Shown piece by piece: positions 1 through 64,000 of a stretch of DNA of 64,000 nucleotides. The notes under the pieces are model-generated. The model did not search any database and was not told the DNA's origin. It worked only from the letters and a program-made list of their open reading frames with translations. How positions within the stretch are numbered: position 1 is the first letter of the stretch; every line of letters starts with the position of its first letter. Source of the DNA: Acholeplasma sp. (GTDB taxonomy: Bacteria > Bacillota_I > Bacilli_A > Acholeplasmatales > UBA5453); NCBI GenBank assembly GCA_036677365.1, contig JAVBWN010000006.1, positions 8,919-72,918 of the forward strand, in the 5' to 3' direction. A program made the translations under genes and the position numbers.

Positions 1-1
1 T

Positions 2-394
2 GCCAAAGGTCCAATTTCTAAAGACCAAATGAAGTCTTGGATGTTGGAAGCCCAAAAGGCAGCGTATACTGACGGTTTAGACCACGATTTACTCCACCCA
101 TACATGTGGTTGAATAAAGGTCATTACTATTCCGCCGGGTTAAACTTCTATAATTTTCCATATGCCTTCGGCTTATTGTTTGGTAAGGGCTTATACAGTT
201 TATATCAACAAGACCCACAATCGTTCTTAAAAAACTACGACCGTCTCTTGGGTTTAACTGGAAAAGCCAGTGTTGAAGACGTGGCAGCATCCATGGGCAT
301 CGATGTCACTAAAAAAGATTTTTGGGTAACTTCTTTAAATGAAGTGAACAAAGACATCGAACTTGTGATCGATTTAATGAAAAAAACCGTTTAG
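2..394 (+). CDS. M3 family oligoendopeptidase (PepF-like), C-terminal part; 5' end lies outside the window
   Basis: Frame open from nt 2; HPYMWLNKGHYY...FYNFPYAFGLLFGKGLY segment typical of M3B peptidases. Confidence 0.85.
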   Translation, partial: AKGPISKDQMKSWMLEAQKAAYTDGLDHDLLHPYMWLNKGHYYSAGLNFYNFPYAFGLLFGKGLYSLYQQDPQSFLKNYDRLLGLTGKASVEDVAASMGIDVTKKDFWVTSLNEVNKDIELVIDLMKKTV

Positions 395-493
395 GCACAC
401 CCTTATTTGTCATAATAGACGATGCATATGCTATAATGAAATTGGAATTTTTAAGACATTAAGATTTTTTTAACATTTTAAAGGAGATTTTTT

Positions 494-1198
494 ATGGAAA
501 ATCAAGAAGAAAAAGGACTTAGTATCATTGAGTTATTTAACCTGCTACTAAAAAATTGGCTACTAATTGGCATCTCAACCGTGTTGATTGCAGCTGTTGC
601 TGGGGTATATGCATTTGTTGTAGCCACCCCAATGTATGAATCCAAATCAGACATCATCGTTCAAGTAGAGTCTTCATCCGAACTTGGCTATGACTATACC
701 ACAGCATTACGTTTGGTGCCGTCCATCGCTGAATTCATGAAAAAAGACATCGTATTGGATGATGTCATTGAAACCCTCAACCTTGAAACTCAAATGTCAA
801 CCGCTCAACTTCGTTCAGGGTTGACTGTAACTTCCTCAAATACAACATTCTTCGTCTATGTGAGCTATGTCTCAGATGACCCAGAATTGTCCCAAGAAAT
901 CGCGAATCAAATCGTGGCTTCTGCACGTAAGATTGCGAATGAAAACGAAACATTCTCATCATTCAAAGATAAGATCAGTGACCCTACCACTGTGGCTAAA
1001 TTAGGTGTACAAACCTCACCAAACAAACCATTGTTGTTGATCATTGGGGTATTGTTGGGTGGTATTTTGGGTGTGGGGATCGTCTTAGTGATGGAACTCA
1101 CCAACAATACATACCGTACCAAAGAAGAGTTAGAAGCTGACTTCAACTTACAAGTGTTAGGTGTCATCCCAAGCTTCGAAGTGAAGGAGGAATTCTAA
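494..1198 (+). CDS. Wzz/CpsC-type polysaccharide chain-length regulator (BY-kinase membrane activator)
   Basis: Two TM segments flanking an extracytoplasmic loop, P-x-Y-x-S motif after TM1, SPN before TM2, C-terminal LQVLGVIP; precedes a BY-kinase. Confidence 0.88.
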   Translation: MENQEEKGLSIIELFNLLLKNWLLIGISTVLIAAVAGVYAFVVATPMYESKSDIIVQVESSSELGYDYTTALRLVPSIAEFMKKDIVLDDVIETLNLETQMSTAQLRSGLTVTSSNTTFFVYVSYVSDDPELSQEIANQIVASARKIANENETFSSFKDKISDPTTVAKLGVQTSPNKPLLLIIGVLLGGILGVGIVLVMELTNNTYRTKEELEADFNLQVLGVIPSFEVKEEF

Positions 1199-1200
1199 TC

Positions 1201-1905
1201 ATGAAATTATTCTCTAAAAAGATTGAAAGCAACTATGGTTATTTGGTTGCTAAAGAAGCACCGAACTCATTTGTTACTGAACAACTCCAAAAGATGATTG
1301 TCAACCTTGAATATGCGAACGTTGATGGTCAATATAAAGTCGTACAATTCACCTCATCGATGCAAAGTGAAGGTAAAACGACCCTCATCTCTAACGTTGC
1401 TTATTTATTGGCTTCCAGAGGTAAAAAAGTATTGGTTGTCGACCTAGACTTAAGAAGACCTAAAGTTAACCGAATTTACTCAGTCATCAATAAAGAAGGA
1501 TTAACCGATTATCTGCTTGGCAAAATCGATAAGAAAACACTGATTCGCAAGTCTGATGACAACATCGATTACATCATCAGTGGTGAAAAAACAACTTCGA
1601 TTGTTCAAATTTTGGAATCACAAAAACTCAAAGATTTGTTTGAAGGTCTTAAGCAAGAATACGATTATATCTTATTAGATACCCCACCAGTCATCGTTGT
1701 ATCTGATGCACTGCTCATCAACCGCATTGCCGATGGGGTCATCTTCATTGTTGCGCATGGACATGGTAAAAAGAGTATGGTCAAAGAAGCCATTACCAGT
1801 TTGACCAGAAACAATATTCCAATCATCGGTCTATGCATGACACAAGATAAGGTAACCAAGGGTAAAAAGTATGGTTACACCTATAAATACTACAGCAATG
1901 ATTGA
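1201..1905 (+). CDS. CpsD/CapB family bacterial tyrosine kinase
   Basis: Walker A SSMQSEGKTT, A' DLDLRRP, B ILLDTPP, C-terminal Tyr cluster KKYGYTYKYY. Confidence 0.92.
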   Translation: MKLFSKKIESNYGYLVAKEAPNSFVTEQLQKMIVNLEYANVDGQYKVVQFTSSMQSEGKTTLISNVAYLLASRGKKVLVVDLDLRRPKVNRIYSVINKEGLTDYLLGKIDKKTLIRKSDDNIDYIISGEKTTSIVQILESQKLKDLFEGLKQEYDYILLDTPPVIVVSDALLINRIADGVIFIVAHGHGKKSMVKEAITSLTRNNIPIIGLCMTQDKVTKGKKYGYTYKYYSND

Positions 1906-2593
1906 TAGTCATTGTCACATGTTGCCAGGTGTGGACGATGGTGCCAAAGACGAAGCCATGGCGTTAGCGATGATTGAAAAATCTGCAAACGATGGCGTCA
2001 CTCACATCATTTTAACCCCACATTTTCGCAAATTTGATGAAGGCAAACGCTTAAAACAAATAGCGGTTTTTGAAAATCTAAAACTTTCAGTCAAACAAAA
2101 AGGCATACCGATTGAACTCTATTTAGGAAAAGAAGTGTATTACAAAGATAACCTTCTTGAACAAACCAAAAATTTAGCGATCGATGGTAGCCCATATGTC
2201 TTGATTGAGTTTTCAACCACCATGGAACAAAATATTGAAGAAATCATCTTCAATTTAAAGGTTTCTAAACTCAAACCGATTGTCGCTCATGTGGAAAGAT
2301 ACCCATATTTAAAGAAAGAGGACTATCACCAAATCCGCTTGACTGGGGGACTTTTACAAGTCAATGCAGGTGCGATTAAAGGGTTTGAAGGGTTTGGTAA
2401 ACGACGATTGGTGAAGTTTCTACTGAAAAATCAATTGGTAGATATTGTTGCTTCCGATGCACATAACCTAACCAACCGTAAGCCCAATTTAAAAAATGCC
2501 TATAAAACTGTTTCAAAAAAGTATGGCAAAGCCTATGCGGATTTGATTTTCTTTGAAAACCCGAAGAAGATCATCGATTCAATTCAACTATAA
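1898..2593 (+). CDS. CpsB/CapC PHP-family protein-tyrosine phosphatase
   Basis: MIDSHCH, TPH, AHVERY, ASDAH motifs; start moved to ATG 1898 overlapping the kinase stop. Confidence 0.9.
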   Translation: MIDSHCHMLPGVDDGAKDEAMALAMIEKSANDGVTHIILTPHFRKFDEGKRLKQIAVFENLKLSVKQKGIPIELYLGKEVYYKDNLLEQTKNLAIDGSPYVLIEFSTTMEQNIEEIIFNLKVSKLKPIVAHVERYPYLKKEDYHQIRLTGGLLQVNAGAIKGFEGFGKRRLVKFLLKNQLVDIVASDAHNLTNRKPNLKNAYKTVSKKYGKAYADLIFFENPKKIIDSIQL

Positions 2594-2613
2594 GCCAGCC
2601 ACCGCTGGCTTTT
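2593..2613 (+). terminator. Rho-independent terminator
   Basis: AGCCAGC-CACC-GCTGGCT followed by T run. Confidence 0.8.
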
Positions 2614-2632
2614 ATATTTTAGGGAGAATACA

Positions 2633-3859
2633 ATGAAATTTACAAATGCTTTTACAGAAGATTTTGTTTTAACGGATGACATTTTAAGCATTGGTCAGAT
2701 GGCAAAAGAACGTAAAAAACAAAATCCAAACACGATTGACGCGACGATTGGTGCGCTTTTAAATGACCAAGGGGTATTGTTAGCCTTTCCTTCGGTAGAA
2801 CAAATCCTTAAGAATCAAGATTCCACCAAAGTCCGTGCCTATCCGCCAGTCGATGGGGGAAAACCATTCAAGAAGGCCCTCAAACAATGGGTTTTTCAAG
2901 ATAAACTACCACAAATTGAATCGGCATTTAAACTTGAAGTACTCGCCACACCTGGCGCATCCGGTGCTTTATCCAATGTGCTCGCCAATTATGTGACTAA
3001 AGGGGATATGGTCGTCTTACCTGACATCTTTTGGAGTAATTACGCAGCCATCATCAACGCCACCGAAGCTGGTCACGTAACCTATCCAATGTTTAAAAAC
3101 AATGCGTTTAATTTGGAAGGATTCAGAAAGACCACCACTTTAATCGCGAAAGAAACGAATAAAGTCGTTGTATTGCTCAATGACCCTTGTCAAAATCCAA
3201 CCGGGTATTCACTTTCAAAAACAGAACTTGAAGGCTTGATTGAACACCTCGATGACCTCGGTAAAACTGTCCCTGTGGTGCTCATCTATGACATCGCTTA
3301 TTTGGATTATGCCGATTTAAATTACGCCGATACGAGAACGCGATTCTTATCTTTCCTAAAGGTAAACTCATCGATGTTGATTACCATCGCTTTTAGCGCA
3401 TCCAAAACTTTTGGTATATATGGGTATCGTGGTGGTGGGGTCGTTGCGTTATCTAAAGATGACAGTGTCATTGAAGAATTCAGTCGCGTCGCTTTATATA
3501 AAGCACGTTCAACGTGGAGTTGTCCACCCACCGAACCCATTTTCTTGATGAACACTTTACAAGAACAACCCCTTTTACAACAACAGTTTTTAGGTGAACT
3601 CCAAACGGTTCGTACCCTATTACAAACCCGTGCAAAAGCATTCATTGAAGAGGCCAAACAAGTTCAACTCGTTCATTATCCGTATGTCTCAGGCTTTTTC
3701 GTCACAATCCCAGTATTGGAACCAAAAAAAGTATTTGAGCGACTCAAAGCGAAAGATATCTTTGTCGTACCGCTATCTGGTGCGATCCGTGTCGCTTTAG
3801 CAGCGATATCGGTGGATGAAATTCACGGGCTAGCCGCTAAAATTAAAGCAGAAATCTAA
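2633..3859 (+). CDS. PLP-dependent aminotransferase class I/II (aspartate/aromatic type)
   Basis: NPTG, YDIAY and SASKTFGIYGYRGG PLP-lysine motifs. Confidence 0.88.
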   Translation: MKFTNAFTEDFVLTDDILSIGQMAKERKKQNPNTIDATIGALLNDQGVLLAFPSVEQILKNQDSTKVRAYPPVDGGKPFKKALKQWVFQDKLPQIESAFKLEVLATPGASGALSNVLANYVTKGDMVVLPDIFWSNYAAIINATEAGHVTYPMFKNNAFNLEGFRKTTTLIAKETNKVVVLLNDPCQNPTGYSLSKTELEGLIEHLDDLGKTVPVVLIYDIAYLDYADLNYADTRTRFLSFLKVNSSMLITIAFSASKTFGIYGYRGGGVVALSKDDSVIEEFSRVALYKARSTWSCPPTEPIFLMNTLQEQPLLQQQFLGELQTVRTLLQTRAKAFIEEAKQVQLVHYPYVSGFFVTIPVLEPKKVFERLKAKDIFVVPLSGAIRVALAAISVDEIHGLAAKIKAEI

Positions 3860-3999
3860 GAGGGTAATACCTCTTTTTTCTTTAGCTTGGTCGTGAGCAT
3901 ATAATCCATAATCGATGGCTATCGTGTTATAATTAGAATGTCAAAGTAAAAAATGTAAGGTCTTTGACCTTGAAATCATATGAAAGGTTTGGATGCAGG

Positions 4000-5379
4000 A
4001 TGAACCATACACATACCATATTAACCATTTTCGGTTCGACGGGGGACCTCACCATTCGAAAGCTGTTACCCGCCATCGAAAAGCTTTTACAAGAAAACTT
4101 ACTAGAACCTACCACACAAATCATCGCAGTCGGCAGAAGAGATTACACGACGGAATCGTATTTGGCATTTGTAGAAAAAGAGTTGAAGGTTCAATTCAAT
4201 ACCAAGGCACTGATCCCTCACGTGACTTATTTTAAGTTGGATGTAGACCAAATTGAGGATTATTTAGCCCTCAAAGCCCATATTGAAAAAATCTCAAATC
4301 CAGAAACCAGAAAGGTTTATTATCTGGCTGTGGGTCCTGAGCTTTTAAAAGGCATCGCAACCAACATTGGAGAATCTCAATTGGTTTTGAAGGAAGACTT
4401 GAATTCTAGCATCACTTTCGAAAAACCATTCGGGTCTGATTTAGCCTCCGCCAAAGCCATCAACGCGTTGTTGTGGTCTTATTTCGATGAAAAACAAATT
4501 TATCGTATTGACCATTATTTGGGTAAAGAGATGATTCAAAACATCCTAACAGTACGCTTCGCGAATAAGATATTTGAAAGCATTTGGAACAACAACACCA
4601 TCAAAAACATCAAAATTATCGCGAAAGAAACCGACACGATTTTATCTAGAGCAGGCTATTATGATACCTCTGGTGCGCTAAAAGATATGGTTCAAAGCCA
4701 CCTATTACAAATGTTGTCTTTGGTTGCGATGGAAGTACCAAGGTCTTATAACAGTGAAGATTTAAAAAATGAAAAAGTCGATGTCTTAAGGAAATTGCGA
4801 TATGACCGTAAATCATTGGTCATCGGGCAATATGAGGGTTATCAAAATGAACCCAATATTGCGAAAGACTCAAAAACTGAAACGTTTGTGTTCTTCAAAG
4901 CATTTGTCGATACCCCTCGTTTTAAAGGTGTACCATTTTACTTAATGACGGGTAAAGCCCTAGAACAAAAAGAATCGGTCATCATCATTGAATTTGAAGA
5001 GACTTCGGAACAACACAAATGGGATTTACCGCTTTTTACCAATAAACTCTACATTAAAATTGCCCCACAAGATGGCATCTCTTTAACCTTAAATTCTAAA
5101 GTACCTGGGTTAAGAAATGCAGTTGAAGAAGTCGATTTGGATTACTGTGTGGCTTGTAACGCGGTGGGAAACTTACCTGAAGCCTATGAGAAACTCATCT
5201 TAGATATGACCAAACATAGTAAATCTTTATTTACCCGATGGGATGAAATTGAACTCTCGTGGCAATTCATTGACCAAGTCAAGCAGGACATTGCTTTAAA
5301 ACACATCCCACTCAGAATATATCAAACCCCACAAGCGTTATATGACCTCATTCATGAGATGACAGGAGAGACCATTTAA
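4000..5379 (+). CDS. zwf: Glucose-6-phosphate 1-dehydrogenase
   Basis: GSTGDL NADP motif, EKPFG, RIDHYLGKE signature; start moved to ATG 4000. Confidence 0.95.
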   Translation: MNHTHTILTIFGSTGDLTIRKLLPAIEKLLQENLLEPTTQIIAVGRRDYTTESYLAFVEKELKVQFNTKALIPHVTYFKLDVDQIEDYLALKAHIEKISNPETRKVYYLAVGPELLKGIATNIGESQLVLKEDLNSSITFEKPFGSDLASAKAINALLWSYFDEKQIYRIDHYLGKEMIQNILTVRFANKIFESIWNNNTIKNIKIIAKETDTILSRAGYYDTSGALKDMVQSHLLQMLSLVAMEVPRSYNSEDLKNEKVDVLRKLRYDRKSLVIGQYEGYQNEPNIAKDSKTETFVFFKAFVDTPRFKGVPFYLMTGKALEQKESVIIIEFEETSEQHKWDLPLFTNKLYIKIAPQDGISLTLNSKVPGLRNAVEEVDLDYCVACNAVGNLPEAYEKLILDMTKHSKSLFTRWDEIELSWQFIDQVKQDIALKHIPLRIYQTPQALYDLIHEMTGETI

Positions 5380-6000
5380 ATGAAAATTTACGATATATCG
5401 ATGGAAATCCATCCGGATATGCCAGTGTATAAGGATTTACAATCGAAAAAACCCACATTTAAAAATGTTGCTAACTTTAAAGACAATAGTCACTATGAAA
5501 CAGATGTCACCATGAACGTCCATAGTGGCACCCATGTGGATTTTAATTTGCACATGGTTGAGGGTGGCGAAACCAGCAGTGAAGCCAAATTGGACCATTA
5601 TATCAGCGAAGCACGAGTGTTTGATTTATCTTATGTATTAGAATATATCACCAAAGAAAACTTGGTGAATTTAGCAATCAGAAAAAACGATTTTGTCATT
5701 TTTAAAACCCGAAACTCACAAGATGAAGGGTTCAATCCAAACTTTGTGTTTGTCGCGGAATCTGCAGCGAATTATTTAGCGGAACTCGGCATTAAAGGTG
5801 TAGGGATCGATGCTTTGGGCATTGAAAGAAGCCAACCGGGTCATCCAACCCACAAAGCATTGATGTCTAAAAACATCATTATTTTAGAAGGTCTAAGGTT
5901 GGCCAATATCCGCTCGGGGTCATACACATTGATTGCTTTACCACTCAAAATACGTGGTTTAGATGCATCCCCTGTAAGAGCTATTTTATTAGGAAACTAA
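5380..6000 (+). CDS. Cyclase family (KynB-like) metal-dependent hydrolase
   Basis: HSGTHVD (HxGTHxD) motif, GIDALGIE, ILEGL, DASPVRA; abuts the zwf stop (TAAATG). Confidence 0.9.
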   Translation: MKIYDISMEIHPDMPVYKDLQSKKPTFKNVANFKDNSHYETDVTMNVHSGTHVDFNLHMVEGGETSSEAKLDHYISEARVFDLSYVLEYITKENLVNLAIRKNDFVIFKTRNSQDEGFNPNFVFVAESAANYLAELGIKGVGIDALGIERSQPGHPTHKALMSKNIIILEGLRLANIRSGSYTLIALPLKIRGLDASPVRAILLGN

Positions 6001-6064
6001 GCGATTTAGTTTCCTTTTTGTCATATTTATATCGTGTGTTATAATTGTAATGAGGTATGAACTT

Positions 6065-7531
6065 ATGAAACGTTTATGGACTTTACTCTTATTGACGATA
6101 CTTGTCGTTGGGTTAGTTGCTTGCACACCACCAGAAACAACCAAGGCACTTGTGTTGGACGAAGTTCCAAGCCAAATCACAACGGACTATACATTGCCAA
6201 GCATTTACGATGATTTTAATCTCGAATGGTTTTTAAACGATGAACCCATTGGCTATGTTCTTCCAATAAAATATACGTTTAAAGGTACGACGGACGTATT
6301 ATCTGTAAAAATGACCAAAGGATTTCAAGTAGTTACTGGTGAAAAAGAAGTGACGTATGCTTTGAGTTCAATCACGACCGATTTGTACATTCAAACCGAA
6401 AACAATCAAAATATCACATCCAAAGATACGTATCTTCAGGGTACAGTATCCATAGACTCAGATACCGATGCTTTTGACCAAACGAACTTGACCATGGGCA
6501 TTAAAGGTAGAGGTAACTCAACTTGGGATTTCCCTAAAAAACCTTATCGTATTAAGTTTACAGAAAGACAAAGCTTGTTGGGCATGCGTCCGGCGCGGGA
6601 TTATGTCCTATTGGCAGAATATAACGATAAATCCTTGATTAGAAACTACTTAGCACATTATTTTTCTACCTTATTAGACATTGAATACACCCTAGAAACC
6701 CGTTTTGTACAACTCTACATCAACGGCAATTATAATGGATTATACTTACTAACCGAACAAGTAGAAGTCGATAAAAATCGTTTAAATATCGATGAATCTG
6801 TGGATGCCGATGGGGGATTCTTAATTGAAATGGAATCCAATGACCGGATCTGGCAAGAAGGCGAAGAAGACTTAAATTGGGTCAAGGTTGATGGTTATAA
6901 TTATGTCATCAAATCCCCTAAAATGGACGAACTCACCGTCCCTGAAGTGAACGGTAAGATTCAATTCATTAAAAACACATTGAACCAGTTTATCCAATCG
7001 ATTGGCCAAGGGACGTATGAATCCTACATGGATATGAACCAATTCATCGATTACTTCATCATTTCTGAACTCTTTAAACAAGTCGATGTGGGCTATTCAT
7101 CGGTGTATATTTATAAAGATAAAAATGAACTCATGCGCATGGGTCCAGTATGGGATTTTGATATTTCTAGTGGAAATGGCGATTATTACGATTCTGGTCC
7201 ACAAGGCTACTGGGTTGACTATAACCCGTGGTTCAATTATTTAATTGATAAGCCTGAATTTGAATCGCGCTATATCGTCAGGTTCATGGAAGTTTCGTAT
7301 TTATACTTTGACCAATTGATCGCTGAACTCGATTTGGTCTCTTCGTTATTATTCACAGACGCGTTGATCAACTTTGAAAAGTGGCGAATTCTTGGCATTT
7401 ATGTCTGGCCAAACCCACCTCAAATGGTCGAAGCGGACACGTATGCTAAACAGATTCAATACTTAAAAAATTATTTAATCCAACGTGAAGCGTGGTTAAC
7501 CACCACATTGACCACCGATGGGTATCGATAA
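6065..7531 (+). CDS. CotH kinase family lipoprotein
   Basis: Lipobox LVAC after a hydrophobic stretch; IKGRGNSTW, KKPYRIKF, YLLTEQV, GPVWDFD CotH motifs; RBS GAGGT supports ATG 6065. Confidence 0.85.
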   Translation: MKRLWTLLLLTILVVGLVACTPPETTKALVLDEVPSQITTDYTLPSIYDDFNLEWFLNDEPIGYVLPIKYTFKGTTDVLSVKMTKGFQVVTGEKEVTYALSSITTDLYIQTENNQNITSKDTYLQGTVSIDSDTDAFDQTNLTMGIKGRGNSTWDFPKKPYRIKFTERQSLLGMRPARDYVLLAEYNDKSLIRNYLAHYFSTLLDIEYTLETRFVQLYINGNYNGLYLLTEQVEVDKNRLNIDESVDADGGFLIEMESNDRIWQEGEEDLNWVKVDGYNYVIKSPKMDELTVPEVNGKIQFIKNTLNQFIQSIGQGTYESYMDMNQFIDYFIISELFKQVDVGYSSVYIYKDKNELMRMGPVWDFDISSGNGDYYDSGPQGYWVDYNPWFNYLIDKPEFESRYIVRFMEVSYLYFDQLIAELDLVSSLLFTDALINFEKWRILGIYVWPNPPQMVEADTYAKQIQYLKNYLIQREAWLTTTLTTDGYR

Positions 7532-7554
7532 AATAGGCGTTTGCCTATTTTTTT
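7531..7554 (+). terminator. Rho-independent terminator
   Basis: AAATAGGC-GTTT-GCCTATTT plus T run. Confidence 0.8.
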
Positions 7555-7607
7555 GCATATAGAGAAAGCGCTTTATATAGTATAATATAAACAGAAGGAT
7601 GTGAATT

Positions 7608-8579
7608 ATGAAATACGTGAACTTAAGCCGTTACGGCAGACAAATCGATCCTTTTTTCTTTGCTTTGGAAAGTGTCTTATTGGAAGATTTAAAGGAAGAT
7701 TTATTTTTCATTTGGCATGTCTATGGGGCAGTCATCATCGGTAAAAATCAATTGCTTGAAACCGAAGTCAATGAAGCCTTTTTGACAGAAAACAATATCC
7801 CAGTATTTAGACGTTTGTCTGGTGGTGGGGCCGTATACTCGGATGAAGGGTGTATCAAATACAGCTTTCTATCTAAAAAATTTGATAAAGAAGTCATATT
7901 CAAAGAGTCCTTAACGAAGATCAAATCCGTCTTTGACGCGTTAAATATCCCCGTCGTTTTGTCGGGTCGAAATGACATCTTATATGAAGGTAAAAAGTTT
8001 TCTGGCAATGCCTATTTTCACAATCAATATGGGTCATGTTTGCACGGGACCATTTTGTACGATACGGATTTTGAAATCTTGGTTAAATCGATTACACCTT
8101 CAAATGAAAAACTCATTTCTAAAGGCATTGAATCGGTGCGACAACGTGTCACCAACATGAAAGATGTGGTGGGTAAAGACATTGAAGATTTTACCCATTT
8201 CTTGGTCAATCATGTGACCGATGGGGAATATGTATTAAGCGAAGTACAAGAACAAAAAGTGTTTGAACGGATGAAAAAATTCAGCGAACCCACTTACATC
8301 AAAGGCAATAACCCACCCTATAGTTTCAAACACATCAAACGTTTTAACTGTGGGTCTGTGGGGGTCAAGCTTGACATCAACCGTGGGGTTATCCGTGATT
8401 TTATCCTCTATGGGGACTATTTTACAGACCAAGAACCGACCGAATTAAAAACATATTTTATGAATCAGCCATTTGATATAAAAACGATGGAAGCAATCAT
8501 CAGTCAATTCAACATATCGGATTATATTGTGGGTTTAACCAATGAAGAATTCATTAGTCTATTCAAGGAGGATGTATGA
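7608..8579 (+). CDS. lplA: Lipoate-protein ligase A
   Basis: IGKNQ, RRLSGGGAVYSD, GRNDI, KKFSGNA, HGTILYD motifs. Confidence 0.92.
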   Translation: MKYVNLSRYGRQIDPFFFALESVLLEDLKEDLFFIWHVYGAVIIGKNQLLETEVNEAFLTENNIPVFRRLSGGGAVYSDEGCIKYSFLSKKFDKEVIFKESLTKIKSVFDALNIPVVLSGRNDILYEGKKFSGNAYFHNQYGSCLHGTILYDTDFEILVKSITPSNEKLISKGIESVRQRVTNMKDVVGKDIEDFTHFLVNHVTDGEYVLSEVQEQKVFERMKKFSEPTYIKGNNPPYSFKHIKRFNCGSVGVKLDINRGVIRDFILYGDYFTDQEPTELKTYFMNQPFDIKTMEAIISQFNISDYIVGLTNEEFISLFKEDV

Positions 8580-9667
8580 TGGATATGAAAATCACGTGTC
8601 TACACGATAGACACCTCAAGCTTGGCGCGAAAATGACCGAATTTGGTGGGTTTGATATGCCGGTCTCTTATCGGGGTATTTTACAAGAACACCAAGCGGT
8701 TAGAGAAGCCTGTGGCGTATTCGATTGTTCCCACATGGGTGAAATCGATTTAAAAGGCAAAGACGCACTCAAATTTTTAAACGAAATCACCACCAATGAT
8801 TTCACCGATTTAAAAGACAAACAACTCCAGTACACCTTACTTTGTGAAGAATCGGGTGGGGTGGTGGATGATTTGATGGTCTACCAATTTAACAAAGAAC
8901 ACTATTTATTGGTTGTGAACGCATCCAATACCATCAAAGACTTTAAATGGTTAACCAGCCATCAGTCTCCTTATGACATTGAATTGTCCAACGATTCAGA
9001 ATTCTTTGGTCAACTCGCTTTACAAGGCCCTAAAGCAGTAGAAATATTGAAGGTTCTCATCCCTGAAGTAGCATCACTAACTTTCATGCATTTTGATACA
9101 TTTGTTTGGAATCACCACGAATTCATCATCTCAAGAAGCGGTTATACCGGTGAAGATGGGTTTGAGATTTATGGTTCACCCAAAGCCACGGTTGCTTTAT
9201 GGGACCAATTGATGACTTTAAATGTGGAACCATGTGGCTTAGGGGCGAGAGATACCTTACGTTTTGAAGCCGGATTACCGCTATATGGTCATGAAATCAA
9301 CGGGTTCATTACCCCACTCGAAGCTGGTTTATCCTTTGGGGTTAAACTCCATAAACCATTCATTGGTAGAGATGTTTTATTGAAACAAAAAGAACAAGGC
9401 TTAGAAAGAAGAATCATTGGTCTTGAACTATTAGAAAGAAACATCGCGAGGGATGGGTATATTGTGTATGATGCCAATCAAAAGATGATTGGTTACATCA
9501 CCACAGGGTATATGATTCCCAATACCAATAAAGCTTTAGCAAACGCAATGATCGATTCGAGTGTTAAAATTGGTACAGAAGTATTTGTTGAAATTAGAAA
9601 CAAGATGGTCAAAGCCGTCATTAGAAATAGAAAATTTTACGAAAAGAAATATAAAAAAGAGGTCTAG
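8576..9667 (+). CDS. gcvT: Glycine cleavage system T protein (aminomethyltransferase)
   Basis: FGGFDMPV, FDCSHMG, SRSGYTGEDGFE, GLGARDTLRFEAG. Confidence 0.97.
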   Translation: MMDMKITCLHDRHLKLGAKMTEFGGFDMPVSYRGILQEHQAVREACGVFDCSHMGEIDLKGKDALKFLNEITTNDFTDLKDKQLQYTLLCEESGGVVDDLMVYQFNKEHYLLVVNASNTIKDFKWLTSHQSPYDIELSNDSEFFGQLALQGPKAVEILKVLIPEVASLTFMHFDTFVWNHHEFIISRSGYTGEDGFEIYGSPKATVALWDQLMTLNVEPCGLGARDTLRFEAGLPLYGHEINGFITPLEAGLSFGVKLHKPFIGRDVLLKQKEQGLERRIIGLELLERNIARDGYIVYDANQKMIGYITTGYMIPNTNKALANAMIDSSVKIGTEVFVEIRNKMVKAVIRNRKFYEKKYKKEV

Positions 9668-9669
9668 AC

Positions 9670-10047
9670 ATGGAAAAGATTCTAAAAGATTTATTGTACA
9701 CCCCAACCCATGAATGGGTTAAGATTGAAAACAACACAGCGAAGATTGGTATTACAGACTATGCACAACACAGCCTTGGGTCGGTCGTCTTCGTCGATTT
9801 ACCGAATGTGGGCAGTGCTTTTGGTCAATTTGACCCATTCGGTGCTGTAGAATCGGTTAAAGCAGCGTCTGATTTATTGATGCCAGTTTCTGGCAAAGTC
9901 ATCGCTGTCAATGACGCCTTAGTATCACAACCTGAACTTTTAAACGAAGATGCTTTCGCCAACTGGCTCATCGAAGTTGAAGTCAAAGACCCATCTGAAG
10001 TGGCTAAACTACTTTCACCAGACGCGTATCAAAAGACCTTACATTAG
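9670..10047 (+). CDS. gcvH: Glycine cleavage system H protein
   Basis: THEW, GITDYAQ, lipoyl-lysine motif VESVKAASD. Confidence 0.97.
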   Translation: MEKILKDLLYTPTHEWVKIENNTAKIGITDYAQHSLGSVVFVDLPNVGSAFGQFDPFGAVESVKAASDLLMPVSGKVIAVNDALVSQPELLNEDAFANWLIEVEVKDPSEVAKLLSPDAYQKTLH

Positions 10048-10055
10048 GAGGCAAC

Positions 10056-11369
10056 ATGTTCAAATACTTCCCGCATACTGAGCAAGACATCCAAGAGATG
10101 CTCGATAAAATTGGGGTTCAATCGATCGATGAGCTTTTTTTAGACTTACCTAAAAAGTTTCAATCCAAACCCGATTATCAAGTACCGCTTGCGAAAAGTG
10201 AAATTGAGCTCAGAAACCATTTCAAGGGGTTATCGGGTAAAAACCGAGAACTCATCATTTTTAGAGGGGCAGGGGCGTATGACCACTATACACCTTCGGT
10301 CATCCCAGCCATCATTTCAAGAGAAGAATTTTTAACGGCCTATACACCATATCAACCGGAGATTGCTCAAGGTACACTTCAATACATCTTTGAATTCCAA
10401 AGCATGATTACAGACCTTACGGGGATGGATGTTTCAAACGCATCGATGTACGATGGTCCGACCGCGACCGCTGAAGCGATGTTTATGGCCACCTCTCAAA
10501 CCAGAAAAAATAAGATTGTACTTTCCGATAACGTCAATCCGAATGTGATTGATGTTGTTAAGACCTATGCATTATACCGTGGTATTGAAGTCTTGATTAT
10601 CCCTTCTAAAGCCGGTTTGGTCGACAGAACTTTATTGGATGTAGCGCTTGAAAACGCTGCTGGATTCATCGGTCAAGTGCCAAACTATTTTGGTTTGGTT
10701 GAAAACTTGACAGATGTTTCTGAAAAGGTTCAATCCAAGGGTGGTATTATGATCATCAATGCAGACCCTCAAGTCTTAGAGACCATTGACTCACCAAGAA
10801 AAATGAAAGCAGATATCGCGTGCGGCGAATGCCAAAGTTTAGGTATCCCACTATCATATGGTGGCGCATACGTTGGTTATTTAGGCACCACAGAAAAACT
10901 ATTACGCAAGATGCCTGGCCGTATTTGTGGGGTCACCACCGATGTCGATGGCAAACGTGCGTTTGTATTAACCCTTCAAGCCAGAGAACAACATATTCGA
11001 AGAGAAAAAGCGAATTCCAACATTTGTTCCAACCAATCCTTGATGGCATTATGGACCACCATCTATATGTCCACCATGGGCAAACGAGGCTTAAAAGAAG
11101 TGGTGGCACAGTGTTATCAAAATAGCCACTACCTACAAGAACAACTTGTGAAAACAGGTAAATTCAAACCGGTGCACTCAGGCTTTTTCATCAAAGAATT
11201 CTTATTAGAAGCGTCCTTTGATTTAAAAGCGTTTGAACAAAAGTGCATTCAAAAAGGCATTTTACCTGGTTTAATCATCGATGACAAATACATGTTATTC
11301 GCAGTGACTGAAAAACGTACGAAAGAAGAAATGGATCAACTCGTTGAACTCGTCGGAGGTGCAAAATGA
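10056..11369 (+). CDS. gcvPA: Glycine dehydrogenase subunit 1 (P protein alpha)
   Basis: TAYTPYQPEIAQG, NASMYDG, TLQAREQHIRREKANSNIC. Confidence 0.97.
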   Translation: MFKYFPHTEQDIQEMLDKIGVQSIDELFLDLPKKFQSKPDYQVPLAKSEIELRNHFKGLSGKNRELIIFRGAGAYDHYTPSVIPAIISREEFLTAYTPYQPEIAQGTLQYIFEFQSMITDLTGMDVSNASMYDGPTATAEAMFMATSQTRKNKIVLSDNVNPNVIDVVKTYALYRGIEVLIIPSKAGLVDRTLLDVALENAAGFIGQVPNYFGLVENLTDVSEKVQSKGGIMIINADPQVLETIDSPRKMKADIACGECQSLGIPLSYGGAYVGYLGTTEKLLRKMPGRICGVTTDVDGKRAFVLTLQAREQHIRREKANSNICSNQSLMALWTTIYMSTMGKRGLKEVVAQCYQNSHYLQEQLVKTGKFKPVHSGFFIKEFLLEASFDLKAFEQKCIQKGILPGLIIDDKYMLFAVTEKRTKEEMDQLVELVGGAK

Positions 11370-12823
11370 AAGCATACGACCAATTGATTTTTGAAATCAG
11401 CAAACCTGGACGTGTCGGTTATTCTTTACCAAAAAACAATTTGCCTTACGACATAACAAAAGATATCCCACAAAACCTCAAAAGAAGCGATGAAACCTTA
11501 TTACCAAGTGTCTCAGAACTGGATCTAGTCAGACATTATTCCAATGTGTCAAGAAAGAACTTTGGGATCGAAACAGGGTTCTATCCACTCGGGTCTTGTA
11601 CAATGAAGTATAACCCAAAAATCAACGAAGAAATCGCTGCGTTACCAGGATTAAGAAACATCCATCCACTCCAACCCATGGATACAGCTCAAGGCTCATT
11701 AGAAATCTATTATGAGACCGCACGTATGTTATCCGAACTCTCAGGGATGGCTAGTTTCTCCTTAAACCCATTCGCGGGTGCTCAAGGTGAACTCGCTGGC
11801 CTCATGATCATGAAAGCCTACCATCACCATAAAGGTAACCTGCATAAAACCAAAGTCATCGTGCCAGACTCTGCACACGGGACCAACCCAGCCTCCGCGA
11901 CGGTTGCTGGTTTTGACATCATCGAAGTCAAATCCAATAAAGATGGTACAGTCAATATCAAAGCTTTAAAAGAAGCCTTAAGTGATGAGGTTGCAGGGAT
12001 CATGCTCACCAACCCGAACACCTTAGGTATCTTTGAAAAAGACATCTTAAAGATTTCAAAACTCATTCACAGTGTGGACGGGTTACTCTATTATGATGGC
12101 GCGAACTTAAACGCTTTATTGGGTCGTGCACGTCCAGGCGACATGGGCTTTGACATCATCCACATCAATTTACATAAGACGTTCTCTACCCCACATGGTG
12201 GCGGTGGTCCAGGGTCTGGGCCAGTCGGTGTTTGTAAGAAGTTAGTCGATTTCTTACCGAGCCCTCAGGTCTACAAACGAAGAAACAAATTCGTCCTTGA
12301 ACAACCTATCCATACCATTGGTCATGTTTCAGGTTTCTTAGGTAACTTCAGTGTCATCATCAAAGCTTATAGTTTCATGTTAACTTTAGGAAAGGAAAAC
12401 CTATCTAAAGTGGGTGAACTATCGGTATTGAACGCGAACTATCTCAAAGAGTCTTTGAAAGAAGACTATTATCTGCCAATCCAAGGCTTGTGCAAACATG
12501 AAGTCGTTTTTGATGGCTTGGTGGATAAATCCACTGGGGTAACCACATTGGATGTTGCGAAAAGATTGCTAGACTTCGGGATGCACCCACCTACGATTTA
12601 TTTCCCACTCGTGTTCCATCAAGCCTTGATGATTGAGCCGGTTGAAAATGAATCTAAAGAAACGCTAGACCAATTTGTGAGCGTCATGAAACAAATCGCA
12701 TTTGAAGCGAAAAATGACCCTGAAAAAGTCAAACATGCCCCATATACCACCGTCGTTCGTCGTTTAGATGAAGTTTCGGCGGCACGTAACCCAAGGGTAA
12801 AATACAAAGATTTATTGAAATAA
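11366..12823 (+). CDS. gcvPB: Glycine dehydrogenase subunit 2 (P protein beta)
   Basis: PLGSCTMKYNP, PDSAHGTNPASA, PLP motif NLHKTFSTPHGGGGPG. Confidence 0.97.
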   Translation: MKAYDQLIFEISKPGRVGYSLPKNNLPYDITKDIPQNLKRSDETLLPSVSELDLVRHYSNVSRKNFGIETGFYPLGSCTMKYNPKINEEIAALPGLRNIHPLQPMDTAQGSLEIYYETARMLSELSGMASFSLNPFAGAQGELAGLMIMKAYHHHKGNLHKTKVIVPDSAHGTNPASATVAGFDIIEVKSNKDGTVNIKALKEALSDEVAGIMLTNPNTLGIFEKDILKISKLIHSVDGLLYYDGANLNALLGRARPGDMGFDIIHINLHKTFSTPHGGGGPGSGPVGVCKKLVDFLPSPQVYKRRNKFVLEQPIHTIGHVSGFLGNFSVIIKAYSFMLTLGKENLSKVGELSVLNANYLKESLKEDYYLPIQGLCKHEVVFDGLVDKSTGVTTLDVAKRLLDFGMHPPTIYFPLVFHQALMIEPVENESKETLDQFVSVMKQIAFEAKNDPEKVKHAPYTTVVRRLDEVSAARNPRVKYKDLLK

Positions 12824-12827
12824 TAAC

Positions 12828-12862
12828 AAAAACAGTTCACCGCGGTGAACTGTTTATTTTTT
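12828..12862. terminator. Bidirectional terminator between convergent gcvPB and PfpI genes
   Basis: Perfect 26-bp palindrome AAACAGTTCACCGCGGTGAACTGTTT (12830-12855) with A and T flanks. Confidence 0.85.
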
Positions 12863-13367
12863 AACCCAACTTTTCGATGATTGCCTTTGTAAAATCTGGT
12901 AAATCAGCTGGGGTTCTTGAAGTGATCAAATGACCATCAACCACGACCGATTGATCGAGATAAGTCGCACCTGCGTTTTCAATATCTACGCGAATTGAAT
13001 GGAAACCGGTTAGGTTTTTGCCTTTAAGATTACATGCTGAAATCATCAACCATGGGCCATGACAGATGGATGCGACCACTTTTTGTTGTTGATCAATAGA
13101 TCTTACAAAATCAATCGTTGCTGGACAACGACGCATGTAATCGGGTGAAAATCCACCAGGGATGATGACACCGTCGTAATCCAATGGAGATACATCTTTA
13201 CTTGCATAATCACTCTTCAAAGGCATGCCGAATTTACTTTTATACGTGTTGTTGGCAACTGAACCAATCAAATCCACCTGAAATCCAGCCTCCTGCAACC
13301 GGTAATAAGGATAAATGAGTTCTTTATCATCGTATAAATCTTCTATCAATATCGCAATTCTTCTCAA
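12861..13367 (-). CDS. DJ-1/PfpI family cysteine protease/deglycase
   Basis: YDDKEL, DGVIIPGG, nucleophile motif ICHGPW, TSRTPADL; TTG start at 13367 behind RBS GAGGTG. Confidence 0.92.
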   Translation of the reverse strand: MRRIAILIEDLYDDKELIYPYYRLQEAGFQVDLIGSVANNTYKSKFGMPLKSDYASKDVSPLDYDGVIIPGGFSPDYMRRCPATIDFVRSIDQQQKVVASICHGPWLMISACNLKGKNLTGFHSIRVDIENAGATYLDQSVVVDGHLITSRTPADLPDFTKAIIEKLG

Positions 13368-13505
13368 AATAAAACACCTCTTTCGTAGCCACATTATAAC
13401 AAAGTTTATGTTTATTTTTTAGGCGAATGCTTGATAATATTACTAACATCAAGTACGGCAAAATGAGTCTAATCATTGTATAATGGAGGTAAAGGTGGTG
13501 GAATC

Positions 13506-14231
13506 ATGGACTTAAACAAAACGGAATGGCGTTCATCGGATCGAAGCATGTTATTAGCCTATTTGAAATCATTTGAACAAGCAAATAAAGTTGATTGGTC
13601 AAGACGCATTCTCAACACAAAAATGCCGCTATTAGCCATGCCAACCAAAACCATCGATCAAATGGCTAAAGAGATCCACAAAGGTAATTTCCTATCATTT
13701 TTAGATTTACACATCGATGATTATTATGAATCCATCGCCATTCAAGGCAAACTCATCTGTAAAATCAAAGACTTTGATGTGATGAGACGGTATTTAGATC
13801 GATACGCCACGGTGATGGAAAACTGGGCACATGTCGATCTGTTGTCATTTGATATTAACCAGAATAATCAAACCCAGTTTATCGATTTAGCTCACACATA
13901 CAGAACCTCAACTCAACCATTCATCCGTAGACTCAGTTTGATGATTCTATTTCAAATGGTGAAAGACCCTCAAATATTACCAACCATTTATAATTCAATC
14001 GAAGCTTTGAAAGATGAAGATGAGTATTATGTCATCATGATGGCAGGGTGGTTGTTATCGGAATGCATCATTCAACACAAAACACCAACGCTATCATTCA
14101 TTCAACATAAAGAGCTAAACCCGAAAATTGTCAATAAAGGCATTCAAAAATGCCGTGAAAGTCTACGATTATCCAAAGCAGAAAAAGACGAACTTCTCAT
14201 ATATAAGCGACAAAAAAGCCGCCAACGTTAA
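13506..14231 (+). CDS. DNA alkylation repair protein (AlkD-like HEAT-repeat)
   Basis: ENWAHVD, EYYVIMMAGWLLSE and NKGIQKCRES motifs typical of the family. Confidence 0.78.
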   Translation: MDLNKTEWRSSDRSMLLAYLKSFEQANKVDWSRRILNTKMPLLAMPTKTIDQMAKEIHKGNFLSFLDLHIDDYYESIAIQGKLICKIKDFDVMRRYLDRYATVMENWAHVDLLSFDINQNNQTQFIDLAHTYRTSTQPFIRRLSLMILFQMVKDPQILPTIYNSIEALKDEDEYYVIMMAGWLLSECIIQHKTPTLSFIQHKELNPKIVNKGIQKCRESLRLSKAEKDELLIYKRQKSRQR

Positions 14232-14245
14232 AAAGTTGGTGGCTT
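14216..14245. terminator. Bidirectional terminator between convergent AlkD-like gene and ald
   Basis: AAGCCGCCAAC-loop-GTTGGTGGCTT stem. Confidence 0.6.
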
Positions 14246-14250
14246 CATCA

Positions 14251-15333
14251 TTATTTGTTTTCGAATAGTTTGATTAAGGTTGGGTAAACGCCAATACCAT
14301 CACGGGTTTGTAAACCACTGTGAATGACTGGGTTTAATAACGCTTGGTCAATACCTTTGTTGGCAATTTCTAGACCATATCTTAAGGTTGCGTTATTGAG
14401 GGCGATTGAAGATGTTTTTGGTACAGACCCGGGCATATTCGCTACCCCATAGAATAACACATGACCCACTTTGTAAATTGGGTTATCGTGGTAAGTGACC
14501 TTAGAGAAATTGGAAATACCACCTTGGTCAATCGCGACGTCTACGATGATGGCACCTGGTTTCATTAAGTCTAGGTATTCATCTTTGATGAGTTTAGGTG
14601 CGGCGTCACCTGGGATTAACACAGCCCCAATGACAACATCGGCTTCAACGATCGATTTCTTTAAGTTTTCTTGGTTCGAATAGAGGGTGTGTACTTTATT
14701 GTGGTATAAATCTTCTAAGTAACCTAAACGCTTCGTATCAATATCAAGGACTGTGACATTGGCTTCCATACCAACAGCCATACGGCACGCACTTTGGCCA
14801 ACGATACCAGCACCAATGATGGTGACTTTCGCTCTTGGTGTGCCAGGAAGACCAGACATCAAGACCCCAGTACCACCAAAGAAGGCTTCAGAATATTTCG
14901 CCCCTTCAATGACCGATAGTCTACCAGCTACCATGCTCATGGGTTCAAGACATGGGAGTGTTTTTTGATATTCCATGGTTTCATAAGCCACGGATAAAAC
15001 TTTCTTTTCTTTCAATGCTTGATACAATGGTTCGTTTGAAGCTAGGTGTAAATAAGTGTATAAAATCAGGTTTTCTTTAAAAAGGGCATACTCTGATTCT
15101 AGGGGTTCTTTGACTTTTACAATCATATCGCTTCTTGACCAAACCGATTTCGCATCTGAAACCATTTCACAGCCCAAAGCTACATATTGTTCATCTGCGA
15201 AACCAGAACCCAAACCCGCCCCTTTTTCAATCAAAACGGTATGACCGCTTCTGACATACTCTGACGCTGCATTTGGGGTTAAACCAACTCTAAATTCATA
15301 TTTTTTAATTTCTTTGACACATCCGATAATCAT
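14251..15333 (-). CDS. ald: Alanine dehydrogenase
   Basis: IGCVKEIKKYEFRV, VKVKEP, YTYLHLA, GAGIVG, DVAIDQGG, VANMPGSVP. Confidence 0.96.
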   Translation of the reverse strand: MIIGCVKEIKKYEFRVGLTPNAASEYVRSGHTVLIEKGAGLGSGFADEQYVALGCEMVSDAKSVWSRSDMIVKVKEPLESEYALFKENLILYTYLHLASNEPLYQALKEKKVLSVAYETMEYQKTLPCLEPMSMVAGRLSVIEGAKYSEAFFGGTGVLMSGLPGTPRAKVTIIGAGIVGQSACRMAVGMEANVTVLDIDTKRLGYLEDLYHNKVHTLYSNQENLKKSIVEADVVIGAVLIPGDAAPKLIKDEYLDLMKPGAIIVDVAIDQGGISNFSKVTYHDNPIYKVGHVLFYGVANMPGSVPKTSSIALNNATLRYGLEIANKGIDQALLNPVIHSGLQTRDGIGVYPTLIKLFENK

Positions 15334-15437
15334 AGGCTCACCTCTACAACTATTTTAACATAAGCCAAGCCGCTTGATGCAAAATTTCATTGAAAAATGT
15401 AAGCCTTATGCTAAACTAATAGAGGGAGGAATGACCA

Positions 15438-16310
15438 ATGCACTATAAAAAATCCATTTGTTATTCAGGGTATCGATTGAACCAAAGTCCAATCACGAAA
15501 GTTTACCCTTCAAAACAAGAAATACTCGAAGATTTACAAATACTCATTAAAGATGGGTATCAACAAATAAGGATGTATGACCCAGGCATGCATGCGAGAC
15601 TCACTTTAGAAGTGATCAAAGAACACAATTTACCCATCAAAGTCATGCAAGGCATGGACTTGGATGGCGAAGTCATCAATTACAACGTGGGTTGGGGTGA
15701 ACCGCTCAAAACCAAAGACATCATTCAAAACAAGAAGAATAACCTCAAACAACTCGATATGTTGATTGAGTTAGCGAATCAATACCCAGACATCATCAAT
15801 TATGTATCTGCTGGTAATGAAAACACCTCGGATTGGAATCCGAAAATGGTTGCTGTAGACACTTTAGCGAAATACATTCGCACCCTCAAAGAAAACATCA
15901 AACAACCTGTAACATTCTGTGAAGGGGTCTATTTTTGGAATAACCATGCCTTACCTTTAGTCAAAGAAGTGGACTTTGTTTCCATCCACATTTATCCGTT
16001 TTGGCTCAGAAAGCCACATGAAGAAGCGTTGGAAAATACATTCGCTGCGTACAATGCTACCAAAGAAAATATTAAAGATAAACCCATCATCATTACCGAA
16101 GCTGGTTGGCCAACCAAATCGAGTTTAGGCGATTATACATCGAATGCGTTCCACCGTACCTATGTCGATGGCCTAGAAGCTTGGGCTAAAAAGAACGACG
16201 TGTTGCTTTATATGTTTGAAGCTTTCGATGAACCATGGAAAGGTTCCGATAAACCAGATGAACCAGAAAAACACTGGGGCGTCTACGATTTGAACCGAAA
16301 TAAAAAGTAA
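15438..16310 (+). CDS. Glycoside hydrolase family 17 (beta-1,3-glucanase-like)
   Basis: CYSGYR, SAGNE and ITEAGWP catalytic Glu motifs, FEAFDEPWK, EKHWG. Confidence 0.85.
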   Translation: MHYKKSICYSGYRLNQSPITKVYPSKQEILEDLQILIKDGYQQIRMYDPGMHARLTLEVIKEHNLPIKVMQGMDLDGEVINYNVGWGEPLKTKDIIQNKKNNLKQLDMLIELANQYPDIINYVSAGNENTSDWNPKMVAVDTLAKYIRTLKENIKQPVTFCEGVYFWNNHALPLVKEVDFVSIHIYPFWLRKPHEEALENTFAAYNATKENIKDKPIIITEAGWPTKSSLGDYTSNAFHRTYVDGLEAWAKKNDVLLYMFEAFDEPWKGSDKPDEPEKHWGVYDLNRNKK

Positions 16311-16454
16311 ATTGTAAGCGTTTTTAAAAATAACGGCTATAATCATTGACAAACCAAGAAGACTGCGTTTTAATAGAGGTGTGAGTACAAAACCGATATT
16401 AAAAAATAGTCTTTTTCTTTTAGAAAAGAAAGACGGAAGGCAAGGGACAAGGCA

Positions 16455-17795
16455 TTGTTTAAAAGTGCGTATCTAGAGCGAGTGTTTAACGATGTACTTA
16501 AAAAGGACAACGGACAACCGGAATTCATTCAAGCGGTTGAAACGTTCTTTTTATCGATGGATGACATCATTTCGATGACACCGCAAATTGAGAAGTTTGG
16601 CATCATGGAGCGTTTGGTAGAACCTGAACGTCTAATCCATTTTAGAGTCACCTGGGTCGATGATCAAGGCATTACACGTGTCAATCGTGGTTATCGCGTC
16701 CAGTTTTCATCGGTATTAGGGCCTTACAAAGGCGGGTTGCGTTTCCACCCAACCGTTAACGCCTCCACGATGAAGTTTTTAGGTTTTGAACAAACATTCA
16801 AAAATGCTTTAACCGGCCTACCTATGGGTGGGGCGAAAGGGGGCAGTGATTTTTCATCGATTGGTAAATCCGATGGTGAAATCATGCGTTTTTGTCAAAA
16901 CTTTATGTTAGAACTCTACCGCCATATCGGTCCAGACACCGATGTTCCTGCAGGGGATATTGGTGTAGGTAACAAAGAAATCGGGTATCTTTATGGCATG
17001 TACAAAAAAATCCGTAATGAATCCACTGGGGTTATGACCGGTAAAGGTTTAACCTATGGTGGGTCATTGGTTAGAAAAGAAGCGACAGGGTATGGCTTAT
17101 GTTATTTCGTTTCTGAAATGCTTAAAACATACCGTTCAGACCGTATCGACGATAAACGCGTCATCATCTCAGGTTCAGGTAAAGTCGGCTTATACGCAGC
17201 GATTAAAGCCCATGAACTGGGGGCGATTGTGGTTGGGATGTCCGACATCAATGGGTATATTCACGATCCAAATGGTTTGAAGATGGACATCGTAACCGAA
17301 CTTGCCAGCAATGGAGAACTCGCCTTAAGGTATCATGAAAAAACCGGTTGTGAATACGGTAAAGACCCAAGAGACTTGTGGCAAGTCCCTTGTGACATCG
17401 CGATGCCATGTGCGATTCAAAATGAACTCGATTTGGAATCCGCGAAAGCTTTGGTTGCCCACGGTTGTTACCTAGTGGCAGAAGGCGCGAACATGCCGTG
17501 TACATTAGAAGCTGAAAAGTATTTTACAGAACATCAAATTCTATTCGCCCCAGGTAAAGCAGCGAATGCAGGTGGGGTTGCAGTATCACTGTTTGAAATG
17601 AGCCAAAATGCGATGCATTACCCTTGGCCTTACGATGAAGTCGATGATAAACTCAAAGGCATCATGAAAGAAATATTCTTTAAATGTTATACCGCTGCAC
17701 GCAAATACAAGAACCCTTATGACCTCATCAGTGGCGCGAATATCGCTGCCTTCCTTCGTGTCTATGAAGCGATGATGGACCAAGGCATTCAATAA
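16455..17795 (+). CDS. gdhA: NADP-specific glutamate dehydrogenase
   Basis: GPYKGGLRFHP, GGAKGG, DVPAGDIGVG, EATGYG, AEGAN, KAANAGGV. Confidence 0.97.
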   Translation: MFKSAYLERVFNDVLKKDNGQPEFIQAVETFFLSMDDIISMTPQIEKFGIMERLVEPERLIHFRVTWVDDQGITRVNRGYRVQFSSVLGPYKGGLRFHPTVNASTMKFLGFEQTFKNALTGLPMGGAKGGSDFSSIGKSDGEIMRFCQNFMLELYRHIGPDTDVPAGDIGVGNKEIGYLYGMYKKIRNESTGVMTGKGLTYGGSLVRKEATGYGLCYFVSEMLKTYRSDRIDDKRVIISGSGKVGLYAAIKAHELGAIVVGMSDINGYIHDPNGLKMDIVTELASNGELALRYHEKTGCEYGKDPRDLWQVPCDIAMPCAIQNELDLESAKALVAHGCYLVAEGANMPCTLEAEKYFTEHQILFAPGKAANAGGVAVSLFEMSQNAMHYPWPYDEVDDKLKGIMKEIFFKCYTAARKYKNPYDLISGANIAAFLRVYEAMMDQGIQ

Positions 17796-17802
17796 TACAT
17801 TC

Positions 17803-17832
17803 AACCGTACCTTAACAAAAGGTACGGTTTTT
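17803..17832 (+). terminator. Rho-independent terminator of gdhA
   Basis: AACCGTACCTT-AACAA-AAGGTACGGTT plus T run. Confidence 0.85.
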
Positions 17833-17853
17833 GCCAATAATAGGAGACAGATA

Positions 17854-17889
17854 TTGACACAAAAATCTCATCATGATATGATAGTGTCA
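17854..17889 (+). promoter_or_regulatory. Sigma70-type promoter of the kinase pair with a flanking inverted repeat
   Basis: TTGACA(17854)-17 nt-TATGAT(17877); TGACAC(17855)-N23-GTGTCA(17884). Confidence 0.7.
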
Positions 17890-17913
17890 TAATATAGAAA
17901 CGGATGTGGCACG

Positions 17914-18774
17914 ATGATTGATTACTCAGTATACCCTAAAAATAATCGAATATATACTGGATCAGAAGAAAAATTCGGTATTACGATTGATGATGAATAT
18001 TTTATTGTCAAGTTCCAAAAGAATTCAGAAAATGGGTTATTAAACAATCATATTTCAGAACACTTAGGCTCTATGATATTTAGTCTTGCAGGTGAAAATG
18101 TTCAATGGACGAGACTTGGTTTGTATCAACAGCGACCTATTGTATTGTGTAAAGATTTCAACAATACGGGAAGTATATTCACTCCTTTCAATGGTGTAGG
18201 GGAGTCTTCACTAGATAGAGATAAAGAAATGTATCAATATGATTATCAAGACATTGTTAGAATGTTACAAGATAATATAAAAATTACACAAGTTTCTACA
18301 GTAATTGAAAAGTTTTGGAATATGTTTATTATAGATGCTTTGATTGGTAATTTTGATAGACATGGCGCAAACTGGGGTTTTATCAAAAAAGATAATCAGT
18401 ACACCATGGCACCCATATTTGATAATGGATCATCACTGTTTCCAAGACGTAATACTGAACAATTGATGCTTGAAGCCATGAATGATTCTACAGTACTTCA
18501 TCATATGACATTTAAGTATCCAACATCACAAATTAAAATAAACCATAAGAAATCCTCATATTTTGAAGTTATAAACAGCTTAAAATTTGAAGCTTGCAAT
18601 GAAGCACTTATTAGAATGTATCCTAAAATTAATCTTGATCAAATTTGTAGTTTTATCGATGGAGAAGAGATGCTCACAACGATTCAAAAAAAGTTTTATA
18701 AGTTTATTATACAGCATCGATACAAACACATCATCAAAGCATCCTATGAAAGGTTGGTTAATCAACATGAATGA
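17914..18774 (+). CDS. HipA-like (CtkA-type) Ser/Thr kinase
   Basis: IVKF lysine, SEHLGS, CKDF, catalytic loop DALIGNFDRHGANWGF, APIFDNGSSL. Confidence 0.85.
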   Translation: MIDYSVYPKNNRIYTGSEEKFGITIDDEYFIVKFQKNSENGLLNNHISEHLGSMIFSLAGENVQWTRLGLYQQRPIVLCKDFNNTGSIFTPFNGVGESSLDRDKEMYQYDYQDIVRMLQDNIKITQVSTVIEKFWNMFIIDALIGNFDRHGANWGFIKKDNQYTMAPIFDNGSSLFPRRNTEQLMLEAMNDSTVLHHMTFKYPTSQIKINHKKSSYFEVINSLKFEACNEALIRMYPKINLDQICSFIDGEEMLTTIQKKFYKFIIQHRYKHIIKASYERLVNQHE

Positions 18775-19540
18775 CTTAAATTCACCAATTCAACACATGA
18801 CAAGTATTTATCACAATGAAGGATATATCACATACCAATGGAAGAAAGTGTATTTTAAGATTGCAAAACTGACATATGAATTGTTTCCTGATGAATCGTT
18901 TCAATACATATTTGAACCCTATTATGATGTTTTAGACGCAATTGATGGTTTAGAAATACCAGGTATAGATTTGACACTTAGACAGCAGGCATATTATCGT
19001 GTTAATGTGACACCTGTTTTTGTTTCTGAGCGCATAACGCCTAAGAATAGAGTGAATCTTATTGAAGAGTTAAAAGAATACAATTTGGATTATCATCAAC
19101 CATTTCTATTATTGCTAGATGCGCACAAACAGTACGGCGGAGACCATTTGTCTCTAAAAAGTGATACATTTTATTTAAACTTGGAAAATAATCATATGGA
19201 TGAGAACGATTTATATAAATTAATACCAAAGACACTGCAAACCTTAGCAAGTAGATCAAACTTTATTTTGGGCAGTATTATTGTGAATAGCGTTAATCGA
19301 ACCATTCTCATCAAAAACTATTGTCATTTATACGAAAAAGTGTCCCACTATTATCAAAATAAAATAAAAAGAAACCGTGGTAGAGCCAAACAATCGGTAC
19401 CCTTCATTATGCTCGAAGAAACCCAAAAACTGTACACTAATGGGGTAATCACATTAGAAGAGGCCGTTAAACAGAGTGGGTTATCATCAAAACGCACTTA
19501 TTATCGTAGAGTGAAAGAAATGAAAGAAAAGGAAAAATAG
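18767..19540 (+). CDS. Kinase-associated protein: probable HipA-N/HipS-like domain plus C-terminal resolvase-type HTH
   Basis: ATG 18767 overlaps the kinase stop; PVFVSERITPKNR...YGGDHLSL segment; C-terminal GRAK...ITLEEAVKQSGLSSKRTYYRRVKE. Confidence 0.55.
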   Translation: MNDLNSPIQHMTSIYHNEGYITYQWKKVYFKIAKLTYELFPDESFQYIFEPYYDVLDAIDGLEIPGIDLTLRQQAYYRVNVTPVFVSERITPKNRVNLIEELKEYNLDYHQPFLLLLDAHKQYGGDHLSLKSDTFYLNLENNHMDENDLYKLIPKTLQTLASRSNFILGSIIVNSVNRTILIKNYCHLYEKVSHYYQNKIKRNRGRAKQSVPFIMLEETQKLYTNGVITLEEAVKQSGLSSKRTYYRRVKEMKEKEK

Positions 19541-19621
19541 AATCCTTCCAATTCATAAAAAACAGACATAGTTTATGTAGTAAAATATGTTACAATACTT
19601 TTATTGAGAGGAGCGATTTCG

Positions 19622-21133
19622 ATGTATAAAACCATTTTGTTTGATATGGATGGGACATTGATTGAATCTAATGATCTTGTTTTAGATATCTATCAAGCCC
19701 TCGTCAAACTTCACCCACCCAAAGTCAGTTTAAAAAGTATCCCTGTGGCCGATGTGCTTGCGAAAGGATACCCAGAAGTACTCGAAATGCTCTATGGTAA
19801 AAAGCGTCCGGATTTGATTGAAGAGATTTACCGGATTCACAGTGAACTTGCGGTCAATCACTTAAAACTCTATCCGAACACATTAGACATTTTAGAAAGT
19901 TTAAAAAGCCGAGGTATCAAGCTTTATATCATTACCTCTGAACTGAGAAAAATCGCCATTGCGGAACTCACAGGTTTGAGTATTTTCCATTTCTTTGAGG
20001 ATATCATTGCGTTTGAAGATGTATCTAGACCAAAACCAGACCCTGAAGGCATCATTAAATTGATTACCACCAAGAAACTCAATAAAAAAGAAATGATGTT
20101 TGTGGGGGATTCGATTTCGGATGCGAAAGCCGCCAAAGATGCAGGGATATTATCCATCTACATGAATTGGCATAAAGATGCGTCAAAAATGATTTATTTC
20201 GATAAAACATTCCACGCATTTGAGGAATTGTGTAGTTTTACCTATGATTATGAACCTGTATTGACACTCAAGATGAAACCCAACAAACCTTTTAAAATCG
20301 TTCAATTCACCGATTTACATTTGATGAATGACATGAAGGATTTGAAAACTAAAGGTTTAATCAAGAAGATGATTGCGGAACACAAGCCCGATTTCATCGT
20401 CTTTACCGGCGATCAAACGATGTCAAAAGATAGCCCTAAACTCTATAAGGATTTAGGAACTTATATGGGACAATTCAAAACCCCTTGGAGCTTTATCTTT
20501 GGGAACCACGATACCGATGAAGGCGTCGCATATGAAACCTTGATTGAACACATCCAAGATGCGAATTACCTTGCTTTTAAACCAGGGAACCCTAAACATG
20601 GCTATTCCAATTATTTCATTGAAATTAAAGATAAAAAACTGACAAAAGGACTACTCTTCATGATGGATTCCCACGTCGATGCGTTTTACATCATTGATCA
20701 AAAACCCACTTGGGGGTATGGTTCACTCAAAGATGAACAGCTCCTTTGGATGGACAGTGTGGTCAATCAATACCATTTGCCTTTTGAAAAAGTACCAAGT
20801 TCTCTCTTGTTTTGTCACATTCCACCCCATGAGTTTAAATCGATTACGCCAGAACAAAAACAGGACTACATTGGGTCATATCATGAAACCCCATGTACCC
20901 CACCAATCCCAAACCATATGATGGAAATTCTCAATAAGAAGAACAGTTGTAAAGGCATTTTTGTGGGTCATGACCACTACAATGATTATGCCTTCTACCA
21001 CCACCAAGTATTGTTGGCATATGGCCGTGTCAGCGGTTATTATGATTATGGTCCAAAAGGATTTAAAAAAGGCTGTCGTGTCATTGAACTCAACCACGAT
21101 GGCGAAATCAACACATACGTCAGCATTCTTTAA
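19622..21133 (+). CDS. HAD hydrolase - calcineurin-like metallophosphoesterase fusion
   Basis: HAD motifs DMDGTL, ITS, KPDPEG, VGDSISD; then FTDLH, TGD, GNHD, CHIP, GHDH; RBS GAGGAG supports ATG 19622. Confidence 0.88.
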   Translation: MYKTILFDMDGTLIESNDLVLDIYQALVKLHPPKVSLKSIPVADVLAKGYPEVLEMLYGKKRPDLIEEIYRIHSELAVNHLKLYPNTLDILESLKSRGIKLYIITSELRKIAIAELTGLSIFHFFEDIIAFEDVSRPKPDPEGIIKLITTKKLNKKEMMFVGDSISDAKAAKDAGILSIYMNWHKDASKMIYFDKTFHAFEELCSFTYDYEPVLTLKMKPNKPFKIVQFTDLHLMNDMKDLKTKGLIKKMIAEHKPDFIVFTGDQTMSKDSPKLYKDLGTYMGQFKTPWSFIFGNHDTDEGVAYETLIEHIQDANYLAFKPGNPKHGYSNYFIEIKDKKLTKGLLFMMDSHVDAFYIIDQKPTWGYGSLKDEQLLWMDSVVNQYHLPFEKVPSSLLFCHIPPHEFKSITPEQKQDYIGSYHETPCTPPIPNHMMEILNKKNSCKGIFVGHDHYNDYAFYHHQVLLAYGRVSGYYDYGPKGFKKGCRVIELNHDGEINTYVSIL

Positions 21134-21135
21134 GC

Positions 21136-21184
21136 AAAAAAGAAGAAGCCCATTCAGTGTTTTTCACTGAGTTGGCTTCTTTTG
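21136..21184. terminator. Bidirectional terminator
   Basis: AGAAGCC..TCAGTG-TTTTT-CACTGA..GGCTTCT with A and T flanks between convergent genes. Confidence 0.75.
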
Positions 21185-22081
21185 TTATTCTTCTTCATCT
21201 CTAACAATTTCGATGACAATTGGTATATCCATTTCAAGTGAAAAGCGGCTTAAGGCTGATGTGAAATCCTCATAATCTTCACGATTGAGCGGTTTATTAT
21301 TAGGATAACTGTATTCTAGACTATCATCATAAACCTCTAGTAAATAATGATCGTTTTCATAAAAAACATACTCTGCCAACAATTGATTGCCAATTTTGTA
21401 GAAAACAATGGCAGATTCATGATTTGTGTCGTCTTTTAAATAGTAGAACCGAATGGTGCGTTCAGGTATTGTCTTAAAGATACCCTTGTATTGAGAATGA
21501 CCTTTTAGGAACGTGACATCTATGGTATCAATACCAGGCACTGGTTCGACATATACTGGTGCGGGTATTTCACCATGTTCATCCTCATATTGTTTAATCA
21601 AGTCAGCCATGCTAGGCATTGGTTTTTTGTATAAATATGCGAACCAAACAATGATCATCAACAAAGCTATGATACCCGTAACAAGTGAACCTAAATATAG
21701 ATTGTTCTGCTGATCTTCGATATAATCGTCTAAAGTCAGTATCGCAACATCGTTATGATAAATATACACAGCTTCCATGTCATAGTCATCGTAAAACACT
21801 TGGATATAACCAACGCGAAGGGTGTCGTTTGGATTTAATGAATTAATAACGGATCCCTTCGGATGAACAAATGAAGGTATATACAGTGGTTTGTCAAATT
21901 CGTTAATATAAATAAGTTTATCATCATCGTCTGTGTCATATCGATCAAATGTGAACACAGCTTCTTGAACATCCGTAACCTCAAATGTATGAGCAATGTC
22001 ATACAAAGCAAGTGAACCAACAGCCGCGATGACAGCGACAAAACCAATAGCAATTAATCCAATGATTTTTTTAATAGGCAT
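21185..22081 (-). CDS. Hypothetical membrane protein (two TM segments)
   Basis: Long ORF with N-terminal and central hydrophobic helices; RBS GAGGT supports ATG 22081. Confidence 0.75.
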   Translation of the reverse strand: MPIKKIIGLIAIGFVAVIAAVGSLALYDIAHTFEVTDVQEAVFTFDRYDTDDDDKLIYINEFDKPLYIPSFVHPKGSVINSLNPNDTLRVGYIQVFYDDYDMEAVYIYHNDVAILTLDDYIEDQQNNLYLGSLVTGIIALLMIIVWFAYLYKKPMPSMADLIKQYEDEHGEIPAPVYVEPVPGIDTIDVTFLKGHSQYKGIFKTIPERTIRFYYLKDDTNHESAIVFYKIGNQLLAEYVFYENDHYLLEVYDDSLEYSYPNNKPLNREDYEDFTSALSRFSLEMDIPIVIEIVRDEEE

Positions 22082-22353
22082 AGGGAAAAACCTCATTTCA
22101 TCTATATTATACAATTTTACAATTGAAAATATAATTATAAATTAACATAATGTTTTCCGATTTCATTTGAAGTCTTGGATTTACTGGAATGAATGAAAAT
22201 AATCAGATCCAAATCTTACCCAATCCTGTCTTTCCTATAAGGTGTTTTTCGGTGTCATTTGTATTTCAAAGTATCCTCTAAAAAACTGCGATTTTCCCTA
22301 CTATTATCATTGATTAAAAAGGTTAAATATTATATGATTAATATACTGGAGAG

Positions 22354-23835
22354 ATGCATGTGTTAAAAAAGATCATAGTAATTTCAAATACCCCCTCAAG
22401 CGACATCAAATGGCTTGAATATATCAACGAAGAAAATATCCTCAACGGCTTAAATGCAATCGAGGTTAATCAAATAAAAGATGCGAAAAACGTAGGTAAG
22501 TTACTCTATAAACATCAATTATTTGATATTTTTGTGTTTTCTAAATCCAAACAAGCGTTAAGAACACTCTATAAGAGTTACCCATATGCCAGACTGGTTT
22601 ACATGCCAGATACCTTCAATAGTCTCGTCGATTTATCGAAGGATGCTTTTACCAACAATGCCCATACCGTATGCTTAAAAGCAGCGGCTTTATCACAGTC
22701 TATGGTTCGCCATCTAAAGAGCTATGGGTTGGTGGTTTTTGCTTATGTTGAAAAACAAACCGATATCTATCAAGCAGTCTTGGCTGGTGTCGACGGCTTG
22801 TATGGTAAAAATATCGATAAGAAACAAATCGATGTGAAAGGCGATTTCTCATTCACACCCTTTGTCATTGCCCACCGTGGCTATCACGCCAATGCCCAAG
22901 AAAATAGTTTAAAAGCAGCAGCTGAAGCGGTGAGAATGCGTGCTGACTTTGTTGAACTCGACTATCATATGACCAAAGACAAGCACATCGTCGTTAACCA
23001 TGACGATTCTTTGGGTCGTACCTATGAAAAAGACTATGTCATTCGTAAAGATACACTCAGGTCTTTACAATCGATTAAAATGACTTATAAGGGTGAAAAG
23101 ACAGATGAAGTCTTACCAACGTTATCGATGTTTCATAAGCATTTAAAAGATACCAATACATCGTTATTGATTGAAGCTAAAACATCTGCAGGTGGTGCAG
23201 TCAAACGACTCAATCGAGTATTGAGTCAAATGGACAAACCACCCCTACTCATGAGTTTTTACCCCTTCGCTTTAGTCAACTTCAAGAAGTATGCGAAAGG
23301 TTATTCTAGAGGGTTCTTAATTGACCTTGAACAAAACCACATGAGTGTATCAGACATCATCAAAATTTCCAATAAATACAACCTCACCATCCACCCATAT
23401 TTTAGTCATACCAAATCCAATTTAATTGAAATCCTTAAAAAACGTTCAATCATGTATTGTCCTTGGGGATTAAAAACGGACATCGATTTGAGAAAAGCAT
23501 TCTTATCTGGATATTATGGCATCAATACCGATGAATCTCATCGTTTCAAAGACTTCATCAAGTATTTGGTGGTTAAGACCAGACATACTTATTACATTGG
23601 CGATACACTCACCCTTCAAACAACCACGGATGTAGGGTCTGAAATCGAAGGAAACATTGAGGTATTGTTCCAAAACCCACTCGGTTTGGTGTTTGAAAAT
23701 AATCGAATTACGCACGCTACCTTAGATGGTATGGCTTATTTATATGTGACTTACATGGTTAAAACCGACTTGGTCAACTATACCTTGATGTCTGATCTCA
23801 TTCAAATTGAAGTTAAGCGTAGTTCTCATGAATAA
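22354..23835 (+). CDS. Glycerophosphodiester phosphodiesterase family protein with N- and C-terminal extensions
   Basis: IAHRG..ENS, FVELDYHMTKD, VNHD, LIEAK motifs begin about residue 170. Confidence 0.85.
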   Translation: MHVLKKIIVISNTPSSDIKWLEYINEENILNGLNAIEVNQIKDAKNVGKLLYKHQLFDIFVFSKSKQALRTLYKSYPYARLVYMPDTFNSLVDLSKDAFTNNAHTVCLKAAALSQSMVRHLKSYGLVVFAYVEKQTDIYQAVLAGVDGLYGKNIDKKQIDVKGDFSFTPFVIAHRGYHANAQENSLKAAAEAVRMRADFVELDYHMTKDKHIVVNHDDSLGRTYEKDYVIRKDTLRSLQSIKMTYKGEKTDEVLPTLSMFHKHLKDTNTSLLIEAKTSAGGAVKRLNRVLSQMDKPPLLMSFYPFALVNFKKYAKGYSRGFLIDLEQNHMSVSDIIKISNKYNLTIHPYFSHTKSNLIEILKKRSIMYCPWGLKTDIDLRKAFLSGYYGINTDESHRFKDFIKYLVVKTRHTYYIGDTLTLQTTTDVGSEIEGNIEVLFQNPLGLVFENNRITHATLDGMAYLYVTYMVKTDLVNYTLMSDLIQIEVKRSSHE

Positions 23836-24787
23836 CGTCTATTTACATAACCTATACGCCTCGAAAACAGAAGCGGGATATTCGCTACATAAATTCCCTA
23901 CCTCACTGATTGAACACCTTTCTGTGAAGGGTCAACCCAATGCGTATACATTGTTTGGTTCAGAGATTAGATTTACCATTGTAAGCAAAGTAACGGTGGA
24001 AGTCTACACACCAAATACTTCACAAATCCTCATTTATTATGGGGATTATCAAGGGGAGTTTCATACATTCAGTGGGTCATATACCTTTCAAATCGAACCT
24101 AAATTTGATGAAGAAGGTTTGAAACGGTTATCCCAATATCATCGATTTGAACCCAATTTGGTTCGCATCATTCTCAAAGAAAATATGACAGTGAAATCCA
24201 TTGAAGGTGAATATGTATTCCCGGATATTTCCAAGTTCCCAAAACAGAAGTATTTGGCTTATGGTACATCCATTACACAAGGCAGAAATGGGTTCACTCC
24301 AGATTTAAATTACCCAGGGATCGTGTCTGAAGCATTGGGGTATGAATGTTATAATTACGGCATGAGTGGTTCAGCGTATATTGAACAAGCACTGGTGGAT
24401 TTCATGTGTGAAAACACGTATGACCTCATCACATTAGAGCTCTCAGTGAATTTGTTGGGGGATGGCTATGATGTTTCAATCTTCAAAGACAGACTTAGTT
24501 ATTTACTTCAAAAAATAGCACAAACACAACCACACGCAACCGTGATTGGAATCACGATTTTAGACAATTGGCGAAAGCTAGGGTTTGATCAAAACAGAGG
24601 CACACAAAAGGATGTCATCTTATATCGAAATGCTTTCAAATCAATCATGAAAGATTATCCTCAGTTCATTCTATTAGAGGGTGAATCGATGTTAGAATTC
24701 CATCATCTATCCGCCGACTTAATTCACCCTTCTCAATATGGCATGATTGAACTAGCAAATCAGATACTCAAACACACAAAGATGTAA
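23828..24787 (+). CDS. SGNH/GDSL hydrolase family protein
   Basis: YGTSITQG (block I), GMSG, SVN, DLIHPSQYG (DxxH). Confidence 0.85.
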   Translation: MNNVYLHNLYASKTEAGYSLHKFPTSLIEHLSVKGQPNAYTLFGSEIRFTIVSKVTVEVYTPNTSQILIYYGDYQGEFHTFSGSYTFQIEPKFDEEGLKRLSQYHRFEPNLVRIILKENMTVKSIEGEYVFPDISKFPKQKYLAYGTSITQGRNGFTPDLNYPGIVSEALGYECYNYGMSGSAYIEQALVDFMCENTYDLITLELSVNLLGDGYDVSIFKDRLSYLLQKIAQTQPHATVIGITILDNWRKLGFDQNRGTQKDVILYRNAFKSIMKDYPQFILLEGESMLEFHHLSADLIHPSQYGMIELANQILKHTKM

Positions 24788-24862
24788 GTAAATTTACATC
24801 TTTTTTTGCTAAAAAAGGGAAATACATACCCAATTGTGGTATAAATAATATGGTGATAATAT

Positions 24863-26134
24863 ATGAGTTTAAACACATTATACGATGAAGCATTGTCCTA
24901 TTTAGGACTCAATGTAAAAGAAAAAGACCCAACAAAAGCGATTAAAATCTTAGAAACACTTGCGTTGAATGGATACGCTGACGCGTTTTACCACTTAGGT
25001 AGAAGCTTCGCGATTGGCGAAGGTAATACCATGGATGTGGTGAAAGCCAAAGAACTCTATGAAACTGGTATGTCCTTAGGCAGCCTTAAGTGTTTCTATG
25101 GGTTTGCGTTACTCCATACCACAGGTTATGGTGTATTAAAGGATGAAAGACTGGCTAAAGATTATTTTGAAGCAGGTTATCAAGGTATCCTAGAAGAAGC
25201 AAATCAAGGTGATCCAATCTCTAATTACATGATGGGTTGTTACTACTATTATGGTTTTTATGTGAAAAAATATGTGGCTACAGCGATTGAATATTTAGAC
25301 AAATCCGCTCAAGCAGGCTATGCAGAAGCGCAGTTCTTATTAGGGTCAATCTACGAAGCATTACATAAAGATGTCAAAAAAGACAAAGAAATCTTTGAAT
25401 ACTATTCACAAGCAGCGATGCAAGGCCATGCGTATGCACAATATGCATTGGCGTTGTTGTATCTCGATTCGGATGTTGTATCTAAAGATTATAATGAAGC
25501 GAAGAAGTGGTTGGAGTTGTCTGCTAAGCAACACCACTATTTGGCATTAGGTACCTTAGGTATGCTTTATTATGAAGGTGAATTGGGTCAAAAGGATTAC
25601 GATAAAGCTTTTCCTTACCTAAAAGAATCCGCAGATTTAGGCTACGCGCTTGCGCAGTACTACATCGGTTTAATGTATAAGAATGGTCAAGGGGTTGAAA
25701 AAGACATCGATGAAGCGGTGACTTACTTAACCTTAGCGGCCAATCAAAACGACATGAATGCTCAGTACAACTTAGGCATACTCTATTTCAAATATAAAGG
25801 TAAACCGCATTTTGATAAATCTTTCCATTGGCTAACCAAAGCCGCGGAACAAAAACACCCCTATGCCCAGTACAATTTAGGTGTTATGTATCAAAATGGG
25901 GATTATGTTAAACAAGATTATGAAAAGGCATCCGTTTTTTACCGCCAAGCTGCAGAAAAAGATGTGGTGGGGGCGATGCACAATCTAGGCATGTTGTATA
26001 TGAAGGGTTTGGGTGTCGTAAAGAGTGAAGATACCGCTGTTCATTATTGGAAGAAAGCAGCCAACCTAGGGCATGAACCATCCAAGATGTATTTAGAATC
26101 CGTAGAAGCATTCAATCAGAGGCAAAAAAAATGA
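24863..26134 (+). CDS. Sel1-like repeat (SLR) protein
   Basis: About ten A-x-Y-x-L-G-x-x-Y repeats of about 36 aa. Confidence 0.92.
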   Translation: MSLNTLYDEALSYLGLNVKEKDPTKAIKILETLALNGYADAFYHLGRSFAIGEGNTMDVVKAKELYETGMSLGSLKCFYGFALLHTTGYGVLKDERLAKDYFEAGYQGILEEANQGDPISNYMMGCYYYYGFYVKKYVATAIEYLDKSAQAGYAEAQFLLGSIYEALHKDVKKDKEIFEYYSQAAMQGHAYAQYALALLYLDSDVVSKDYNEAKKWLELSAKQHHYLALGTLGMLYYEGELGQKDYDKAFPYLKESADLGYALAQYYIGLMYKNGQGVEKDIDEAVTYLTLAANQNDMNAQYNLGILYFKYKGKPHFDKSFHWLTKAAEQKHPYAQYNLGVMYQNGDYVKQDYEKASVFYRQAAEKDVVGAMHNLGMLYMKGLGVVKSEDTAVHYWKKAANLGHEPSKMYLESVEAFNQRQKK

Positions 26135-26880
26135 ACGTTATTGTAAAACCATTCCACTTACCGTTATTAAACCGTGAAGCAAAACTATATGTGATGTTAC
26201 CTGAGAAGATGGAAATGGATGCATCTTATCCAGTTTTATTTTTTCATGATGGTCAAAATGTATTTTTTGATAGAGACGCATCGTTTGGCGTCTCTTGGGG
26301 CGTCAAAGAAATCTTTGAACAAAACGACATGCCTAAAATGGTTGTTGTTGGATTGTCTTGTGCCAATGGGTTGAATCGTTTAGATGAGTATAATCCATTC
26401 ATCGCTTCTAAAGCCGTTTCCTTTGGGGAAACCCCTCGTTTAACCGGGGGGAAAGGTGACGCGTATCTCCATGACATCATCGATACGGTTTTACCCTATT
26501 TGAAAGAACACTACCCTGTGGATTTAAACAACATTACGATTGCTGGGTCATCGATGGGTGGACACATTTCTTTATACGCAACCTTAACCTATCCTAAAGT
26601 ATTTAAGAACGCGTTGTGTTTATCGAATGCGTTTTGGATTTCAGAAGACGCCATGGTAAACTATGTCCTTAACCTAAGGAAAAAACATAAAGGCTTGATT
26701 TATATGGATACTGGTGACAATGAATCCGATGATTTTGATTACCTCAAAGCCAATGATCGTGTCTATAAAGCACTAAATCAAAAAGGCATTAAAGCCACTT
26801 ATAAAATCATTCCCGGTGGCATTCACCATGAATCTGACTGGAATAAACGTATCAAAGACATCATTTTGATGATAAAATAG
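26131..26880 (+). CDS. Alpha/beta hydrolase, putative esterase
   Basis: FHDGQN, RLDEY, nucleophile GSSMGG, DTGDNE, HHESDW. Confidence 0.88.
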   Translation: MNVIVKPFHLPLLNREAKLYVMLPEKMEMDASYPVLFFHDGQNVFFDRDASFGVSWGVKEIFEQNDMPKMVVVGLSCANGLNRLDEYNPFIASKAVSFGETPRLTGGKGDAYLHDIIDTVLPYLKEHYPVDLNNITIAGSSMGGHISLYATLTYPKVFKNALCLSNAFWISEDAMVNYVLNLRKKHKGLIYMDTGDNESDDFDYLKANDRVYKALNQKGIKATYKIIPGGIHHESDWNKRIKDIILMIK

Positions 26881-26930
26881 AAAAAATCACCCACATACCG
26901 TCATTTGATGATATGTGGGTGTTTTTATAC
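26881..26930. repeat. Terminator hairpin, copy 1 of a direct repeat (copy 2 at 31401-31450)
   Basis: CACCCACATA...TATGTGGGTG stem; 38/41 identical to copy 2 over the first 41 nt, 44/50 overall (hand alignment). Confidence 0.9.
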
Positions 26931-26988
26931 ATTTTTGTTGTAAATGAGAAAATTCCGTACTTATTGTGTCCGATTATTAGAACAAGAA

Positions 26989-27513
26989 TTATGAGATTTT
27001 AATAAGAACAACAAACTTACCCATCTCATTTTTTATTGAGTTATTGAATTCATTGATGTAGTATACTTGATTTAAACCTAAAAATGGAATAATTGATTGA
27101 ATGTTCTTTAAATCAATTTGAAACGATATACAAGAAGAAAAAAATATTTGTTTATTCTTTTGTGCTATGAAGTCTTCGTATTTTTCCATCGACATATACA
27201 AATAACCTTTATCAATAAGAGCGAACACTTCGCTATCCAATCTGATTTGCTTAATGATTTTACCTCTATAGACTTTAATCAATTCGTTATCAACGATGAT
27301 AACTTTTGAGAAAACATGTTTTTTAATCATGAAAAAAATACTATTAAGAAATATCAGGAAGAAAACTCCAATGCAAATTCCAATTAAACCCTCAATAAAA
27401 GTATCACTTTTAGAAGTTAAATCTATACTGAGAAATAGTAACATTAACATTGAAAGGTTCGAGATGATTATACTAATCACAAACTTTTCAACTCTATTTT
27501 TACTGACCAACAT
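26989..27513 (-). CDS. Hypothetical membrane protein (two N-terminal TMs plus soluble domain)
   Basis: RBS GGAGGT upstream; two hydrophobic helices. Confidence 0.75.
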   Translation of the reverse strand: MLVSKNRVEKFVISIIISNLSMLMLLFLSIDLTSKSDTFIEGLIGICIGVFFLIFLNSIFFMIKKHVFSKVIIVDNELIKVYRGKIIKQIRLDSEVFALIDKGYLYMSMEKYEDFIAQKNKQIFFSSCISFQIDLKNIQSIIPFLGLNQVYYINEFNNSIKNEMGKFVVLIKIS

Positions 27514-27910
27514 GATATATGATTACCTCCCGACTTCTCATAAATACCTATACTGATTAACGTAATCAAAGAACATGGATGCTTGAACTCCTAAATAATT
27601 ATGATAAAGATTAGATGTTTCATCTATTTACCCCTTATTTGATCAAAGTATTTGTTGGATTAATTGAAATTTATAACGATTATTGATGTTTAGAGTTGGT
27701 CATTGGCGACATATTAACTGTGGATTAACCATGAAAATTCAACCCAACTAAAATGGTTTTTAAAATATCTCTAATTTTATTATAACATGACAATTATATT
27801 CATATAAATGATATTTATACTAAATTAATTTTGTGCTATACTGATAATTGAAATGTATTTTATGACAAAAAAATGATGACTTTTATGAATAAACAAAGAG
27901 AAGCAAATCA

Positions 27911-28645
27911 ATGAATGTAAAAATAAAGGGGTGTTGTCTCGTGAATCTCAACACGAATAAACCAAACAATGGAAGATTATATGTGGAGTTATTCCTCATC
28001 ATTAGCAACATCCTAATGATACTCGGATTGTTCGAAGTGAAAATGGACATCATTTTATGGTTATGCCTTATATTTTGGATTTTACAAATTGTGTTGATTG
28101 GTTTAAACTATGTATCTAAAAGCATTTATAACAATCGAATCGTGATGCTAATTACCCATAGCATGCGTTATGACCCAGTGATGCCTAAACCAAAGTCAAT
28201 CGATACTATAATAAAACACAAAACACGTTTTAGTACACTCAGAAATTATGTTATCGATTCAGAGACCAATAGTAAACTCTCATCATTAACCTACCCATTA
28301 AGACAAAGTTTTAGATTTTTCACCCTAAGAATCGCATTTGTTTCATTTTTTTTGGTGGTTGGAATTGTCTTAATATTATTTTCTAGTAATCCTTTAGCAA
28401 GTATATACTTGAATGAATTTTGGATTCTACCTGCAGTATTTATTGGTAGATATGGTGTGATTACTGTGTTCATTTTGATTTTAAGTTACTTTGATATAAA
28501 CGAAGCCATTCAAGAAGATGATCGGGTTTATTTGGTCTTGACTTCTGTTGTTCTCAATAAAAAAAATAAACCAGAAGAACTTATTACCGGGCTATATGAA
28601 CATATGCACAATATATATAAAGTCGTTCGATTTGATTTTGAATAA
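27911..28645 (+). CDS. Hypothetical membrane protein (about four TMs), candidate orphan immunity protein
   Basis: Hydrophobic ORF in the AT-rich block; start uncertain. Confidence 0.65.
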   Translation: MNVKIKGCCLVNLNTNKPNNGRLYVELFLIISNILMILGLFEVKMDIILWLCLIFWILQIVLIGLNYVSKSIYNNRIVMLITHSMRYDPVMPKPKSIDTIIKHKTRFSTLRNYVIDSETNSKLSSLTYPLRQSFRFFTLRIAFVSFFLVVGIVLILFSSNPLASIYLNEFWILPAVFIGRYGVITVFILILSYFDINEAIQEDDRVYLVLTSVVLNKKNKPEELITGLYEHMHNIYKVVRFDFE

Positions 28646-28693
28646 ATTCATTCAATATGAATGTCAACTGCACAAGTAGTGGAGGTATAATTC

Positions 28694-29131
28694 ATGAAAA
28701 AGACTTTCTACACCGATAAATACGGGTTACAAATGATTATTCTTAACATCATTCTTACGATTTATATTGCGGGCAATACGTATTATTTTTATGCTCAAGG
28801 CGATACTGATAGAACATTACTGATGGGTATTTCACTGGTATTATTACTAATCCCATTGGTTATTATCCTCGTTTTTTATCCTTTAAGTATATCAAGGGTT
28901 GACATTGATCAATCAAAACTAATTGTAAAAAGGTATGGCAAATCGGTATTAAATATGGAATGGTCAGAAGTATTAACCATTACAGATATTAAAAAAGGGA
29001 ATGCGAAATATTTGGTATTCAAAGGACAAAATGATCAAGCCATTAGAATAACCTACAGTTTAAAGCTAATAAACCACATAATGTCGGTATGTAAAAACCC
29101 ACATGTGCTGAATCAAATCGAAAAATTGTGA
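28694..29131 (+). CDS. Hypothetical membrane protein (2 TMs plus PH-like soluble tail), candidate orphan immunity protein
   Basis: RBS GGAGGT; two TMs then a beta-rich tail. Confidence 0.75.
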   Translation: MKKTFYTDKYGLQMIILNIILTIYIAGNTYYFYAQGDTDRTLLMGISLVLLLIPLVIILVFYPLSISRVDIDQSKLIVKRYGKSVLNMEWSEVLTITDIKKGNAKYLVFKGQNDQAIRITYSLKLINHIMSVCKNPHVLNQIEKL

Positions 29132-29266
29132 TTGAACAATTAGCTAACTATAGAAAATCATCACCACTGTCTTTGATTTCATGGCAACAACATAGTATTA
29201 GTCATAGAATAAACAAGCATAGGTGGGAATGGTAAATATGTTAGCATTTAAAATTAGGAGTACTAC

Positions 29267-29806
29267 ATGAAGAAAGCGTACTATTTTCACGGAAATATAA
29301 TAAAATTCCTTTTTAAAAAACACTATTGTCCATGGTGTGATAATTTATTGTCAAAAAAATTGAATCACAAAATAGTAAACTCAAATTCAGAAGAAGCGAA
29401 AAAATATAAAAGTTTATATAGCAGTACTGATGGTGGGAGTATAATTGGAAATTTTGATTCAGATATTAGACATCACTTGTTTTATTGTGGTTCATGTGAT
29501 AAAGAAATTGAACACAAAACACTTTTTAGTTATGAGAAAGTTATGGCAAAAATATCACAAATCATTGAACTTGCCAGAAGTAAAAATAAAGATTTGCACA
29601 TATTATATTATGATGAATACGAAAAAACTGTTAATCTTGAGGATAAAATATTTTTTAACAAAGCTGTTATTTCATTTAAAATGAATGGGAGTTATGTCGA
29701 AAAAGTATGTTTTATTGCTTTGAAGAATCAAAACTATGAACAAGCAGTTTATTATAAATCAACAGACCATCTAAAGGATATTATAAAAATACTTAGACAA
29801 GAATAA
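29267..29806 (+). CDS. Hypothetical Zn-ribbon protein, candidate orphan immunity protein
   Basis: RBS AGGAG; CPWC and CGSC pairs. Confidence 0.75.
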   Translation: MKKAYYFHGNIIKFLFKKHYCPWCDNLLSKKLNHKIVNSNSEEAKKYKSLYSSTDGGSIIGNFDSDIRHHLFYCGSCDKEIEHKTLFSYEKVMAKISQIIELARSKNKDLHILYYDEYEKTVNLEDKIFFNKAVISFKMNGSYVEKVCFIALKNQNYEQAVYYKSTDHLKDIIKILRQE

Positions 29807-30705
29807 TTGATATCAGCGGTAATGTATTGGTTACTTATAGTTATGACGCATTTGGTAATACCCTTAATACATCAGACACATCAGGAATATCATTATCGAT
29901 CATCAACCCATATCGATATCGCGGATATCGATATGACTTAGAGACTGGATTCTATTATTTGCAATCAAGGTATTATAATCCACAGATAGGTAGATTCATT
30001 AGTCTCGATAGCATCAACTATTTGAATCCAATGAGTAATAGTGGTGAGAACTTATATACGTATACTGCGAATAATCCAGTGAATCTTATTGACCCGGATG
30101 TGAATTTTGCAATTTCATTGCTGATTACTGGATTTATTGTGGGAGCATTAGTTGGTTCTACGGCAAGTATTATTAGCCAAGGTTTGACCAAAGGTTGGGA
30201 CAATGTTAATTTTTGGCAAGTATTGCTAGATGGTGCCATTGGAGGAATCAGTGGACTCTTGGCATTTTCCGGCATTGGAGCATTAGGTTCTGCAGTTATT
30301 AGCGGTAGCTTAGGTTTTATTGGTAGCGTTGGGGGAGATTTAATTTCTTCAAATGGAAATTGGAATAAAGTTAATTGGACAAAAGCTATTATTATGACCG
30401 CAGTCAATTTTGGGTTAGGATTTGGAGCTGGCGCTTATAATTCAAAAGCAATTGGAAATGATTTGTGGAAATCAGTAAGTAAGACTAATGTTTGCAATAT
30501 CTTTCAGAAGGCCGTAGCAAAATACAGTTCTGGACAAATTACACAAAAAGGGCTTCAAGGGATTATGAATCTTTATGGGAATACATTGGCAATGTCAATG
30601 ACTAACGCAATGCCTATGATTATGGCAAATAGAGTGACTAATTCTTTTGGTAGTATTCTTATTTCTGACGGTGTTGACACCCTAGCAGCATGGTTTCTAA
30701 AATGA
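29797..30705 (+). pseudogene. 5'-truncated Rhs protein (end of Rhs core plus glycine-rich hydrophobic C-terminal toxin region)
   Basis: TRIIDISGNVLVTYSYDAFGN, NPYRYRGYRYDLETGFYYLQSRYYNPQIGRF, NLYTYTANNPVNLIDP; no RBS/start, frame begins at the previous gene's stop. Confidence 0.9.
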
Positions 30706-30718
30706 GGTAGATAAGGAT

Positions 30719-31207
30719 ATGAATATAAATGAACTAATTAGCAATAGTTGGGCCCTCTTTGGGTTTTGGCTATTAGTATGTGTATTTTACTATATGAGGT
30801 GGGTATTAGCTGGAAGTTCATTCACATATGATCCATCAATAGTTTTTTATCACAAGTATCTTTTAGATAAGAAAAGCATTTTAAATAAATTGTATTTCAC
30901 AAAAAAAAGCACATATACGAGTCCACGTATCAAGCAAACAAGTTTCATGTTTGCATTGTTTATTGTAATTTTTATACTATTGTTAATATTTTCGTTGATT
31001 AGTACTTTTATTACAAATGAAGACTTTTCTTTATTTGTATGGTATTTTAATTTTGTGCTTGTTTCAATCGGATTTACTTCATTTTTAATTAGTATATTTG
31101 TTATTGCATATCAAGCAAAAAAATGTATAAAGGAACAACTTACTTTTCAAGGCACTAAGCTTGATGAACTGTTAAAAGAGATTAAGGAAAAGCATCCAGA
31201 TTTCTAA
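30719..31207 (+). CDS. Membrane protein, probable cognate immunity protein of the Rhs C-terminus
   Basis: RBS GAGGT, 13 nt after the Rhs stop; about three TM helices. Confidence 0.65.
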   Translation: MNINELISNSWALFGFWLLVCVFYYMRWVLAGSSFTYDPSIVFYHKYLLDKKSILNKLYFTKKSTYTSPRIKQTSFMFALFIVIFILLLIFSLISTFITNEDFSLFVWYFNFVLVSIGFTSFLISIFVIAYQAKKCIKEQLTFQGTKLDELLKEIKEKHPDF

Positions 31208-31400
31208 TACTGGCAAAATATGCTTCTTTATAAAAGTAAGGAATGAATTAAATCATAACTCGCCGAGAAAATCTGTGAAGATATTTATGAGATGGAAAAA
31301 ATACCAAAACCAATTTTTATCAAGCGTAGAAAAAATAATAAATTTTAAGTTGGAAATGATAAATTTTCTTGTTAAACCAGTTTGAAATTATAATTGGATA

Positions 31401-31450
31401 AAAAAAGCACCCACATAACGTTATTTGATGATATGTGGGTGGTTTCATAT
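31401..31450. repeat. Terminator hairpin, copy 2 of the direct repeat
   Basis: AAAAAAGCACCCACATAACGTTATTTGATGATATGTGGGTGG matches 26881-26922. Confidence 0.9.
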
Positions 31451-31544
31451 ATTAATATAATTGTGCTTAATTAGTCTTAGAATAAACTCGTTTTCTCATC
31501 GATCTAGACCCTAAATAGCCGATTTGATTAGGGTGTATATGTCT

Positions 31545-32036
31545 TTACTTTTGAATTTGATTCTCTAGACTTTGAAATTCTACGCAAAAGCCTAGTTTTG
31601 TATTTGGAAGATATACACAATGATAAATTTTATTTAACACGGTGTTATCAGCTTTAACTTCAACCTCTATCCAATCATTATGGATATCTTTTATTATTGG
31701 GAGATAACTATATGACGTTGGATCGCCGCCGTGAACTATTTTTTTGTAACTAACAACAGTACCTGTAATACTTTCAATTTTTCCTGATTTGGCTAGTTTC
31801 ATATCTTTTTTGAAAGGTAATAAACTGATTACACCAATTACAAGAACAACAACAACTAAAGCAAAGCACAATATGATAATCACTAAACTTTCCGTTTCAT
31901 TTAAAAATTGAATATAACTCGCCATACAAAATATAAACACTATTATCAATGTAATAAAGGAGGTGATGGCATTTTTCCAAAAAGCCTTATGCAGTTTTTG
32001 AATTAATAAGCTTATCATCATATTTTCGTCAAGCAT
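31545..32036 (-). CDS. Hypothetical membrane protein (2 TMs plus beta-rich domain)
   Basis: RBS AAGGT; two TMs; AT-rich; lies downstream of pepT. Confidence 0.75.
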   Translation of the reverse strand: MLDENMMISLLIQKLHKAFWKNAITSFITLIIVFIFCMASYIQFLNETESLVIIILCFALVVVVLVIGVISLLPFKKDMKLAKSGKIESITGTVVSYKKIVHGGDPTSYSYLPIIKDIHNDWIEVEVKADNTVLNKIYHCVYLPNTKLGFCVEFQSLENQIQK

Positions 32037-32072
32037 ATGTTACCTTTCTGAGTCCATCTATCTATTATTACA

Positions 32073-33284
32073 TTACTTAGAAATAAGCTTTATGATTTCA
32101 ATCATCACGTCAACAGCTTGTTCCATTTGTTGAATGCTTGCGAATTCAAAGCGGCCATGGAAGTTAAATCCACCCGTACCTAAGTTTGGACAAGGTAAAC
32201 CCATAAACGTCAATCTCGCACCATCGGTACCACCACGAATCGCTTCACTGTGTGGCGTTAATCCGACATTCGTAATCGCTTGTTTCGCGAGTTCTACAGG
32301 CGACATATCGTGTTTCAATACCTCTAACATATTAAAATAGCTGTCGGTTATTTTTAGGCTAACAGCTTCATAACCATATTTATCATTCATAAAGGCGACA
32401 ATACGTTTGAAGTCGTCTTTTTGTTTGTTAAATTTGACCATATCATGGTTACGAATGATGTAGGATAATTTCGCGAATTCAACCGACCCTTCTGTATTGC
32501 TTAAATGGTTGAAACCTTCATACCCTTCTGTAAAAGCAGGGTTATCAAATACAGGTAAAAGACTATGGAATTCAAATGCGAGGTGTTGAGCATTGATCAT
32601 CTTCAATTTTGAAGAGCCTGGATGAATGGATTTACCGACAAAAGAAACCCTCGCAGAAGCGGCGTTGAAGTTTTCATATTCAATGCCACCAATCAATGAC
32701 CCATCCGCGGTATAAGCGAATTTGGCTTTAAAGAAGTTTAAATCAAATAAATCTGCCCCACGGCCGATTTCTTCATCGGGTGTAAAACCGATATAGATAT
32801 CCCCGTGTTCAAATGGGTGTAAGGTCATGATTTCAACCATGGCCATGATTTCTGCAACCCCAGCTTTATCATCCGCACCCAATAAGGTGTTGCCATCAGT
32901 GACGACTAAATCATCACCGACCACGTGTCTTAAGGCTGTGAATTTTTGAGGGTCCATCGATAAGGTCTCATTGAGTTTTATGACGCCGCCATCGTAATTC
33001 TTAATGATGCGCGGGTTCACGTGTGCGCCTGGTGCGTCAGGTGAGGTGTCCATGTGTGCGATGAAACCAATTGGTGTGATTTGTTTTTGACTATTGGATG
33101 GGATTAACCCATACACATAGCCGTGTTGGTCCATATACGCATTATCTACACCAAGTTCTTTTAATTCTTTAACCAATAGGTGTCCTAAGTCCTTTTGTTT
33201 TTCTGTAGAAGGACAAGACTCGACCTCAGGGTTTGATTGTGTATCTATTTTGACATAGTTTAAAAAGCGATCTAATAAGTTCAT
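32073..33284 (-). CDS. pepT: Peptidase T (tripeptide aminopeptidase, M20B)
   Basis: AHMDTS, LLGADDKAG, TPDEEIG, GKSIHPG, RGGTDG, GGFNFHG. Confidence 0.96.
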   Translation of the reverse strand: MNLLDRFLNYVKIDTQSNPEVESCPSTEKQKDLGHLLVKELKELGVDNAYMDQHGYVYGLIPSNSQKQITPIGFIAHMDTSPDAPGAHVNPRIIKNYDGGVIKLNETLSMDPQKFTALRHVVGDDLVVTDGNTLLGADDKAGVAEIMAMVEIMTLHPFEHGDIYIGFTPDEEIGRGADLFDLNFFKAKFAYTADGSLIGGIEYENFNAASARVSFVGKSIHPGSSKLKMINAQHLAFEFHSLLPVFDNPAFTEGYEGFNHLSNTEGSVEFAKLSYIIRNHDMVKFNKQKDDFKRIVAFMNDKYGYEAVSLKITDSYFNMLEVLKHDMSPVELAKQAITNVGLTPHSEAIRGGTDGARLTFMGLPCPNLGTGGFNFHGRFEFASIQQMEQAVDVMIEIIKLISK

Positions 33285-33376
33285 GTTAATAACCTCCTTG
33301 TTTTATTATAATACAAATTTGGTTTTTTGACATACAAACACTAAAAACTCAAAAATATTGAAGTCGAAATCATAAA

Positions 33377-33471
33377 AATCAATTTAATCAATCCTAAAAT
33401 CAATAAAATCAATATCAAAATTAAAAATATTGATTAAAAGTGTTGACAACATTGATCAAGGGTAGTATTAT
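33377..33471 (+). promoter_or_regulatory. Promoter with an array of AATCAAT repeats (candidate operator)
   Basis: AATCAAT at 33377, 33386, 33398, 33407; inverted ATTGATT at 33429; TTGACA(33443)-17-TATTAT(33466). Confidence 0.7.
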
Positions 33472-33490
33472 ATGGGTGTAGGTGATGAAA

Positions 33491-33844
33491 ATGAATAAGA
33501 AAAAAGCACTAGCACTCGTGGAAAGAGGACAAATCTCTGTGGGTGCCTACTTAGATTTTAGAGAAAAAGCATTAAGCAAACCTTACAAATTTAAACCAGC
33601 GCGCGGATTTAGATTGGTATTTCTTAAAGGCAACCTCTTATTTCTAACACCGAAGATTCCGTTTTGGACATTCCGTTTCCTAGGTACATTCATCAAACGA
33701 ATTCCAACCGGTGATCAAGTACAGTTCGAGTCATTCAATATCCATGACCTCATCCCGTTATTAAAAACGATTGGTAAGAACAATCGACTCATTGGGGTGG
33801 AATCCCCCAAAGAAAACTTCCTATTTGAAATATGGGGCGTTTAG
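33491..33844 (+). CDS. Hypothetical protein with N-terminal SHOCT-like motif
   Basis: KKKALALVERGQISVGAYLDF; RBS AGGTG supports ATG 33491. Confidence 0.7.
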   Translation: MNKKKALALVERGQISVGAYLDFREKALSKPYKFKPARGFRLVFLKGNLLFLTPKIPFWTFRFLGTFIKRIPTGDQVQFESFNIHDLIPLLKTIGKNNRLIGVESPKENFLFEIWGV

Positions 33845-33856
33845 AAAGGAATACAC

Positions 33857-34225
33857 ATGAGAGACATAACCAAAGCATTTGAACTCATAGGTGCAGACTT
33901 AGTCGTCACCGAAATTCAAAGTAAAAAGAAAGACATTACCGTCAGAGGTGAGTTCCAATTATCGAAGTTTGATTACCTCACCAAAGAACAACAATATTTC
34001 ATCGAAGTCTTCATTAAAAACCAAGGGAACATCAAACAAATTGAAAAAGAACTTGGCATCTCATACCCAACCGTAAAAAAGAGCTTAGAAGAAGTTACTC
34101 AAGCATTAGGGTATAAAGTTGAAGACTCTAAAGACGATGAAAAACGCATGGAAATCTTCGAACGTATTCGCAGAGGCGAACTTACGATTGAAGAGGCAGA
34201 AGCACAACTCAAGAAACTTAAATAG
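33857..34225 (+). CDS. DUF2089 family protein (HTH plus C-terminal SHOCT-like motif)
   Basis: FIEVFIKNQGNIKQIEKELGISYPTVKKSL is the DUF2089 core; tail IFERIRRGELTIEEA. Confidence 0.9.
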   Translation: MRDITKAFELIGADLVVTEIQSKKKDITVRGEFQLSKFDYLTKEQQYFIEVFIKNQGNIKQIEKELGISYPTVKKSLEEVTQALGYKVEDSKDDEKRMEIFERIRRGELTIEEAEAQLKKLK

Positions 34226-34233
34226 GTAAAGCC

Positions 34234-34359
34234 ATGGGACACATCAAATTATTTGATTTAGTGACCAGAGGGGAAATTACACCCAAAGAAGCCGTGAGTA
34301 TCATTAAAAACAAGGAGACCAATTATGAACGACAAATTAAGAATATTAGAAATGCTTAA
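34234..34359 (+). CDS. Unannotated 41-aa SHOCT-like mini-protein
   Basis: MGHIKLFDLVTRGEITPKEAVSIIKNKETNYERQIKNIRNA; AGGT RBS 6 nt upstream; fills the 99-nt gap in the operon. Confidence 0.65.
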   Translation: MGHIKLFDLVTRGEITPKEAVSIIKNKETNYERQIKNIRNA

Positions 34360-34711
34360 AGAAGGCATCATCTCTGTCGATGAAGCCGATAGATTACTAA
34401 AAGCGCTTGAAAAAGAACCAGATAATGCGAAAGTCGAAGTTTTAGTGCCTAAATACAAGACTGATCCAAAGAACTTAATGTTTAAAGTCAGAATCTTATC
34501 ATCCGATGGCGATAAGGTGAATATCAATATTCCAGTAAAATTTGCGAAAACTGCCCTAAAGAGTGGTAAAATTAATTTCAGTGGTAAGTCTGATGTGATG
34601 GAAAACATCGACATCGACGCCATCTTAGAAATGATCGAGGAAGGCGCTGTCGGCGACTTAGTCGATATCACATCCGCGGACGGTGACGTGGTTAAAATCT
34701 GCATCGAATAA
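34325..34711 (+). CDS. SHOCT-like domain protein usually encoded next to DUF2089
   Basis: KLRILEMLKEGIISVDEADRLLKAL; KVRILSSDGDKVNINIP; LVDITSADGDVVKICIE. Confidence 0.85.
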   Translation: MNDKLRILEMLKEGIISVDEADRLLKALEKEPDNAKVEVLVPKYKTDPKNLMFKVRILSSDGDKVNINIPVKFAKTALKSGKINFSGKSDVMENIDIDAILEMIEEGAVGDLVDITSADGDVVKICIE

Positions 34712-34733
34712 TTCAAGAAACTAGGTATAGCAT

Positions 34734-36479
34734 ATGATTTTTGGAAAACACATCAACAAGTACTATCTCAAGTACGCCATCCCGATGATTTTAGGTGTCA
34801 TCGCCTTATTATATGTGGATTATGTGCAAGTCGAAATTCCAAGAATCTTTGCGGGTATCATCGATAAATTAAGAGAAAGCACATTAACAAACACAATCTT
34901 AAACGAGTCTGTCGAAAGACTCGTTTGGATTGTTTTAATTATGGTGATTGGCCGTGTTTTATGGCGTGTATTTGTCTTTGGTTCTGCGAGATTCATTGAA
35001 CATGATTTACGTATGAGCATGTTTTTACACGCTGAAGCCCTCGGTGTGGATTTTTATAAAGAACATAAAGTTGGTGGGTTGATGACCCACTTCATCAATG
35101 ACCTTGAGGCCATCAGACAAGCGTTTGGTCCAGGGATTTTAATGTTGTTTGACTCACTATTCTTAGGTTCAATCGTCATCATTCGTATGACACAACTCTC
35201 TAGAGAAATGACGCTCATCGCTGTCATCCCACTCGCTTTAATGGGTGTGGTCGCGATGTTCATCATTAAGAAGATGAGACTGAAGTATAAACTCAGACAA
35301 GACTCGTTTGAACAGATGAGCGATTTCACACAAGAATCCTTTTCAGGTATGAATGTCATTCGTGCCTTTGTCAAAGAAGTGAAAGAAGCGCTCTTCTTCG
35401 CTGAAAAGAACGACGATTTTTATAAGAAGCACGTCGACTTTGTGAAAACCATGATTTTGATCAACATCGTCATCACCGTATTCATCAACTTGACGATTTT
35501 AACCATCATCGCCTATGGGGCATGGATCGCCATTACTTCTGATTTTACCCCAGGGATGTTAACCGAATATTTTACCTTATTTACAACACTCATTTGGCCA
35601 GTCATGGCCTTATCACAGTTCGCATCCATCCGCAGCCAAGCGGTGGCGAGCTACAAACGTATTCAAACGTTTATGGATGCGAAAGTGACTGTCAAAGACG
35701 AGCAAAACGTAAAACCGTTTCAACCTTTAGAAGGTGCCATCACATTTAAACATTTGGATTTCAGTTATCCGGATGACCCAGAAAGAAAGATATTAAATGA
35801 CATCTCAGTCACCATTGAAAAAGGTGAAATGGTCGGTGTCCTTGGACGTACCGGTAGTGGTAAGAGTACCTTCGTCGATTTATTATTAAGATTATATAAT
35901 GTTAAGCCAGACGCGCTTTATTTGGATGACCATGACATCATGTCTTTATCTATCCATAATGTCAGAGATCAAATTGCTTATGTACCTCAAGATAACTTTT
36001 TATTCTCGGACACCATATTGAATAACATCGGTTTTTCTGAACCAGCGATGCCGGAAGAAAAAGCCAGCTATTATGCAAGACTCGCCAATGTCCATGATAA
36101 CATCATCGATTTTACCCATGGGTATCAAACCGAAATTGGTGAACGTGGGGTCACTTTATCTGGGGGTCAAAAACAACGCATCTCGATCGCTAGAGCACTG
36201 GCGAAAGACGCACCGATTTTGATTCTAGATGATTCTGTATCTGCAGTAGATACCAAAACAGAAGAATCCATCATCAAGCATTTAGAAGAAATCAGACAAG
36301 GCAAAACTACCATAGTCATTGCACACCGCATATCAACCATTAAAAAGATGGATAAGATTATTTTGTTAGACCAAGGTCATTTACTCGATGTGGGTTCACA
36401 CGAAGAACTCCTCAAACGTAATGCACTGTATCAAGAGATGGTTAGAAAACAAGAATTAGAACATATGGTGGAGGGATAG
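34734..36479 (+). CDS. Heterodimeric ABC exporter subunit 1 (TMD-NBD, MdlA/YheI-like)
   Basis: GRTGSGKS, LSGGQKQR, degenerate Walker B ILDDS. Confidence 0.93.
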   Translation: MIFGKHINKYYLKYAIPMILGVIALLYVDYVQVEIPRIFAGIIDKLRESTLTNTILNESVERLVWIVLIMVIGRVLWRVFVFGSARFIEHDLRMSMFLHAEALGVDFYKEHKVGGLMTHFINDLEAIRQAFGPGILMLFDSLFLGSIVIIRMTQLSREMTLIAVIPLALMGVVAMFIIKKMRLKYKLRQDSFEQMSDFTQESFSGMNVIRAFVKEVKEALFFAEKNDDFYKKHVDFVKTMILINIVITVFINLTILTIIAYGAWIAITSDFTPGMLTEYFTLFTTLIWPVMALSQFASIRSQAVASYKRIQTFMDAKVTVKDEQNVKPFQPLEGAITFKHLDFSYPDDPERKILNDISVTIEKGEMVGVLGRTGSGKSTFVDLLLRLYNVKPDALYLDDHDIMSLSIHNVRDQIAYVPQDNFLFSDTILNNIGFSEPAMPEEKASYYARLANVHDNIIDFTHGYQTEIGERGVTLSGGQKQRISIARALAKDAPILILDDSVSAVDTKTEESIIKHLEEIRQGKTTIVIAHRISTIKKMDKIILLDQGHLLDVGSHEELLKRNALYQEMVRKQELEHMVEG

Positions 36480-36480
36480 T

Positions 36481-38286
36481 ATGAAAGACTTTAAAGAAAA
36501 TACAATCACCAAAACCGATTGGCAAATCGTCAAACGATTGGTTTCATACGCGAAGCCTTATCAAAAGAATTTCATCGTCGCTTCACTCTTGATGATCCTC
36601 GATGTTGCAGCATCATCGATAGGACCACTACTCATTGGTTATACCATTCAAATCATCGATAGCAATCAAAGTGTATCCGATAAAATGTTTAATTTCTTAT
36701 GGCTATCGATCCTATTCTTAGGGATAGTCATCGGGGTATCGTTCATCATTTACTATCAAAACTGGCTCTTACAAGAAGCAGGTCAAAAGATTGTCTATGG
36801 TATTCGTGAAAATGTATTCACCCATATCCATACGTTATCAAATGCACAAATCAACCAAATCCCTGTCGGTAAATTGGTCACTAGAGTCAATAACGATACC
36901 AACACACTCTCTGAAATGTATTCATCGGTTATCGTGAATCTCATCAGAAACATCTTGATGATGTTGACGTATTTGGTCATCATGTTCGTCATTGATTTCA
37001 AAGCTACCCTCATCATGTGCCTTGTATTCCCGTTTGTTTTTGTTTCTACCGTTATCTTTAGAAAGCTATCGAGAAACGCTTATCGAAAAGTAAGAAACAA
37101 TGTCTCAAACGTCAACGCGTTTTTATCGGAAAACCTCTCGGGGATGAGACTTACACAAATCTTTAACCAAGAAGAAAAGAAGAAACAAGCCTTTACCCTT
37201 CAAAGTAAAAAACTCAGAAATTCATACTTCAATGAATTGATGGTTTTCGCGATTTATCGCCCACTTATGTATTTATTCTCGATGGCAGCGACCATCACGG
37301 TTTTATACTATTTTTCAACCTCCATCATCGATATGACGCTTGCCGGGGCATCCACAGCAAGCATCATCCTAAGGGTCAGTTTACTTGTCATGATGTATCA
37401 ATACGCGTCACAACTCTTTGAACCGGTTCAACAGCTCGCAGAACAGTTCAACGTCTTACAAAGTGCCATGGCATCTTCAGAAAAAATCTTTGACGTCTTG
37501 GATACCAAACCAGAGATTGAAGATGAAAATGATTCGATTGAACTTGAAAACTTTAAAGGTGAAATCGAGTTTAAAAATGTTTGGTTTAAGTATGTTGAAG
37601 ATGAATGGGTCTTAAAAGATGTGTCATTTAAAGTCAATCCAAACGATACCGTCGCTTTTGTTGGCGCAACCGGTTCTGGTAAGACCACCATCATGAGTTT
37701 AATCGTTAGAAATTATGACATCCAACAAGGTGAAATCTTGATCGATGGCATACCGATTAAAAAAATCAAACGTTCGAGTTTAAGAGCCAACATTGGGCAA
37801 ATGCCACAAGATGTGTTCTTATTTACAGGCACCATTCAAAGCAACATCACGTTAAATGACGAAACGATTTCGAAAGAAAAAGTCATCGAAGCCTCTGAGT
37901 ATGTCGGTGCGAATACATTCATTGAAAAACTCGATGGCACCTATGACCATATGGTAAGAGAACGTGGTAATAACTTCTCTACAGGCCAAAGACAATTACT
38001 CAGTTTCGCAAGAGCTTTGGTCTATGAACCAACGGTGATGATCCTCGATGAAGCAACCGCGAACATCGACTCTGAAACAGAAGCTTTGATTCAAACCTCC
38101 TTAGAAAAGATGATGAAATTATCCACGATGTTGGTGGTTGCACATAGATTATCCACCATCCAACACGCCGATAAGATTGTTGTCATGCAAAAGGGTGAAA
38201 TCAAAGAAGCGGGTACACACCAAGCTTTATTAAAACAAAAAGGTTTGTATTATCATTTATACGAACTACAATATCAAAAGAAGTAA
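36481..38286 (+). CDS. Heterodimeric ABC exporter subunit 2 (TMD-NBD, MdlB/YheH-like)
   Basis: GATGSGKT, degenerate signature FSTGQRQL, Walker B ILDEA. Confidence 0.93.
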   Translation: MKDFKENTITKTDWQIVKRLVSYAKPYQKNFIVASLLMILDVAASSIGPLLIGYTIQIIDSNQSVSDKMFNFLWLSILFLGIVIGVSFIIYYQNWLLQEAGQKIVYGIRENVFTHIHTLSNAQINQIPVGKLVTRVNNDTNTLSEMYSSVIVNLIRNILMMLTYLVIMFVIDFKATLIMCLVFPFVFVSTVIFRKLSRNAYRKVRNNVSNVNAFLSENLSGMRLTQIFNQEEKKKQAFTLQSKKLRNSYFNELMVFAIYRPLMYLFSMAATITVLYYFSTSIIDMTLAGASTASIILRVSLLVMMYQYASQLFEPVQQLAEQFNVLQSAMASSEKIFDVLDTKPEIEDENDSIELENFKGEIEFKNVWFKYVEDEWVLKDVSFKVNPNDTVAFVGATGSGKTTIMSLIVRNYDIQQGEILIDGIPIKKIKRSSLRANIGQMPQDVFLFTGTIQSNITLNDETISKEKVIEASEYVGANTFIEKLDGTYDHMVRERGNNFSTGQRQLLSFARALVYEPTVMILDEATANIDSETEALIQTSLEKMMKLSTMLVVAHRLSTIQHADKIVVMQKGEIKEAGTHQALLKQKGLYYHLYELQYQKK

Positions 38287-38320
38287 TAGTTTTAGTAAGA
38301 TAAAAAGAATCTAAGCGATA

Positions 38321-38385
38321 TAATCCCCTTAAAGTAAACACTAAAAAATAATGAATGACTATAGAAGTTTATAAAAAGGGGATTT
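38321..38385. repeat. Inverted repeat resembling a degenerate IS3/IS150-type end
   Basis: AATCCCCTT...AAGGGGATT inverted pair; CCTTAAAGT-NN-ACAC recurs at 39986-40000; resemblance is from memory only. Confidence 0.3.
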
Positions 38386-38653
38386 TTCGTACATAAAACT
38401 AGACCTGATTTTTTATTTACGAATGTTTCGTCATTTTTAGTGATATTTACAGATGAAACATTTTATTAGTTAAATTATATTCAAATTCATCTAGTATTAA
38501 AAGTTTAAACATGATAGGATTAAAAATAGATTATGTGTGAAAATTTGCAAAATGTATTATGTGGACTGCATGGATGGCAGAGGGGATTGCGGGAAGTTTT
38601 AACCCATTTTCACCAATAACACCAAGGAATCTTTGGCAAGGTAGGTATTAATC

Positions 38654-39145
38654 ATGAATAAGACAATTTTATTAATTGTTTTAACAACTTTGAGTTTATT
38701 ACTAGTTAGTTGTGCAGATTTTTCAGATTATAAGAATGTTAAAATACCAGATGACAATATTGGTAATGTAAAAATACCTAAACATTGGGAGTTTGAAGTT
38801 ATTGATGGCTGGATTCAAATTGTAGATATAGAAAAAGATGAAATCATTGGTGTGCAATGGCTTAAAGGGTTATATTATTACGTAGGTACAAATTTACATG
38901 ACGAAAGATCATTGAATCCATATTTTAATGAATATGAACGTACAGAGAGTGACTTAATGAGTGGCAATTCAAACGGTGCTCAATGGGGACATCACACTTG
39001 GGAAATATCTAGTGTTACATATAAGTATAGGTTTTTGCTTTTCATTGGTTCCGAAGACAGTTCTTATGAAATTCAAATTATTTTATTTGATGATACAATA
39101 GAAGATAATGTTTTAAGCAATATTGCGAAGTCGTACAAAAAATAA
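38654..39145 (+). CDS. Hypothetical lipoprotein
   Basis: Signal peptide with lipobox LVSC; RBS AGGT; AT-rich. Confidence 0.8.
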   Translation: MNKTILLIVLTTLSLLLVSCADFSDYKNVKIPDDNIGNVKIPKHWEFEVIDGWIQIVDIEKDEIIGVQWLKGLYYYVGTNLHDERSLNPYFNEYERTESDLMSGNSNGAQWGHHTWEISSVTYKYRFLLFIGSEDSSYEIQIILFDDTIEDNVLSNIAKSYKK

Positions 39146-39421
39146 CACTCGTCAACGAGTACAGCAAGACAGCCTATGACTAAGCATTAGAAACAGCTAA
39201 TATTGAATTGACCGAACTATTAAGATTCGAATGATTACGTAGGGTTTATAAAGGAATAATTAATCAGAAAATCACGATTCGTTGGTTTAGGTCATAGTAT
39301 TTTTGAAGAGTCGAATAGACTTGAGGTATTAATACCATCCCTGATTTTTGAAGGTTCAGTGTCCAGAAGAGCAATCATATATGATTTTGTGCAATATATT
39401 AGGAACCGGGGTGAATGAGTC

Positions 39422-39964
39422 GTGAAAAAGAAATTATTAGTAATCATTTTGTTATGTACTTCAGTACTGCTAATGAGTTGCTCTGCATCCAAAAAGATTT
39501 TGAGTAATATAGATGATTATGATGAATATATTTCTGAAGTTAATGGTGCAGAAACTTTTATGCCACTTATAAGTGAAATAGGGCTTTACGAATCTATACA
39601 TGTATATTTTTATACAGTGGATTTTGTATTTGTAAGTCAATCACTCAATCTGATTGTTACCTATAATGAGAATGACTATTTAGAGATTAAAAATGGTATG
39701 GATGCGAAATATAAATTCATTAAGGAACCGATTATAATTGGAAAAGATACATATATCATCCCAACTGTAGATACTACAGTGAATGGTTTTTATATAAGGG
39801 TCGTTGAGGATGAAAGTTTTATCTATCCGAAAAAATTCGGCATGATAGGCGTTTCAGACTCGACATTTCAAGTTTGTTATATGTTTTATTACGATTGGGA
39901 TTATGATGTTATATCGAACATGTCAGATTTTGTGAATTATAATTTCATTTTTTCGGATAATTAG
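39422..39964 (+). CDS. Hypothetical lipoprotein
   Basis: GTG start, KKK then hydrophobic stretch, lipobox LMSC; AT-rich. Confidence 0.78.
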   Translation: MKKKLLVIILLCTSVLLMSCSASKKILSNIDDYDEYISEVNGAETFMPLISEIGLYESIHVYFYTVDFVFVSQSLNLIVTYNENDYLEIKNGMDAKYKFIKEPIIIGKDTYIIPTVDTTVNGFYIRVVEDESFIYPKKFGMIGVSDSTFQVCYMFYYDWDYDVISNMSDFVNYNFIFSDN

Positions 39965-40106
39965 GTAAGATAGTTGCTTTTAATACCTTAAAGTGTACAC
40001 GATATATGAGAACATTTTGCATGTGAGATACATTTAAACACTGACATATAATGATCTGATTTATTCTCGAAGAAGTTAAAAACATCAGCGTTAAACAAAC
40101 TAAATA

Positions 40107-40150
40107 AAAACACGCATAATTGTCAATCCTGGCTAAATTATGCGTGTTTT
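40107..40150. terminator. Long hairpin, probable terminator
   Basis: AAAACACGCATAATT-14 nt-AATTATGCGTGTTTT (15-bp perfect stem). Confidence 0.7.
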
Positions 40151-40180
40151 GAGTTATACTATATAAAGGAGGGCATAACT

Positions 40181-41509
40181 ATGTTAGATTTTAAATTACT
40201 ATCAATTGATGAACAAAAATTATATCTAGAAACACTTCATGGTTATGACCTGAAAGAACTATATGAATTCTTAGATGAAGATGCTCAAGAAACCTTATTC
40301 GATTTATTAGATGATACCCAAAAAGCAGATTTATTGTCTTATCTTAATGTGGATGACGCAGCTCAAATTGTTGAAACCTTAGATGCTGAAGAAACCGCGG
40401 ACATCTTAAATGAGATGGATCCCGATGACGCGATGGACATCATCAATGAACTCGAAGAAGAAACAACCCAAGAGTTCATGGATAAGCTTGAACCTGAACT
40501 CAAAGAAGACATCCTATCTTTAAGGTCTTATGAAGATTTTGAAACAGGGTCAATCATGAATACCGATTTCATCACACTCACGACCGATTTAGATGTCAAA
40601 GAAGCGATGAAAAAACTCATCGCTGAAGCCCCAAAAGTTGAAACCATATCGACTTTATTTGTGGTGGATAAACACGATACCTTTTTGGGTATTGTGCCTT
40701 TAAAGAAACTCATCAAAGCGAAATCACCTTGTGATATCGAATCGATATATGAACCAGCCCTCTTTGTTCTAGATACCGATGACAAAGAAGAAACAGCCAC
40801 CCTCATCCAAGAAGAAGGGATTAACATCTTACCGGTTTTGGATGAAAACCACATCTTAAAAGGCATCGTTACGGTCGATGATGCGATCGATACTTATGAA
40901 GATGAAATGATTGAAGACTTCCAAAAAATGACTGCTTTAAGAGAAGAACACACCGATTCGACATTCTTCAGTGCTTTGAAGCGTTTGCCCTGGCTGGTGG
41001 TATTGTTGTTATTAGCCCTACCCATCGCCAATCTAGCTTTACAATTTGAAGGGGTCTTAAAAGACTATACCATCATCATCATTTTACAACCCCTCATCCT
41101 ATCGATGATTGGGAATGCGGGGACACAGACCTTAACCTTTAGCTTAATCATGATTGCAGATAATGAACCATCGAATGTCGTGAAAAGAAATATATTCTAT
41201 GAGGTCTCTGCCGCTGCTTTTTCCGGGATATTACTTTCAATCATTTCCTTTATCGTTACGATTGGATTCATCATTTTGAACCCGAGTTTATCCGAAGACC
41301 CGATTATTTTCGCAAGTATCGTTGGCTTAAGTGTATTGTTGTCTTTAATCATTGGAACATTCTTCTCAGCGATCATCCCGGTATTGATTAGCAAGACTGG
41401 ATTGGATCCAGCCAGTGCTTCAGGACCCTTATTAACCACCGTGATTGACATCACAACCATATTAACTTATTACGGGATTGCTACCCTCATGATTGGGGTG
41501 TTATTATGA
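40181..41509 (+). CDS. mgtE: Magnesium transporter MgtE (N domain, CBS pair, 5 TM)
   Basis: Acidic N domain, GSIMNTDF, RLPWL, GNAGTQ, DPASASGPLLTTVID. Confidence 0.93.
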   Translation: MLDFKLLSIDEQKLYLETLHGYDLKELYEFLDEDAQETLFDLLDDTQKADLLSYLNVDDAAQIVETLDAEETADILNEMDPDDAMDIINELEEETTQEFMDKLEPELKEDILSLRSYEDFETGSIMNTDFITLTTDLDVKEAMKKLIAEAPKVETISTLFVVDKHDTFLGIVPLKKLIKAKSPCDIESIYEPALFVLDTDDKEETATLIQEEGINILPVLDENHILKGIVTVDDAIDTYEDEMIEDFQKMTALREEHTDSTFFSALKRLPWLVVLLLLALPIANLALQFEGVLKDYTIIIILQPLILSMIGNAGTQTLTFSLIMIADNEPSNVVKRNIFYEVSAAAFSGILLSIISFIVTIGFIILNPSLSEDPIIFASIVGLSVLLSLIIGTFFSAIIPVLISKTGLDPASASGPLLTTVIDITTILTYYGIATLMIGVLL

Positions 41510-42465
41510 ATCTAAGAGAAGTCATGAATACCCACATCCTTACTTTAAGTCCAACGATGGATGTTAAAGAAGCGATGAAGAAGGTTGTCAAACAATCCAA
41601 TGATGACACATTGATTGATATTTTGTATGTCACGCAAGATGATCAATTGGTTGGGGTTGTGGATTTAAAAGAATTGATCATTGCGAGAAGTCCAATCACA
41701 ATTGAGGCAATCATGCGTAAAAACTATCATTTTGTCTTTGAAGATGAACCAGTTTCAAAGGCCATCGATACCGTTCAAAAGTATGACCGAATCATGATTC
41801 CAATCTTATCTAAGACTAAGACATTATTAGGTGTCATCACCGCGGAAATGGCTTTAGATTTACTCGCTGAAGAAACCTTAGAAGACTACCATAAACTCGC
41901 ATCCTTAAACGAATACGATGTGCATTCAAAACCATTGATTCGAAGTAAAAAACGATTACCATGGCTGTTATTGTTGCTGGGGTTATCATTGATTACGGCT
42001 TCCGTACTCTCGTTCTTTGAAGCGACTTTACAAACCGTCATCATCTTGGTTTTATTTCAACCGATGATTTTAGATTCCGCCGGTAACATTTCCACCCAAT
42101 CGCTTGCGAAAGCCATCCTTGTCATCAACGATGACCCGGATGCGGATATGAAACCATTCATCATCAAAGAGTTACTCATTGGTTTGATGAATTCAACCTT
42201 CTTGGCGTTGGTTGGGTTTACGTTCAGCTATCTATTCTTGTGGGTATTCCAAAATAACAACGTAGACATTAAAGTCAGTTTCACCGTAGGTTTGGCTTTA
42301 TTTGTTGCTTTACTCGTCGGTGCCGTCACAGGGGCATTTGTACCGATGATTTTAAGAAAAATGAAGATTGACCCATCGGTTGCGTCAGGACCATTCATGA
42401 CCACACTCAATGACGTTATAGCCTTGACCATTTACTTTTCTCTCGCGACCCTCATTCTATTATAA
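41506..42465 (+). CDS. mgtE: Second MgtE paralog lacking the N domain (CBS pair plus 5 TM)
   Basis: Starts at CBS1 (REVMNTH), RLPWL, GNISTQ, DPSVASGPFMTTLND. Confidence 0.9.
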   Translation: MNLREVMNTHILTLSPTMDVKEAMKKVVKQSNDDTLIDILYVTQDDQLVGVVDLKELIIARSPITIEAIMRKNYHFVFEDEPVSKAIDTVQKYDRIMIPILSKTKTLLGVITAEMALDLLAEETLEDYHKLASLNEYDVHSKPLIRSKKRLPWLLLLLGLSLITASVLSFFEATLQTVIILVLFQPMILDSAGNISTQSLAKAILVINDDPDADMKPFIIKELLIGLMNSTFLALVGFTFSYLFLWVFQNNNVDIKVSFTVGLALFVALLVGAVTGAFVPMILRKMKIDPSVASGPFMTTLNDVIALTIYFSLATLILL

Positions 42466-42478
42466 AAGGAGATTTCAG

Positions 42479-43981
42479 ATGAATCATTTAGATGTTTACC
42501 TAGCTTCAAGAAAACAAAAATTAGCTTATCAATATGCCTTATGGTTATTGTCTTGGGACCAAGAAACCGAAACACCGAACGATGCGATGCAATACAGAAG
42601 TGATCAAATCGAAGTGTTGTCCACCCTCGCTTATGAGGTAGAGATGGATCCAAAACGCATTGAAGCAATTGATTTTTTAGCACTCAACTCAGAAACATTA
42701 ACTGAGGACTTAAAAGTTGAGATCAAACGTGTGAAGAAGGATTTGGATCAACTCAGAAAAATCCCAAAACAAGATTACATCGATTTCCAAGTCTTGTTAT
42801 CACAAGCTGGACACATTTGGTCCAATGCGAAAAAGAACAACGATTTTGCTTCTTATTTACCAACCCTTGAAAAAGTCATCAGCTATCAAAAGAAATTAGT
42901 CAAATACCTTTCAACCGATACAGTTAAAGGCTATGACGTGCTTTTAGATATGTACGAACCAGGCATGACTGTGGTAGATTATGACCATTTCTTTGAGACA
43001 TTAAAAACCGATTTAGTGCCGTTTGTGATGAAGGCTGCTAAAGTCAAACAATCGTTATCTAAAAAACTCATCAAGGGACATTTTTCAAAAGACCAACAAA
43101 TCGCGTTTAATACCTATTTACTCGATGTATTTAAATACGATCAAAATAAAGGGGTATTGAAACAAAGTGCCCACCCATTCACGTCTGGGGTCGCGAGTGT
43201 CGATACCCGTATCACCACCGCGTACCATGAAGACGATGTGAGAAGTGCGATTTTCTCTACCATCCATGAAATGGGACACGCGATTTATGAACAACAAGTG
43301 AAGCCGGAATACGATTATACCGAACTCAAAGGTGGCGTATCGATGGGGATACACGAATCACAGTCCCGTTTCTATGAAAACATGATTGGCCGTAGTGAAG
43401 CCTTTTGGGACACCCATTATGACAAACTCGTTGAAACTTTCCCTAAAGCGCTTAAAGGGGTAAGCAAACAAGCATTCATCCTATACATCAACCAAGTCAA
43501 ACGTGACTTCATCCGAGTTGAAGCCGATGAACTCACCTATAGCTTGCATGTGATGGTTCGTTATGAAATTGAAAAACAACTATTCAATGGTAAACTCCAA
43601 GCAAAAGACCTACCTAAAATATGGAATAAACTCTATAAGAAATATCTCGGGTTAACACCGAAAACAGATACCGAAGGTGTCTTACAAGACATCCACTGGG
43701 CATTTGGTTCATTTGGGTATTTCCCAACCTACGCACTCGGTTCAGCGATTTCCGCTCAAATCTATCACCGTATGAATCAGGATTTCAACATTGAACAAGT
43801 GGTCAGAGATAATGAAATCGTTAAGATCAATGCGTGGTTAAAAGAAAAAATTCACCAATATGGTAAATCCATTGAACCAAAAACACTCATCTTACAAGCC
43901 ACCAATGAACCATTTAACCCACAATATTATGTGAATTATTTGAAAGAAAAATACTCGAAGATTTTAAACATCGAGGCCTAG
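42479..43981 (+). CDS. Carboxypeptidase M32 (Taq-type)
   Basis: HPF, HEMGH, HESQS, IRVEADE, QDIHW, GYFPTYALG. Confidence 0.95.
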   Translation: MNHLDVYLASRKQKLAYQYALWLLSWDQETETPNDAMQYRSDQIEVLSTLAYEVEMDPKRIEAIDFLALNSETLTEDLKVEIKRVKKDLDQLRKIPKQDYIDFQVLLSQAGHIWSNAKKNNDFASYLPTLEKVISYQKKLVKYLSTDTVKGYDVLLDMYEPGMTVVDYDHFFETLKTDLVPFVMKAAKVKQSLSKKLIKGHFSKDQQIAFNTYLLDVFKYDQNKGVLKQSAHPFTSGVASVDTRITTAYHEDDVRSAIFSTIHEMGHAIYEQQVKPEYDYTELKGGVSMGIHESQSRFYENMIGRSEAFWDTHYDKLVETFPKALKGVSKQAFILYINQVKRDFIRVEADELTYSLHVMVRYEIEKQLFNGKLQAKDLPKIWNKLYKKYLGLTPKTDTEGVLQDIHWAFGSFGYFPTYALGSAISAQIYHRMNQDFNIEQVVRDNEIVKINAWLKEKIHQYGKSIEPKTLILQATNEPFNPQYYVNYLKEKYSKILNIEA

Positions 43982-43989
43982 GAGGGCTT

Positions 43990-45186
43990 ATGCAATCCCT
44001 ACGTAAACTATACAAGATTGGCCATGGTCCCTCATCGTCTCATACAATGGGACCCGGATTCGCAGCAGAATTTGTCAAAAACAAGCACCAAAACGCGACC
44101 CATTATGTCGTGACTTTATACAACTCTCTAGCCCTTACAGGTAAAGGCCATTTAACCGATGCCATCATCGAACAAACCCTTAAACCTAAGCCAGTCACAT
44201 TTAAATTTAACGTTGACGTTAAACAACACCCCAACTATTTCGTGTTCGAGGTGTTTGAACACGACACCTTATTAGACACCATTTCAGTGCGTTCCATTGG
44301 GGGTGGAGACATCTTATTTGATAAGGAAGAAAACCACATCGAAATGGTTTACCCACACCAATCGTTTGATGAGATTAAAGCGTATTGTTTAGCGAATAAC
44401 ATCAATCTATACCAATATGTGAAAGCTTTTGAAGGCGTATCCATCGATGATTTCTTAGGTGAGATCTGGCAACAACTTCAAAGTACCGTTGAAAAAGGCT
44501 TAAAAACCGAAGGCGTTTTACCAGGTGACCTCAAAGTCCAACGTAAAGCGAAAACCTTGATGGACCGCGCGAAAGCCACCGAAACGGAAGCTCAAAAACA
44601 AAACCGTTTGGTCTCTGCGTATGCATTCGCGGCCTCTGAAGAAAATGGGTCTGGTGGGATCATCGTCACCGCACCTACTTGTGGGGCATCCGGTGTCTTA
44701 CCAGCGGTGTTATATTACATGAAACACCACCAAGGGATTTCGGATCAAAAGATCATCGAATCCCTAGCGGTTGCCGGCATCATTGGCAATGTCATCAAAA
44801 CCAACGCCACCATTTCAGGCGCGGTCGGTGGGTGTCAAGCCGAAGTGGGTTCAGCGTGTTCTATGACCGCAGCAGCCCATGCGTATTTATCTGAATTAGA
44901 AATTGAACAAATTGAATACGCAGCAGAAATCGCGATGGAACACCACTTAGGGCTAACCTGTGATCCGATTGACGGGTATGTTCAAATCCCATGTATCGAA
45001 AGAAACGCGGTTGCAGGCATTCGTGCCATCAACGCTTCAGGCTTGTCGGGATTTTTAAGTGATACCAGAAAAATATCCTTTGATATGATCGTCCATACGA
45101 TGTATCAAACCGGATTAGATATGCATCCAAAATACAAAGAAACGGCCGAAGCTGGGATGGCCTATTTCTACAAACAAAAGAAATGA
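43990..45186 (+). CDS. sdaA: Iron-sulfur L-serine ammonia-lyase (fused alpha/beta)
   Basis: IGHGPSSSHTMGP, APTCGASG, GGCQAEVG, HHLGLTCDP, PCIERN. Confidence 0.95.
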   Translation: MQSLRKLYKIGHGPSSSHTMGPGFAAEFVKNKHQNATHYVVTLYNSLALTGKGHLTDAIIEQTLKPKPVTFKFNVDVKQHPNYFVFEVFEHDTLLDTISVRSIGGGDILFDKEENHIEMVYPHQSFDEIKAYCLANNINLYQYVKAFEGVSIDDFLGEIWQQLQSTVEKGLKTEGVLPGDLKVQRKAKTLMDRAKATETEAQKQNRLVSAYAFAASEENGSGGIIVTAPTCGASGVLPAVLYYMKHHQGISDQKIIESLAVAGIIGNVIKTNATISGAVGGCQAEVGSACSMTAAAHAYLSELEIEQIEYAAEIAMEHHLGLTCDPIDGYVQIPCIERNAVAGIRAINASGLSGFLSDTRKISFDMIVHTMYQTGLDMHPKYKETAEAGMAYFYKQKK

Positions 45187-46460
45187 ACGAACCCATCATG
45201 TTAACAGCCCTCGACCTCGATTACCAAGGTCAAGGCGTCTGTCGTTATCAAGATAAAGTGGTATTTGTGAAAGGCATGTTGAAGGGTGAAACCGGTTTGG
45301 TTCGCATTTTAAAAGATAAGAAATCGTATTTTATCGGCGAACTCTTAAACCTAAAAACCCGAAGTAACCAACGCGTGGATGTAACAAACCCAGATGACCT
45401 ACACTACGCACCCCTGTTACATTTATCGATACCTGCACAACTGGAGTGGCAACAAAAAATCACCGAAGAAACGTTCAGAAAGATTGCGAAAATGGATGTG
45501 TCTATCGACCCCATTCTTTATGATAAAAGAGATTTAGGGTATCGTAATAAAATCACTGTACATGTCGTAAAACAAGAGCGGCTTAGAATTGGGGTATTCG
45601 CTTCACAAAGCCATCGTTTGTACCCTATAAAACATATGATTTTGGCTGCCGATGTGATTCAAAAAGCACTCGATAAGTTGAATGAAGTCTTTCAAATGGT
45701 ATCGCTACAGGACGATACATTGAAACACATTACGATCCGTAGTCACCAACAAAAAGTGATGATCATTTTCTCAACCACACAAAAAACGTGGATTGAAAAA
45801 GACACCATACTTGCGCATTTAAACTTACCGTTTATCACATCCATCTATCAAAACATCCTAGATTCTGATTTTGAAAACTTAGGCAAAGAATCCATCCTCC
45901 TCTATGGTGAAGAGGCGTTAGAAATTCAATTTGGTGGATTAAAATTCCCTGTGAAACCAGGCGCATTCTTCCAAGTCAATACACCAGTAGCGCTCAAAAT
46001 GTATGAAAAAGTGAAAGCTTTGATTACAGGAAAAAACGTCATCGATGCGTATGCAGGGATGGCGTCTATAGGGCAGTTCATTTCATCCAATGTCGATCGA
46101 GTCTATGCAATCGAATCGAATCCTGACGCAGTAGAATCGGCCAAATTATCGATTGAAAACAATCAAATTAAAAACGTTGAAGTGATTGAGAACGATGTTG
46201 CTTTAGCCATCGAACAATACCTATCAAAAGCCGACACGATTGTCTTTGACCCACCAAGAAGTGGACTAGATGACACCACCAAAGCCATGTTACTAGAAAA
46301 ACCTGTTTCAGAAATCATTTATGTGTCTTGTGACTTAAAGACACTGGTAAGAGACATCAATACTTTAAAAACCATCTACAAAGTAACCTCTGTGACCCCG
46401 GTTAAAATGTTCTTCCATACCGTTGAAACAGAAACGATTGTCAGACTAGAAAAAATGTGA
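45183..46460 (+). CDS. rlmD: 23S rRNA (uracil-5-)-methyltransferase RlmD/RumA family
   Basis: N-terminal TRAM, YRNK, AFFQVN, DAYAGMA, DPPRSG, catalytic YVSC. Confidence 0.88.
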   Translation: MNEPIMLTALDLDYQGQGVCRYQDKVVFVKGMLKGETGLVRILKDKKSYFIGELLNLKTRSNQRVDVTNPDDLHYAPLLHLSIPAQLEWQQKITEETFRKIAKMDVSIDPILYDKRDLGYRNKITVHVVKQERLRIGVFASQSHRLYPIKHMILAADVIQKALDKLNEVFQMVSLQDDTLKHITIRSHQQKVMIIFSTTQKTWIEKDTILAHLNLPFITSIYQNILDSDFENLGKESILLYGEEALEIQFGGLKFPVKPGAFFQVNTPVALKMYEKVKALITGKNVIDAYAGMASIGQFISSNVDRVYAIESNPDAVESAKLSIENNQIKNVEVIENDVALAIEQYLSKADTIVFDPPRSGLDDTTKAMLLEKPVSEIIYVSCDLKTLVRDINTLKTIYKVTSVTPVKMFFHTVETETIVRLEKM

Positions 46461-46575
46461 AAGTTAATATATTTTACTAAACTAATTCATACAATGTAAA
46501 AAACGGGTAATATTTGATTCAAACTGAAATGATAGTGATATAATGACCTCATCCAAGAAATGAGGTTTTTATTTT

Positions 46576-48885
46576 ATGCTTAAACTACAACACATTAAAA
46601 AGGACTATATGATTGCGGGAAAACCATTCACTGCACTTCATGACATCAACTTAACATTTGATCGTAGCGAATTTGTTGCAATACTGGGGCCATCCGGTTG
46701 TGGGAAGACCACATTATTAAACCTGATTGGTGGTTTGGACCAATATACCTCAGGGGATTTAGTCATTGAAAACAAATCCACCAAACGGTTTGATGACCGC
46801 GACTGGGATGCGTATCGAAACAACAAAGTCGGGTTTATTTTCCAAAATTACAACCTCATCAACCATATCTCCATCATCGAAAACGTAGAGCTTGGGATGA
46901 CTTTGGCTGGTAAATCATCTGAAGAACGTCGATTAATAGCAGAAGCGGTCTTAAAACGTGTAGGCCTAGAAGACCAAATGTACAAACGTTCCGCCCAATT
47001 ATCGGGTGGTCAGAAACAAAGGGTTGCGATTGCAAGAGCGTTAGCGAATGACCCAGAAATCATCTTAGCCGATGAACCCACAGGGGCGTTGGATTCGGTC
47101 ACCTCAGTTCAAATTTTGGAACTCATTCAAGAAATCTCCAAAGAAAAACTCGTCATTATGGTGACCCACAATCAAGACTTAGCAGATACCTATGCCACCA
47201 GAACGATTCGATTGCTCGATGGTAATGTCGTATCTGATACCAAAGTTCAATCCAAAGAAATCAAAGAAGATACCATCTATACCCCAAAGAAAACATCGAT
47301 GTCTTATCTACAAGCCATCAAGTTATCTTTTAACAACTTAAGAACCAAACTCGCTAGAACCCTCATCACAGCGTTCGCTGGGTCGATTGGGATCATCGGG
47401 GTACTCCTCGTATTAGGGGTGGGGAATGGATTCAATAAAACCGTCTCTGATTTGGAACGTGGGGCTTTGGTTTCCATCCCAATCATGATCAATCAATACT
47501 CAGTAACCTTCGGACCACCAGACTTTAATGCACCTGAACCCGTATCGGATGGATTCATTAAACCCTATGATTCAAGTGTACCTCAACAAGCGTATTTGAA
47601 TAACTTATCCCCTGAATTCATTGCTTATCTTGAAGCGAATTTGAATCCTGCGGATTATACGACCATCGAATATGAATACGCCATTCAAACGTTACTCTTA
47701 CAAGAACAAAATGGCTTGTACCGTACCGTAGACAAAGGTGCGATTACCTTTGGACAAACGAACAAACCATTTTTAAATGAGTATTTTGATGTCATGGCAG
47801 GATCATTGACTGTAAATGACCCGAATGTCTATGAAATATTCATTTTATTGAACGATGAATATGGTGTCGATAAACGTGTATTAGAAGCTTTCAATTTACC
47901 AATCGATGGATCGGTGGAATATACTGATTTGATTGGTAAAACCTTGGTTTCACCTTATTATAATGATTATTATGTCGCTGATTCCACGACCATTGCAGGA
48001 AAGACCATCTTTGATGAAAACCCGGATTTATCCGTCGCTTTCAACAACGGTATGGTACTTAAAGTATCTGCAATTTTAGCCCCTAAAGCTGAAAATGTAT
48101 TTACCATCGATGATGGTGTCTATCATTTAGATGATTTCAATCAAGTCTTATTGAGTAATGCACTAACCAGTGATATAGGGATTGCACAACAAAACTCAAA
48201 TTATTATGTGATTGAATTTAAAGCTCAAGGTCAAAGCACCAGACCCGCTGGTGCGAACTTTTTTGTAGAAGCATTAGAAAGACCGCTCATTGAGTCCTTC
48301 TTAGGTGTGGATCAAAAACCAGTATCTATCAGCATTTATCCAGTATCTTACGAATCCAAAGAAGGTATCATCAATGTCATGGATGCTTACAATAAAGCCG
48401 CAGCAGAAGGCGATCAAATCATCTATTTAGACCTCGCTGAAACCATTGGTTCAGCCTTAGGTAGTGTGGTGAACATGATTTCAATTGTGTTGGTCATTTT
48501 CGCTGGTATATCGTTAGTGGTATCCTCTATTATGATTGGTATCATCACCTATGTTTCAGTCATAGAACGTACCCAAGAAATTGGGGTACTCCGTGCCTTA
48601 GGTGCGAGAAAGAAAGATGTTAAGCGTGTATTCAACTCTGAAACCTTCCTCATCGGTTTAACCGCAGGTATTTTGGGTTCAGTGATTACGTACATCTTAT
48701 CCTTCCCAATCAACATCATTGTTGAAAACCTCAATGCTCAAATGGCGAACATTATGCAGCTATCGTGGGTGCATGTGCTTTCCATGATTGCCGTATCGAT
48801 TTCATTGACATTCATCGCTGGATTATTCCCTGCATCGCTAGCAGCAAAGAAGAACCCAGTCGAAGCATTAAGAGCGAACGACTAA
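46576..48885 (+). CDS. MacB-like ABC transporter, fused ATPase and FtsX permease
   Basis: GPSGCGKT, LSGGQKQR, LADEPTG; 1+3 TM layout with ERTQEIG.LRALG. Confidence 0.92.
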   Translation: MLKLQHIKKDYMIAGKPFTALHDINLTFDRSEFVAILGPSGCGKTTLLNLIGGLDQYTSGDLVIENKSTKRFDDRDWDAYRNNKVGFIFQNYNLINHISIIENVELGMTLAGKSSEERRLIAEAVLKRVGLEDQMYKRSAQLSGGQKQRVAIARALANDPEIILADEPTGALDSVTSVQILELIQEISKEKLVIMVTHNQDLADTYATRTIRLLDGNVVSDTKVQSKEIKEDTIYTPKKTSMSYLQAIKLSFNNLRTKLARTLITAFAGSIGIIGVLLVLGVGNGFNKTVSDLERGALVSIPIMINQYSVTFGPPDFNAPEPVSDGFIKPYDSSVPQQAYLNNLSPEFIAYLEANLNPADYTTIEYEYAIQTLLLQEQNGLYRTVDKGAITFGQTNKPFLNEYFDVMAGSLTVNDPNVYEIFILLNDEYGVDKRVLEAFNLPIDGSVEYTDLIGKTLVSPYYNDYYVADSTTIAGKTIFDENPDLSVAFNNGMVLKVSAILAPKAENVFTIDDGVYHLDDFNQVLLSNALTSDIGIAQQNSNYYVIEFKAQGQSTRPAGANFFVEALERPLIESFLGVDQKPVSISIYPVSYESKEGIINVMDAYNKAAAEGDQIIYLDLAETIGSALGSVVNMISIVLVIFAGISLVVSSIMIGIITYVSVIERTQEIGVLRALGARKKDVKRVFNSETFLIGLTAGILGSVITYILSFPINIIVENLNAQMANIMQLSWVHVLSMIAVSISLTFIAGLFPASLAAKKNPVEALRAND

Positions 48886-48934
48886 AAAATAAACGGTCAC
48901 TTTCAAATTTACTTGAAGGTGACCGTTTTGTTTT
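48886..48934. terminator. Bidirectional terminator
   Basis: AAACGGTCACTTTCAA...TTGAAGGTGACCGTTT between convergent genes. Confidence 0.8.
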
Positions 48935-50270
48935 CAATGGTTTCTAGCATGGCGAATAGTAAAAGGGTTGCGAGTGTGTAGACAATCATGTACATCGTGT
49001 TATCAATCAACCCATGGATTTGTGAGACTATAATACCTATAAGGATTAAACTCTTAACGACGAATCTATGTTTAAATAAGAATTTAAAGGTTTGATAGAA
49101 GTAGTAGACTAATCCCAGTAATCCAAAAGTACCCATCACCGCTAAGGTATGGAATAAGGTTGAATGGAAGACTTGAATGCGATCTGGATTACCAATATCG
49201 GTCATTGCTTCCCAACCACCGCCAAAGACTGGGAATTCTTTATAGATATCCAATGCGTGTCTATATAAAGTGAGTCGATTGGATGTAAAACTATCTAAAT
49301 CATCTAGCCCACCTTGAATCGCGATTTCATAGGCGATTTCTACCAACAGCCTCAATTCATATAGCGCTAACGCGACCAGAATAAAGGCGTAAATCATATT
49401 GAGTATGCCCCATTTATTGGTTTTCTTTATCACGTAAGGCACATAGATTAAGAAAGACAAGAACATCGATAAATAACCGCCTCTTGAGGCTGATACGAAC
49501 ACGACAAAACCGGTTAATAACGGGGTAATCCAGTATAATATATTTTTTGGATGTTTGATGATGAAATAAAATTGTGAACCCATCAATAAGGTAATGTGGA
49601 TGACCACATCGTTGATATTTGCCCACCCAAAATCACCATGGAACCATGACGATTTCATCCCTAATGAAATACGCTCTCGCATCGGTTTATCGAGATTTTC
49701 TAAGAAGAATCCTAGACCAATGTTATAGGATAATTCAGCGAGTAACAAGAGGGATGCGAAGAAGAGAATTCTCATCATATAGGATTCATCGGTTTTTAAG
49801 GTTTGTCTAAAAAACTGATAGAGAATTAAATAGATAAAACCAATCAATGAAAGTATAAGATAGGTCGGTGTAATATCGACATATAGACTGGATGCGATAT
49901 ACGCTATCGCAATCCATAAATACGGCTTGGTTAATACCCCTTTGGAAAACTTAACCTTAAACCGGATGAAATGAACGATGATGCTGATGAATAAGAATAT
50001 CGGAATCAGGAAAATCCATCCAAAGGAACTGATGGTATTCAAGTTTGGATTTTGCATATTGTACATATACATAATACCAATCAGAATTGGTATGGTATAA
50101 ATGGTGTTTTCTATCCAAATTAAGATTAATGATATCAGGATGATGAAAAAGAAGATGGTATAGAGGTTATACATTTGGTTTTCTCCTCTAGAGATAAAAC
50201 CTAAAAAAGCCAACCCATTGACCAGTAGTAGAAAGATATTGGATTTTAAGAAGGCTTCTAACTTTTTCAT
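48909..50270 (-). CDS. O-antigen ligase / Wzy-like polytopic membrane protein
   Basis: About 12 TMs, SASRGG, loop with NRLTLY, HSTLFHTLAVMGTFG, IHGLIDN. Confidence 0.8.
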   Translation of the reverse strand: MKKLEAFLKSNIFLLLVNGLAFLGFISRGENQMYNLYTIFFFIILISLILIWIENTIYTIPILIGIMYMYNMQNPNLNTISSFGWIFLIPIFLFISIIVHFIRFKVKFSKGVLTKPYLWIAIAYIASSLYVDITPTYLILSLIGFIYLILYQFFRQTLKTDESYMMRILFFASLLLLAELSYNIGLGFFLENLDKPMRERISLGMKSSWFHGDFGWANINDVVIHITLLMGSQFYFIIKHPKNILYWITPLLTGFVVFVSASRGGYLSMFLSFLIYVPYVIKKTNKWGILNMIYAFILVALALYELRLLVEIAYEIAIQGGLDDLDSFTSNRLTLYRHALDIYKEFPVFGGGWEAMTDIGNPDRIQVFHSTLFHTLAVMGTFGLLGLVYYFYQTFKFLFKHRFVVKSLILIGIIVSQIHGLIDNTMYMIVYTLATLLLFAMLETIENKTVTFK

Positions 50271-50304
50271 GAAAAAACCTCAGTATGTTTATTATAAAAC
50301 AAAA

Positions 50305-50925
50305 TCAAGCCATTCTAACCACACTATTGAATTTCTTTTCAAAACCTATGTGTGTTGTACGTCCATGACCAGGGTAACACATGGTGTTGTCGGGTAGTAA
50401 ATAGAGTTTGTTCAATAGGCTATCTTTTAAGTCTATAAAAGAGGATAAATATAAATCGGTTCTACCAACCGTCATATAAAAGAGGGTATCACCAGAAAAC
50501 AATACACCTTCGCTGGCTAAATAAAGACTGGTCCCCCCTTGAGAATGGCCTGGGGTATGGATGACTTTAAATACGATATCTTGAAACGTGATTTCTTGTT
50601 CAATATCTGAATCCAACCAACTATCGACATGTACTTTATAACCCAACCGTGAAATACCCAAGGCAGGGTCAAAGAAGACAGCATCTAATTTAGGTGCGAT
50701 GACTTCCGCTTTAGGGTATAAAGCTTTCAAAACATTGATACCCCCAATATGATCAAAATGGCCGTGGGTCGCGTAGATGATATCGACTTCCAAATCATTA
50801 TCCTTTAGAAATTGTTTGACTGCCATCGAATCATAACCAGGGTCAATGACCAAAGCGTGTTGGTTCTTAACAACGATATAGCAGTTGCTTTTGATATCAC
50901 CAAGTGTGAAACGTTTGATTTCCAT
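50305..50925 (-). CDS. MBL-fold metallo-hydrolase (glyoxalase II-like)
   Basis: THGHFDHIGG, HTPGHS, SGDTLF, PGHG. Confidence 0.92.
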   Translation of the reverse strand: MEIKRFTLGDIKSNCYIVVKNQHALVIDPGYDSMAVKQFLKDNDLEVDIIYATHGHFDHIGGINVLKALYPKAEVIAPKLDAVFFDPALGISRLGYKVHVDSWLDSDIEQEITFQDIVFKVIHTPGHSQGGTSLYLASEGVLFSGDTLFYMTVGRTDLYLSSFIDLKDSLLNKLYLLPDNTMCYPGHGRTTHIGFEKKFNSVVRMA

Positions 50926-51023
50926 AGAAACACCTCATACTCATTATAGCGTTTTCTAAAGAAACGTAAAGTATTACACGCATAACACCAATGAAAAAAG
51001 CACATCATCACATGTGCTTAGAC

Positions 51024-51284
51024 TCATTCATAGTGTATCCATAATCGCAGGATAATGATGGCTTTATGGCCTTCATCTATCTTATATATCAATCGGTGTT
51101 GTCGGTTGATTCTTCTCGAATAAGCACCTTTTAAATCGCCAACTAATTTTTCATAGGGTGGTGGCGTCTCAAAAGGATTTTTTCGAATGATGTCAATCAG
51201 ATTTTTAGCCTTTTGATCTAAACCTGCCCGTTTTAAATCATCGATGTCTTTGATTGCCTGTTTTGTATAACGGATCTCATACAT
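51024..51284 (-). CDS. yoeB: Txe/YoeB family toxin
   Basis: NPF, YEKLVGDLKGAYSRRINRQHRLIY, C-terminal HYE. Confidence 0.93.
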   Translation of the reverse strand: MYEIRYTKQAIKDIDDLKRAGLDQKAKNLIDIIRKNPFETPPPYEKLVGDLKGAYSRRINRQHRLIYKIDEGHKAIIILRLWIHYE

Positions 51285-51290
51285 GGGGTA

Positions 51291-51542
51291 TTACCATTTG
51301 ACTTTGTCTTCAGCAACCGTTTGTTCATAAGGGGTATTTAATCCTTCGACCAATGATTTTTTGAATTCTTCGTTTTGACTTAGATAAATGGTTTCAAGTA
51401 AAGAACGATACTCATCTTCAGAAATCATAATGACATTGCCTTTTTTGGTGTTGATGTTGATTTCAACCCCATTGTCTAATGCCATTTCAGCGAGTTTATA
51501 TAAATCTTTACGTGCATTGGTGATATTTGTGGTATATGGCAT
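51291..51542 (-). CDS. yefM: Phd/YefM family antitoxin
   Basis: NITNARKDLYKL, VIMISEDEYRSLLETIYL; RBS AAGGGG supports ATG 51542. Confidence 0.92.
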   Translation of the reverse strand: MPYTTNITNARKDLYKLAEMALDNGVEININTKKGNVIMISEDEYRSLLETIYLSQNEEFKKSLVEGLNTPYEQTVAEDKVKW

Positions 51543-51565
51543 ATGGATCATCCCCTTCTAAATTC

Positions 51566-51594
51566 ATTATAACATACGTAATTACGTACGTCTA
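51566..51594 (-). promoter_or_regulatory. yefM-yoeB promoter with palindromic operator
   Basis: Extended -10 TG-T-TATAAT on the minus strand; perfect palindrome TACGTAATTACGTA (51575-51588) between -35 and -10. Confidence 0.75.
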
Positions 51595-51704
51595 TGAATG
51601 TTATTCGATAATAACGATTTCATAGCCATACTTTAGTATAATACAGTTAAATCATTTGTAAAAAAGTGATAATAAGCATAAAATAAGGAGTGGAGGTTAT
51701 ATCG

Positions 51705-52631
51705 ATGAATATCTATCAAAACTACGCTGAGTTGGTGGGCAATACCCCATTACTCAGACTCAATAAATTAGAAAAAGAACTGAAAACAGAAGGCCGATTG
51801 ATTGCGAAAATAGAACGTTTCAACCCACTTTCAAGTGTGAAAGACCGTTTGGCTAAAGCGATGGTTGAGGATTTAGAACAAAAAGGTCTCATTAACCAAG
51901 ACACTGTACTGGTTGAACCAACCTCCGGGAATACTGGGATTGGTTTAGCGTTCATATGTGCTGCTAAAGGTATCCCTTTGGTCATCATCATGCCTGAAAC
52001 AGTAACCAAGGAACGCGTGATGACGGTTAAAGCCTTAGGGGCATGTGTCATCTTAACCGAAGGACCCCTTGGCATGAAGGGTGCGATTGCGAAAGCAGAA
52101 TCGATGTTGAAAGAAAACCCAAGATACATCATGCCACAACAATTTAAAAACTTAGCCAATGCTGAAATGCACCGAAAAACCACAGCGGTTGAAATATTAA
52201 GAGATACCGATAATCAAGTCGCTGCATTTGTTGCAGGGGTTGGTACTGGTGGTACCATCACAGGTGTTGGTGAAGTCTTAAAACAAACCATTAAGGACGT
52301 TGAAATTGTGGCAGTAGAACCATATGATTCATCTGTATTATCGGGTGAAAAACCAGGGTCTCACCGCATTCAAGGGATTGGGGCTGGTTTCATTCCAGAT
52401 GTCCTCAATGTAAAAATCATTGACAGAATCATTCGTGTCACGAACGATGAAGCGATTCAAATGGCGAAATTGGTTGCGAAAACCGAAGGGGTATTCGTAG
52501 GCATTTCCTCAGGAGCTGCGTTGGTTGCAGCTGTTGAAGTCGCGAAAAATCCAAAGTATAAAGATCAAAATATCGTGGTAGTATTACCAGATTCAGGGGA
52601 ACGTTATCTATCCACTGGGGTATTTGAATAA
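51705..52631 (+). CDS. cysK: Cysteine synthase A
   Basis: NPLSSVKDR (PLP Lys), EPTSGNTG, GVGTGGT, IQGIGAG, GISSGA. Confidence 0.96.
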   Translation: MNIYQNYAELVGNTPLLRLNKLEKELKTEGRLIAKIERFNPLSSVKDRLAKAMVEDLEQKGLINQDTVLVEPTSGNTGIGLAFICAAKGIPLVIIMPETVTKERVMTVKALGACVILTEGPLGMKGAIAKAESMLKENPRYIMPQQFKNLANAEMHRKTTAVEILRDTDNQVAAFVAGVGTGGTITGVGEVLKQTIKDVEIVAVEPYDSSVLSGEKPGSHRIQGIGAGFIPDVLNVKIIDRIIRVTNDEAIQMAKLVAKTEGVFVGISSGAALVAAVEVAKNPKYKDQNIVVVLPDSGERYLSTGVFE

Positions 52632-52632
52632 T

Positions 52633-53262
52633 ATGTTTTTTAAAGAACTCCGGTTGACCATCAACCAAGCCAAGAAGAACGACCCTTCAGCCCCATCTAA
52701 ACTGACCATATTATTATCCTATCCAGGCATACACGCACTGATGTATTACCGTGTTGCGAGATTCTTTTATAACATCAAATGGACTGGTCTTGCAAGAATC
52801 ATTTCCAATATCGGAAGAACATTCACCAACATCGATATTCACCCAGGGGCGAAAATCGGTAAAGGCTTATTCATCGACCATGGGGCGGGGGTTGTCATTG
52901 GACAAACCGCCATCATCGGTGATGACTGCGTCTTATTTCATGGTGTCACTTTAGGATCCAATTCTACCAATGCTAAAGGAAATCGCCACCCCATCTTAGG
53001 CAACCGTGTGACCATTTACGCGAACGCTACTTTGGTCGGGCCAGTGAAAATTGGCGATGACTCGGTAATCGGTGCAAGTACCATCGTGAAACAAGATTTA
53101 CCTAATAACAGTGTGGTGGTAGGGAATCCAATGAGATTCCTATCCATTGATGGTAAACGTGTGTATGATTCGACCTGTGAATGTGAAATCATGAAACAAG
53201 AACTCGCTGCTATGAAAGAACGTTTAGAAGAACTTCAGAAGCAACTAGAATCAAAATCATAA
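52633..53262 (+). CDS. cysE: Serine O-acetyltransferase
   Basis: DIHPGAKIG, FIDHGAGVVIG, HGVTLG, RHP hexapeptide region; coiled-coil tail. Confidence 0.95.
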   Translation: MFFKELRLTINQAKKNDPSAPSKLTILLSYPGIHALMYYRVARFFYNIKWTGLARIISNIGRTFTNIDIHPGAKIGKGLFIDHGAGVVIGQTAIIGDDCVLFHGVTLGSNSTNAKGNRHPILGNRVTIYANATLVGPVKIGDDSVIGASTIVKQDLPNNSVVVGNPMRFLSIDGKRVYDSTCECEIMKQELAAMKERLEELQKQLESKS

Positions 53263-53306
53263 TAAACATAGAAGGCACCGAATGCGCTAATACCGCACTC
53301 AGGTGC
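53210..53306 (+). repeat. cysE 3' end plus terminator, copy 1 of a 97-bp direct repeat
   Basis: Matches 54152-54248 at an offset of 942 nt; 86/97 by hand alignment. Confidence 0.95.
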
Positions 53307-53435
53307 TTTTCTTTTACATTTATAAACATATTTTAAATTATTTATTATTATATTATCAATATTTATGATACTATGTTTATAACAAGGTTTAAATCAATGT
53401 TATAGCATTTGAACATAATTCATTAGAAAGATAGG

Positions 53436-54134
53436 ATGATATCTATGGAAAATAATACAAGTAGAAGCGATAGACTTACGACGAGATTTAAAATTAAAGT
53501 CAACTTTATCAAGTATCACCAAAATTTATCTCGTTTCTATTGCAGATGGCTTTTTGTTGTGTCAATTATTGTTTTCCTATTTATAGATGAGGTAGAAATT
53601 GGCTTTTATACGTACATTTGTGGGTTAGTCACTTTGATCATATTAAGACTTTTAGTTCTAAGGAGATATCCCATCAAAGCCTTCAATAAAAATAATCCTT
53701 TGTCATGGGACTCAATCTTTAGTCACCTTAAAGAAATTAGTATTTTCGGAGTCACTTTATTATTGTTGATACCTATAACCTACCATACTCAAACAAATCA
53801 AAGTTTAGAGAAAATAGTGTTTCTACCGTTGATGTTCATTGAAGGCTATTTTCTAGGGAAAGGGATCATATTCATTCTAAAGTTACTGTTTTCACTGGCA
53901 TCTAAGTATGCAATAGACATGCGAAAGAACGAAATCATTTATAACTCGGTTCTCGTATCTGTATTGTTTTTTGGGTATATTGGTTTTTATTGGTATTTGA
54001 GTATTTACGGTACCATTCATAGTCTAACATTATATACGCTATTCCAAATAAATTATCTAATTTATATCATTTTGCCAGTGTCACTTATTAATATAATTGC
54101 AATTATAGTAAAAAGAAGAAATTCAAAAGTATAG
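53436..54134 (+). CDS. Hypothetical polytopic membrane protein (about six TMs), AT-rich cargo
   Basis: Hydrophobic ORF lying between the two repeat copies. Confidence 0.75.
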   Translation: MISMENNTSRSDRLTTRFKIKVNFIKYHQNLSRFYCRWLFVVSIIVFLFIDEVEIGFYTYICGLVTLIILRLLVLRRYPIKAFNKNNPLSWDSIFSHLKEISIFGVTLLLLIPITYHTQTNQSLEKIVFLPLMFIEGYFLGKGIIFILKLLFSLASKYAIDMRKNEIIYNSVLVSVLFFGYIGFYWYLSIYGTIHSLTLYTLFQINYLIYIILPVSLINIIAIIVKRRNSKV

Positions 54135-54151
54135 GATAATATCAATTTTCC

Positions 54152-54248
54152 CTATGGAACAATGTTTAGAAGAACTTCAGAAGCAACTAGAATCCAAATC
54201 ATAGAAGATACTTAAGGCACCGAATGCGCTAATACCGCACTCAGGTGC
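54152..54248 (+). repeat. Copy 2 of the cysE 3' end/terminator repeat
   Basis: Encodes MEQCLEELQKQLESKS* versus cysE MKERLEELQKQLESKS*; 35-nt hairpin identical. Confidence 0.95.
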
Positions 54249-54332
54249 CTTTATTTATAATGTTTACTATATCTTTTGAAATGGTTTATGCAAAAAAATA
54301 TAATAGCCTTGTAACAAAAGGGTGGGTTTCTC

Positions 54333-55289
54333 TTGAAGAAAAGGCTTTATTTAATCATTCTATTTGCGCTGCTATTGATCCTATCGGTATCGATTGGCGT
54401 CTCTAATATCAAGTTCATCGATGTTGTCAAATTAGACCCGGATACGTGGTTTCTTTTACTGACATCTAGATTACCAAGAACCATCGCGATTATCCTAACA
54501 GCAGTGGGGTTATCTATCTCTGGGTTAATCCTTCAAACCATCAGTAAGAACAAGTTTATCTCACCTTCTGTGGTGGGTGTAACAGACAGTGCTCAACTCG
54601 GTATCTTATTGGCGTATTTATTATTTGGAACCCTCAGTTTAACCTTTAAATTGGTGTTCGCTTTTGGGTTTGCAGTATTAGGCTCTTTTGTATTTATTAC
54701 GATCTTAAACAAGATCAAATTCAAAAACGAAATCTATGTCCCTCTAATTGGGATGATGTTTGGTAGTATCATCGCTGCGATTGTATCTTTTCTAGCCTTC
54801 CAGTTCAACGCGACCCAATTCATCGATACGATTGGGGTAGGCAGTTTTACAACCAAAATCGCGGGTAATTATGAACTGCTTTATGTTGTTATACCACCAC
54901 TCATTCTCGCATTTATATATATGGTTCAATTTAATATCATCGGGATTGGGGAAGACTTTGCTAAAAACCTAGGGGTCAATTATAAACGAACCATGATGAT
55001 GGGGTTAGTCATCATTTCGATGGTAACTGCAGCCATCTTTGTGGTAGTCGGTTCTATCCCATTCATTGGATTGGTTGTACCGAACTTGGTATCTATTTAT
55101 TATGGCGATAATGTCAAAAAAAATGCGATTGATATCGCCTTATTTGGATCTGTCTTTGTTTTGATTGGTGATATTCTATCAAGAGTCATCATTTATCCAT
55201 ATGAGATTCCTGTGTCCTTAACCATGGGTGTCTTAGGCTCGATTATTTTCTTATATCTCATTTATAGGAGGATCAATCATGCCAAATAA
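54333..55289 (+). CDS. Iron-siderophore ABC transporter permease (FecCD family)
   Basis: SRLPRT, NKFISPSVVG, GEDFAKNLG, IPFIGLVVPN. Confidence 0.92.
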   Translation: MKKRLYLIILFALLLILSVSIGVSNIKFIDVVKLDPDTWFLLLTSRLPRTIAIILTAVGLSISGLILQTISKNKFISPSVVGVTDSAQLGILLAYLLFGTLSLTFKLVFAFGFAVLGSFVFITILNKIKFKNEIYVPLIGMMFGSIIAAIVSFLAFQFNATQFIDTIGVGSFTTKIAGNYELLYVVIPPLILAFIYMVQFNIIGIGEDFAKNLGVNYKRTMMMGLVIISMVTAAIFVVVGSIPFIGLVVPNLVSIYYGDNVKKNAIDIALFGSVFVLIGDILSRVIIYPYEIPVSLTMGVLGSIIFLYLIYRRINHAK

Positions 55290-56256
55290 ATTCATTAAAC
55301 CGTTAATTATGGTAGGGCTACTTGCACTACTTGCAGTGATACTGTACCTCACCTATTGGCTCATTGGTATCGATGTGATTACCATGGGTCAATTAGAACG
55401 TGGGTTATCGAGACGTGGTGCCCGAGTGGTCGCGATGATTGTGGTCGCATTCACCATGGGCATCACTGGATTATTCTTCCAAACCTTGACACAAAATCGA
55501 ATCTTAACCCCAAGCGTGATTGGGTTTGATTCGACCTTCGTGCTTGCTCAAACACTCATCGTGTTTATGTTTGGCAGTAGTACTGTACTGATTGCGAACC
55601 CTTACTATAATTTCATATTATCGACATTGGTAATGGTGTTTTCTTCCTTACTGTTATACGGATTCGTATTAAAAAAAGGGAAAAACAACCTCGCACTACT
55701 CCTATTGGTAGGGTTGGTCTTTAGAACCTTGATGGGCAGCCTCACGTCATTTCTATCCAGAATCATCGATCCGGACGATTTTCTGGTGGTGACTTCACGT
55801 TCGATGGCTTCCTTGACCAACATGAACACCTCGATTTTATGGTATCTCGCACTACCCATCTTAGTCATCATGATCATTTTGATGGCCAAAGATACGAAGT
55901 CGTTTGATGTCATGAATTTGGGTGAAGACCAAGCAAAGAGCTTGGGGGTATCCTATTATAAGCTGATGAACCGTCATTTGGTTTACATCTCGATTTTAAT
56001 ATCGGTATCCACAGCTTTGGTAGGTCCACTCATGTTTCTAGGTCTCATTACCGTCAACCTCGCTCGGGAATTACTCAAAACAGATTATCATAAACCACTC
56101 CTTTGGATGAGTAGCTTACTGGGGGTTGTGTTCTTGGTTTTAGGACAGTTTATATTAACCACCTTTAACCTCAATACCTCGCTAGCTACCCTCATCAATT
56201 TGGTTGGTGGGTTATATATGATCACTGTTTTAGTGAAAGGAGAAAAACAAGCATGA
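55279..56256 (+). CDS. Iron-siderophore ABC transporter permease (FecCD family)
   Basis: FQTLTQNRILTPSVIGFDS, LGEDQAKSLG, GPLMFLG. Confidence 0.92.
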   Translation: MPNKFIKPLIMVGLLALLAVILYLTYWLIGIDVITMGQLERGLSRRGARVVAMIVVAFTMGITGLFFQTLTQNRILTPSVIGFDSTFVLAQTLIVFMFGSSTVLIANPYYNFILSTLVMVFSSLLLYGFVLKKGKNNLALLLLVGLVFRTLMGSLTSFLSRIIDPDDFLVVTSRSMASLTNMNTSILWYLALPILVIMIILMAKDTKSFDVMNLGEDQAKSLGVSYYKLMNRHLVYISILISVSTALVGPLMFLGLITVNLARELLKTDYHKPLLWMSSLLGVVFLVLGQFILTTFNLNTSLATLINLVGGLYMITVLVKGEKQA

Positions 56257-57032
56257 TTGAAATTAAACAAGTCTCTAAAAAATATGGCAGTTTGGTTGTC
56301 TTAGATGACATCCATCTGACCATTAAAGATGGCGCAGTCACGGCCCTCATTGGACCCAATGGGGCTGGGAAGTCGACACTTTTAGGCGTAATTTCAAAAC
56401 TGATTGAAGCCGATTCAGGTACTGTTTTATTGGATGGGGAATCCATTTCAAAAATCAAGCCCAATGTCTTTGCCAAGGCGATAGCTATCCTTAAACAGAC
56501 GAATCAAATCCATGTCAATTTAACGGTCAGAGAACTCGTAAGTTTCGGTCGTTGGCCACATTCGAAAGGCAATCTTACCAAAGAAGATGAAGCCAAAATC
56601 GATGAAGCCATACAGTTCTTAAGACTCAAAGAAGTAGAACATAAAAGCATTAACCATTTGTCAGGTGGCCAAAAACAACGCGCATACATCGCGATGATTG
56701 TGGCACAAGACACCAAATATGTCTTGTTAGATGAACCACTCAATAACCTCGATATGCGTTATTCGGTAGATATGATGCTCATCCTCCAAGATTTGGTTAA
56801 AAAGCTTGGAAAAACCGTCATGATTGTTTTACATGACATCAATTTCGCAGCCACGTTCTCCGATCACATCATCGCGATGAAAGATGGCAAAATCATCCAA
56901 GAAGGCACCCCAGATCAAATCATGGAAAAAGACATTTTAGATTATGTATTTGACCATGAGTTTTGTATCGCCGGTGTCAATGGTAAAAAGTATTGTATAT
57001 ACTATCAAGAAAGTGTAGAGGAAAAGATATGA
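56253..57032 (+). CDS. Iron-siderophore ABC transporter ATP-binding protein
   Basis: GPNGAGKS, LSGGQKQR, LLDEP, LHDIN. Confidence 0.93.
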   Translation: MIEIKQVSKKYGSLVVLDDIHLTIKDGAVTALIGPNGAGKSTLLGVISKLIEADSGTVLLDGESISKIKPNVFAKAIAILKQTNQIHVNLTVRELVSFGRWPHSKGNLTKEDEAKIDEAIQFLRLKEVEHKSINHLSGGQKQRAYIAMIVAQDTKYVLLDEPLNNLDMRYSVDMMLILQDLVKKLGKTVMIVLHDINFAATFSDHIIAMKDGKIIQEGTPDQIMEKDILDYVFDHEFCIAGVNGKKYCIYYQESVEEKI

Positions 57033-58030
57033 AAAAAATCTTGTTTTTAATCATGGTTATGTCCATGAGCCTATTTTTAGCAGCATGCACCATCGTAGAT
57101 GATTCAAAAGAATACCCGGAAACAGTGACAATCACGCAAACGGTGACACACGCCACTTCAAGAACCGATGAAAATCGTACCACGGAGACTGTCCAAGAAG
57201 TCATTCCAACCAACCCGAAAAATGTCGCCATCTTTGATTTTGGTGTCTTAGATATATTAGACCACATCGGCATAGAAGCCTTAGGCATTGAAAAATTAGC
57301 AATCGTCAAGTCCAATGTCCCAAGTTACTTAAGCAAGTATAACATCGACTCAGTTACCAATGCAGGGACATTGTTCGAGCCTAATTTTGATACCCTGGAC
57401 TTATTCAGCCCAGATTTGGTCATCATTTCTTCAAGAAGTGCCTGGACTTATGATAAATTAAAAGCCGAATTGGGTGGGGTAGCTGTACTCAATGTCGCTG
57501 TCGATAACACCAAATATTTAGAGAGTGTTGAAACCAATTTAGACAACTTGAAATCCATTTTTGGCGGTAATGAAGCGTTTGATACGATGAAAACCACCCT
57601 TCAAACCAAAACCGCTGAAGTGAAACTACTCGCGCAAGTGAGCAACTTCAAAACTTTAATTGTCATGACCAATGGCGATGATATTTCTGGTTATGGGTTG
57701 GGTTCTCGTTTCAGTTTCATTCACAATGAGCTCGCTTTCCCAGCAGCCGATGCCAACTTCGGTAATGGGGATGCGAATACCCATGGGGACATCATTTCAT
57801 TCGAATACATACAAACCTTAAACCCTGATGTGATTTTTGTGGTTGACCGTGCCGCAGCGGTGGGCGGAGAAGCATCGACAGGGGTGCTTGATAACGCGCT
57901 TGTAAACTCAACAAATGCAGCCCAAAACAACCGAATTATCGTCTTAGATTCGATCGCTTGGTATATTGTATCCGGAGGATATCAATCGACCCTGACGATG
58001 ATCAACGATACAAAAGCTTTGTTTAGTTAA
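57029..58030 (+). CDS. Siderophore-binding lipoprotein (CeuA/YclQ/FatB-like)
   Basis: Lipobox LAAC, GTLFEP, SRF, HG..ISFEYI, NPD..FVVDR; ATG 57029 overlaps the previous stop. Confidence 0.92.
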   Translation: MKKILFLIMVMSMSLFLAACTIVDDSKEYPETVTITQTVTHATSRTDENRTTETVQEVIPTNPKNVAIFDFGVLDILDHIGIEALGIEKLAIVKSNVPSYLSKYNIDSVTNAGTLFEPNFDTLDLFSPDLVIISSRSAWTYDKLKAELGGVAVLNVAVDNTKYLESVETNLDNLKSIFGGNEAFDTMKTTLQTKTAEVKLLAQVSNFKTLIVMTNGDDISGYGLGSRFSFIHNELAFPAADANFGNGDANTHGDIISFEYIQTLNPDVIFVVDRAAAVGGEASTGVLDNALVNSTNAAQNNRIIVLDSIAWYIVSGGYQSTLTMINDTKALFS

Positions 58031-58036
58031 GTCCTG

Positions 58037-58065
58037 TTGACATCCAACCAATAAATTGATACAAT
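58037..58065 (+). promoter_or_regulatory. Promoter of secG
   Basis: TTGACA-17 nt-TACAAT. Confidence 0.75.
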
Positions 58066-58090
58066 AAAGTGTATTTTAGGAGGTACCCAC

Positions 58091-58315
58091 ATGAATTTTG
58101 CTGATTGGATCGCTATGGTACTAGGTCTATTATTAATCGTAGCAGTTGCTTTACAATCTTCACAAGACGATGTCGCAAGCGCATTTTCTGGTGAAAAATC
58201 AGAGTTATTTAAAAATTCAAAGGCGAGAGGCTTAGAACTCTTCTTAGTAAGATTCACCGCTGTCGTGTCCTTTTTATTTGTGGCTATGGTCATTACATCC
58301 ATCCTTACCCACTAA
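58091..58315 (+). CDS. secG: Preprotein translocase subunit SecG
   Basis: Two TMs with LQSS..AFSG..LFKNSKARG loop. Confidence 0.93.
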   Translation: MNFADWIAMVLGLLLIVAVALQSSQDDVASAFSGEKSELFKNSKARGLELFLVRFTAVVSFLFVAMVITSILTH

Positions 58316-58336
58316 GATAACTGAAAAAAACCAATC

Positions 58337-58366
58337 AAAATCCCTTATTCGATTAAGGGATTTTTT
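58337..58366 (+). terminator. Rho-independent terminator of secG
   Basis: AAAATCCCTTA-TTCGAT-TAAGGGATTTT. Confidence 0.85.
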
Positions 58367-58383
58367 GTCGTATGAATATATGA

Positions 58384-58458
58384 TTGCACCTTCATGTTTC
58401 TTAAAAGTGCAAAAATTGCACCAAAATTATCACATAAAGTGCAAACATATGTTATTAT
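58384..58458 (+). promoter_or_regulatory. Two tandem palindromic operators overlapping the MNT-HEPN promoter
   Basis: TTGCAC-N17-GTGCAA at 58384-58412 and 58416-58444; extended -10 TG-T-TATTAT at 58450-58458. Confidence 0.75.
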
Positions 58459-58477
58459 ATAGACAGAGGTGATACCT

Positions 58478-58960
58478 ATGACATTGAAAGAACAAAGAAT
58501 CTCTTTGGGCTTAACACAAGTAGAAGTATCCAATTTGGTGGATATGCCGCTTCGAACTTATAAAGACTACGAGAACAATCCAAAAAGAGTAACTTCGATT
58601 AAGTATAAGTATATATTAGATAGACTGCTCGATTTTGGACACATCGATGAATCCCACGGCGTTTTGACACTAGATCAAATCAAACAAGGTATTTTCAAAG
58701 CAATCCCAAGTTATGAAGTTGAGTTTTGTTATTTATTTGGCTCATACGCTAGAAATGAAGCCACACCTAACAGCGATGTGGATTTGATCATCTCTACAAA
58801 GACAACAGGTCTTCAATATTATGGTTTAGTTGAAACCTTAAGACAACACCTGCTTAAAAAAGTCGATGTGATTTTGTGGACAGATTTATCATCCAATCCG
58901 GAGTTAATTTACGCAGTTTTAAAGGATGGCATAAAAATTGTCGGTAAAGGAAAAGAATGA
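58478..58960 (+). CDS. XRE HTH - minimal nucleotidyltransferase (MNT) fusion antitoxin
   Basis: LKEQRISLGLTQVEVS...LRTYKDYE HTH; FGSYARNEATPNSDVDL (GSx10DxD); RBS GAGGTG. Confidence 0.88.
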   Translation: MTLKEQRISLGLTQVEVSNLVDMPLRTYKDYENNPKRVTSIKYKYILDRLLDFGHIDESHGVLTLDQIKQGIFKAIPSYEVEFCYLFGSYARNEATPNSDVDLIISTKTTGLQYYGLVETLRQHLLKKVDVILWTDLSSNPELIYAVLKDGIKIVGKGKE

Positions 58961-59270
58961 CCAGTTTTTTGTTGAGAAAATAGCTAAAGACATTGATTTC
59001 ATCATGAAACATACTCACGGTATGACCAAGGAAGTACTTGAAGTCAATGAGGTTTTGATTGATTCTATCTTATTTAGATTCATTCAAATCTCAGAAAGTA
59101 TGAAACGTCTAAGTGACGATTTTAGAATCAGACATGCTGAGATTTCATGGGTTAGTGTGATAGGTTTACGAAATAAAATCGTGCATGATTATGGGGATAT
59201 TAGATTAGATGTGATTTATCAAACCATTCAAATGGATTTACCTAAACTAAAGGAAGTATTTCATTTTTAG
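58938..59270 (+). CDS. HEPN (DUF86) RNase toxin
   Basis: Rx4HxY motif GLRNKIVHDY; overlaps the MNT stop. Confidence 0.9.
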   Translation: MSVKEKNDQFFVEKIAKDIDFIMKHTHGMTKEVLEVNEVLIDSILFRFIQISESMKRLSDDFRIRHAEISWVSVIGLRNKIVHDYGDIRLDVIYQTIQMDLPKLKEVFHF

Positions 59271-59377
59271 GGTTATTTGAGGCGTTTTTCTTACCATTAT
59301 GGGGATGCATTCATTGACTAAAAATCATTTAGTTGATACAATAAACCTAGATATAACCATCAAAGGGGGATGGACCT

Positions 59378-59965
59378 ATGGACCGCGCCAAATTCATGAA
59401 AAAGTATTTTCGTAAAAAGATCAAAGGTGCTCAAGATTTCGATGCTTACGCAAGAGCAGATTATGAGCAAGCCTTGGTGCGAGCTCGAGGTTTACTAGGG
59501 CTTACCGAAGCCGACACCAATGAACTCAACCCATTGGTGGTGTCACTACCTGAAGCGTTCTTTAAAGGGTCAAGTGTCTTATTCAAAATGTCTAAGAAAA
59601 ATGACCACATCCGCTTCAATCAAGCGCGGGTCACCGTACTTTTATTTGGTGAACATCAACTGTATTACTATACCGCACTCATCGACCATGAACGCGGGGC
59701 GTTCTCAGACGATTACACCGTAGAAATCCCCTATGGTTCGATTGTTTCGATTGAAACCAATTCCATTCGTTTCTATGAAAGAGGAACGAACCATCACTAT
59801 ATCGACTTACAATTATACCTCGTAAACGACCACGCAATTACCGTGAGACTTAAAGATGTCGTGGTTGAAAGAAAAGAACTTCAAGAAGGGGTTTCAATCC
59901 CTGAAGACACACAAACTGTGCTTTTAAACGTCATGAGATTGTTGCGTGCAAAACGTGGATTATAG
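59378..59965 (+). CDS. Hypothetical soluble protein
   Basis: 195-aa ORF with RBS GGGGG/GGA and own promoter (TTGACT-17-TACAAT); host-like codon usage. Confidence 0.8.
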   Translation: MDRAKFMKKYFRKKIKGAQDFDAYARADYEQALVRARGLLGLTEADTNELNPLVVSLPEAFFKGSSVLFKMSKKNDHIRFNQARVTVLLFGEHQLYYYTALIDHERGAFSDDYTVEIPYGSIVSIETNSIRFYERGTNHHYIDLQLYLVNDHAITVRLKDVVVERKELQEGVSIPEDTQTVLLNVMRLLRAKRGL

Positions 59966-60014
59966 CTCACTCTCCGTGGGCTTTTTCTTTTGAAATAACA
60001 TCTTAGATTAATGT

Positions 60015-60043
60015 TTGACAATCGATATAAAACCATGTATAAT
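60015..60043 (+). promoter_or_regulatory. Consensus promoter of yceD-rpmF
   Basis: TTGACA-17 nt-TATAAT with TG before -10. Confidence 0.85.
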
Positions 60044-60062
60044 TAATCAAGCTGGTGATTGT

Positions 60063-60512
60063 ATGATTTTAACACTTGAAAAGCTAAAAACCGAATATGC
60101 CAATAAGGGGTTCGATCTCTCATTAGACTTCAAACATCGATTGAAAGATCAGACACTCATGTATGACATTGATTTGGTCCATGTTACGGGACAAGTCCAG
60201 TTTTTACAGAGCCGATATGTGCACTTTGATTTAAACATCGAAACCACATTGACACTCCCTTGTGCAATCACATTAAAACCAGTGAGTTACCCGCTCAGTT
60301 TTAAAATTGAGGAAGATGTTTCAGAGACCAGTGACGCTGAATACATGATTGTTGAGGACAAAATCAACTTAGGCGACATCATTTGGGGTGCCATCATACC
60401 GATGATCCCGATGCAAGTCTATGCTGAAGATGCTCCAAGGGATTTGTATGAAGAAGAACCTAAAGTCAATGAAGTATTCGCTCAATTAAAGGACCATTTT
60501 GACAAAAAATAG
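60063..60512 (+). CDS. YceD/DUF177 family protein
   Basis: [20 protein letters not shown] motifs and position upstream of rpmF; start moved to ATG 60063. Confidence 0.88.
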
Positions 60513-60523
60513 GAGGTGTGAAG

Positions 60524-60709
60524 ATGGCAATTCCTTTTCGCCGCACGTCTAAGACTGCAAAAAGAAAACGTCGTACACACTACAAACTAAGCAAACCAAC
60601 TTTGGTGGTAGACCCACAAACTGGTGACTTAGTATTACCTCACAGAGTATCTCCAACCACTGGGGAATACAGAGGCAATAAAGTAGTTAACGTCAAAGAA
60701 TCTGAATAA
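60524..60709 (+). CDS. rpmF: 50S ribosomal protein L32 (cysteine-free form)
   Basis: [27 protein letters not shown]; RBS GGAGGT. Confidence 0.97.
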
Positions 60710-60722
60710 ATCAGATTTAAAG

Positions 60723-60750
60723 AAGGATGCCGGTAGGCATCTTTTTCTTT
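60723..60750 (+). terminator. Rho-independent terminator
   Basis: AAGGATGCC-GGTA-GGCATCTTT plus T run. Confidence 0.8.
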
Positions 60751-60841
60751 ACCCAAAATTTACCCCAATTTCTAAATGACTTTACAAAGTAAGCAATAAG
60801 TTATAAGATATTCATGAATTCTTAAAAATGAGGTTTTTCAA

Positions 60842-62815
60842 ATGAAACGTATAAAAGATAAAGGATATATCCTTTTAACCATACTCGCTTTTCTCATCTT
60901 AACGATGTTGAATCGGGTGATGGTCACCGCACAATTTTTCAATCCAGGGATGAATTTGTATTATGAACCATTTGCCATCCGTATCAATGCTTGGGTTGGA
61001 GACTTAGGTCTACTGAGCGTCCTCGTGGGACTATTTTTACTGATGTTTAAAAATAAAAAATATTTCACCTTGTCGGTACTGATCCTTGGGATTGGCTTAT
61101 CGGTTTTGGTGTTTTCACTCAAAATATATCAGTTTTATTATGGGACAGCCTTCTCATTCTTCAATGCGAGAACATTTTCCAACAGTGCCCCGGTATTGGG
61201 TCAACAATTGACCATCCACCTATGGCGAAATCTATTCAGAATGGGTCAATACATCGCCTTAATTCCTGCTTTCGCATTCATTTATTTGGCCATTAATGTA
61301 TTCATGCACAAACCATTTAAAGAAACACCCCACTGGATTGAAACCTCGAGAAAAAGAAGATTCGCCCTCAGTGCGCTCACATTGGGGTTATTGATGACCA
61401 CCTTCTCACAAGTGGTCTATTACAACCATATCAACAATACATTTTACGAAGAACACCGTAACGCCCTTAAAGGCGTTCAAACGATGGGGATTTATAACTA
61501 TTATTTGGTGGATTTAATCAGTTATACGGTGATTCCACAACCTGAACCCATCTTAGATACCAAACCCGATTTAAAAGCCGAAGTAGATGCTTATATTGAA
61601 AATGCAAAACAAACCTGCCCACTCAATTATGAATCGAATCCAAGTTGCGTGAACAGTGATTTAACGGGTATTTTTGAAGGTAAAAAACTGGTCATTTTCC
61701 AATTAGAAGCGATGAACGATTACCTCATCAACTTAAGTATTGAAGTCGATGGCATCGCCTATGAAATCATGCCATTTTTGAATAACATCGCGAATTCCAA
61801 TGAAACACTCTACTATGATCGTTTTTATTCCAACTTTGGCGTTGGTAAAACCAGTGACGCTGAATTTGCTGGATTGACGGGATTATACCCAACCGGACAA
61901 ATTGTGACCTATTTCGATTATTTAGCCGAAAACTTTGAAACCATTCCGAGTTTATTTAAAGAACAAGGCTACAAAACCTATGGCATCAACGGGTCAAATG
62001 AATCCTTCTATAAACGATTCATCAATTATGAATTGTTGGGCTTCGATGAATTTGTCCCAGCAGAACGCTTATTGGCAGAAAATTATTATGACCCTGAAAT
62101 CAATGTGATCAATGGTTGGGTCGATGACACCGTCATTTTTGATTACGTGACCGATGTGTTACAAAAAGACGAAGACCAATTCATTTTCGCTTTATCTACA
62201 GTGACCCATACCCCATATTTCGATGTTGAAGGCATCACTGGCGTCAATGTATGGGAAAATACCATTTTAAGAGATTTAGGCAACTACTTCGATTTTAACC
62301 GCCGATTCGATATTGTTTTCGAAGCGTTTTTCCAAAACTTAAGCGATTTAGGCTTATTGGAAGATACTGTATTCATGATGTATGGTGACCATACGGGTAA
62401 CATGACCATGGCTGATTTGAATCAAATTTACCCAGAACTCACCCATCAAGAGTTCCAGGAGTTGTCCCACAATGTACCATTCATGATTTACGCACCAGGT
62501 ATGGATTTAAGCCAATATGGGTTGGATACCACCTTGGTTCGCGGTCAAGCCGACATCAAGCGTACCGTCAGCAACCTCTTCAATCTCAATGAAGTGTATC
62601 ATTTTGGTGTAGACATCACCTCAAATAACCGTTCCTATACATACAATCCAATGACCCTCGACTTATTCACCGATGATTATCATATGATTGTTCCGATGTT
62701 ATATGTATCCAATCCAGATTACCAAGCCAACGCTCAAAGCATCGCAGACTGGTTCTTAAGATACAAATTGATTAACGACGCGATTTTGAAGTATCGCTAT
62801 TTCGATAACCCTTAA
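60842..62815 (+). CDS. LTA synthase family (LtaS-like) membrane sulfatase-fold protein
   Basis: Five N-terminal TMs; FQLEA, GKTSDAEF (catalytic Thr), THTPY, YGDH, VPF.IY. Confidence 0.9.
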   Translation: MKRIKDKGYILLTILAFLILTMLNRVMVTAQFFNPGMNLYYEPFAIRINAWVGDLGLLSVLVGLFLLMFKNKKYFTLSVLILGIGLSVLVFSLKIYQFYYGTAFSFFNARTFSNSAPVLGQQLTIHLWRNLFRMGQYIALIPAFAFIYLAINVFMHKPFKETPHWIETSRKRRFALSALTLGLLMTTFSQVVYYNHINNTFYEEHRNALKGVQTMGIYNYYLVDLISYTVIPQPEPILDTKPDLKAEVDAYIENAKQTCPLNYESNPSCVNSDLTGIFEGKKLVIFQLEAMNDYLINLSIEVDGIAYEIMPFLNNIANSNETLYYDRFYSNFGVGKTSDAEFAGLTGLYPTGQIVTYFDYLAENFETIPSLFKEQGYKTYGINGSNESFYKRFINYELLGFDEFVPAERLLAENYYDPEINVINGWVDDTVIFDYVTDVLQKDEDQFIFALSTVTHTPYFDVEGITGVNVWENTILRDLGNYFDFNRRFDIVFEAFFQNLSDLGLLEDTVFMMYGDHTGNMTMADLNQIYPELTHQEFQELSHNVPFMIYAPGMDLSQYGLDTTLVRGQADIKRTVSNLFNLNEVYHFGVDITSNNRSYTYNPMTLDLFTDDYHMIVPMLYVSNPDYQANAQSIADWFLRYKLINDAILKYRYFDNP

Positions 62816-62816
62816 T

Positions 62817-63725
62817 ATGAAACATTACAGTGTATTACTCAAAGAATCGATTGACGCACTTAACCTCAAAGAAAATGGCATTTACGTGGACGCGACCCTC
62901 GGAGGTGGCGGACACAGTGAAGCCATTTTGTTGTCGTTAAAAGGCGGGCATTTATACGGTTTTGACCAAGACCAATACGCTTTAAAAACGGCTCAGGAAC
63001 GCCTAAAAGGGTTTAAAAACTTCACGGCCATCGCTTCTAACTTTGAATTCATAAAAGAAGAACTCCAGGCATTAGGGATTGAAAAAATGGATGGTGTCGT
63101 CATGGATTTGGGGATGTCATCCTTTCAAATCGATGACGCTTCAAGAGGTTTTTCTTACATGCAGGATGCGAAATTGGATATGCGGATGAATCAAAACCAA
63201 ACCAAGACCGCTTACGATATCGTCAACAACGCCTCATTTGAAGAACTCGTTTATATGTTTGAAGTGTATGGCGAAGAGGATTTCGCCAGACCGATTGCGC
63301 GAAAAATCATCGAATCCAGACCACTCAATACCACCTTTGATTTGGTCAAAATCACCGATATGTATAAATACAAATCAAAATCTCATTCAGCGAAACAAGT
63401 ATTTCAAGCGCTAAGAATCGCTGTGAATGATGAGCTGGGAGTTTTAGAACGTACGTTACCAAAATTGCTATCGATGTTAAATCCCAATGGGGTGATGTCC
63501 ATCATTACGTTCCATTCATTAGAAGATCGAATTGTCAAACACTTCTTCAAAACCAACAGCGAAGTCCATGTCCCTAAAGGGATTCCTATGTTAAAACTAC
63601 CCACCCCACCACTCAGGTTATTGACCAAAAAACCAATCTTACCTTCAGAACAAGAACTGGCGGAAAACAGCCGATCAAACAGTGCGAAACTCCGTGTCGC
63701 GATTAAAAATGAGGTGGCTGAATGA
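62817..63725 (+). CDS. rsmH: 16S rRNA (cytosine1402-N4)-methyltransferase
   Basis: HYSVLL, DATLGGGGHS, DLGMSS, LDMRM, FQALRIAVN, ITFHSLEDR, NSRSNSAKLR. Confidence 0.97.
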   Translation: MKHYSVLLKESIDALNLKENGIYVDATLGGGGHSEAILLSLKGGHLYGFDQDQYALKTAQERLKGFKNFTAIASNFEFIKEELQALGIEKMDGVVMDLGMSSFQIDDASRGFSYMQDAKLDMRMNQNQTKTAYDIVNNASFEELVYMFEVYGEEDFARPIARKIIESRPLNTTFDLVKITDMYKYKSKSHSAKQVFQALRIAVNDELGVLERTLPKLLSMLNPNGVMSIITFHSLEDRIVKHFFKTNSEVHVPKGIPMLKLPTPPLRLLTKKPILPSEQELAENSRSNSAKLRVAIKNEVAE

Positions 63726-64000
63726 AACTCATTACCTATGGCCACGAAGCATTTAAAGCCATTTTAGAAGACATCGATCGTGCCCAACGAAGTATCCTCA
63801 TTCAAATGTTCATTTGGCGTGATGATCAGATTGGCAATCAACTCTTAAATCACTTACAAAATGCGTTAGATCGAGGGGTTCAAGTCACGATTCAAAAAGA
63901 TGCTTATGGGTCTATTTTTGAAAAAGCAGAAGAGAATAAACAGAGCTTATTCCATAAAGAAAAACAAAAAGGGATCCATATCTTAGCGAAAATCATCGAT
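63722..64000 (+). CDS. Phospholipase D / cardiolipin synthase-like protein, N-terminal part (runs off the window)
   Basis: MKLITYGHEAFKAILEDIDRAQRSILIQMFIWRDDQIG...ALDRGVQV...DAYGS; ATGA overlap with rsmH; HKD motif not reached. Confidence 0.75.
   Translation, partial: MKLITYGHEAFKAILEDIDRAQRSILIQMFIWRDDQIGNQLLNHLQNALDRGVQVTIQKDAYGSIFEKAEENKQSLFHKEKQKGIHILAKIID

Follow-up and report, generated by a model that had tools for sequence, protein, structure and literature searches.

A cyclase-family metallohydrolase encoded directly behind zwf is a candidate non-orthologous 6-phosphogluconolactonase

Two types of 6-phosphogluconolactonase (Pgl) are known. The DevB/SOL type (PF01182, TIGR01198) is a metal-independent enzyme of the NagB fold, which is also known as fusions to glucose-6-phosphate dehydrogenase (Zwf), and the YbhE/YkgB type (PF10282) is a β-propeller. 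The solved enzymes of the cyclase family (PF04199) are amide, lactam or phosphotriester hydrolases, and to our knowledge there is no lactonase among its characterized members. Isatin hydrolases (PDB 4J0N, 5NNA and 5NMP) and a cyclase-phosphotriesterase (8F9X) belong to the same superfamily, the fold of which hydrolyses both ring amides and ester-type bonds. Kynurenine formamidase, KynB (EC 3.5.1.9; TIGR03035; PDB 4CO9, 4COB, 4COG and 4CZ1), is a homodimer with a shared active site. Its metal ligands are His50, His54, Asp56, His161 and Glu173, with His60 binding a water molecule (PMC4243253). Two further structures, a Mn-containing metal-dependent hydrolase from Bacillus smithii (8HMO) and a predicted hydrolase from Geobacillus stearothermophilus (1R61/3KRV), have no substrate assigned in their entry titles or in the literature found. 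In published metabolic models of Geobacillus and Parageobacillus the 6-phosphogluconolactonase gene is absent and a spontaneous or pseudo-reaction has been inserted, with about 40% of the catabolic flux of strain LC300 passing through the oxidative pentose-phosphate pathway (PMC9678985; bioRxiv 10.1101/2021.02.01.429138).

The locus described here lies in a window of 64,000 nucleotides, the whole stretch of DNA that was analysed, and all of its features are read from the forward strand. The zwf gene (4000–5379) encodes a glucose-6-phosphate dehydrogenase of 459 residues, which scores 438 bits against TIGR00871 (cut-off 401) and contains both PF00479 and PF02781. The open frame given by an ORF finder begins with a TTG at 3964, and the ATG at 4000 is the likelier start. 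The second gene (5380–6000) encodes a cyclase-family (PF04199) metallohydrolase of 206 residues, the candidate lactonase. The zwf stop codon (TAA, 5377–5379) directly abuts the ATG of the cyclase gene (5380–5382), giving a TAAATG junction (5377–5382) with zero gap. An AGGAG motif (5364–5368), the putative ribosome-binding site of the cyclase gene, is positioned inside the 3′ end of zwf, 11 bases before the ATG. Translational coupling of the two genes across the junction is probable. The hexamer alone is no proof in A+T-rich DNA; the adjacency of the genes exceeds chance, and in relatives the gap is 0 to a few bases with a varying junction sequence.

A terminator-like hairpin followed by a T run (3858–3885) ends the upstream aminotransferase gene (PF00155), forming the putative upstream boundary of the zwf unit, and a second terminator-like hairpin of 11 pairs (5991–6022) spans the cyclase stop codon; the hairpins proper occupy 3858–3875 and 5991–6015. 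A separate, strong promoter-like site (6018–6045), matching at 11 of 12 positions, is placed to serve the next gene. These matches, all from consensus scans, suggest that zwf and the cyclase gene form a two-gene unit. The upstream aminotransferase gene and the downstream CotH-family gene were rejected as members, as terminator-like hairpins intervene and neither gene is retained in more distant loci. Paracholeplasma vituli and P. manati, at 92–93% identity, are the nearest relatives with a name, and the host is therefore probably a Paracholeplasma.

The cyclase protein scores 79.3 bits against PF04199 (cut-off 23.1) and contains the HxGTHxD motif (5521–5541). PF04199 and TIGR03035 are the sole profiles to match it, with no homology to DevB/SOL (PF01182, TIGR01198) or PF10282. 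The structure model (pLDDT 95.9) has a KynB-type fold, aligning to 8HMO with a TM score of 0.96 and to KynB with 0.90–0.91, and its structural matches are cyclase-family structures only, with no DevB/SOL fold or β-propeller among them. Neither its sequence nor its fold is related to either known Pgl type. The first-pass annotation had described it as a KynB-like hydrolase, of which the family and the metal-binding motif stand, but it is not an orthologue of KynB: the identity is 25–29% and the score against TIGR03035 is 122.1 bits, under the cut-off of 223.05. It instead belongs to a separate subfamily together with 8HMO and 1R61/3KRV (about 50% identity, TM 0.90–0.98). The subfamily profile gives 297 and 290 bits for 8HMO and 1R61 compared with 111 for KynB, and both structures carry the Tyr-Lys and Glu-Arg-x-Gln signature described below. 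The closest sampled relatives of 8HMO and 1R61 (e.g. loci L126, L081 and L192) are found behind zwf, the loci of the two structures themselves lying outside the comparison. The isatin hydrolases and 8F9X are more remote, being longer proteins of about 20% identity with aromatic or xenobiotic substrates.

The metal-binding motif (5521–5553) contains His48, His52, Asp54 and His58, which align to KynB His50, His54, Asp56 and His60. Helping to complete the site, Glu170 (5887–5889) is equivalent to the bridging ligand Glu173 of KynB, and His158 is equivalent to His161. All six residues are invariant in the 92 subfamily sequences aligned, which points to metal binding by a KynB-type ligand set; the bridging-water histidine and the second-shell acids are likewise shared with KynB (PMC4243253). 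The substrate pocket is different. A signature loop (5818–5853) runs from Gly147 to His158 and contains Glu149, Arg150, Gln152 and His155, standing in place of KynB Ser149, Asp151, Pro152 and Leu158. Arg150 is conserved in 92/92 sequences, and Glu149 and Gln152 each in 91/92. KynB Val42, Ser149, Pro152 and Leu158 align to Glu40, Gly147, Arg150 and His155, and Val40 aligns to His38. The hydrophobic pocket of KynB (Trp20, Val40, Val42 and Leu158, with Ser149) thereby becomes polar and basic, with the aromatic residue kept as Tyr17, which corresponds to Trp20 by motif position, outside the printed alignments. Tyr17 is followed by Lys18 (5428–5433); the first position is Tyr or Trp in 92/92 sequences and the second is Lys in 91/92. 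Cyclases that are not linked to zwf have a different motif here (L108 and L109) and do not keep Lys18, Arg150 and Gln152 together. Lys18 is a candidate phosphate ligand and, with the pocket geometry taken from the alignment to KynB, Lys18, Arg150 and Gln152 may hold a sugar lactone by its phosphate and hydroxyl groups.

The absence of pgl, devB and kynurenine-pathway genes from the window, as originally reported, extends to the whole host genome (1.97 Mb, 99.86% complete) for pgl/devB, kynA and kynU. Profile searches of this genome gave zero matches to PF10282 and to the SMP-30 lactonase family (PF08450). The possibility of a canonical Pgl elsewhere in the genome was rejected, since besides these empty searches both PF01182 matches are NagB: each adjoins nagA and is over the cut-off for TIGR00502 and under that for TIGR01198. 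The presence of two separate nagA-nagB pairs (contigs C35 and C30; L001 and L002) in such a small genome is an observation in itself. Tryptophan dioxygenase (PF03301, kynA) has no match in the host genome and the best match there to kynureninase (TIGR01814, kynU) is 32.7 bits against a cut-off of 246, so a KynB in this organism would have no pathway. Both zwf and gnd are present as single copies and, as no known Pgl is found, the oxidative branch of the host is short of its lactonase alone.

The gnd gene is encoded apart from zwf (L003:961–2415, contig C12). It is a long form, placed within a sugar-acid cluster with a KDG-kinase-like gene and a mannonate oxidoreductase gene; in several relatives a short gnd immediately precedes zwf, and this form was seemingly lost in the host lineage. 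A second cyclase-family gene of the host (contig C28, L198:1192–1776) is shorter and overlaps an MGS-domain (methylglyoxal synthase-like) gene. Its product has 26% identity to the cyclase protein over 73 residues and is without the subfamily signature, and the gene is not near zwf.

Among 200 genomes of Mycoplasmatota, 35 contain zwf and 20 of these encode a close relative of the cyclase protein (E at most 1e-58), in all 20 cases directly behind zwf. Neither PF10282 nor a DevB over the cut-off is found in any of the 20, and PF10282 is present in all 15 of the other zwf genomes. Both states occur inside the families f2 and f8. In several Pgl-bearing genomes of f8 (L039, L041, L053 and L061) the gene immediately after gnd-zwf encodes a protein with a patatin-like motif at its N terminus. 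Across 251 Bacillota genomes, zwf is found in 40 and the subfamily in 27, none of which contains a known Pgl; 26 of the 27 subfamily genes lie 700 bp or less from zwf. The remaining 13 zwf genomes consist of seven with PF10282, three with DevB beside zwf and three with neither. The third sample, 151 genomes of Bacilli, contains 98 with zwf, and after correction 48 of these have the subfamily only, 46 PF10282 only and four both. An initial tally here was 46/46/4/2; the two genomes with neither (G474 and G491) were reassigned, as each carries, immediately after zwf, a divergent and insertion-bearing member of the subfamily that the first search missed. In this sample 41 of the 50 first matches are directly behind zwf and 48 of the 50 within 5 kb.

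Pooling the three samples and removing duplicates gives 165 zwf-positive genomes: 93 with the cyclase subfamily only, 65 with a known Pgl only, four with both and three with neither, for which a pooled Fisher p-value is inflated by kinship among the genomes. The subfamily is thus present in 97 of the 165, compared with 69 for both known types of Pgl together. The pairing noted in the first-pass annotation is conserved, and it is nearly exclusive with known Pgl. The known enzymes, which catalyse the very reaction proposed here for a protein with no homology to them, occupy the complementary set of genomes and can also be neighbours of zwf; PF10282 is sometimes within a few kb (G079, G143, G163 and G174) and DevB adjoins it in G352, G363 and G424.

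An independent scan of metagenome contigs agrees with this picture: among 67 informative loci, 60 have zwf at a distance of at most 400 bp and none has pgl nearby. Six of the 67, belonging to two lineages, have neither zwf nor gnd within reach. The gene order gnd-zwf-cyclase or zwf-cyclase recurs in Caldalkalibacillus, Haloplasma, Clostridium oryzae, Tepidibacillus and Aeribacillus, and the neighbourhoods inspected showed neither a phosphatase nor a gluconate kinase as a conserved partner. No relative was found on viral contigs, leaving carriage by phage unsupported.

Close relatives are absent from the zwf-negative genomes of the three samples (165, 211 and 53 genomes, the last two overlapping slightly), a count in which misses similar to those of G474 and G491 are possible. 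Outside the samples, Thermohalobacter berrensis has the gene, with zwf and gnd not found in a genome of no stated completeness. Three Bacillota genomes (G205, G427 and G446) have zwf and gnd and neither the cyclase subfamily nor a known Pgl, meaning that the lactonase step is manageable without any of the three types. A fourth type of lactonase or a bypass may operate in these organisms, and no further lactonase candidate shared beside zwf was seen in them. G446 has 12 cyclase-family matches, none of them near zwf (the loci of the trio are L118, L119, L120 and L121).

The non-independence of related genomes was addressed using a zwf gene tree of 127 rows, which were chosen and not random. On this tree the state changes between cyclase and Pgl at least 11 times, compared with 36 times on average once the labels are shuffled. 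Among eight independent pairs with branch support, an average of 6.4 agree and none opposes (sign test, median p 0.03).

A direct physical link is provided by the protein P0121 (733 residues; L079:332–2533), in which both Zwf domains and the cyclase are encoded in one frame, recalling the fusions of DevB. This fusion is known from one contig and could be an assembly or strain-level event. The gene behind it encodes a HAD hydrolase (L079:2584–3222). Two other fusion proteins, P0122 and P0123, join generic cyclase domains of about 35% identity, outside the subfamily, to HAD hydrolase and class II aldolase domains. The subfamily also occurs on an Exiguobacterium plasmid (NZ_CP040675, 42490–55092; L193), where zwf, pgi and gndA are divergent from hxlA, hxlB, the cyclase gene and a Cof-type HAD gene. 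This gene set amounts to formaldehyde oxidation by the cyclic ribulose-monophosphate route, with no enzyme but Pgl missing. The plasmid is mobilizable, and the cassette, which resembles a formaldehyde-detoxification system, also contains an HxlR-like regulator and adjoins an IS1182 transposase.

The marks of gene displacement seen here are dependence on zwf, clustering with zwf and gnd, and exclusion of known Pgl. The adjacency, the absence of known Pgl, the near-exclusive distribution, the fold and the conserved residues were each computed directly; the genomic case for non-orthologous displacement in central metabolism is strong, and the reaction is one that we infer. On these comparisons the 206-residue protein is very probably a non-orthologous, metal-dependent 6-phosphogluconolactonase (EC 3.1.1.31) acting on the δ-lactone released by Zwf. 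The original proposal that the cyclase may supply the lactonase step gains support from both the genome-wide absence of alternatives and the distribution. The two genes would be co-transcribed as a two-gene message, Zwf would produce 6-phosphoglucono-1,5-lactone and NADPH, and the cyclase would open the lactone using a hydroxide bound to the metal at His48, His52, Asp54, His158 and Glu170. The polar and basic pocket (Lys18, Glu40, Arg150, Gln152 and His155) should suit a phosphorylated sugar lactone, and Gnd, encoded elsewhere, would then consume the 6-phosphogluconate. In E. coli lacking Pgl, spontaneous hydrolysis of the lactone inside the cell, at about 4 per hour at 37 °C, amounts to less than 1% of glucose uptake, and growth is reduced by about 30% (bioRxiv 10.1101/2023.11.29.569206); at so low a rate an enzyme is useful, which provides a selective reason for keeping one.

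Such a strain of E. coli also disposes of the lactone by dephosphorylation and export, excreting gluconolactone, and the lactone modifies its proteins (bioRxiv 10.1101/2023.11.29.569206). It is therefore conceivable, though unlikely, that the lactone is removed through spontaneous hydrolysis or a bypass, with the cyclase clearing a by-product: a γ-lactone, dephosphorylated gluconolactone or, by amide hydrolysis, (phospho)gluconoyl-amines. Such a role would account equally for the link to zwf and for the exclusion of Pgl, amide hydrolysis is the usual chemistry of the cyclase family, and HAD-family genes lie behind the cyclase on the fusion contig and the Exiguobacterium plasmid. However, the KynB-type cavity is narrow (about 7 × 12 × 10 Å; PMC4243253), a poor fit for protein substrates, the near-invariant Lys18 and Arg150 would favour a phosphorylated ligand, and a conserved phosphatase or gluconate kinase is missing from the neighbourhoods inspected. 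A one-for-one swap is more simply caused by direct replacement. That the protein also, or instead, strips phosphogluconoyl adducts from amines is quite improbable.

Less credible still is a passenger role, in which the protein is some other hydrolase (e.g. of a nucleotide cofactor) or a regulator of Zwf that simply accompanies zwf; lineage history together with spontaneous hydrolysis would then explain why Pgl is lacking. The orphan copies in Thermohalobacter and the metagenome loci fit this idea, as do the three genomes that run zwf without a recognized lactonase, and spontaneous hydrolysis is accepted in the published thermophile models (PMC9678985; bioRxiv 10.1101/2021.02.01.429138). A hitch-hiking gene would not be expected, however, to trade places with Pgl repeatedly and independently within single families, and Pgl in all 15 cyclase-less zwf genomes of Mycoplasmatota indicates that mesophiles here keep the step catalysed. 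Finally, a kynurenine formamidase (arylformamidase) or similar aryl-amide hydrolase placed beside zwf for an unrelated reason would share the fold and metal ligands and match the names that many members bear in source databases, but this identity is rejected as close to untenable given the TIGR03035 score, the missing tryptophan dioxygenase and kynureninase and the exchange of Val42, Pro152 and Leu158 for Glu, Arg and His, and it leaves the zwf dependence and the Pgl exclusion unexplained.

If the protein is the lactonase, as preferred here, the consequences extend beyond the host. It is likely that the subfamily represents a third, independently evolved and metal-dependent Pgl, the commonest form in the sampled zwf-bearing Bacillota and Mycoplasmatota, that it is the missing enzyme of Geobacillus, and that this is the function of 1R61/3KRV, 8HMO and more than 1000 protein clusters named cyclase or arylformamidase. 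1R61, from G. stearothermophilus and with the full signature, is the natural candidate for the Geobacillus lactonase, and the gap documented there is probably closed by the subfamily. The oxidative pentose-phosphate pathway belongs to central metabolism, and a candidate with solved structures makes this gap testable. No earlier proposal of a lactonase function for this subfamily was found in the mostly open-access literature covered, beyond which 8HMO may have been described; the step itself is an established one, and the enzyme family performing it would probably be new. The cyclase superfamily would gain a lactonase, and a widespread naming error, by which tryptophan-catabolism reactions are falsely implied, would be put right. 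The subfamily would also offer a small lactonase, thermophile versions included, to expression hosts that lack pgl, E. coli BL21 among them.

The wider window contains two other recognizable groups of genes. Upstream of the aminotransferase gene, three genes (494–2593) resemble, by their translations, a capsule-regulation trio of chain-length protein, tyrosine kinase and phosphatase. Downstream of the zwf-cyclase unit, a lipoate-protein ligase gene is followed by an apparently complete and ordinary glycine cleavage system (T, H, P1 and P2; 7608–12823).

What the first reader, a model, noticed from the sequence alone, without database searches (positions are those of the whole stretch)
17854..19540. 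Kinase-first HipA/CtkA-like toxin paired with a HipS-like + resolvase-HTH fusion
Seen: an AT-rich two-gene unit with its own consensus promoter, inserted after the gdhA terminator. Gene 1 is a 286-aa kinase with intact catalytic motifs (VKF, SEHLG, GNFDRHGAN, PIFDNG) but lacks the HipA N-terminal subdomain. Gene 2 overlaps its stop and contains PVFVSERITPKNR...LLLL...YGGDHLSL plus a C-terminal GR-x-K...IT-x-x-EA...S-x-RTYYRR HTH of the resolvase type. Established: in hipBST systems the HipA N-subdomain is a separate antitoxin (HipS) and a separate HTH protein (HipB) autoregulates, both encoded upstream of the kinase. Inference: here both antitoxin functions are fused in one protein downstream of the kinase, using a non-XRE HTH. 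This would be an unusual two-gene kinase TA or anti-phage module.
Basis: partly seen in the sequence, partly recalled or inferred. Interest (0 to 1): 0.72.

Follow-up and report, generated by a model that had tools for sequence, protein, structure and literature searches.

The report
Kinase operon with resolvase-derived repressor partner
An accessory two-gene cassette in an Acholeplasmataceae genome pairs a HipA/CtkA-type protein kinase with a partner made of an undescribed domain and the DNA-binding half of a dead resolvase; it matches a predicted but untested toxin-antitoxin or phage-defence type, and the claimed HipS-like domain is not supported.

Summary
Window 17854-19540 holds an AT-rich two-gene operon behind a near-consensus promoter. 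It sits between the gdhA terminator and a HAD-phosphatase gene, and two sister genomes lack it at that site.

Gene 1 (286 aa) is an intact short HipA_C kinase of the Helicobacter CtkA family (PDB 3AKJ, E 1.6e-37; PADLOC PDC-M03A, 2e-30). Gene 2 (257 aa) overlaps its stop by 8 nt.

In 76 of 76 informative kinase loci from several phyla, a gene-2 homologue lies directly downstream. Its C-terminal half is homologous to the second half of serine resolvases (alphaD to alphaE, GR arm, HTH; E 3e-5 to 1e-4). No catalytic-serine motif is detectable.

A covarying inverted repeat, GTRTCAA-N15-18-TTGACAC, overlaps the -35 in 47 of 80 loci. The window carries a degenerate copy.

The N-terminal 135 residues fold confidently (pLDDT 88) but match neither HipS nor HipA-N by Pfam, hhalign or Foldseek.

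The best fit is the in-silico hipMP module of Gerdes et al. 2021, and the PADLOC candidate PDC-M03. New here: the whole gene-2 protein also occurs fused to STAND NTPases, again directly downstream of the kinase.

Verdict: a new member of a known, untested kind.

The parts
17803..17832 (+). gdhA intrinsic terminator (11-bp stem, 5-nt loop, T-run); left border of the cassette
   Evidence: Folds at -15.7 kcal/mol, z = -5.2. The same hairpin is present at the empty site in G009.
17831..17837 (+). Degenerate left operator half-site TTGCCAA, 16 nt upstream of the -35 half-site
   Evidence: Corresponds to the GTRTCAA / GTGCCAA left arm seen in relatives. It has 2 mismatches to a perfect inverted repeat.
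17854..17882 (+). Promoter TTGACA-17-TATGAT with TG-extended -10. The -35 is embedded in the operator half-site TTGACAC (17854-17860).
   Evidence: Scores 11 of 12. TTGACAC is the conserved right arm of the inverted repeat in 47 of 80 related loci.
17884..17890 (+). Third operator-like half-site GTGTCAT, just downstream of the -10. It forms the inverted repeat TGACAC-N23-GTGTCA with the -35 site.
   Evidence: G004 has GTGCCAT at the corresponding place. STAND-linked loci have the same everted arrangement.
17914..18774 (+). Gene 1: 286-aa CtkA-type HipA_C Ser/Thr kinase (HipM-like; PADLOC PDC-M03A), the presumed toxin or effector
   Evidence: Pfam HipA_C 54 bits against a cut-off of 30.5. CtkA 3AKJ E 1.6e-37 over residues 18-282. 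PDC-M03A 2e-30. Catalytic residues are invariant.
18767..19540 (+). Gene 2: 257-aa partner (HipP-like), the presumed kinase-neutralising repressor
   Evidence: 61 homologues. 378 clusters at 50% identity. Directly downstream of the kinase in 76 of 76 loci.
18767..19171 (+). Gene-2 N-domain (aa 1-135): highly conserved, confidently folded, with no known relative
   Evidence: Invariant residues G19, P51, I64-P65-G66, R78, P83, F85, R89, R95, Y123, G125, D126. Model pLDDT 88.5, pTM 0.83. No PDB or BFVD match.
19184..19537 (+). Gene-2 C-terminal half (aa ~140-257): resolvase-derived alphaD-beta4-beta5-alphaE, GR arm (G205-R206, 19379-19384) and HTH (aa 213-256)
   Evidence: Profile A5 against the PDB: Sin/Bin3 3.3e-5, gamma-delta resolvase 1.2e-4, Tn3 resolvase 1e-3. 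hhalign against resolvase catalytic domains: E 7e-5. Pfam HTH_7 in 4 of 35 members, best 9e-6.

Best explanation
This is a self-contained, horizontally acquired two-gene operon of the hipMP / PDC-M03 type.

Shown by sequence: one promoter drives a short CtkA-family HipA-fold kinase, followed by a translationally coupled partner.

Inferred:
1. The partner dimerises through its resolvase-derived alphaE helix.
2. Its GR arm and HTH bind TGTCAA-type half-sites that overlap the -35 and flank the -10, which represses the operon.
3. Its conserved N-terminal domain binds the kinase and keeps it inactive.
4. When the partner is lost, titrated or displaced (for example by phage infection or transcription shut-off), the kinase phosphorylates an essential cellular target. 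By analogy with HipA acting on GltX and HipT acting on TrpS, this would arrest growth or abort infection. The target is unknown.

The N-domain is not demonstrably HipS-like and appears to be a separate, undescribed fold.
For: - Kinase identity and intact catalytic motifs.
- Strict synteny: 76 of 76 loci across Acholeplasmataceae, Bacillales, Lachnospiraceae, Oscillospirales, Negativicutes and Spirochaetes. Distant homologues at 28-45% identity keep it too.
- Tight coupling: the gap is mostly -8 to +24 nt.
- Resolvase homology covers alphaD to the HTH, with no catalytic Ser motif.
- The inverted repeat GTRTCAA-N15-18-TTGACAC overlaps the -35 in 47 of 80 loci, against 0.3% of shuffles and 0.9% of other windows. 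The arms covary (GTATCAA/TTGATAC, GTTTCAA/TTGAAAC).
- Accessory nature: present in 2 of 10 genomes of the genus, with clean empty sites.
- Decay pattern of the kind expected for a toxin gene: G004 has the kinase deleted while gene 2 is 100% intact. In L001 the kinase is frameshifted while gene 2 is intact.
- The whole gene-2 protein is also found fused to nSTAND3/AAA_16 NTPases of 1472 and 1476 aa. These lie directly downstream of kinases 47-50% identical to gene 1, which links the pair to conflict-system architectures.
- Literature: hipMP is described as a short kinase plus a downstream gamma-delta-resolvase-like putative antitoxin (PMC8262856).
Against: - Nothing has been tested experimentally. 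Toxicity, neutralisation, DNA binding and the target are all inferred.
- The N-domain is far more conserved than typical antitoxins. This could mean an enzymatic or sensing role rather than simple inhibition.
- The window's own operator is degenerate (2 mismatches in the left arm), and 33 of 80 loci did not pass my inverted-repeat criterion.
- In G011 gene 2 is frameshifted before the HTH while the kinase looks intact. So loss of the repressor part is tolerated, or this is an assembly error.
- Neighbourhoods are mostly housekeeping genes, with only scattered defence genes.
- Earlier scan notes report partnerless CtkA-fold kinases in housekeeping operons, so the fold is not necessarily toxic.
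- I could not obtain HipM or HipP sequences to prove identity with hipMP, because Table S1 was cut when stored.
Confidence: 0.62

Rival explanations
1. One reading: gene 2 is a HipS-homologous domain (the detached HipA N-subdomain 1) fused to a resolvase HTH. It neutralises the kinase exactly as HipS neutralises HipT.
For: There is a local motif resemblance: P-x-F...ER..P..R...L...Y.GD.L against F..LLPeg..R..l...G.d..GA. With a 110-sequence alignment, hhalign pairs gene-2 residues 66-125 with Couple_hipA positions 34-90 at P = 0.015. Like HipT, the kinase lacks N-subdomain 1. HipS-like domains downstream of short kinases exist in hipIN and hipJS (PMC8262856).
Against: - hhalign probability is only 0.03-3%.
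- No Couple_hipA or HipA_N hit in any of 35 members or in the genome.
- Foldseek of two confident models finds no HipA, HipS or HipT chain among the 50 best hits shown, and nothing below E 0.06.
- In the HMMER match to Sin/Bin3, the GD.L motif falls in the resolvase-homologous stretch.
Confidence: 0.1
2. A signalling pair rather than a toxin system. The kinase phosphorylates the gene-2 transcription factor, or is allosterically controlled by it, to regulate their own operon and possibly other genes, without toxicity.
For: Both proteins are unusually conserved: 69% mean column identity for the kinase alignment and about 50% for the partner alignment. The partner is a DNA-binding protein with a conserved operator. 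STAND-HTH fusions resemble MalT/AfsR-type signal-responsive regulators. Partnerless CtkA-fold kinases exist in housekeeping contexts.
Against: The cassette is accessory, patchy and inserted into unrelated neighbourhoods. The only conserved operator found is its own promoter. Variants that have lost the kinase keep gene 2. PADLOC lists the family as a defence candidate.
Confidence: 0.2
3. A host-directed secreted kinase, like the published role of H. pylori CtkA, with gene 2 as a chaperone or regulator.
For: The closest solved relative is CtkA, which is described in the literature as a cell-translocating proinflammatory kinase (my own knowledge of that literature).
Against: The organism and most carriers are environmental or commensal. 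Runs holding this sequence come from soil, sediment, groundwater and bioreactor metagenomes. No secretion genes are adjacent. The partner is a DNA-binding protein.
Confidence: 0.03

Closest known systems
hipMP modules (HipM kinase + HipP putative antitoxin), Gerdes, Baerentsen & Brodersen 2021, mBio (PMC8262856)
   Same: A short Hip kinase lacking N-subdomain 1, with Ser/Thr next to the Gly-rich loop (YTGSEEK here). The kinase comes first. The downstream partner is similar to gamma-delta resolvase and is proposed to be a DNA-binding antitoxin.
   Different: The paper rests on 5 modules and no experiments. It does not describe the partner's N-terminal domain, the operator or the STAND fusions. 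I could not align to their sequences, so identity with their clade is inferred from the description.
PADLOC candidate defence system PDC-M03 (PADLOC-DB v2)
   Same: The kinase hits PDC-M03A at 2e-30 over its full length. Gene-2 homologues hit PDC-M03B models of the same size, collinearly (1e-6 to 1e-3).
   Different: The window's own gene 2 gives no PDC-M03B hit at E <= 1, so this is a divergent branch. PDC-M03 is a prediction with no reported phenotype.
hipBST (HipB, HipS, HipT) of E. coli O127 and Legionella
   Same: A kinase lacking the HipA N-subdomain, neutralised by a separate protein, with an HTH protein for autoregulation.
   Different: The gene order is reversed, there are two genes rather than three, the HTH is of the resolvase type rather than XRE, and the partner's N-domain shows no detectable HipS homology. 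The kinase is only remotely related to HipT (E 1.6e-3, against 1.6e-37 for CtkA).
CtkA (JHP0940) of Helicobacter pylori, PDB 3AKJ/3AKK/3AKL
   Same: The closest solved kinase. The alignment is full-length, with identical catalytic loop (GNFDRH..NWGF) and FD.GS motifs.
   Different: CtkA is described as a secreted host-acting kinase. I did not test whether it has a gene-2-type partner.
Small serine recombinases (gamma-delta / Tn3 resolvase, Sin, Hin)
   Same: The C-terminal ~120 residues align to resolvase alphaD-beta4-beta5-alphaE, the GR minor-groove arm and the HTH. The operator half-sites (TGTCAA + A/T tract), in inverted repeats about 30 bp across, resemble res and hix half-sites (the res/hix comparison is from my own knowledge).
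   Different: There is no detectable catalytic Ser motif or N-terminal half of the catalytic domain, and no Pfam Resolvase hit. It is not a recombinase.

Membership tests
HipA-superfamily kinase (Pfam HipA_C) | Match above the Pfam gathering score, with the catalytic D-x-H-x-x-N loop and the Mg-binding D | tested here: met
   54.3 bits against a cut-off of 30.5. D148, H150, N153 and D170 are invariant.
CtkA family | Full-length similarity to H. pylori CtkA | tested here: met
   E 1.6e-37; residues 18-282 align to 22-291 of 3AKJ.
hipMP (Gerdes 2021) | Short kinase (279-321 aa) lacking HipA N-subdomain 1 | tested here: met
   286 aa. The Gly-rich loop is at residues 14-20. There is no Couple_hipA or HipA_N hit.
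hipMP (Gerdes 2021) | Downstream partner with similarity to gamma-delta resolvase | tested here: met
   1GDT E 1.2e-4 and 2R0Q E 3.3e-5 with profile A5. HTH_7 hits.
hipMP (Gerdes 2021) | [quoted passage not shown] | not testable with these tools
   The stored copy of Table S1 is cut before clade XI, so no HipM sequences were available.
PADLOC PDC-M03 | Both the A and the B component match | tested here: inconclusive
   A matches at 2e-30. For B, the window protein has no hit at E <= 1, while 7 of 9 homologues hit weakly at 1.4e-6 to 1.4e-2.
HipS / HipA N-subdomain 1 (Pfam Couple_hipA) | Sequence-profile or fold similarity to HipS or HipA-N | tested here: not met
   No Pfam hit in 35 members. 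hhalign probability <= 3%. Foldseek against the PDB shows no HipA or HipS.
hipBST | Three genes in the order hipB (XRE HTH), hipS, hipT | tested here: not met
   Only two genes, with the kinase first. There is no ORF between the gdhA terminator and the kinase.
Serine recombinase (Pfam Resolvase) | N-terminal catalytic domain with the Y-x-R-V-S-T-x-x-Q serine motif | tested here: not met
   No PF00239 hit. The hhalign match starts at alphaD, and the N-terminal half does not align.
Type II toxin-antitoxin system | Toxin toxicity, neutralisation by direct binding, and autoregulation | not testable with these tools
   Only indirect support is available: synteny, coupling, the operator and the decay pattern.

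The most novel reading that the evidence does not exclude
The 135-residue N-domain of gene 2 is a new kinase-binding fold, unrelated to HipS. It tethers CtkA-type kinase effectors to interchangeable control modules: a dead-resolvase repressor here, and the same unit extended by a STAND NTPase sensor elsewhere. Together these would define a widespread, uncharacterised abortive-infection family, present in at least 547 species, in which a protein kinase is the effector.
Probability: 0.35. Interest if true: 0.6.

Novelty: new member of a known kind. Interest (0 to 1): 0.4.

Why it matters
Hip-type kinases are model persistence toxins, yet the hipMP / PDC-M03 branch has never been tested. This work shows the branch is common in gut and environmental Firmicutes and Spirochaetes.

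It also gives concrete handles for experiments:
- a defined operator;
- a resolvase-derived dimerisation and DNA-binding half;
- a confidently folded partner domain with no known relative;
- natural STAND-NTPase fusions that argue for an immune role.

It corrects the tempting HipS assignment. If H. pylori CtkA belongs to the same functional class, its published host-directed role may need another look.

Tried and rejected
- **HipS homology.** Tested four ways and rejected as unsupported: Pfam on 35 members, a Pfam search of the whole genome, hhalign with two alignment depths, and Foldseek with full-length and domain-only models.
- **Pfam CTD11 (ABC-3C / Lamassu effector C-terminal domain).** The hit is E 6e-5, below the cut-off. 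A scan of 399 genomes gave many 16-27-bit hits to unrelated proteins in AT-rich genomes and only 2 true members. I treat it as probable composition noise.
- **A complete dead resolvase spanning residues 76-257, with YYRVN as the remnant of YxRVS.** The lengths match (182 against 183 aa), but greedy hhalign does not align these motifs. Not claimed.
- **Expression evidence.** The two runs labelled RNA-Seq contain a 90-kb contig, so they are DNA.
- **BFVD fold search.** Nothing found.
- **Literature.** Searches for PDC-M03, hipMP, CtkA and anti-phage found no experimental work. The ABC-3C paper was not held.
- **Target-site duplication or recombinase at the insertion.** None seen. The intergenic DNA is too diverged to place exact junctions.

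Full report
**Observation.**
The region holds two same-strand ORFs. Gene 1 is 17914-18774 (286 aa). Gene 2 is 18767-19540 (257 aa) and starts in ATGAATGA, overlapping the kinase stop by 8 nt.

A TG-extended promoter, TTGACA-17-TATGAT, lies at 17854-17882 and scores 11 of 12. It sits about 20 nt after the gdhA terminator hairpin, which folds at -15.7 kcal/mol with z = -5.2. GC is 0.30-0.32 in the cassette and 0.37-0.46 around it.

**Accessory status.**
Only 2 of 10 genomes of the genus carry gene 2, and 5 of 41 relatives do. In G009 and G005 the gdhA and HAD genes are adjacent, with 75-180 nt between them and no cassette.

In G004 gene 2 is 100% identical at the protein level. Window 17927-18625, which encodes kinase residues ~5-237, is replaced there by 87 nt.

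A strain found in sludge metagenomes shows 1 SNP in the 1.7-kb cassette. It shows 10 in gdhA and 7 in the HAD gene.

Family f1 is Acholeplasmataceae. A same-family genome's contig is recovered as a named Acholeplasmataceae MAG record.

**Gene 1.**
- Pfam HipA_C: 54 bits against a cut-off of 30.5.
- H. pylori CtkA (3AKJ): E 1.6e-37, aligned end to end.
- HipT and HipA: only E 1e-3 to 0.7.
- PADLOC PDC-M03A: 2e-30.
- K33, E49, D148, H150, N153 and D170, and the Gly-rich Y14-G16-E18-K20 motif, are invariant across 18 relatives.

It is an intact short Hip-fold kinase lacking HipA N-subdomain 1.

**Gene 2, C-terminal half.**
Pfam gives HTH_7 (resolvase HTH) in 4 of 35 members (best 9e-6) and HTH_28 in 8. 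One homologue is named 'recombinase family protein' by NCBI.

A 68-sequence profile (A5) hits Sin/Bin3 (2R0Q, 3.3e-5), gamma-delta resolvase (1GDT, 1.2e-4) and Tn3 resolvase (1e-3). The aligned stretch runs from resolvase residue ~56-58 to 181.

hhalign against 20 resolvase catalytic domains gives E 7e-5 for gene-2 residues ~140-211. That stretch corresponds to alphaD, beta4-5, alphaE and the GR arm.

The N-terminal half of the resolvase catalytic domain, including the Ser motif, does not align. There is no Pfam Resolvase hit. So the C-half is a catalytically dead resolvase remnant that supplies dimerisation and DNA binding.

**Gene 2, N-domain.**
Residues 1-135 are the most conserved part of the protein. 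They fold confidently: pLDDT 87.7 for the full-length model and 88.5 (pTM 0.83) for the domain alone.

Foldseek against the PDB and BFVD gives no hit better than E 0.06, with TM about 0.25. No HipA, HipS or HipT chain appears among the 50 best hits shown.

- No Couple_hipA or HipA_N Pfam hit in 35 members or in the genome.
- hhalign against 22 Couple_hipA domains that I collected gives probability 0.03-0.06%.
- With a 110-sequence alignment it gives 3%, P 0.015.

HipS homology is therefore unsupported.

The CTD11 (ABC-3C) hit lies below the cut-off and within the noise band seen in AT-rich genomes.

**Co-occurrence.**
Of the 80 best, all 76 with enough downstream DNA carry a gene-2 homologue directly downstream on the same strand. 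The gap is mostly -8 to +24 nt. Distant gene-2 homologues at 28-45% identity show the same arrangement.

The gene-2 family has 378 clusters at 50% identity.

Two STAND NTPases of 1472 and 1476 aa (nSTAND3/AAA_16) begin with the whole gene-2 unit: N-domain, GR arm and HTH (hhalign probability 99.7%). Each lies directly downstream of a kinase 47-50% identical to gene 1, behind a similar TGTCAAAA-type inverted repeat.

**Operator.**
Upstream of the kinase, 47 of 80 loci have the inverted repeat GTRTCAA-N15-18-TTGACAC, whose right arm is the -35. The rate is 0.3% in shuffles and 0.9% in other windows of the same loci.

The arms covary (GTATCAA/TTGATAC, GTTTCAA/TTGAAAC). This supports binding by a dimeric protein.

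The window has a degenerate version, TTGCCAA-N16-TTGACAC (17831-17860). It also has GTGTCAT (17884-17890) after the -10.

From my own knowledge, the TGTC + A/T-tract half-site and the ~30-bp span resemble res and hix half-sites. That fits a GR-arm plus HTH domain.

**Context.**
The immediate neighbours belong to 139 different Pfam families among 128 genes. Large serine recombinases appear in 6, and defence genes are scattered (AbiE, AbiQ, SoFic, Dnd/Ssp and PDC candidates). The Sphaerochaeta locus abuts an ABC-3C system. This looks like a small mobile cassette rather than a strict defence-island resident.

**Decay pattern.**
- G004: kinase deleted, gene 2 intact.
- L001: kinase frameshifted, gene 2 intact.
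- G011: gene 2 frameshifted before the HTH, kinase apparently intact.

The first two fit loss of a toxin gene. The third is a caveat.

**Comparison with known systems.**
Gerdes et al. 2021 describe hipMP as a short HipM kinase plus a downstream HipP 'gamma-delta-resolvase-like' putative antitoxin. It rests on 5 modules and is untested (PMC8262856).

PADLOC lists PDC-M03, whose A component matches strongly. Its B component matches gene-2 homologues weakly and collinearly.

Two earlier notes of this scan, on homologous cassettes in other genomes, reached the same reading. I re-derived the resolvase homology and the operator independently here.

**Verdict.**
The cassette is a new member of a predicted, untested kinase TA or defence type. 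The added value is the undescribed N-domain fold, the quantified operator and the STAND fusions.

Noticed in passing
L159:252-5526; L160:5144-10431 (also L161, L162): STAND NTPases of 1472 and 1476 aa (nSTAND3/AAA_16) begin with a complete gene-2 unit (N-domain + GR arm + HTH). Each lies directly downstream of a CtkA-type kinase, with an HTH_3 gene after it in L160-L162.
   Followed up: partly
G004 contig C27 (L013), equivalent to window 17927-18625: A sister genome keeps the promoter and a 100%-identical gene 2. About 700 nt of the kinase gene are replaced by 87 nt of unrelated sequence, leaving an orphan partner.
   Followed up: partly
L001:4996-5995 and 6862-9798: In a Sphaerochaeta MAG the kinase is frameshifted while gene 2 is intact. 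The cassette abuts an ABC-3C / Lamassu-like system (DUF2326 ABC ATPase, MC6, SMEK_N-CTD10).
   Followed up: no
L009 (G011 contig C3) 953-1713: Gene 2 is split by a frameshift just before the GR arm and HTH, while the kinase upstream looks intact. This is either tolerated loss of the DNA-binding part or a MAG error.
   Followed up: no
window 16400-21200: Runs X18 and X19, labelled RNA-Seq, assemble a 90-kb contig and are effectively DNA. That strain differs at 1 site in the cassette, 10 in gdhA and 7 in the HAD gene, which suggests the cassette is younger or recently exchanged.
   Followed up: partly
window 19604-21133: The downstream gene is a 509-aa fusion of a HAD-type phosphatase and a metallophosphoesterase-like domain, by eye from the translation. 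It has its own TG-extended -10 (TGTTACAAT) right after gene 2, and there is no terminator between the two genes.
   Followed up: no
L103, L104, L106, L109, L111, L115, L116, L121, L126 (upstream ORF ~2141-3883): In an Acutalibacteraceae/Clostridia subclade the cassette lies directly downstream of a ~580-aa ORF. Large serine recombinase domains were found in 6 of the 128 neighbours scanned. This hints at carriage on an integrative element there.
   Followed up: no

Follow-up and report, generated by a model that had tools for sequence, protein, structure and literature searches.

A conserved DUF2089 gene triad with a phased operator-like array, co-transcribed with a heterodimeric ABC exporter in Acholeplasma

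How could a row of very small proteins control a membrane pump? This question is raised by a locus of Acholeplasma sp. in a stretch of 64,000 nucleotides (the window), where a DUF2089-family protein and its small neighbors precede two ABC transporter genes (Table 1). A first-pass annotation had read the locus as a single operon in which SHOCT helices of four small proteins sequester or release the DUF2089 regulator and so control the exporter. We favor, with moderate confidence, the reading that it encodes a self-regulating transcription-factor module split over several polypeptides, whose operon includes the exporter.

Table 1. Features of the locus, in window coordinates
Feature	Position	Strand	Description
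Promoter and phased operator-like array	33378-33471	+	-35 TTGACA, -10 TATTAT; two ATCAAT-N3-ATCAAT dimers 21 bp apart
ORF1	33491-33844	+	117 aa, pI 10.3; basic paralog (X') of ORF4
DUF2089-family HTH protein	33857-34225	+	122 aa; PF09862
ORF3	34234-34359	+	41 aa; SHOCT-like mini-protein by profile score
ORF4	34325-34711	+	128 aa, pI 4.8; SHOCT-like bihelix and X domain
ABC_A	34734-36479	+	581 aa; half-transporter, BmrC/TmrB/TM287 kind
ABC_B	36481-38286	+	601 aa; half-transporter, TmrA/TM288/BmrD kind
Probable intrinsic terminator of the operon	38322-38392	+	Stem AAUCCCCUU/AAGGGGAUU, then UUUU

Organization and transcription of the operon

The six genes are closely packed, with 12 nt between ORF1 and the DUF2089 gene, 8 nt between the latter and ORF3, a 35-nt overlap of ORF3 and ORF4, and gaps of 22 and 1 nt before ABC_A and ABC_B, respectively, as first annotated. 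No terminator-like site was found on the plus strand from 33491 to 34734, which agrees with the earlier claim that the small genes run without a terminator into the ABC pair, and no separate strong promoter was found for ABC_A. Terminator-like hairpins are present within the 5' part of ABC_A. The probable terminator behind ABC_B has a folding energy of -21.9 kcal/mol (z-score -3.9), and none of 200 shuffled sequences folded equally well.

Logan RNA contigs covered the locus at 33529-35178, 34389-35108, 34265-34963 and 34691-34841 (three studies), including ORF3, and contigs spanning the junction of ORF4 and ABC_A came from four runs of three studies; these contigs are without strand resolution and may include DNA, but the patchy cover argues against contamination. 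Contig 5' ends were located at 33486 and 33490, and the cover upstream was nearly nil. The triad of ORF1, DUF2089 and ORF4 and the ABC pair are thus co-transcribed, in accordance with the single promoter proposed at first for all of them. RNA depth drops after about 35100-35180 and is lower and patchy over the ABC genes, which may reflect early termination of some transcripts or a lower stability of their 3' part.

The small proteins and their SHOCT-like motifs

The DUF2089 protein (E = 4.8e-24 against PF09862) consists of a zinc ribbon relic devoid of cysteines, an HTH and a SHOCT-like C-terminal tail. The four zinc ribbon cysteines were lost only in the window's genus and are retained by 63 of 75 homologs. 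ORF4 starts with a SHOCT-like bihelix, followed by a disordered linker and a C-terminal domain, here called X, whose elements run strand-strand-helix and then helix-strand-strand, with SxDGDxV turns (AF2 model, pLDDT 74). No relative of ORF4 was found in the PDB; the X family comprises 1216 representative clusters. ORF1 and ORF4 had been suspected to be paralogs, and profile comparison bears this out with an alignment that spans almost all of both proteins (hhalign probability 96.6%, E = 6.7e-10). ORF1 (pN/pS 0.05) has a degenerate N-terminal bihelix and a hydrophobic helix with an arginine stripe.

All four small proteins had been assigned a SHOCT-like motif. HMM searches against PF22746 upheld this for ORF4 (E = 8.6e-13, above the cut-off). 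The DUF2089 tail fell below the cut-off (E = 1.4e-3) and scored 32 bits against a tail profile made from other clades, which none of 1000 shuffles equaled. The assignment failed for ORF1 of the window itself, which matched neither Pfam nor the DUF2089-tail profile (153 of 1000 shuffles scored as well) and whose N-terminus was SHOCT-like by no profile outside its own family. In that family, 7 of 21 homologs match PF22746 weakly and the N-terminal profile matches the DUF2089 tail, so that by these profile scores the window's ORF1 counts as SHOCT-like only through its family.

ORF3 reached E = 0.035 against PF22746, with no above-threshold Pfam match, and 12.5 and 10.0 bits against the DUF2089-tail and ORF4 N-terminal profiles, respectively; none of 1000 shuffles equaled either score. 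It occupies an insertion of about 88 nt that is present only in the window's closest relatives and is absent from the loci L004-L006, and its overlap with ORF4 is out of frame. The narrow distribution, the lack of an above-threshold Pfam match and the out-of-frame overlap would suit an inserted spacer, or a decaying copy of part of the DUF2089 3' end, rather than a gene, leaving three SHOCT-like proteins instead of four; two other loci (L014 and L033) clearly carry such a duplicate of part of the DUF2089 tail, which looks untranslated. We nevertheless consider this somewhat unlikely. Relative to locus L003, 8 of the 13 differences in ORF3 are synonymous and 5 non-synonymous (pN/pS 0.16), compared with about 2.7 synonymous ones expected at random. 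In addition, the two other frames hold stops, the ATG start has AGGT upstream, and mini-ORFs recur at the same junction in Izemoplasmatales and in another genus (g4 of family f2), where one is SHOCT-like at 20.6 bits.

A conserved triad with a phased operator-like array

Judged by gene order, ORF1-DUF2089-ORF4 is a conserved triad, widespread in Bacilli. The order of the three families is found in about 60 species-level genomes of Mycoplasmatota. Of the 30 best DUF2089 loci in a class sample of 300 genomes, 29 show the whole triad in this order, and the 30th is interrupted by the contig end. The spacing of DUF2089 and ORF4 ranged from -17 to +13 nt in 37 loci, which suggests translational coupling.

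The promoter was originally described as single, near-consensus and carrying a repeat array, and the sequence agrees on each point. The -35 TTGACA (33443-33448) and the -10 TATTAT (33466-33471) are separated by 17 nt and match the consensus at 11 of 12 positions. ATCAAT half-sites start at 33378, 33387, 33399 and 33408, forming two ATCAAT-N3-ATCAAT dimers 21 bp apart, and inverted ATTGAT copies are located at 33429 and, within the promoter spacer, at 33451. At triad promoters the consensus motif is ATYAAT-N3-ATYAAT in a 21-bp register, and conservation across 55 promoters placed the half-sites at -14, -23, -35, -44, -56 and -65, counted from the -35 hexamer. Of the 61 triads, 37 have the dimer motif upstream, where shuffles gave an expectation of 0.37, and the density of the motif is 0.89 sites per 200 nt at triad promoters compared with 0.008 in AT-rich intergenic DNA, an enrichment of more than 100-fold. 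The window's genome (1.97 Mb) has one triad, and its promoter carries the sole 21-bp paired array. The HTH segment GNIKQIEKELGISYPTVKK is identical between the window and the Izemoplasmatales copies compared. The co-occurrence of this array with the triad indicates that the DUF2089 protein is very probably a regulator, the role given to it at the outset.

The first reading also held that the regulator works with separately encoded partners and without a two-component system, and two observations in other lineages fit. Clostridia encode X in direct fusion with an HTH_3/XRE HTH (E = 1e-15 to 1e-17), a physical link between X domains and DNA-binding proteins, and of 13 such loci, 10 have a stand-alone basic paralog, consisting of X only, directly downstream; the recurring unit is therefore HTH + X + X'. 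Within the same order, a sister family has a gene for a HAAS-Toastrack signaling protein behind DUF2089, indicating that DUF2089 is habitually paired with a partner encoded just downstream.

Proposed mechanism and related systems

In the module that we favor, the DUF2089 protein would provide the DNA-binding HTH and would bind the ATYAAT-N3-ATYAAT sites, putative operators that recur at 21-bp intervals along one face of the double helix and that abut and partly overlap the near-consensus promoter. ORF4, which is acidic, and ORF1, which is basic and partly hydrophobic, supply X and X', respectively. The SHOCT-like bihelix is carried by ORF4, the DUF2089 tail and the ORF1 family (degenerate in the window copy), with ORF3 as a fourth bearer in a narrow lineage only. 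X and X' would join DUF2089, either by bihelix-to-bihelix contact or by co-localizing with it on the inner membrane face, and tune the strength of array occupancy in response to a signal, probably membrane-proximal, that acts on both. We favor repression as the direction of regulation; most of the array is located upstream of the -35 hexamer, and an activator role would fit as well. Partner swapping and an antimicrobial signal are pure conjecture.

The bihelices might instead be membrane address tags, each parking its protein on the inner leaflet, so that DUF2089 is sequestered and released at the membrane while X and X' only sense the membrane state. The first-pass annotation had treated SHOCT as an established oligomerization module, which does not hold: the defining paper tested that hypothesis without finding support, and its self-association test, the only experimental one, was negative (PMC3581485). 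A later comparative study of PSP systems predicted that SHOCT-like domains anchor to the inner membrane leaflet, in the passages covered (PMC11237479). The hosts lack a cell wall, and in Izemoplasmatales the ORF1 homologs contain a hydrophobic stretch that is nearly transmembrane (Kyte-Doolittle 1.75 over 19 residues) and an arginine-striped helix. However, this stretch is weak in the window's ORF1 (1.02), and the Clostridia HTH-X fusions keep the X/X' pair without a bihelix or a membrane segment, suggesting that X-X' contact may matter more than the helices. For these reasons we regard pure address tags as unlikely and retain the module in which X and X' join DUF2089.

The context of the locus is already noted by comparative genomics. 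As far as the passages covered go, the PSP study (PMC11237479) describes the DUF2089 architecture seen here, with a SHOCT-like + X gene behind it, and likewise proposes in general terms that a membrane-associated signal is relayed to transcription with no two-component system involved; those passages mention neither the upstream X' paralog (ORF1), the HTH_XRE-X fusions, the operator, the ABC exporter link nor transcript evidence. Compared with the context described there, the window locus has lost the zinc ribbon cysteines and gained a fourth mini-protein.

LiaX and YvlB (liaXYZ, yvlABCD), effectors of the LiaFSR response that sense daptomycin and peptides, share with ORF4 an N-terminal SHOCT-like helical domain and are likewise encoded in a small stress-linked operon. 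Residues 1-51 of ORF4 align to positions 1-51 of LiaX (NF038025, E = 7e-5), at 21.6 bits where the model cut-off is 350. The C-terminus differs, being the 80-residue X domain in ORF4 and a Toastrack/DUF4097 beta-helix in LiaX/YvlB, and no PspC partner, LiaFSR kinase or response regulator is encoded in the operon (33491-38286). DUF2089 + HAAS-Toastrack dyads and HAAS-PadR systems also place a signaling partner immediately downstream of an HTH protein; the window locus has X/X' as the partner domain instead, with paralogous partners encoded on both sides of the regulator.

The exporter as a probable output of the module

The ABC pair is a heterodimeric exporter, as annotated, and more precisely an asymmetric pair of the TmrAB/BmrCD type with one degenerate ATP site. 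The Walker B of ABC_A is ILILDD, in which the catalytic Glu is replaced by Asp, and ABC_B combines a canonical Walker B Glu with the non-canonical signature FSTGQ. BmrCD (YheI/YheH), TmrAB, TM287/288 and LmrCD are the same kind of adjacent type IV half-transporter pair with one degenerate site, and share the Glu to Asp change in one subunit and the non-canonical signature in the other. Among solved structures this type provides the nearest bacterial half-transporters, although eukaryotic full-length ABCB transporters score higher overall. Expression of bmrCD in B. subtilis is controlled by a leader peptide, whereas the pump of the window lies behind a protein-based regulatory triad. Small DUF2089 HTH proteins also stand beside ABC export/immunity genes in leaderless-bacteriocin clusters (EntDD14 ORF C and BawC, 89-98 aa), where the neighbors are HlyD/FtsX-type ABC systems and PH-domain membrane proteins and X/X' partners are lacking. 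No bacteriocin gene was seen in the window's operon or its immediate flanks.

The neighborhood survey found the proposed link of triad and exporter kept across two Acholeplasmatales families, which share the order pepT/triad/ABC_A/ABC_B. That triad and exporter are neighbors without a functional relation, with the ABC genes reached by read-through and the triad controlling only itself or distant targets, is quite improbable: exporters of this heterodimeric kind abound in Bacillota, and the triads that lack ABC genes, the fall in RNA depth and the hairpins in ABC_A would suit this explanation, but the linkage persists where the ABC proteins of the second family are only 51-60% identical, the gap is 22 nt with no separate strong promoter and is bridged by RNA, the genome has no other paired operator array, and a Clostridia MAG (L093) independently has HTH-X and X' followed by two ABC exporter genes. 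Outside Acholeplasmatales, in Izemoplasmatales and other Bacilli families, no ABC genes were found downstream of the triad, and most triads are without them. This distribution indicates that the exporter is a lineage-specific output rather than the core function of the module, which would control its own operon and, in Acholeplasmatales, with it a TmrAB/BmrCD-type heterodimeric exporter.

Organization and transcription of the locus

Six genes lie head to tail on the plus strand between 33491 and 38286, separated by gaps of 12 and 8 nt, a 35-nt overlap of ORF3 and ORF4, and then gaps of 22 and 1 nt. Terminator-like sites were absent from the plus strand ahead of ABC_A. Metatranscriptome contigs from three studies span the ORF4/ABC_A junction (33529-35178, 34389-35108, 34265-34963 and 34691-34841), other RNA contigs start at 33486 and 33490, directly past the predicted start site, and the RNA cover from pepT to the promoter is near zero. 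Over 19 kb the cover was patchy, which is the pattern expected of RNA; run X27, which was labelled as RNA, yielded a 75-kb contig and was counted as DNA.

Features of the locus (window positions)
Feature	Position	Strand	Size	Remark
ATCAAT half-sites	33378, 33387, 33399, 33408			two ATCAAT-N3-ATCAAT dimers, 21 bp apart
Inverted ATTGAT	33429, 33451			33451 within the promoter spacer
Near-consensus promoter TTGACA-17-TATTAT	33443-33471			upstream of the six genes
ORF1	33491-33844	+	117 aa	
DUF2089-family protein	33857-34225	+	122 aa	
ORF3	34234-34359	+	41 aa	
ORF4	34325-34711	+	128 aa	
ABC_A	34734-36479	+	581 aa	ABC half-transporter
ABC_B	36481-38286	+	601 aa	ABC half-transporter
Stable hairpin and U-run	~38322-38392			3′ of ABC_B; z-score -3.9

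The RNA depth over the ABC genes was reduced and broken. Inspection of the 5′ part of ABC_A revealed two terminator-like hairpins (34895-34940 and 35028-35058), one of which combines a 10-bp stem free of mismatches (AAACGAGUCU/AGACUCGUUU) with a U-rich run on its 3′ side, and the RNA contigs of four runs stop between 34963 and 35178, with the depth dropping past that. Considering the lower, broken depth together with these internal hairpins, partial termination or internal attenuation in the 5′ part of ABC_A is possible.

The conserved unit and its putative signalling domain

The locus described in the first-pass annotation proved to be real and more general than had been stated there. The conserved unit is the triad of an ORF1-family gene, DUF2089 and an ORF4-family gene, not the six genes. 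Approximately 60 genomes at species level, from Acholeplasmatales, Izemoplasmatales and related Mycoplasmatota, keep this order. The window belongs to an Acholeplasmatales genome of Paracholeplasma type: over the DUF2089 gene it is identical to a public MAG contig, and its named relatives are Paracholeplasma species. In a class-wide sample of 300 genomes, 97 have PF09862; DUF2089 proteins, present in about a third of the sample, also occur in Thermotoga, Deinococcus and Bacteroides. Among the best 30 DUF2089 loci of the class sample, the triad is complete in 29, and the remaining one ends at a contig edge.

ORF1 and ORF4 had been suspected to be paralogs, and profile-profile comparison of 21-member alignments bore this out (96.6% probability, E 6.7e-10), with 98 aligned columns covering nearly both full proteins. 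With a pI of 10.3, ORF1 is the basic paralog, and one of its helices is hydrophobic and bears an arginine stripe; ORF4 is acidic (pI 4.8). In an AF2 model of ORF4 (53 sequences, pLDDT 74), an N-terminal SHOCT-like two-helix segment (bihelix) is followed by a disordered linker and an 80-residue C-terminal domain, here called X, built as strand-strand-helix followed by helix-strand-strand, with SxDGDxV turns. An X-only profile searched against 1.84 billion proteins found 1216 representative clusters, in all of which X occupies the C-terminus; by length, the proteins form three classes of approximately 80, 125 and 165 aa. Neither Pfam nor NCBIfam has a model for X, for its basic paralog X′ (for example, ORF1) or for the mini-ORFs described below. 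A Foldseek search of two ORF4 AF2 models (pLDDT 65 and 74) against the PDB found no match (best E 0.27-0.5, TM ≤0.27), nor did a profile search of PDB sequences.

In Clostridia (Gudongella, Oscillospiraceae, Gallimonas and others), an XRE-type HTH (HTH_3, E 1e-15 to 1e-17) is fused to the N-terminus of X, and at 10 of 13 such loci a basic protein of 76-154 aa consisting only of an X paralog is encoded directly 3′, often overlapping. The fusions and the adjoining paralog indicate that the recurring unit is HTH + X + X′, and the same arrangement was found at the window locus, where an X protein and a basic X paralog stand beside an HTH protein. These fusions provide a genetic argument for X as the signalling part of the regulator. 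In the triad, the HTH and X are not linked covalently, and DUF2089 and ORF4 each bear a bihelix instead. This replacement of a covalent link by bihelices is the best available argument that bihelices would bring the triad proteins together, through either direct contact or a shared location.

In a sister family within the order Acholeplasmatales, a HAAS-Toastrack protein is encoded 3′ of DUF2089 (E 3e-20 against DUF4097), a pairing that again suits a regulator whose signalling partner is encoded by the next gene. At two loci of family f3 of this order (L151:2676-3907 and L152:2856-4110), the DUF2089 gene (ZnR-HTH-tail) overlaps the start of the HAAS + Toastrack (DUF4097) gene, and the Toastrack repeats have SGDI turns reminiscent of the SxDGDxV turns of X.

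A comparative study, hereafter the PSP study, gives "DUF2089 -> SHOCT-like+X" in Bacillus megaterium (PMC11237479), so the DUF2089/ORF4-type dyad is not new. The upstream X′ paralog, the HTH-X fusions, the operator and the link to an exporter were not found in the passages of that study consulted (PMC11237479) or in the other literature searched.

Two other readings of the locus were considered. An mgtE-like Mg2+ transporter gene lies closely 3′ of the HTH-X gene at two related Clostridia loci (L098:6043-7467 and L099:5815-7329), and mgtE is also found 3′ of the triad-ABC operon in the lineage of the window (40181-41509). This neighbourhood could be due to chance or, as the DGD turns in X are acidic, could hint at a divalent-cation link; the idea of a divalent-cation sensor was not adopted because two related mgtE loci are too few. 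PHROGs and PADLOC gave nothing relevant, and the locus was therefore not read as phage- or defence-related.

SHOCT-like segments and the DUF2089 protein

The four SHOCT-like motifs reported in the first-pass annotation are all literally present, and the homology behind them is solid for ORF4, good for the DUF2089 tail, plausible for ORF3 and only inherited for ORF1. ORF4 matches PF22746 at residues 3-32 with 47.8 bits (cut-off 27, E 8.6e-13), and its modelled bihelix (helices 3-13 and 18-29) has a pLDDT of approximately 90. The DUF2089 tail scores 18.6 bits against the same profile (cut-off 27, E 1.4e-3) and 32.4 bits against a profile made from the DUF2089 tails of other clades, a score equalled by none of 1000 shuffles. 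ORF3 matches PF22746 weakly (14.2 bits, E 0.035); against custom profiles of the DUF2089 tail, the ORF4 N-terminal part and a third set it scores 12.5, 10.0 and 7.9 bits, equalled by 0, 0 and 1 per 1000 shuffles, respectively. ORF1 of the window has no Pfam match, and its N-terminus fails all profiles from outside its own family, the score with the tail profile being equalled by 153 of 1000 shuffles. PF22746 is matched weakly by 7 of 21 ORF1 homologs (best E 6.6e-4), and the N-terminal profile of the ORF1 family matches the DUF2089 tail; judged by these profiles, the ORF1 family as a whole looks SHOCT-like.

SHOCT had been taken as an established oligomerisation module. This premise is not supported: the paper defining the domain tested oligomerisation and found no support for it (PMC3581485). 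The PSP study predicts membrane anchoring for SHOCT-like domains and divides DUF2089 into ZnR + HTH + SHOCT-like (PMC11237479). The first 51 residues of ORF4 align to the N-terminus of LiaX, but the C-terminal Toastrack of LiaX/YvlB is missing from ORF4, which has no DUF4097 match at E ≤1; the Toastrack is a beta-helix, whereas the ORF4 C-terminus is modelled as strand-strand-helix, helix-strand-strand.

The DUF2089-type HTH itself is clear (PF09862 E 4.8e-24, 84.2 bits, cut-off 33.4, profile positions 1-47 of 47). The window protein contains no cysteine and so lacks the four-cysteine zinc ribbon, and PF22747 scores 17.2 bits, under the cut-off of 27.6. All four cysteines are kept in 63 of 75 homologs, and their loss is specific to the genus of the window: in the N-terminal region (33857-33960) all four are substituted, and CxxC...CxxC is intact in the sister family f2 and in Izemoplasmatales. 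Our literature searches found no study on the DNA target, partners or output of DUF2089 proteins.

Small ORFs at the DUF2089-ORF4 junction

The spacing between DUF2089 and ORF4 is bimodal, ranging from -17 to +13 nt at 37 loci and from 99 to 306 nt at 25 loci, and nearly all of the latter hold a small ORF in the gap. ORF3 lies within an insertion of approximately 88 nt carried only by the window, three close genomes and two metagenome contigs, and missing in P. vituli and more distant relatives. Comparison with the related locus L003 showed that 8 of 13 differences in ORF3 are synonymous, compared with approximately 2.7 expected at random, although this codon test is essentially of one diverged pair, as a metagenome scan with ORF4 added only two near-identical copies. 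The pN/pS of ORF3 was 0.16 (0.03-0.07 in the neighbouring genes), and the other two frames hold stops. Its strongest resemblance is to the DUF2089 tail. We consider ORF3 to be probably a real, young gene. A comparison for traces of a recent DNA duplication gave a local match of only 15 nt with the 3′ end of DUF2089, which is not significant. ORF3 was gained in part of the genus that lost the zinc-ribbon cysteines.

Other lineages have junction ORFs of their own. At L014:6371-6499, and at the same place in L033 (4708-4836), part of the DUF2089 tail is repeated in tandem, as 42 aa directly 3′ of DUF2089 (profile E 2e-9), which may be a snapshot of the birth of a stand-alone mini-ORF like ORF3. 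In genus g4 of f2, a second Acholeplasmatales family, the loci L139 (genome G083) and L131 (G136) carry 47- and 49-aa SHOCT-like ORFs at this junction; one g4 junction ORF, IFNMLSTGALDAKEADELLAALE, scores 20.6 bits and is clearly SHOCT-like, and L139 has an additional 38-aa ORF. At approximately 24 Izemoplasmatales loci, DUF2089 is separated from the ORF4 homolog by a conserved ORF of 34-44 aa (for example, L010:6367-6474, L017:6370-6477 and L018:6369-6473), whose product has an aromatic or Cys-rich N-terminus, ExKxLxEE in its centre and a basic tail, KRRY. The ORFs of this unrelated family do not score as SHOCT-like and were therefore kept apart from ORF3.

A phased operator-like array at the triad promoter

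Within 200 nt upstream, ATYAAT-N3-ATYAAT dimers were found at 37 of 61 triads, compared with 0.37 from composition-preserving shuffles, and their density at triad promoters was 0.89 per 200 nt, as against 0.008 in the remaining AT-rich intergenic sequence at these loci. When 55 promoters were aligned on the -35 hexamer, half-sites peaked at -14, -23, -35, -44, -56, -65, -74 and -83, a register that alternates 9 + 12 = 21 bp and stays on the same helix face. Several lineages have extra half-sites within the spacer, on top of the -10 or along the leader. Across the 1.97 Mb of the window's genome there are one triad and 16 dimers in total, and the sole 21-bp pair is at this promoter. The HTH segment GNIKQIEKELGISYPTVKK is identical between the window and the Izemoplasmatales copies shown. 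In Izemoplasmatales (for example, L034, L039, L040 and L043), a leader of approximately 70 nt contains further half-sites with spacings of 9 and 21 bp, located past the transcription start at +47 to +69 relative to the -35 hexamer, so that arrays flank the promoter on both sides in these lineages.

The simplest reading is that DUF2089 would bind the array cooperatively and autoregulate its own operon. Repression is the favoured direction, given a core promoter that is near consensus as it stands and is overlapped by some of the sites; the direction may instead be activation.

The linked ABC exporter

Both ABC proteins contain ABC_membrane and ABC_tran, and the two genes are adjacent. ABC_A has ILILDD, in which the catalytic Glu is replaced by Asp, and the signature LSGGQ; ABC_B has VMILDE with the canonical Walker B Glu and the signature FSTGQ. 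Loss of the Glu in ABC_A and alteration of the signature in ABC_B give one non-canonical ATP site. Among solved bacterial half-transporters, ABC_A is nearest to BmrC/TmrB and ABC_B to TmrA/TM288/BmrD (similarity to YheI 5e-97 and to TmrA 4e-124). The nearest solved relatives and the asymmetric ATP sites confirm the earlier assignment as a YheI/YheH-type heterodimer.

The order of divergent pepT, triad, ABC_A and ABC_B is kept in the genus of the window and in seven genomes of a second Acholeplasmatales family, with ABC proteins 51-60% identical, and is absent from Izemoplasmatales, a third family and other Bacilli. The earlier view of an operon with its own regulator is supported for Acholeplasmatales, and the mechanism is plausible in outline; the partner swap proposed with it, in which SHOCT helices would sequester or release the regulator, is conjectural, as are the signal and the substrate of the pump. 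In a Clostridia MAG (L093:4719-9200), HTH_XRE-X, a 76-aa X′ and two ABC exporter genes follow each other on one strand, an independent case of the module heading an exporter pair.

Proposed function

We propose, as a tentative and rather unlikely reading, that the triad is an undescribed split one-component signalling system, with a bihelix-joined HTH, X and X′, a 21-bp operator array and ORF3-like decoys, which couples membrane-perturbation sensing to the ABC exporter. The HTH, X and X′ (sensor or assembly domains), residing on separate polypeptides, would join via their SHOCT-like bihelical tags, and the joined proteins would form a cooperative nucleoprotein array on operators every 21 bp. 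Stand-alone bihelix mini-proteins such as ORF3 may be competitive decoys that tune the assembly. In the wall-less Acholeplasmatales, the circuit would sense membrane perturbation and switch on the heterodimeric exporter.

The present analysis extends the context already flagged by comparative genomics by a defined operator and a third partner, and by evidence from gene fusions and a transcribed output. The locus is a testable package, consisting of a defined candidate operator, a set of three or four proteins and a readable output in the ABC exporter, and at least one relative, Paracholeplasma vituli 92-19, is named as a strain, not a MAG, and may exist as a culture. If bihelices mediate assembly, this would provide a function for the widespread SHOCT-like domains.

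Follow-up and report, generated by a model that had tools for sequence, protein, structure and literature searches.

A small gene for a predicted free SHOCT-like peptide between the DUF2089 regulator and partner genes of five Paracholeplasma species

The window (the whole 64,000-nt stretch of Acholeplasma sp. DNA analyzed here) contains a 41-codon open reading frame, referred to below as the mini-ORF, between a DUF2089 regulator gene and a partner gene with a SHOCT-like domain. Judged from sequence comparisons, the mini-ORF is a real and young small gene that is under selection, encodes a product of a known domain kind and is already deposited as hypothetical. The best explanation as a whole, to which we assign a probability of roughly 0.55, is that the mini-ORF is a young genuine gene that arose from one insertion and encodes a SHOCT-like peptide, a module that would tune the regulator.

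Genomic context of the mini-ORF

The mini-ORF is the third of four small co-directional genes located behind a near-consensus promoter, and two ABC exporter genes come next. No terminator-like site was found between the promoter-like site and the start of the first ABC gene (34734). The features of this region are listed below.

33443–33471, forward strand: promoter-like site at the operon head, TTGACA-17-TATTAT, 11/12 consensus matches and the best site of the region (consensus match only)
33482–33844, forward strand: gene 1, 117–120 aa by the start chosen, with an N-terminal SHOCT-like segment (hhalign), a hydrophobic stretch and a C-terminal region
33857–34225, forward strand: DUF2089 regulator gene (PF09862 at 4.8e-24), with a Cys-less zinc-ribbon remnant, an HTH and a C-terminal SHOCT-like tail
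34224–34227, forward strand: weak Shine-Dalgarno (SD)-like AGGT of the mini-ORF, overlapping the DUF2089 stop TAG (34223–34225) and lying 6 nt 5' of the mini-ORF ATG
34226–34324, forward strand: stretch that replaces the 10–13 nt junction of non-carrier species
34234–34359, forward strand: mini-ORF, 41 codons, predicted free SHOCT-like helix-turn-helix peptide MGHIKLFDLVTRGEITPKEAVSIIKNKETNYERQIKNIRNA
34306–34374, forward strand: invariant 69-nt block, covering the mini-ORF from codon 25, the partner SD, the 35-nt overlap and 15 nt beyond
34312–34317, forward strand: strong SD AAGGAG of the partner gene, inside the mini-ORF, 7 nt 5' of ATG 34325, invariant in all carriers
34325–34711, forward strand: partner gene, 128 aa, with an N-terminal SHOCT-like domain (PF22746 at 8.6e-13), a linker and a small alpha/beta domain
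34734–38286, forward strand: two ABC exporter genes, 581 and 601 aa, in the same orientation, with orthologs that match ABC_membrane and ABC_tran

The mini-ORF runs from ATG 34234 to the stop TAA at 34357–34359 and overlaps the partner gene by 35 nt. The peptide has a net charge of +3, and no membrane-spanning stretch was found in it. The first-pass annotation had read a 41-aa product from ATG 34234, with an AGGT 6 nt upstream that overlaps the DUF2089 stop, and had noted an overlap with the start of the next gene; each of these readings is confirmed in the sequence. It had also described the gene as hidden, which holds for the ORF track used at that stage but not for public gene callers, which predict the mini-ORF on all contigs inspected. 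The ortholog in Paracholeplasma manati is deposited in RefSeq as WP_263607929.1, 'hypothetical protein [Paracholeplasma manati]', and the exact peptide occurs on 49 contigs in a protein collection drawn from NCBI, JGI, ENA and Logan sources.

Gene 1 is kept upstream of the DUF2089 gene throughout Acholeplasmatales. The heads of gene-1 proteins align with DUF2089 tails at an hhalign probability of 95%, and no Pfam family was matched by gene 1. The tail of the window DUF2089 protein matches PF22746 with 18.6 bits (E = 0.0014), and the N-terminus of the partner protein resembles that of LiaX with a score far below the cut-off. Both gene 1 (33482–33844) and the partner gene (34325–34711) encode a similar ...G..V.V.S.DG..V.I... 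strand-turn-strand end after their SHOCT-like heads, and from this likeness the two may be distant paralogs; the net charges of their products are +12 and -6, respectively.

The DUF2089 protein of this genus is without zinc ligands, and its N-terminal region in the window (33857–33975; MRDITKAFELIGADLVVTEIQSKKKDITVRGEF) contains no cysteine. CPxC...CxxC is present in the DUF2089 proteins of other Acholeplasmatales, and the window protein is still a weak match to the Pfam zinc ribbon (E = 0.0056).

The 35-nt overlap would also allow the mini-ORF to be the N-terminal part of a longer protein, in which a programmed +1 frameshift or transcriptional slippage yields a double SHOCT-like fusion with the 128-aa partner. 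Because the partner frame has no stop codon from 34298 onward, a +1 shift within 34298–34356 would fuse both; the region is invariant among carriers, and double SHOCT-like small proteins occur at another locus (L077, described below). Against such a fusion, the only candidate for slippage is an A5 run (A6 in one species), with no slippery +1 site and no rare or stop codon at the shift position; the partner starts from its own canonical SD and ATG, located where non-carriers have them; and no stimulatory RNA structure is predicted (z = 0.57). A programmed frameshift fusion was rejected for want of a shift site, and we consider it very improbable.

Fold and family of the predicted peptide

The AF2 model of the peptide, a single-sequence model of a length at which helices are easily predicted, contains a helix at residues 6–11, a turn at R12–T16 (RGEIT) and a second helix at residues 17–40, with a pLDDT of 93. 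The SHOCT-like head of the partner protein was predicted in the same register, with helices at residues 3–12 and 18–29 separated by a turn. The modeled peptide shows the features of the SHOCT-like fold, namely a short helix, a G-x-[IL]-[ST] turn and a second helix starting with x-x-E-A. A Foldseek search of the AF2 model against the PDB returned nothing at E ≤0.001; the top matches were helical fragments of large enzymes, which is uninformative at 41 aa.

Profile and pairwise comparisons place the peptide with the SHOCT-like segments of its neighbors. The ortholog set aligns with DUF2089 tails, partner heads and gene-1 heads at hhalign probabilities of 81–86% (P ~1e-5), and the peptide is recovered by a custom HMM with E = 2e-4. 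Compared with 204 DUF2089 tails and partner heads from 110 loci, the peptide reaches a median Smith-Waterman score of 38, vs. 16 with unrelated small ORFs. The suggestion of the first-pass annotation that the motif resembles the SHOCT-like segments of both neighbors beyond chance is borne out by these hhalign probabilities and by shuffling in the comparison with the peptide's own DUF2089 tail (p ≤0.0005). In Pfam, the peptide scores 14.2 bits (E = 0.035) and the P. manati ortholog 17.6 bits (E = 0.003) against PF22746, both below the gathering cut-off of 27 bits. Since the genuine DUF2089 tail of the window itself reaches only 18.6 bits, this cut-off is strict for a 32-position model. The peptide passes the similarity tests and misses the Pfam cut-off, and we therefore call it SHOCT-like while placing it outside formal Pfam membership. 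No Pfam match to the classical SHOCT domain (PF09851) was found at E up to 10.

The peptide resembles PF22746 members (DUF2089 tails and YvlB/LiaX-type heads) in comprising about 30 residues arranged as helix, G-x-[IL]-[ST] turn and helix with 'EA'. Its location between a DUF2089 gene and a SHOCT-like partner gene also agrees with PF22746 systems, in which a DUF2089 regulator and a SHOCT-like partner form an operon (Ravi et al., 2024, mSystems, PMC11237479). It differs in that the module here stands alone as 41 aa, is present in five species only and falls below the gathering cut-off, and in that its last 11 residues are read from the 5' end of the partner gene in another frame. Separate genes that encode only a SHOCT-like domain do occasionally occur (PMC11237479). 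Classical SHOCT likewise consists of two helices in a short module that many unrelated proteins carry at one of their ends (PF09851; Eberhardt et al., 2013, PMC3581485), but it is mostly C-terminal on larger proteins.

The P. manati ortholog carries a different label in UniRef, where UniRef100_A0ABT2Y4W7 is named 'Antitoxin VbhA domain-containing protein', a name that probably comes from another library. Apart from this name, the reading as a VbhA-type antitoxin failed every test run: no Pfam VbhA match was obtained at E up to 10, the inhibitory motif [ST]xxxE[GN] is absent by regular expression, and the operon genes encode DUF2089, SHOCT-like and ABC exporter proteins, with no Fic gene among these neighbors. 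This reading was rejected and we give it hardly any credence.

Distribution and history of the insertion

Ten Paracholeplasma species are present in the genome collection, and the mini-ORF was found in five of them (the window's genome, G004, P. manati G009, G006 and G007). In the other five (P. vituli G005, G001, G002, G003 and G008), the DUF2089 stop is followed by 10–13 nt with GGAG and then by the partner ATG. In the 10-species alignment, the replacement of this junction corresponds to a net insertion of ~86–91 nt with ambiguous exact boundaries. In a tree built from the flanking 3 kb with the insertion removed, the five carriers form one clade (bootstrap 99) with P. vituli as sister, so a single gain is the simplest history.

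The mini-ORF is absent from the other 297 of the 307 genomes surveyed in the order. A word-indexed search of 5.8 billion proteins recovered only two 90% clusters, both of orthologs, and a full HMMER scan of 1.84 billion representatives recovered only one 50% cluster, which contains the peptide's own orthologs. The first-pass annotation had named absence or breakage in close relatives as a sign against the gene. Formally, it is absent from five congeners; these are phylogenetically coherent non-carriers, however, and not broken copies.

The insert could in principle be an RNA element or a mobile-element scar in which the ORF is coincidental, and the intergenic junction that it occupies is indeed variable across the order. 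However, no Rfam match was found, and the folding energy equals that of shuffled sequences both for the insert region (z = 0.12) and for the partner initiation region (z = 0.57). Searches of the genome with blastn-short and tblastn recovered the locus itself and no second copy of the insert, and the substitutions follow codon positions. Based on the Rfam and folding results, an RNA element was rejected and RNA structure does not explain the conservation; we see scarcely any likelihood in this alternative.

One substitution in the tail of DUF2089 (34199–34225 in the window and its orthologs) has the same distribution as the mini-ORF within the genus. The tail reads AEAQLKKLK or AESQLKKLK in all carriers and AEALLKKLK, AEVLLKKLK or AEELLKKLK in non-carriers, and the Q/L position lies in the core of the SHOCT-like second helix. 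The change coincides with the mini-ORF gain. Q or K is also found at this tail position in two distant species without the mini-ORF.

Selection on the reading frame

All seven protein variants and six DNA haplotypes of the mini-ORF are intact, and a metagenome scan yielded only two further copies, both intact, and no broken ones. In the 31 codons that precede the partner start, at least 3 changes are needed at the first codon position, 5 at the second and 14 at the third (p = 0.0035). By the Nei-Gojobori method, dN/dS is 0.06–0.18 in the mini-ORF frame, and the two alternative frames give values from ~0.5 to above 2. Of the 22 changes, no more than 8 alter an amino acid (binomial P = 2e-5 to 1e-3); the exchanges seen are conservative (I/V, F/Y, I/L, S/T and R/K). 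The dS of the mini-ORF is 0.33–0.65 and that of gene 1, DUF2089, the partner and the ABC gene 0.2–0.9, indicating that the region mutates at the local rate. These four neighbors have dN/dS of 0.02–0.10, so the constraint on the mini-ORF is weaker than theirs by a factor of only two to three. From these substitution patterns, the peptide sequence is under purifying selection in its own frame only.

The spacer between the DUF2089 stop and the mini-ORF ATG is 8–11 nt long and differs in each carrier species (GTAAAGCC, AGGCTTAAATC, GGTGACTCC, GTACACACC), and an SD-like core of AGGT, GAGG or AGGTGA, read by eye, is kept 4–8 nt before the ATG in every carrier. Downstream, the 69-nt block contains 0 changes among carrier haplotypes, compared with 0.18–0.29 changes per site in its flanks (Poisson P ~1e-4 for the inner 51 nt). 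In P. vituli, which has no overlap, several synonymous differences from the carriers are visible by eye in the same stretch of the partner gene. These differences fit a dual-frame constraint in the carriers, possibly together with a constraint on the initiation region, and the invariant block could in part reflect constraint on the translation-initiation region of the partner. Conservation and dN/dS in relatives, the check that the first-pass annotation had proposed, gave only intact copies and a dN/dS of ~0.1 in the peptide's own frame only; its view that the segment is not random spacer agrees with the intact ORF, the in-frame dN/dS, the kept SD-like motif and the 69-nt invariant block.

Two other accounts of the mini-ORF bear on these patterns. 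The first regards it as what a partial duplication left behind, a non-functional ORF that stayed open by chance and has no useful product. The ORF is short, has a weak SD, is narrowly distributed and lacks homologs outside the clade, and this junction gathers duplication debris elsewhere, such as the stop-broken partial DUF2089 in G060 (locus L016). However, the carriers have diverged at synonymous sites to the extent given above, yet all copies found are intact; the changes fall mainly at the third position of codons, and do so in this frame alone, and the flanking spacer diverges freely. We regard a leftover as quite improbable.

The second is that the mini-ORF serves translational coupling, carrying ribosomes from the DUF2089 stop across the partner SD and start. 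Once the insertion had pushed the two genes apart, such an ORF would have restored or tuned their coupled translation, with the peptide being incidental. The spacing of 10–13 nt between the two genes in non-carriers is usual for coupled genes, the mini-ORF begins 8 nt downstream of the DUF2089 stop and terminates 32 nt beyond the partner ATG, and the SD, the start codon and the overlap make up the invariant block. A pure coupling ORF need only stay open, yet here the amino acids are conserved, as seen from the in-frame dN/dS and the conservative replacements. The peptide also matches a known domain family, and the partner, with its own strong AAGGAG in an unstructured region, has no obvious need for such help. 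Coupling with an incidental peptide is an unlikely explanation in our judgment; coupling and peptide roles are compatible.

Origin of the inserted sequence

The best match of the peptide within the genome is the adjacent DUF2089 tail, with 8/22 identical residues and a Smith-Waterman score of 45 (shuffle p ≤0.0005), and the same tail is the best peptide match in a tblastn search of the whole genome (E = 0.57). The head of its own partner protein scores 32 (p = 0.013). Across the 204 segments, DUF2089 tails and partner heads match the peptide to about the same degree, and the DNA identity, assessed by eye, is only 45–49%. The best single match is the DUF2089 tail of another genus (LLKQGKITPEEAVSLLKKK), with 11/19 identical residues. 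An identity of 8/22 seems less than a simple neutral duplicate formed on the short carrier stem (0.08 substitutions per site) would retain, which implies either fast divergence or a piece from elsewhere. The possible sources, as far as the sequence allows them to be told, are a local partial duplicate of a neighboring SHOCT-like segment, with the genome's own DUF2089 tail being the slightly better match, or a captured foreign copy.

The start codons of the mini-ORF and the partner gene are 91 nt apart, which is not a multiple of three and accounts for the frame offset. By eye, the 5' spacer of the mini-ORF looks similar to the SD region of the ancestral junction, and the partner gene is now preceded by the strong SD. 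This layout would be the expected trace of a tandem duplication, either of SD, ATG and head, or of tail, stop codon and SD. The alternative raised in the first-pass annotation, a remnant of a longer gene, is upheld in part: descent from a partial duplicate is plausible, and young duplicates exist at the same junction elsewhere, but the ORF is under purifying selection and is not decaying.

Proposed role of the peptide

In the explanation we favor, ~86–91 nt would have been inserted once, at the tight junction between the DUF2089 and partner genes, in the ancestor of five Paracholeplasma species. The peptide would be translated from the weak SD over the DUF2089 stop, through the partner SD and start, and would end 35 nt inside the partner gene. 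Synthesis of a free module would thereby accompany that of three proteins, each containing this module as well. By occupying the surface, of a protein or of the membrane, to which the tethered modules bind, it would tune how the DUF2089 regulator is held by its partners or released from them. Translation of the mini-ORF across the partner SD may also alter how often the partner is initiated. Reasoned from this context, a role as a modulator or decoy is plausible, and the decoy or anti-regulator proposed in the first-pass annotation is likewise a reasonable suggestion.

Published work provides a setting for this proposal. DUF2089 proteins with a zinc ribbon, an HTH and a SHOCT-like tail are found in operons predicted to act in membrane-stress signaling, and SHOCT-like domains have been proposed to bring proteins together on the inner side of the membrane (PMC11237479). 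Self-oligomerization of SHOCT has been tested in one experiment, with a negative result, and the authors suggested that the domain binds to something else (PMC3581485).

SHOCT and SHOCT-like domains are widespread, and DUF2089 operons are predicted envelope-stress modules. A free and selected module between regulator and partner offers a simple natural experiment on what the module binds and whether the regulator is tuned by it, and sister species with and without the mini-ORF exist in culture, as in the pair P. manati (present) and P. vituli (absent). Taken alone, the mini-ORF is of modest value for annotation, since its protein already has an entry as hypothetical. It also provides a clean, datable case in which an insertion gave rise to a small gene with a dual-coding overlap, on which purifying selection then acted.

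Small ORFs at the same junction in other lineages

A total of 79 partner-gene loci from Acholeplasmataceae, Izemoplasmatales and relatives were surveyed. The gap between the DUF2089 and partner genes is 60–424 nt in 33 of the 79 loci and usually holds a small ORF. Several of these junction ORFs (L059, L077, L024/L021 and L128/L028; 42–57 aa) are SHOCT-like by Pfam or by the custom HMM. The 42-aa ORF at L059 (2208–2336) shares 31/39 residues with the last 39 residues of the upstream DUF2089 protein and, by this identity, is a young tandem duplicate of the SHOCT-like tail. Two tandem 57-aa ORFs are found at L077 (2104–2462). The first is similar to the partner head in its front half and to the DUF2089 tail in its back half (13/23 identical). 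The second shows a significant match in its tail-like half alone (11/23), and its similarity to the partner head is not significant (p = 0.15). The ORF at L024 shares 15/26 residues with the head of its own partner, and the ORFs at L128 and L028 share 24/42 residues with each other.

These junction ORFs have the same position as the mini-ORF and a similar size, and at least two are clear partial duplicates of the SHOCT-like segment of a neighbor. They are not orthologous to the window peptide: their Smith-Waterman scores with it are 35–45, no better than those of any DUF2089 tail, and they thus look like separate origins. Counting the Paracholeplasma clade, free SHOCT-like junction ORFs occur in at least five lineages (with L059, L077, L024/L021 and L128/L028), and the survey indicates that the junction repeatedly yields such ORFs by partial duplication. 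The window mini-ORF is probably one such case, with good evidence of selection.

A broader reading, which we offer tentatively, is that free SHOCT-like mini-proteins arise repeatedly and independently at this operon junction by partial duplication of DUF2089 tails or partner heads and are kept because the free module competes with tethered ones. If this were true, gain/loss pairs would give a first experimental handle on SHOCT-like binding, and the mini-proteins would be a bacterial counterpart of the eukaryotic microProteins that titrate their parent regulators. Id and LITTLE ZIPPER are examples of eukaryotic microProteins. The likeness lies in a small single-domain product that derives from the interaction domain of a larger regulator and could titrate its partners; it is a conceptual analogy only, with no homology.

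Other small ORFs were also observed at this junction. At L016 (G060; reverse complement, 1857–2550), the 692-nt junction holds two related ORFs of 61 and 71 aa (MRRNHFGHNTTQRYKHQK...) together with a partial DUF2089 copy broken by stop codons, and a related 61-aa ORF is present in L020/L090. In Izemoplasmatales, a different conserved junction ORF of 34–42 aa has an acidic/aromatic start and a basic ...KRRY end (for example, MNDWSIFFTEMKDQIERRKFIFEELENKRRYGVKL) and was found at L058, L061, L063, L065, L068, L076, L078, L081, L086, L087 and L101 (~2320–2490 in each); it is not SHOCT-like and has no Pfam match. Among Acholeplasmataceae, the junction ORFs of L021, L024, L026/L115 and L112 encode paired cysteines before the helical motif (SCSTCS, SCCVH and VCTC), which hints at a small metal- or redox-linked variant.
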